This document shows positions 1 through 10,691 of a stretch of 10,691 bases of DNA, in pieces; position 1 is the stretch's first letter, and each line of letters begins with the position of its first letter. The position numbers and the translations under genes are program-made. Source of the stretch: an uncultured Pseudomonadota bacterium. GTDB taxonomy: Bacteria; SAR324; NAC60-12. The notes beneath the pieces were generated by a model. The model ran no database searches. It was not told where the DNA came from and saw nothing but the letters and a program-made list of their open reading frames with translations. The DNA lies in contig CAJWCD010000123.1 of the NCBI GenBank assembly GCA_913020725.1, forward strand, positions 1 through 10,691. Reading direction: 5' to 3'.

Positions 1-93
1 ATTGCCGTCGTGCTGAAGCGTCACAAGTCCACGATCAGCCGTGAGGTCCGGCGCATCCGGGGTCTTCGCGGCTATCGCCCGAAGCAGGCGCAG
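1..93 (+). pseudogene. IS30-family transposase, N-terminal helix-turn-helix fragment (starts upstream of the window; truncated)
   Basis: Frame +1 (not in the ORF track) reads IAVVLKRHKSTISREVRRIRGLRGYRPKQAQ, matching the IS30 HTH pattern IAxxLxRxxSTISRE(L/V)RR..G.RGY.P..AQ. Similarity ends at ~93-96, where reverse-strand IS3 sequence begins; the frame stops at 175-177 with no DDE domain. Confidence 0.85.
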
Positions 94-95
94 CC

Positions 96-333
96 CCGTT
101 TACGGTTGACTCAACACCCAAAGCGCTCCAGATGCATGCGGATCTTGCGACTGCCAGAGAATGGGTGCGCGGTGTAGATCTCATCAATCCAGCGCATCAA
201 TTCCAACTCATCTGCATCCATCCCGTCTAGGGGTTGCCGGTAGTAACTCGACCTCGACAGTTCCACTAACTCACATTGGCGGGCGATGCCTCAGCTGCGG
301 GTGTTCCGGTTCGATAAGCGCTCGCTTCCGCAT
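96..333 (-). pseudogene. IS3-family transposase OrfB N-terminal fragment, disrupted
   Basis: The -1 frame reads MRKRALIEPEHPQL. Removing one extra G at 289-290 restores SIARQCELVELSRSSYYRQP...ELMRWIDEIYTAHPFSGSRKIRMHLERFGC*VNRKR, the classic OrfB N-terminus. In-frame TGA at 111-113. Confidence 0.88.
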
Positions 334-623
334 CACATCACCCCCAGTTTCGCTGAGGGTTTTTTTAGCCAGTCCAGCTCTACCCGCAGCTTTCCCACTT
401 GCTGGTAGAGTCGATCCCGCTCTGCCTCATGGGCTGCCTTCTGCTTCGCCTGCCCACTGCCAAACACCTCGGCAGCAGAGTCAAGCAACTGCTTTTTCCA
501 TTGATTGACCTGCGTACTATGGACACCAAATTCAGACGCCAGCTCTGCAACCGTTTTCTCTCCCTTCAGGGCCGCTATTGCTACCTTGGCCTTGAAACCT
601 TTTGAATATCTTTTTCTCTTCAT
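333..623 (-). CDS. IS3-family transposase OrfA (HTH DNA-binding protein)
   Basis: MKRKRYSKGFKAKVAIAALKGEKTVAELASEFGVHSTQVNQWKKQLL...RLYQQVGKLRVELDWLKK is a typical IS3 OrfA with HTH, coiled coil and a terminal WLKK. ATG at 623 is preferred over GTG at 635. Confidence 0.92.
   Translation of the reverse strand: MKRKRYSKGFKAKVAIAALKGEKTVAELASEFGVHSTQVNQWKKQLLDSAAEVFGSGQAKQKAAHEAERDRLYQQVGKLRVELDWLKKPSAKLGVM
341..366 (-). promoter_or_regulatory. Putative programmed -1 ribosomal frameshift signal of the IS3 element
   Basis: Minus strand CTA AAA AAA (A7, 366-360) at the end of orfA, directly followed by hairpin CCCTCAG-CGAAA-CTGGGGG (359-341, one G-U pair). OrfB is in the -1 frame. Confidence 0.7.
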
Positions 624-673
624 ATTGAACCCCACGGATTCAACTCCTAAGAGTTTTGAAGGTGTCAGTACAA

Positions 674-1243
674 TCAGGCCTTACTGTGAACCTCTTTCCA
701 AGTCGGACCTCCGGTGTCTTCAACCCAATAACTCTTTGCCCAGCCAACCCCTTGCCATGAGCGGAACTTTTGGGGTCTTAAGCGGAACAACCAGCGAGGT
801 TGGTTGAGAGTCGGAACCAAGTATTTCGGGCCGTCCGGACCCAAATACCGGACAGCCATTCTTTCCCCAATTTCAACCCACTTGCCTTTGATCACGTTCT
901 CTTCAACCAGTTCAGCCACTCCTTCGCAGAGTACCTTTTCCATCGTTTGATCATCGTCAATGACCCAACTGCATCGTGGGTCGTTCTTAAGGTATTCAGC
1001 CCACTTGGAGCGAGATCGCGGAATAACCCAAAAACAACCTTGTTGGTAATTCTCACTGCTACCATTGACTTGATCCCCTTGTTGTTCCCAATGGTGCCAG
1101 CACGGAATGACAAAAGGATCACCATTTGGTTTCAGGCACGCCAGACGCAGGGTTTTTCCTTTTGCCAGAAAATCCTCAATGTCTGCTGCACTCATGGAGC
1201 CCACAGACTTGCTGTGTTCCTCCTGTGCATATTTTTCTCCCAT
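674..1243 (-). CDS. Pyridoxamine 5'-phosphate oxidase-like split beta-barrel protein (flavin/deazaflavin oxidoreductase superfamily; possibly F420-dependent)
   Basis: MSAADIEDFL...RLACLKPNGDPFVIPCW...RSKWAEYLKNDPRCSWVID...VLCEGVAELV...RYLG...LFRLRP..FRSW follows the PNPOx-like/FDOR-B pattern. Strong RBS AAGGAGG (1254-1248). The cofactor (F420 vs FMN) cannot be decided from the sequence. Confidence 0.85.
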   Translation of the reverse strand: MGEKYAQEEHSKSVGSMSAADIEDFLAKGKTLRLACLKPNGDPFVIPCWHHWEQQGDQVNGSSENYQQGCFWVIPRSRSKWAEYLKNDPRCSWVIDDDQTMEKVLCEGVAELVEENVIKGKWVEIGERMAVRYLGPDGPKYLVPTLNQPRWLFRLRPQKFRSWQGVGWAKSYWVEDTGGPTWKEVHSKA

Positions 1244-1364
1244 AGTTCCTCCTTCAAATGATTGAAAATTGGTCTGGTTTTATCTGGACACAGCCCGAAT
1301 GGGTCAACCGTACCCGATCCCGAACAAAGGTCAAGGCCATCCCTGTGGAAGATCATTTTTGCTC

Positions 1365-1394
1365 TTGACAGAGCATCAACATGCGTGTTACAAG
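1365..1394 (+). promoter_or_regulatory. Candidate sigma70 promoter for the binding-protein gene
   Basis: Perfect TTGACA at 1365-1370, 18-bp spacer, extended -10-like TGtTACAAG (1386-1394). The -35 lies inside the inverted repeat TGCTCT-N4-AGAGCA (1360-1375). Confidence 0.5.
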
Positions 1395-1398
1395 TTCG

Positions 1399-1430
1399 AC
1401 TGGTGTACATCAGGCAGGCAGTCTGATGTA
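1399..1430. promoter_or_regulatory. Candidate repressor operator(s), GntR-like palindrome
   Basis: CTGGTGTACATCAG (1400-1413) is palindromic with one mismatch. TACATCAG (1406-1413) and CTGATGTA (1423-1430) form a perfect 8-bp inverted repeat. It lies just downstream of the candidate -10. Confidence 0.5.
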
Positions 1431-1468
1431 TTGATCCAGTTTTTGTTCACCCTCAAAAGGAGAATTGC

Positions 1469-2605
1469 ATGAATCCCAAGCACTTGTTCCAAAAAATCGT
1501 GTCCTTCCCTGTTACACTGTTGCTGGCCCTAGGATTGGCGGCACCCTTGGAAGCTGGCGAGCAATTCACTCAGGAGGAAATCGCCTCCTCGCCGTATCTG
1601 CAAAGTGTCCTACGCCGCATGGACGAGCGCTACGACACCAGCAAATTCCGCAAAAAAGGTCCCTACCGGATTGCGCTGGCCGCTCAAGGAACCAGCAATT
1701 CGTGGTCGGCGTTGTTTGATGAGCATGCCGTCTCGTACGCCAAGGAGTTGGGCAAGGAGGTGATTGAGGAGTTGCTGTATGCCGATGCTCAGGCTTCGGC
1801 GGACAATCAGATACCACAGGTGGAGGATTTACTTGCGCAAGAACCGGATGCTTTGATTCTGGTGCCAATGGGCGCAGCGGCTCTCTCGGCTCCGGTTGAG
1901 CGGGCGATGGCCCAAGGGGTGCCGGTCGTCTTGTGTGCCAGTGCCGTGGAGACCGACAATTTCGTCACTGAAGTCGGAACCAACCTCTATGCCAGTGGAG
2001 CCGGACTTGCGAAGTACCTGATCGAAAAACTGGGAGGCAGGGGGAATGTCCTGATGATGACGGGCATTCCCGGAGTCAGTACCTCGGACGTCATGGAGGC
2101 GGGAGCCAAAGCCGCCTTCAAGAAGTATCCGGGCATCAAGCTGCTCGATGTGCAGCCGGGGAACTGGTCCACGGCAGAGGCCAAGCGCATCATGGAGACG
2201 TGGTTGGTGCAGCATGACCGTGTTGACGGCATCTGGTCCGGGGGGGCACAGATGTCGCAGGGGATCGTCAGCGCCTACCTTGACAAGGGTGCGAAAATCC
2301 CGCCTATCGGGGGAGGGGAGTTCGCGACCGGCTTTCTGCGTCTCGCCATCGCAAATGATCTGGAGTACGGAGCGTGGCAGTATCCCAATGCCATGGTGGT
2401 GCTGTGCATGGACGCCGCCGTCAACATCTTGCGGGGACGGTTGGTTCCGCGCTTCATTGACTTTGTGGATCACATTCCCGGCACGGGCACGTTCACTGAT
2501 GTCGAGGGGCGAAAATACTACAACGCGAAGTGGAGTGATGACGTCTTTGGCCCCATTCTCTTCCCCAAGGAGCGACTGGCCAAGCTTGGGTTTCTGAGCA
2601 AGTAG
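1469..2605 (+). CDS. Sugar-type ABC transporter substrate-binding protein (periplasmic binding protein type 1, RbsB-like)
   Basis: N-terminal signal peptide (hydrophobic stretch ending ...APLEA). Motifs DTSKFRKKGPYRI, NSW, DAQASADNQIPQVEDLLAQEPDALILVP, VERAMAQGVPVV, GIPG, GNWS. RBS AAGGAG at 1457-1462. Confidence 0.93.
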   Translation: MNPKHLFQKIVSFPVTLLLALGLAAPLEAGEQFTQEEIASSPYLQSVLRRMDERYDTSKFRKKGPYRIALAAQGTSNSWSALFDEHAVSYAKELGKEVIEELLYADAQASADNQIPQVEDLLAQEPDALILVPMGAAALSAPVERAMAQGVPVVLCASAVETDNFVTEVGTNLYASGAGLAKYLIEKLGGRGNVLMMTGIPGVSTSDVMEAGAKAAFKKYPGIKLLDVQPGNWSTAEAKRIMETWLVQHDRVDGIWSGGAQMSQGIVSAYLDKGAKIPPIGGGEFATGFLRLAIANDLEYGAWQYPNAMVVLCMDAAVNILRGRLVPRFIDFVDHIPGTGTFTDVEGRKYYNAKWSDDVFGPILFPKERLAKLGFLSK

Positions 2606-2745
2606 TGGCCCTTGTCGACCCCATATGGCCGATTATCCGGGGTGCAGCCCCGGATTCTCATCAAGGGCAGGAGGATACTTGAGTTCGTTCCAACGGCGAT
2701 GGGTTCTTCGGCCGATGGGGAGCAGACTGAAATCAGGAGGTTAGG

Positions 2746-3492
2746 ATGAAGCTGACCAGTGACATTCATGTCGTGGGAGGAGGCTACTACGGCTTTGGCC
2801 TGTCCGGCCGTTTGGATTGCCATGTGTATGTGATCAACAGCGGGACGGAACTGGCCATCGTGGATCCCGGTTGTGGCATAGACAAGGATTTCGAGACGAT
2901 TCTGGAAAACATCCGCGACGACGGACTCGATCCTAGGAAAATCCGAAAAATCTTCGTGACCCACTACCATTGCGACCACATCGGCGCAGCGGCGGAGGCC
3001 CGAGGCCGACTGGATGCCGAGCTGTATGCGGCAAAGCTGGTCGCTCCGCTCATCCGGGAGGGAAACGAGGAAGCCGCCTCACTGGATGTGGGGAAAGCGG
3101 CGGGGTTCTACCCCAAGAGTTTCTCCTTGGCTCCGTGCGAGGTGGATGTGGAGTTGTCCGAGGGGGATGTGGTCAAGATTGGCAACATGGCCATGGAAAC
3201 CTACGAGACTCCGGGGCATTGCGAGGGGCATCTGAGCTTAATTTTGTCCGGGGGGGACCGGAAGTATTTATTCGGCGGGGACATGGTTTTCTGGGGAGGC
3301 CGCATCCTCTTGCAGAACATCCATGACTGCAAGATTGACGCTTACGCAGAAAGCATTTTCAAGATTGAGAAAACAGAATTTGACGCACTGCTTCCAGGTC
3401 ATCTCCAAATTTCGTTGACGGATGGAAAAGCGCATGTTGAACGGGCTGCAAATGCGTTCCGGCAATTGGGCGTTCCCCCCAACCTGCTTTGA
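2746..3492 (+). CDS. Metallo-beta-lactamase-fold hydrolase (glyoxalase II/lactonase-like; substrate unknown)
   Basis: IVDPG, THYHCDH (HxHxDH, 2959-2979), TPGH, GGD and LLPGH metal-binding motifs in canonical order. No signal peptide. RBS AGGAGG at 2735-2740. Confidence 0.93.
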   Translation: MKLTSDIHVVGGGYYGFGLSGRLDCHVYVINSGTELAIVDPGCGIDKDFETILENIRDDGLDPRKIRKIFVTHYHCDHIGAAAEARGRLDAELYAAKLVAPLIREGNEEAASLDVGKAAGFYPKSFSLAPCEVDVELSEGDVVKIGNMAMETYETPGHCEGHLSLILSGGDRKYLFGGDMVFWGGRILLQNIHDCKIDAYAESIFKIEKTEFDALLPGHLQISLTDGKAHVERAANAFRQLGVPPNLL

Positions 3493-3508
3493 GGAATGAG
3501 AAAGCAGA

Positions 3509-4483
3509 CTATTGATCATTCTGTTTGTAAAGCGCAACTGCTGCAACGATGATGATACCCTGAATCAATCCTTGAATGAACTGACTGACTCCCAGAGCAA
3601 CGAGAAGGTTGGCCGTTACGCTCAACAGCAACACACCACCTAGCACACCGATCACACTCCCACGGCCCCCAAAGAGACTCGTCCCTCCGATCACGACTGC
3701 CGTGATCGCCTTGAGTTCCAAACCGTCTCCAATGACGGGATCGCCCACGCCCATGCGCATGAGCCACAGCAGCCCGGTGGCTGCCGCAAGAGTACTGCAC
3801 AGTCCGTAAACCCCGTAGCGTACCAGCTTCACGGATATCCCCGACAGTTGCGCGACTTGAAGGTTGCCTCCCGTCGCATAGATGTGTTTCCCGAAAACGG
3901 TGTAGCGCAACAGCAAGATCACAAGAATGATCAAGAAGACAAAGAAATAAACAATGATGGGGATTCCGCCAATTTTTTCGTCGTAGAACAACAAAAAACC
4001 CCGACTTGACCGGCCAATCGGCTTGGTCGTGATCGTTAGGGCAATGCCCCGTAAAATAATAAAAGAGGACAGGGTGACAACAAACGGGGGAATGTTGAGC
4101 TCATTGATCAAGAAGGCGTGGGTCAATCCCACCAACATGCCCAAGCCCAGCGTGAGCATGACGGCAAACCACACGTTTGCCGGATCCCCGTCCATCAGAA
4201 TTGCGGAAACCAAGACACAGAGTTTCACCAGTGAGCCGATGGAGAGATCAATGCCCGCTGTCAGGATGACGAGCATCTCGCCTAGGGCGGCGGTTCCCAG
4301 ATAGGCCGCTTGACGGGCCACATTGGTGAGGTTCCGAAGGGTGAAGAAACGTTCGGAGGAAAGGGTGCCAATGGTTAACAAAAGGATGATGAGTCCATAG
4401 ACGACAAGAATGTTAGCGTGTTTTTGAAAGAAGGTCCGTTGACCTGCTTGCAACTTTGTCGATACGGAGGTGGTCATGTTCAT
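3509..4483 (-). CDS. Sugar ABC transporter permease (RbsC/BPD_transp_2 family)
   Basis: Multiple TM segments; GIDLSIGS, IPPFVVTL, FGKHIYATGGNLQVAQLSGI, GLELKAITAVVIGGTSLFGGRGS. ATG at 4483 overlaps the ATPase stop (TGATG), suggesting translational coupling. Confidence 0.95.
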   Translation of the reverse strand: MNMTTSVSTKLQAGQRTFFQKHANILVVYGLIILLLTIGTLSSERFFTLRNLTNVARQAAYLGTAALGEMLVILTAGIDLSIGSLVKLCVLVSAILMDGDPANVWFAVMLTLGLGMLVGLTHAFLINELNIPPFVVTLSSFIILRGIALTITTKPIGRSSRGFLLFYDEKIGGIPIIVYFFVFLIILVILLLRYTVFGKHIYATGGNLQVAQLSGISVKLVRYGVYGLCSTLAAATGLLWLMRMGVGDPVIGDGLELKAITAVVIGGTSLFGGRGSVIGVLGGVLLLSVTANLLVALGVSQFIQGLIQGIIIVAAVALYKQNDQ

Positions 4484-6036
4484 CAAGCTCTAGGCTGGCT
4501 GGCCAGAGAAGCCGAAGCCTTTTTCCCAGTGGTCGCTAATTCGATGATCCCTTCCTCGCTGGCCTCGGAACGCGAGAGTTCTCCTACAATCCTGCCATCC
4601 CGCATCACCAAGATGCGGTCACTCATGCCGAGGATTTCTGTCAACTCGGAAGAGATCATGAGGATGGCCATGCCGAGATCGTTCAATTGGCGCATGAGTT
4701 GGTAGATCTCAAACTTGGCTCCAACGTCCACTCCCCGCGTGGGTTCGTCCATGATGATGATCTCCGGCTTGGTCTCCAGCCATTTCGCCAGCACCACCTT
4801 TTGCTGATTCCCGCCACTGAGGTACTGCACCTCCTGATCTGCTGAAGCCATCATGATCGAATGCTTCCGACGGGCTTCGCTCACGATTTCATCTTCAAGT
4901 CCCCGCCGCAACACTCCCCAGCGCGTCACTCGCTTCAGGATAGGGAGCGTGATGTTGTTGCGAATCGGAAGCTCTGTGAAGAGTCCCTGCTGCTTTCGGT
5001 CTTCAGGCACGAGAGAAAGCCCTTGCCGGATTGCTTGGGCCGGGGTTTTCAAGGACACCGAGTCTCCCTTGATGGTGATGCGGCCTGTCGTCAGCCGATC
5101 CGCACCAAACAGCGCCCGGGCCAGTTCCGTCCGCCCGGAGCCGACCATGCCGGCCACTCCGAGGATTTCACCGGCATGGAGGGTAAGGCTGGCACCATCC
5201 AAAATGGTGTCGGTGGAGATGTCTTGAGCCTGCAGGACCAGTTCTCCCCGCTCGCGGTTGTTGGCAGGAAAGACTTCCTCAAGGGAGCGGCCCACCATCA
5301 TCTGCACCAGTTCGGAGCGGGGGAGGTCGTGGACCTGACGGGTGCCGACCACTTCTCCGTCTTTCAGCACGGTCACTTCATCGGCAATCTGGAAAACCTC
5401 ATCAAGGCGGTGTGAGATGTAGATGATGGTGACCCCTTGCTCGATCAGGGACTCGATGATGCGGAAGAGCTGCTCCAGCTCGTGTCCGGCAAGGATCGCC
5501 GAGGGTTCATCCATGACAATGAGGTCCGCGTTCTTGGACAAGGCTTTGGCAATCTCGACCATTTGCTTGTAGGCCACAGTCAACTCACCGACCTCCAAGT
5601 CGAGTTTCAACTCGATCCCGAGTTGATTCAAGAGGTCTGCCGCCTCTGTCCGGAGACGCTTGCTGTTCACTAATCCCAAGCGGTACCGGGGTTCCCGGCC
5701 CAGAAAAATATTTTCCGCAACGGTCATTTGGGGAACCAGGGCGAGTTCTTGGTATATGATACTGATCCCGCTGTTGATTGCTTCTCTCGTGGAGAAGTGT
5801 TGATGGGATTCCCCTTTGAAAAGGATTTCTCCACTGTCCGCCAACAAGGCTCCGGCAAGAATCTTCATGAGGGTGGACTTGCCGGCCCCGTTCTCGCCGA
5901 CGAGCGCATGCACGGTTCCGGGTTTGCACTGAAAGGACACGTCCCGGAGTGCCTGAACACCACTAAACGATTTGGTGATGTTGCGCATTTCAAGAATGAA
6001 GGAGTTCGACGATTCACCCATCAGTTTATAGTCCAA
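4483..6036 (-). CDS. Sugar ABC transporter ATP-binding protein with two fused ABC domains (RbsA/MglA-like)
   Basis: Walker A GENGAGKS, IYQEL, MDEPS, YISHRL; second domain PEDRK, LSGGNQQKV, DEPTRGVDVGAK, ISSEL. The start may be ATG 6021 rather than TTG 6036. Confidence 0.97.
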   Translation of the reverse strand: MDYKLMGESSNSFILEMRNITKSFSGVQALRDVSFQCKPGTVHALVGENGAGKSTLMKILAGALLADSGEILFKGESHQHFSTREAINSGISIIYQELALVPQMTVAENIFLGREPRYRLGLVNSKRLRTEAADLLNQLGIELKLDLEVGELTVAYKQMVEIAKALSKNADLIVMDEPSAILAGHELEQLFRIIESLIEQGVTIIYISHRLDEVFQIADEVTVLKDGEVVGTRQVHDLPRSELVQMMVGRSLEEVFPANNRERGELVLQAQDISTDTILDGASLTLHAGEILGVAGMVGSGRTELARALFGADRLTTGRITIKGDSVSLKTPAQAIRQGLSLVPEDRKQQGLFTELPIRNNITLPILKRVTRWGVLRRGLEDEIVSEARRKHSIMMASADQEVQYLSGGNQQKVVLAKWLETKPEIIIMDEPTRGVDVGAKFEIYQLMRQLNDLGMAILMISSELTEILGMSDRILVMRDGRIVGELSRSEASEEGIIELATTGKKASASLASQPRA

Positions 6037-6098
6037 TTGCGTAGCTCGTGCAGTGCAGCAACAAGGTTTCTTTCAATGTTTAATTGATTGCATTGGGT

Positions 6099-7076
6099 TC
6101 ACTGATCTTTCCGGGCAAGGCTGTACAACGAGATTGCCGCCAGGATGACGAGTCCCTTGATGATGAGTTGTGTCTGAATTTCCAATCCGAGCAAGACGGC
6201 CATGGTGCTAAGGGTCTGGATGATCAGAACGCCAGCGATCGTGCCGAGCAGTCCTCCGCGTCCCCCGACAAAGGCGGTGCCTCCAACCACCGCTGCCGCA
6301 ATTGAATCCAGGTCCAAGCCTGTCGCAATGAATCGATCCACATAGCCGACGTAACCTGTCAGAACAACCCCGGAGACCACCGCAAGACAACTTCCAAACA
6401 CATACACCGACATCTTGATGGCATCAACCGAGATGCCTGTCAGTCTGGCAGCCTCCGGATTGCTGCCCACCGCGTAAACCTTTCGTCCGTAAGCCGTCCC
6501 TCGCAGGACAAAGAGAAAGATCACATTCAATCCCAACCACAACACGAGCGGGATGGAGAGGAACCCCCAAGACTTGTTGACGATCCCCATGGCCTCCGGA
6601 ACGAACCCACTGGGAACCCCGCGTGTAAACGCCTGCTGCGCGCCTTGCACCAGCACCAGCATTCCCAGCGTTGCCACAATGGGAGGAACTTTGCGCTTGG
6701 TCACAAGCAAACCGTTGCCTAACCCAATTATCGCCCCCAAGCCCAAGGCGATCAGGATGGATAGTGGGATCATTTCGTCACGACCGTTGCTGACCTCGGC
6801 TACGACCATGGAGGTCATCACGATGACTCCGCCAACGGACAGATCCAATCCTGCCACCAGCAGAATCATGGTTTGGCCAATAGCAATGATTCCAAGTTGG
6901 GCAGACTGCCGGAACACGATAGCTAGCGTTTCCGTTTCAAAGAACTTGGGGGTGATCAATGCGGCAACAGCAAATAGGAGGATCAGTGCGAGAAAAACGC
7001 CGTAAGCCACGAAAAACCTGCGAACTCGCCAATTGATGAGGGGAGACGTAGTTGTTGGAAGGGTTCTGGTAATCAC
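6099..7076 (-). CDS. Sugar ABC transporter permease (RbsC/BPD_transp_2 family)
   Basis: GLDLSVG, VPPIVATLGM, YGRKVYAVGSNPEAARLTGI, LDSIAAAVVGGTAFVGGRG. GTG start preceded by a GAGGG RBS-like motif. Confidence 0.95.
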   Translation of the reverse strand: MITRTLPTTTSPLINWRVRRFFVAYGVFLALILLFAVAALITPKFFETETLAIVFRQSAQLGIIAIGQTMILLVAGLDLSVGGVIVMTSMVVAEVSNGRDEMIPLSILIALGLGAIIGLGNGLLVTKRKVPPIVATLGMLVLVQGAQQAFTRGVPSGFVPEAMGIVNKSWGFLSIPLVLWLGLNVIFLFVLRGTAYGRKVYAVGSNPEAARLTGISVDAIKMSVYVFGSCLAVVSGVVLTGYVGYVDRFIATGLDLDSIAAAVVGGTAFVGGRGGLLGTIAGVLIIQTLSTMAVLLGLEIQTQLIIKGLVILAAISLYSLARKDQ

Positions 7077-7230
7077 GAATTAACCCTCATAAGGTGTTGA
7101 ACTCTGAGAACGAGATAGGATTTTTAGTCTTACGCAAAACATCTCAAACTGGAAGAGGTTCCGGCGAATTTTTTGAAAAAACTCAAGGGGGATAAGCCTG
7201 AATGTATGATCAAGGAACTTAAGAGAGAAA

Positions 7231-7259
7231 ATTTTTTATCAAGCCACTAAATATGTCAA
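7231..7259 (-). promoter_or_regulatory. Candidate sigma70 promoter for the ABC permease-ATPase-permease operon
   Basis: Minus-strand TTGACA (7259-7254), 17-bp spacer, weak -10 AAAAAT (7236-7231), about 155 bp upstream of the permease start. Confidence 0.4.
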
Positions 7260-7292
7260 GATTTAAGACTCAGGCTAAGCGTTAAGATGGGT

Positions 7293-7375
7293 TAATATGC
7301 TGATATTATTGTATTTTTTAAATTAAGTTTAGAGGTGCTGAAGGAGTAAAAACTGATAATATACTGATATTATTG
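7293..7375. repeat. 19-bp direct repeat (two copies) with internal palindrome; IHF-consensus/operator-like
   Basis: TAATATGCTGATATTATTG (7293-7311) and TAATATACTGATATTATTG (7357-7375), 18/19 identical, 64 bp apart. Each contains TAATAT-N4-ATATTA and matches YAANNNNYTGATW. Confidence 0.75.
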
Positions 7376-7652
7376 GGAATGTAATTTAAGACATCAAATC
7401 ACGAAAAACTTTAAAAAACAAGTTTTAGCTTTTATTTTCAGTTATATAGATGGTTTTTACACCCTCTGAACACTTATGACTCAGGAGTCCGTTGATTTGT
7501 TTTTGCTCTGCAAAATGGAGCGGAAAGAAGGAGAGTTCAACAGTCCTGTCAAGATTTTAGGAATGGCAATCCATCATGCAGTTTGCTAAGATTTCTTTAT
7601 CATGTAGGGCAAGCATCCGCTTCCCTGCTGGAACCATTTTCAAAGGTGTGGG

Positions 7653-10055
7653 ATGAGCGGTCTCTCTTGGAATTCTTTTTGGAAACGCTTGCCAAACGCG
7701 GAAGAAGCGCTGGCCCTTGCCGAAATCACGGACACCCGGAAGCTGACTCAACTCGCCGGACGCCTCCGGGATCAGGGGCACGGCAACCTCGTCTCGCACT
7801 CCCGGAAAATCTTCATCCCGCTCACGAAGCTTTGCCGCGATTTCTGCCACTACTGCACCTTCGCCCAGCCTCCGAGCAAGCAGCGTCGCGGCTTCATGAC
7901 TCCGGACGAGGTACTGGCCCTCGTCAGGCAGGGCGAAGCCGCTGGCTGCAAGGAGGCGCTGTTCACCTTGGGCGACAAGCCGGAACTGCGCTACGGGGCG
8001 GCTCGGGAAGAACTGGCGGACTTGGGACACGAAACCACGCTTTCGTATCTCGCCGAAATTGCGGGACGGGTCGTTTCCGAAACGAAACTCCTGCCCCACC
8101 TCAATGCCGGGGTGATGTCCGCCGAGGATTTGCGGAAGCTACGGCAGGTCTCGGTTTCGCAGGGCTTGATGCTGGAAAGCGTTTCCCCGCGCCTGAGTCA
8201 AAAAGGCGGGCCGCATTACGGTTCGCCGGACAAGCATCCGGAGCTTCGGCTGGAAACGATTCGGCTCGCGGGAGTCGAGAACATTCCGTTCACCTCCGGA
8301 ATTCTGATCGGCATTGGAGAAACCCGCCGCGAGCGCATCGAGTCGCTGCTGGCCTTGCGGGAATTGCACGAACGGCACGGACACCTTCAGGAAATCATCA
8401 TCCAGAACTTCCGGGCCAAACCGGACACCAAAATGGCGAAAGCTCCGGAACCGAGCCTTGCAGAACTAGTCTGGACGATTGCGGTGGCGCGGATCATCTT
8501 TGGGCCGAAAATGAACCTTCAGGCTCCTCCCAACCTCAGTTCCGGGGAACTCTCGGCATTGGTCGAGGCAGGAATCAACGACTGGGGTGGCATCTCTCCG
8601 GTGACACCCGATCACGTCAATCCGGAAGCCCCGTGGCCGGAGTTGGTGGAATTGTCGCAGGCCACCGCCGAATGCGGCAAATTGCTGACGGAACGGCTGG
8701 CGATTTATCCGGGCTATGCCGTCGCGGGCGAGGCATGGCTGGACGATGCCGTACGTCCGCAAGTCCGGCGTTTGACTGACGGGGAAGGCTTCGCCCGTGT
8801 CGATTCGTGGTCTCCCGGACAAGGAATGTCGCCCCCGAAAATGGCGGAACCTCCAAGTTCTCCCCTTTGGCAAAGGGGGGCTAGGGGGGATTTTGAGGAA
8901 CTGCTGGCGAAACCCACAAACACTGCGGAGTGGTCAGAAGCGGAGATCGAACGGTTGTTGCGCTCACGCGGAGGCGAGTTTGAGGCCGTTTGTGTGGCTG
9001 CCGATACGCTCCGGAAGCAGGTGAGCGGGGAAGTCGTCACCTACGCGGTCAACCGCAACATCAACTACACGAACATCTGCTATTTCCGTTGCGGCTTCTG
9101 TGCATTTTCCAAAGGAAAGATGTCGGAAAACCTGCGGGGCAAGCCCTACAATCTTGGATTGGACGAGATCGTGCGACGCACCGAAGAGGCGTGGACGCGG
9201 GGAGCGACGGAGGTTTGTCTGCAAGGCGGGATTCATCCAAGCTACACGGGCCAAACCTACCTCGACATCTGCACCGCGCTCAAAGCCGCTGTTCCGGAAA
9301 TGCACCTCCACGCCTTCTCGCCGCTGGAAATCTGGCAAGGGGCGCAGACGCTCGACCTGACCGTTGCTGAATTTTTGCGTCGCTTGCACGAGGCAGGACT
9401 CGGCACCCTACCCGGAACCGCCGCTGAGGTGCTGGACGACGAGGTGCGAGCGGTGATCTGTCCGGACAAGCTTTCGACGGCGCAGTGGCTTTCCGTGATG
9501 CGCGATGCCCACGAGGTTGGTTTCCGCACCACCGCCACCCTGATGTACGGTCATGTCGAAACGCCCCGGCAAGTGGCGCGTCACTTTCTGCGTTTGCGCG
9601 AACTCCAGCGGCAGACCGGGGGCTTCACCGAATTCGTGCCCCTGCCCTTTGTCCACATGGAAGCTCCACTTTATTTGCAAGGCAAAGCCCGTCCGGGGCC
9701 GACTTTCCGGGAGGCGGTGCTGGTTCATGCGGTGGCCCGCTTGGTGTTGCATCCGCACTTCTCAAACATCCAGACCTCGTGGGTGAAGATGGGTCCGGAA
9801 GGTGTGAAAGCCTGCCTCAACGCAGGAGTCAACGACTTGGGGGGCACGCTGATGAACGAGAGCATCACCCGCGCTGCGGGCACGGTTCACGGGCAGGAGT
9901 TGCGTCCGGAAGACATGGAGTCTTTGATTGCCAGTGTTGGGCGCATCCCTCGTCAGCGCACCACCCTTTACGAAACGCCGAACCCACAACAAACCGCTAA
10001 ATCCTACGGCCACACCGAATCCGTCTCGCTGAGAGGATTACCGTTGGCTGTGTAA
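7653..10055 (+). CDS. fbiC: Bifunctional FO synthase (7,8-didemethyl-8-hydroxy-5-deazariboflavin synthase, CofG-CofH fusion)
   Basis: 800 aa with two radical-SAM CxxxCxxC motifs. CofG-like half: SRKIFIPLTKLCRDFCHYC (Cys motif 7833-7856), GCKEALFTLGDKPE, GSPDK, IIQNFRAKP, QAPPNL, GINDWGGISPVTPDHVNPEAPWP. CofH-like half: NRNINYTNICYFRCGFC (9078-9101), EVCLQGG, HAFSP, LPGTAAE, EFVPLPF, IQTSWVKMG, NDLGGTLMNESITRAAG, QRTTLY. Confidence 0.97.
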   Translation: MSGLSWNSFWKRLPNAEEALALAEITDTRKLTQLAGRLRDQGHGNLVSHSRKIFIPLTKLCRDFCHYCTFAQPPSKQRRGFMTPDEVLALVRQGEAAGCKEALFTLGDKPELRYGAAREELADLGHETTLSYLAEIAGRVVSETKLLPHLNAGVMSAEDLRKLRQVSVSQGLMLESVSPRLSQKGGPHYGSPDKHPELRLETIRLAGVENIPFTSGILIGIGETRRERIESLLALRELHERHGHLQEIIIQNFRAKPDTKMAKAPEPSLAELVWTIAVARIIFGPKMNLQAPPNLSSGELSALVEAGINDWGGISPVTPDHVNPEAPWPELVELSQATAECGKLLTERLAIYPGYAVAGEAWLDDAVRPQVRRLTDGEGFARVDSWSPGQGMSPPKMAEPPSSPLWQRGARGDFEELLAKPTNTAEWSEAEIERLLRSRGGEFEAVCVAADTLRKQVSGEVVTYAVNRNINYTNICYFRCGFCAFSKGKMSENLRGKPYNLGLDEIVRRTEEAWTRGATEVCLQGGIHPSYTGQTYLDICTALKAAVPEMHLHAFSPLEIWQGAQTLDLTVAEFLRRLHEAGLGTLPGTAAEVLDDEVRAVICPDKLSTAQWLSVMRDAHEVGFRTTATLMYGHVETPRQVARHFLRLRELQRQTGGFTEFVPLPFVHMEAPLYLQGKARPGPTFREAVLVHAVARLVLHPHFSNIQTSWVKMGPEGVKACLNAGVNDLGGTLMNESITRAAGTVHGQELRPEDMESLIASVGRIPRQRTTLYETPNPQQTAKSYGHTESVSLRGLPLAV

Positions 10056-10142
10056 CAACCCGCACAGAGTTTTCCATTGTGGTTTTGAGGTTCATGCAGT
10101 CTTGCGGCAAGCTTCAATGGGAACTGTGAGCCGTGCTTGGAA

Positions 10143-10691
10143 TTAGCTGCTGTCGCCAGAAATATTTGGGTTGGAGGCTTCGAATTCCAACAGCCGTGCC
10201 TGCGCAGCCACCAAGTCACCCTTGGCGCAGAGCAACTGCTTGACCACGCCAGCGTCCGGGGCAGAGATCGTGTGTTCCATCTTCATCGCCTCCAGCGTTA
10301 GCAATGGCTGCCCGCGTCGCACCGTTTCCCCGGCGGCCACGAGAACTTCAACGATGGTGCCCGGCATCGGGGCGCTGAGACTCGGTTGCTGCGAATCTTC
10401 TGTGGACGACCACAGCAGTCGGGGTTTCGGGGTGAATCGCTCACGAACTTCGGGGCTTTCCGGATCGGTCGGAATCACCCAAAACGCGGCCTCCGGCGAG
10501 TCGGCTTCCTGCAAAATCCGGAAGGAGAACCGTAAGTTTTGTCCTGTGAGCAAGCAGCCCTGCTGCGTTTCCTGAAACTCCAATTCGATGTGTTCGTCAT
10601 TCTGAATCACCGTGAACCACAGTGGGAGGTGGGGGCGGGTTTGAAACCCACCCCTACCGGAAACCTGCCGTGCGCTGGTCTTCACGGCAAG
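10143..10691 (-). CDS. Biotin-dependent acyl-CoA carboxylase alpha subunit, C-terminal part with biotinyl-carrier domain (probably 5'-partial)
   Basis: LSAPMPGTIVEVLV..GETVRRGQPLLTLEAMKMEHTISAPDAGVV: biotinylation motif EAMKM at 10292-10278. The frame is open to the window edge (CTT GCC GTG...), so the gene probably starts beyond 10691. The APMPG/MEHTI pattern resembles methylcrotonyl/geranyl/propionyl-CoA carboxylase alpha chains. Confidence 0.88.
   Translation of the reverse strand, partial: LAVKTSARQVSGRGGFQTRPHLPLWFTVIQNDEHIELEFQETQQGCLLTGQNLRFSFRILQEADSPEAAFWVIPTDPESPEVRERFTPKPRLLWSSTEDSQQPSLSAPMPGTIVEVLVAAGETVRRGQPLLTLEAMKMEHTISAPDAGVVKQLLCAKGDLVAAQARLLEFEASNPNISGDSS
10629..10657 (-). 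repeat. GTAG-family REP-like palindromic element inside the carboxylase CDS
   Basis: Minus strand GTAGGGGTGGGTTTCAAACCCGCCCCCAC: 5' GTAG followed by a 29-bp near-perfect palindrome (2 non-Watson-Crick positions) centred on 10643. Confidence 0.75.

Follow-up and report, generated by a model that had tools for sequence, protein, structure and literature searches.

The closest described counterparts of the locus analysed here are the sugar importers of the CUT2 class, a putative deazaflavin transporter, the split-barrel enzymes of the FDOR-B group and the standard F420 gene clusters. Ribose-binding proteins contact their sugar through a set of polar residues (Asp-Arg, Arg, Asn, Asp and Gln), and the putative F420-0 ABC transporter described by profiles TIGR03868 and TIGR03873 has been proposed for deazaflavin uptake. 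In the FDOR-B enzyme MSMEG_3380, W35 is the tryptophan of the deazaflavin pocket (PMC3034190) and Lys53 binds the phosphate of F420 (PMC5623714). A review (PMC8498797) describes the reduction of cyclic imines by the FDOR-B enzymes TpnL and GupA, and states that experimental work on the physiological role of F420 is lacking outside Actinobacteria. F420 synthesis genes have already been noted in SAR324 (PMC8364033 and PMC7426153).

The window, that is, the whole 10,691-nucleotide stretch of SAR324 DNA that was analysed, contains the following features:

1..642, no strand: IS insertion between the split-barrel gene and cofC, outside the module (absent from contig L121)
333..635, minus strand: IS3-type orfA, within the IS insertion
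674..1243, minus strand: PF01243 split-barrel protein (PNPOx/FDOR-B-like), 189 aa (open reading frame and profile match)
1244..1468, no strand: divergent spacer between split barrel and binding protein (spacer comparison)
1469..2605, plus strand: CUT2-type periplasmic binding protein, PF13407, 378 aa (open reading frame and profile match)
2746..3492, plus strand: MBL-fold metallohydrolase, PF00753, 248 aa (open reading frame and profile match)
3509..4486, minus strand: CUT2 permease B (open reading frame and profile match)
4483..6036, minus strand: CUT2 double ABC ATPase (open reading frame and profile match)
6099..7076, minus strand: CUT2 permease A (open reading frame and profile match)
7077..7652, no strand: AT-rich divergent spacer between permease A and fbiC (not conserved in relatives)
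7653..10055, plus strand: FbiC, a fused CofG-CofH FO synthase, 800 aa (profile match)

The cofC gene, the other cof genes, fno and an aminotransferase gene all lie outside the window. A repeat at positions 1–94 is also present on contigs C10, C119 and C129.

All seven genes named in the preliminary description are genuine open reading frames at these positions, and FbiC scores above the cut-offs of three profiles (NF006687, 1134 bits versus 1018; TIGR03550, 499 versus 213; TIGR03551, 566 versus 374). The binding protein and the hydrolase are transcribed towards the permeases and do not form one operon with them. The importer and MBL genes lie between the 29th and 72nd GC3 percentiles of the 2,265 long open reading frames of the host genome (G000), and the split barrel alone is low (4th percentile); a recent foreign island was considered and rejected on these grounds. 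Parts of the locus are present in seawater RNA contigs, which cannot rank genes. Three of the four RNA runs show loose ends at the IS boundary (position 643), and the bin 7141–7497 is uncovered, a gap that carries no evidential weight.

Contig L121, which is 99.4–99.6% identical to contigs C123 and C74, extends from the window genes into cofC, mtap/apt-like genes, cofD, cofE and fno. It thus places the block within an F420 cluster and identifies bases 1–642 as an IS insertion. The host encodes fbiC, cofC, cofD, cofE and fno, and hence both synthesis and recycling of F420. The order fno–aminotransferase–cofE–cofD–cofC–[split barrel, importer, MBL]–fbiC recurs in L116 (whose F420 biosynthesis genes exceed their profile cut-offs), L032/L112, L031, L034/L048 and L047; in L121 the module likewise lies between fbiC and cofC...cofD–cofE–fno, and in four rearranged loci (L131, L144, L134 and L141) it still stands beside F420 genes. 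Among 80 metagenome loci, a set that includes many near-copies, 36 contain a gene of either the importer/MBL set or the F420 set; fbiC, cof or fno is present in 29 of these 36. The adjacency to fbiC, which had been suspected of being coincidental, therefore exceeds chance, since L121 and other SAR324 genera conserve the layout, and the suggested link to F420 has been strengthened in this lineage, where the module lies within the complete pathway, including Fno. Within the SAR324 phylum, 8 of the 10 genomes with the split barrel also carry cofD (the two exceptions are 74% and 82% complete), and the split barrel is missing from 20 of the 28 cofD-bearing genomes.

The divergent arrangement of fbiC and permease A, over 576 bp of 35% GC, had suggested a shared control region. 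The geometry stands, but it is all that remains of the proposal, because the spacer has no sequence in common with the six other spacers compared. Two 19-mers in this spacer (7293 and 7357) recur elsewhere in the genome; as a shared fbiC/permease operator the 19-mer was rejected, with five genomic sites at up to two mismatches, two of them here. In the spacer between split barrel and binding protein, TTGAC at 1365–1369 is kept in all seven SAR324-type spacers, and the palindrome TGGTGTACATCA at 1401 has no second copy in the genome and was seen in none of the six relatives.

The predicted model of the split-barrel protein (pLDDT 88) adopts a PNPOx-like split beta-barrel and superposes on Rv2074, Rv2991 and MSMEG_3380 with Z scores of 15.1–15.4 (r.m.s.d. 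2.1–2.8 over 122–137 aligned residues). Rv2991 is the nearest structure, and the FMN-type structure 2hti equals the F420-binding FDOR-B structures in Z. W49, which maps by alignment to W35 of MSMEG_3380, is invariant in all 125 family members. The position of the phosphate-binding Lys53 (W81 here) is Trp in 112 members, Phe in 12 and Leu in one, so that F420 use by this protein is putative. Most of the cationic groove of FDOR-B also differs, R24, Q30, N32, H47, R51, Q52, R55 and R80 of MSMEG_3380 being matched by K38, F44, I46, P75, S79, K80, E83 and E107, while the family has invariant arginines of its own (76, 132 and 150) and an extra C-terminal WQGVGW segment. The score against TIGR03618 is 44.5, below the cut-off of 79.05; a Chloroflexota relative reaches 70.9 and one soil paralogue 79.9. 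Atlas searches yielded no new family. In G004, G015 and G047, three genomes of a single SAR324 group, the split barrel is the sole PF01243 protein besides a 215-aa PdxH-like protein; these genomes contain one, one and no LLMs, respectively (the LLM of G015 has its top score as FMN-type), and lack an FrhB domain. The split barrel is the only candidate F420 client found in them among the families searched.

The importer has the CUT2 architecture, with a type I binding protein, a double ATPase and two BPD_transp_2 permeases, and a sugar or polyol had been put forward as its ligand. A plain ligand of this kind is unsupported, since the polar sugar-binding positions are replaced in all 33 orthologues: the pocket retains N77, W79 and W233 but is otherwise atypical (A157, S158, M209, G259, A260, E284 and Y305), and A157, S158, M209, G259, E284 and Y305, mapped on the 2ioy alignment, occur in 32–33 of the 33. 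The resulting pocket is aromatic rather than sugar-like. Fold searches of the binding protein returned generic sugar-binding proteins only, and its plasmid homologues (29–34%) offered no clue to the ligand. The F420-0 transporter profiles do not describe the importer either (187 versus 372 for the ATPase; TIGR03868 unlisted for the binding protein).

The hydrolase carries HYHCDH at residues 73–78, two PGH motifs and GGD, with no signal-like N-terminus by inspection. Its homologues conserve the dinuclear metal ligands (THxHxDH and two PGH motifs, each in 119 of 120). The score against the class B3 beta-lactamase profile NF033105 is 80.7, far from the cut-off of 240; Lactamase_B, at 83.9 bits, is well above Lactamase_B_2, at 31.2, which suggests an enzyme that is less phosphodiesterase-like.

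Importer, split barrel, MBL and aminotransferase recur together in Chloroflexota, so that the proposed association of these genes holds across phyla whose members carry F420 genes. The 45 Chloroflexota loci with full flanks all contain the split barrel, 42 the MBL, 40 a class I aminotransferase and three a class V aminotransferase; the module aminotransferase is 46% identical to that of SAR324, which overlaps cofE in L116, and the best matches in G000, at 27–32%, are not orthologues. The tie to fbiC is not a fixed one, as none of 68 Chloroflexota loci has F420 genes within 10 kb and the hosts have no FO synthase (cofD in 42 of 43, cofG in 0 of 43; no CofH-family gene in five hosts tested). Co-occurrence with cofD was discarded as evidence, the background of the order being 196 of 201; in the class as a whole cofD is present in 91 of 251 genomes, and an orthologous binding protein in one, the seed genome. 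With cofG in 1 of 201 genomes, the order would have to import FO or obtain it by an unknown route. Chloroflexota without cofG may already be listed by Ney et al. (2017, ISME J). Wider clusters add an M20 hydrolase, KDG kinase and KDPG aldolase (L214), an HpcH-like aldolase, a BhcC-like PLP enzyme and a dipeptidase-like protein (sponge-type loci), or IclR, Rid, creatininase and M20 (soil loci), and these deacylases, kinase, aldolases and IclR point to catabolism. A PF04075 search matched in 0 of 5, the controls being equally without match, and its outcome is therefore not counted.

Our preferred, still tentative reading is that a conserved module inside the SAR324 F420 cluster imports a nitrogen-containing solute other than a plain sugar and breaks it down by deazaflavin-dependent redox chemistry, hydrolysis and transamination. 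From the observed gene identities, linkage and residue patterns we infer four steps. The CUT2 system would import an N-heterocycle or amino-sugar conjugate; the split barrel would move a hydride to or from a C=N or C=C bond, with F420 as its partner and the adjacent Fno recycling that cofactor; the MBL may open a lactam or lactone; and a class I or class V aminotransferase could remove the amine, with deacylases, KDG kinase and aldolase finishing the carbon chain in some hosts. The last two steps would each be dispensable, because G000 has no aminotransferase orthologue and the loci of genus g3 have no MBL. Chloroflexota are the likely source of the importer, and another lineage that of the split barrel; all SAR324 cases may descend from a single insertion. 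No description of such a system was found in the literature searched.

The strongest competitor, which we consider unlikely, is an F420-independent passenger: a system for uptake and degradation of a nitrogenous solute, its split barrel using another cofactor or none, that inserted into the SAR324 F420 cluster on one occasion and was passed on in that position. The lost phosphate lysine, the single clade formed by the SAR324 binding proteins and the 68 Chloroflexota loci are in keeping with it. So are L146 and L124, where module and aminotransferase are kept and the cof genes of that site are lost or cut, the same-genus genomes G001 and G002, where cofC adjoins fbiC and the module is missing, and MBL relatives (28–34%) in KDG kinase/aldolase clusters that have no annotated split barrel. 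Against it, the module aminotransferase sits inside the fno–cofE–cofD–cofC run, the module stands beside F420 genes in three arrangements, the soil paralogue passes TIGR03618, and the split-barrel family has its named hosts among Actinomycetota, Acidobacteriota, Nitrososphaerota and marine Gammaproteobacteria, with no match in 72,556 plasmids.

Slightly less probable again is deazaflavin salvage, an alternative already raised in the preliminary description, in which FO or a product of F420 breakdown enters through the importer, phosphate-free FO is held by the split barrel, and CofC, CofD and CofE rebuild F420. The hosts without FO synthase lend this idea substance, as most cofD regions read in them also hold cofC, cofE and fno, and four carry 9–30 LLMs; loss of the phosphate lysine suits a phosphate-free ligand, and the aromatic pocket agrees. 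The constant core, beyond which L099, L113 and g3 have little, is importer plus split barrel; L144 retains cofE-D-C and the module, its fbiC being reduced to a 3' remnant; and no F420-0 transporter exceeds its cut-off in the five genomes tested. Distribution speaks against it: the importer is present in 29 of the 201 order genomes and missing from 172, nearly all with cofD and without cofG, SAR324 hosts make their own FO, and G512 has MBL, aminotransferase, split barrel and M20 without the importer. Aminotransferases, aldolases, kinase and IclR fit no salvage role, nor does the MBL profile favour it. Its fullest form, in which a re-tuned CUT2 importer and a Lys-to-Trp split barrel holding phosphate-free FO serve the Chloroflexota and top up SAR324, FO being traded among marine microbes like a vitamin, is a shade more doubtful.

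Vitamin B6 uptake and catabolism by a pyridoxamine transaminase, a lactonase and a PNPOx-like protein is very improbable: pyridoxamine-pyruvate transaminase is the best-scoring profile for the class V aminotransferases, 26 loci contain an ORF cluster with pdxS and the fold is that of PNPOx, but the scores are far under the cut-offs (213–219 bits versus 600; B6 ATPase 346 versus 670), most loci have a class I aminotransferase, no pyridoxolactonase is among the best 60 of 78 PDB matches to the MBL, and the F420 cluster is left unexplained.

For SAR324, which is abundant in the ocean, the locus offers a small, testable candidate for an F420 role. The ligand sites of binding protein and split barrel are both altered, so that the specificity of either would be new.

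Compared with known systems, the importer shares its fold and its set of binding protein, double ATPase and two permeases with RbsABC, AraFGH and YtfQRT, but its binding protein is at most about 25% identical to any solved one, the polar sugar positions are replaced and no equivalog cut-off is reached. The putative F420-0 transporter is also an ABC importer, with a binding protein of a different class. Like the FDOR-B enzymes (MSMEG_3380, Rv1155, Rv2074, Rv2991, TpnL and GupA), the split barrel has the fold, the pocket tryptophan and hosts with F420 genes; unlike them, it has Trp or Phe for the lysine, other invariant arginines and the WQGVGW tail, is tied to an importer and falls below the TIGR03618 cut-off. 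Plasmid clusters of Arthrobacter and Planococcus (IclR–Rid–KDG kinase–KDPG aldolase–M20–aminotransferase), themselves uncharacterised, encode a related MBL (28–32% over the full length) and share M20, class V aminotransferase, aldolase, kinase and transporter with the wider module clusters; they differ in having Gfo/Idh/MocA dehydrogenases and no annotated split barrel or F420 genes. Finally, the SAR324 cluster contains the same genes as standard fbiC/cofC/cofD/cofE/fno clusters, but is interrupted by the importer, hydrolase and split barrel and, in other SAR324 genera, by an aminotransferase between fno and cofE.

ORF and family scans of the window, which makes up all of contig C123, recovered all seven genes named in the preliminary description, and the nearest relatives of the sequence are SAR324 records. 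The features are as follows:

1–642, left end: insertion sequence (IS) debris or insertion
674–1243, minus strand: split barrel (PF01243)
1469–2605, plus strand: binding protein (PF13407)
2746–3492, plus strand: MBL-fold hydrolase
3509–7076, minus strand: two CUT2 permeases and one double ATPase
7653–10055, plus strand: FbiC (FO synthase), scoring above curated cut-offs
10143–10685, minus strand, right end: fragment of a carboxylase (C-terminal biotin-carrier part)

The binding protein and MBL genes are transcribed towards the permeases, in an orientation that differs from that of the permease genes. The carboxylase fragment is unrelated to the module (split barrel, binding protein, MBL hydrolase and importer genes); a 95% similar piece lies on contig C70 of the same genome, G000. 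Parts of the window are contained in 20 RNA runs. In the four runs examined in detail, contigs cover segments of the genes for the split barrel, binding protein, MBL, permeases and FbiC, with a single contig spanning the binding protein and MBL genes. As these data are contigs, which may include DNA carry-over, neither expression levels nor transcripts are readable from them.

The genes fno, cofE, cofD and cofC lie at the end of another G000 contig, C74. Metagenome contig L121, from a near-identical strain, matches both the window (99.4%) and C74 (99.6%), which places the module between cofC and fbiC; it lacks the IS at 1–642, as do contigs from three of the four RNA runs, and we attribute the broken assembly of the F420 cluster to this element. 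The gene order in other SAR324 genera is fno-aminotransferase-cofE-cofD-cofC-module-fbiC, and in rearranged loci the module still adjoins cofC or fbiC. Of 80 split-barrel loci, 36 have importer/MBL or F420 genes within 8 kb (many of those counted being near-copies), and an F420 gene is present in 29 of these 36; most of the remaining 44 are less closely related and lie in other gene sets. The proposed adjacency to F420 genes is seen in SAR324; in Chloroflexota, 0/68 loci contain an F420 gene. Speaking against a fixed tie, two genomes of the same genus as G000 (G001 and G002) have cofC adjoining fbiC and no module, and loci L146 and L124 retain the module although the cof genes at this site are missing or truncated. 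Among 79 genomes of the SAR324 phylum, the split barrel occurs in 10, cofD in 28 and both in 8, so F420 synthesis is wider than the module.

Several other features of the SAR324 loci were noted. In L144 (8847–9101), FbiC residues 703–787 alone are left beside an inverted module, with cofE-cofD-cofC retained. Two genes between cofD and cofC on C74 (16474–17897) were read by eye as adenine phosphoribosyltransferase-like and methylthioadenosine phosphorylase-like. The permease-fbiC spacers of L116, L031 and L047 share a conserved palindrome type, TTGATTTCA-N3-TGAAATCAA, which is absent from the window and is possibly an operator in those three loci. A second conserved block (CUT1-type importer, Gfo/Idh/MocA dehydrogenase, SDR, Zn-dehydrogenase and amidohydrolase) flanks fbiC on the far side in several SAR324 genera (L033, L035, L116, L144), and in five marine loci (L156, L158, L160, L163 and L166) the split barrel has a close homologue of this amidohydrolase (59–67%) as a neighbour.

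Of the 77 loci found by a genome scan, 68 belong to Chloroflexota. The suggested association of importer, split barrel and MBL was borne out in the 45 Chloroflexota loci with full flanks (split barrel 45/45, MBL 42/45), 43 of which also carry an aminotransferase (40 class I, 3 class V). Of the hosts tested, 42/43 have cofD, 0/43 cofG and 0/5 a CofH-family gene. A control of 201 genomes from the hosts' order, which includes the seed and some known hosts, gave cofD in 196, cofG in one and an orthologous binding protein in 29; among 251 genomes of the class, cofD was found in 91 and the binding protein only in the seed. Hence the hosts show cofD at background level, and the importer cannot be the sole source of FO for the order. 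Most cofD regions read in this order (that of G048; L200–L213) also carry cofC, cofE and fno, which looks as if the entire order either relies on an external FO supply or obtains FO by some unknown route. The single cofG genome, G420, has no cofD match. The run fno-cofE-nitroreductase-cofD-cofC recurs in these Anaerolineae (L200–L202, L204–L209, L212), often bordered by Mer-like LLM (a class counted as possible F420 clients), SsnA-like amidohydrolase, PLP enzyme and, as labelled by eye, xanthine-dehydrogenase-like genes; these neighbours hint that F420 may take part in purine breakdown.

In a quick midpoint-rooted tree, the six binding proteins from SAR324 group together in a single clade that lies within Chloroflexota. 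The SAR324 split barrels cluster with P0013–P0015 (the P0013 cluster being named as marine Gammaproteobacteria) and with proteins from soil, separately from their Chloroflexota counterparts (FastTree, 40 of 125 rows; 33–40% identity). The SAR324 set would then be the same gene set put together from two sources, which would argue that split barrel and importer are functionally linked; in which direction transfer went is not proven.

The binding protein has a sugar-binding fold, but where ribose-binding protein has its polar ligand-contacting residues, A157, S158, M209, G259, E284 and Y305 are found instead in 32–33 of 33 orthologues; a plain monosaccharide seems an unlikely ligand. The split-barrel model (pLDDT 88) has FDOR-B structures as its nearest matches, on a par with one FMN-type structure, and its pocket Trp, W49, is invariant. 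The position of MSMEG_3380 Lys53, which contacts the F420 phosphate (PMC5623714; groove residues from PMC3034190), is W, F or L in 125/125 rows, and we therefore do not assign the protein to FDOR-B. Invariant R76, R132 and R150 might stand in for the Lys, and the protein may work like FDOR-B. In G004, G015 and G047, the PF01243, PF00296 and PF04432 families yielded no further protein likely to use F420 (one of the two LLMs classified); G000 has four LLMs.

The partner genes show a pattern of catabolism of a nitrogen-containing compound. Locus L214 adds an M20 hydrolase, KDG kinase and KDPG aldolase; others add an HpcH-like aldolase together with a BhcC-like PLP enzyme and a presumably dipeptidase-like protein without an NCBIfam label. 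A further set has IclR, Rid, creatininase and MlrC-like genes, and its transporters are of the Opp type instead of CUT2 (labels of IclR and the Opp permeases assigned by eye). More distant MBLs lie in plasmid IclR-Rid-kinase-aldolase-M20-aminotransferase clusters. Genome G512 has the module enzymes and no importer, the SAR324 genus g3 lacks the MBL, and G000 has no orthologue of the module aminotransferase. We tentatively favour a role in which an N-heterocycle or amino-sugar conjugate is imported and broken down with the help of a deazaflavin: the importer would take up the solute, the split barrel would transfer hydride with Fno recycling F420, the MBL would open the ring, and transamination would follow. 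That the module is an F420-independent passenger, which would account for the loss of the Lys and for a single origin in SAR324, appears rather unlikely. Salvage of FO would explain the hosts without FO synthase, the odd binding-protein pocket and the lost Lys, but leaves the catabolic partners and patchy distribution unexplained, and we consider it improbable.

F420 genes in SAR324 have already been mentioned (PMC8364033, PMC7426153). The portions of PMC8498797 consulted state that FO and F420 genes occur together in most organisms and describe no importer of this kind; a search of PMC8764529 by terms found nothing relevant. In the literature listings searched, neither this module nor any uptake of FO by these groups is described. 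Compared with FDOR-B MSMEG_3380, the split barrel has its phosphate-contacting Lys replaced by W, F or L, and the module as a whole is real, conserved and undescribed, its components being of familiar types but two of the ligand sites altered.
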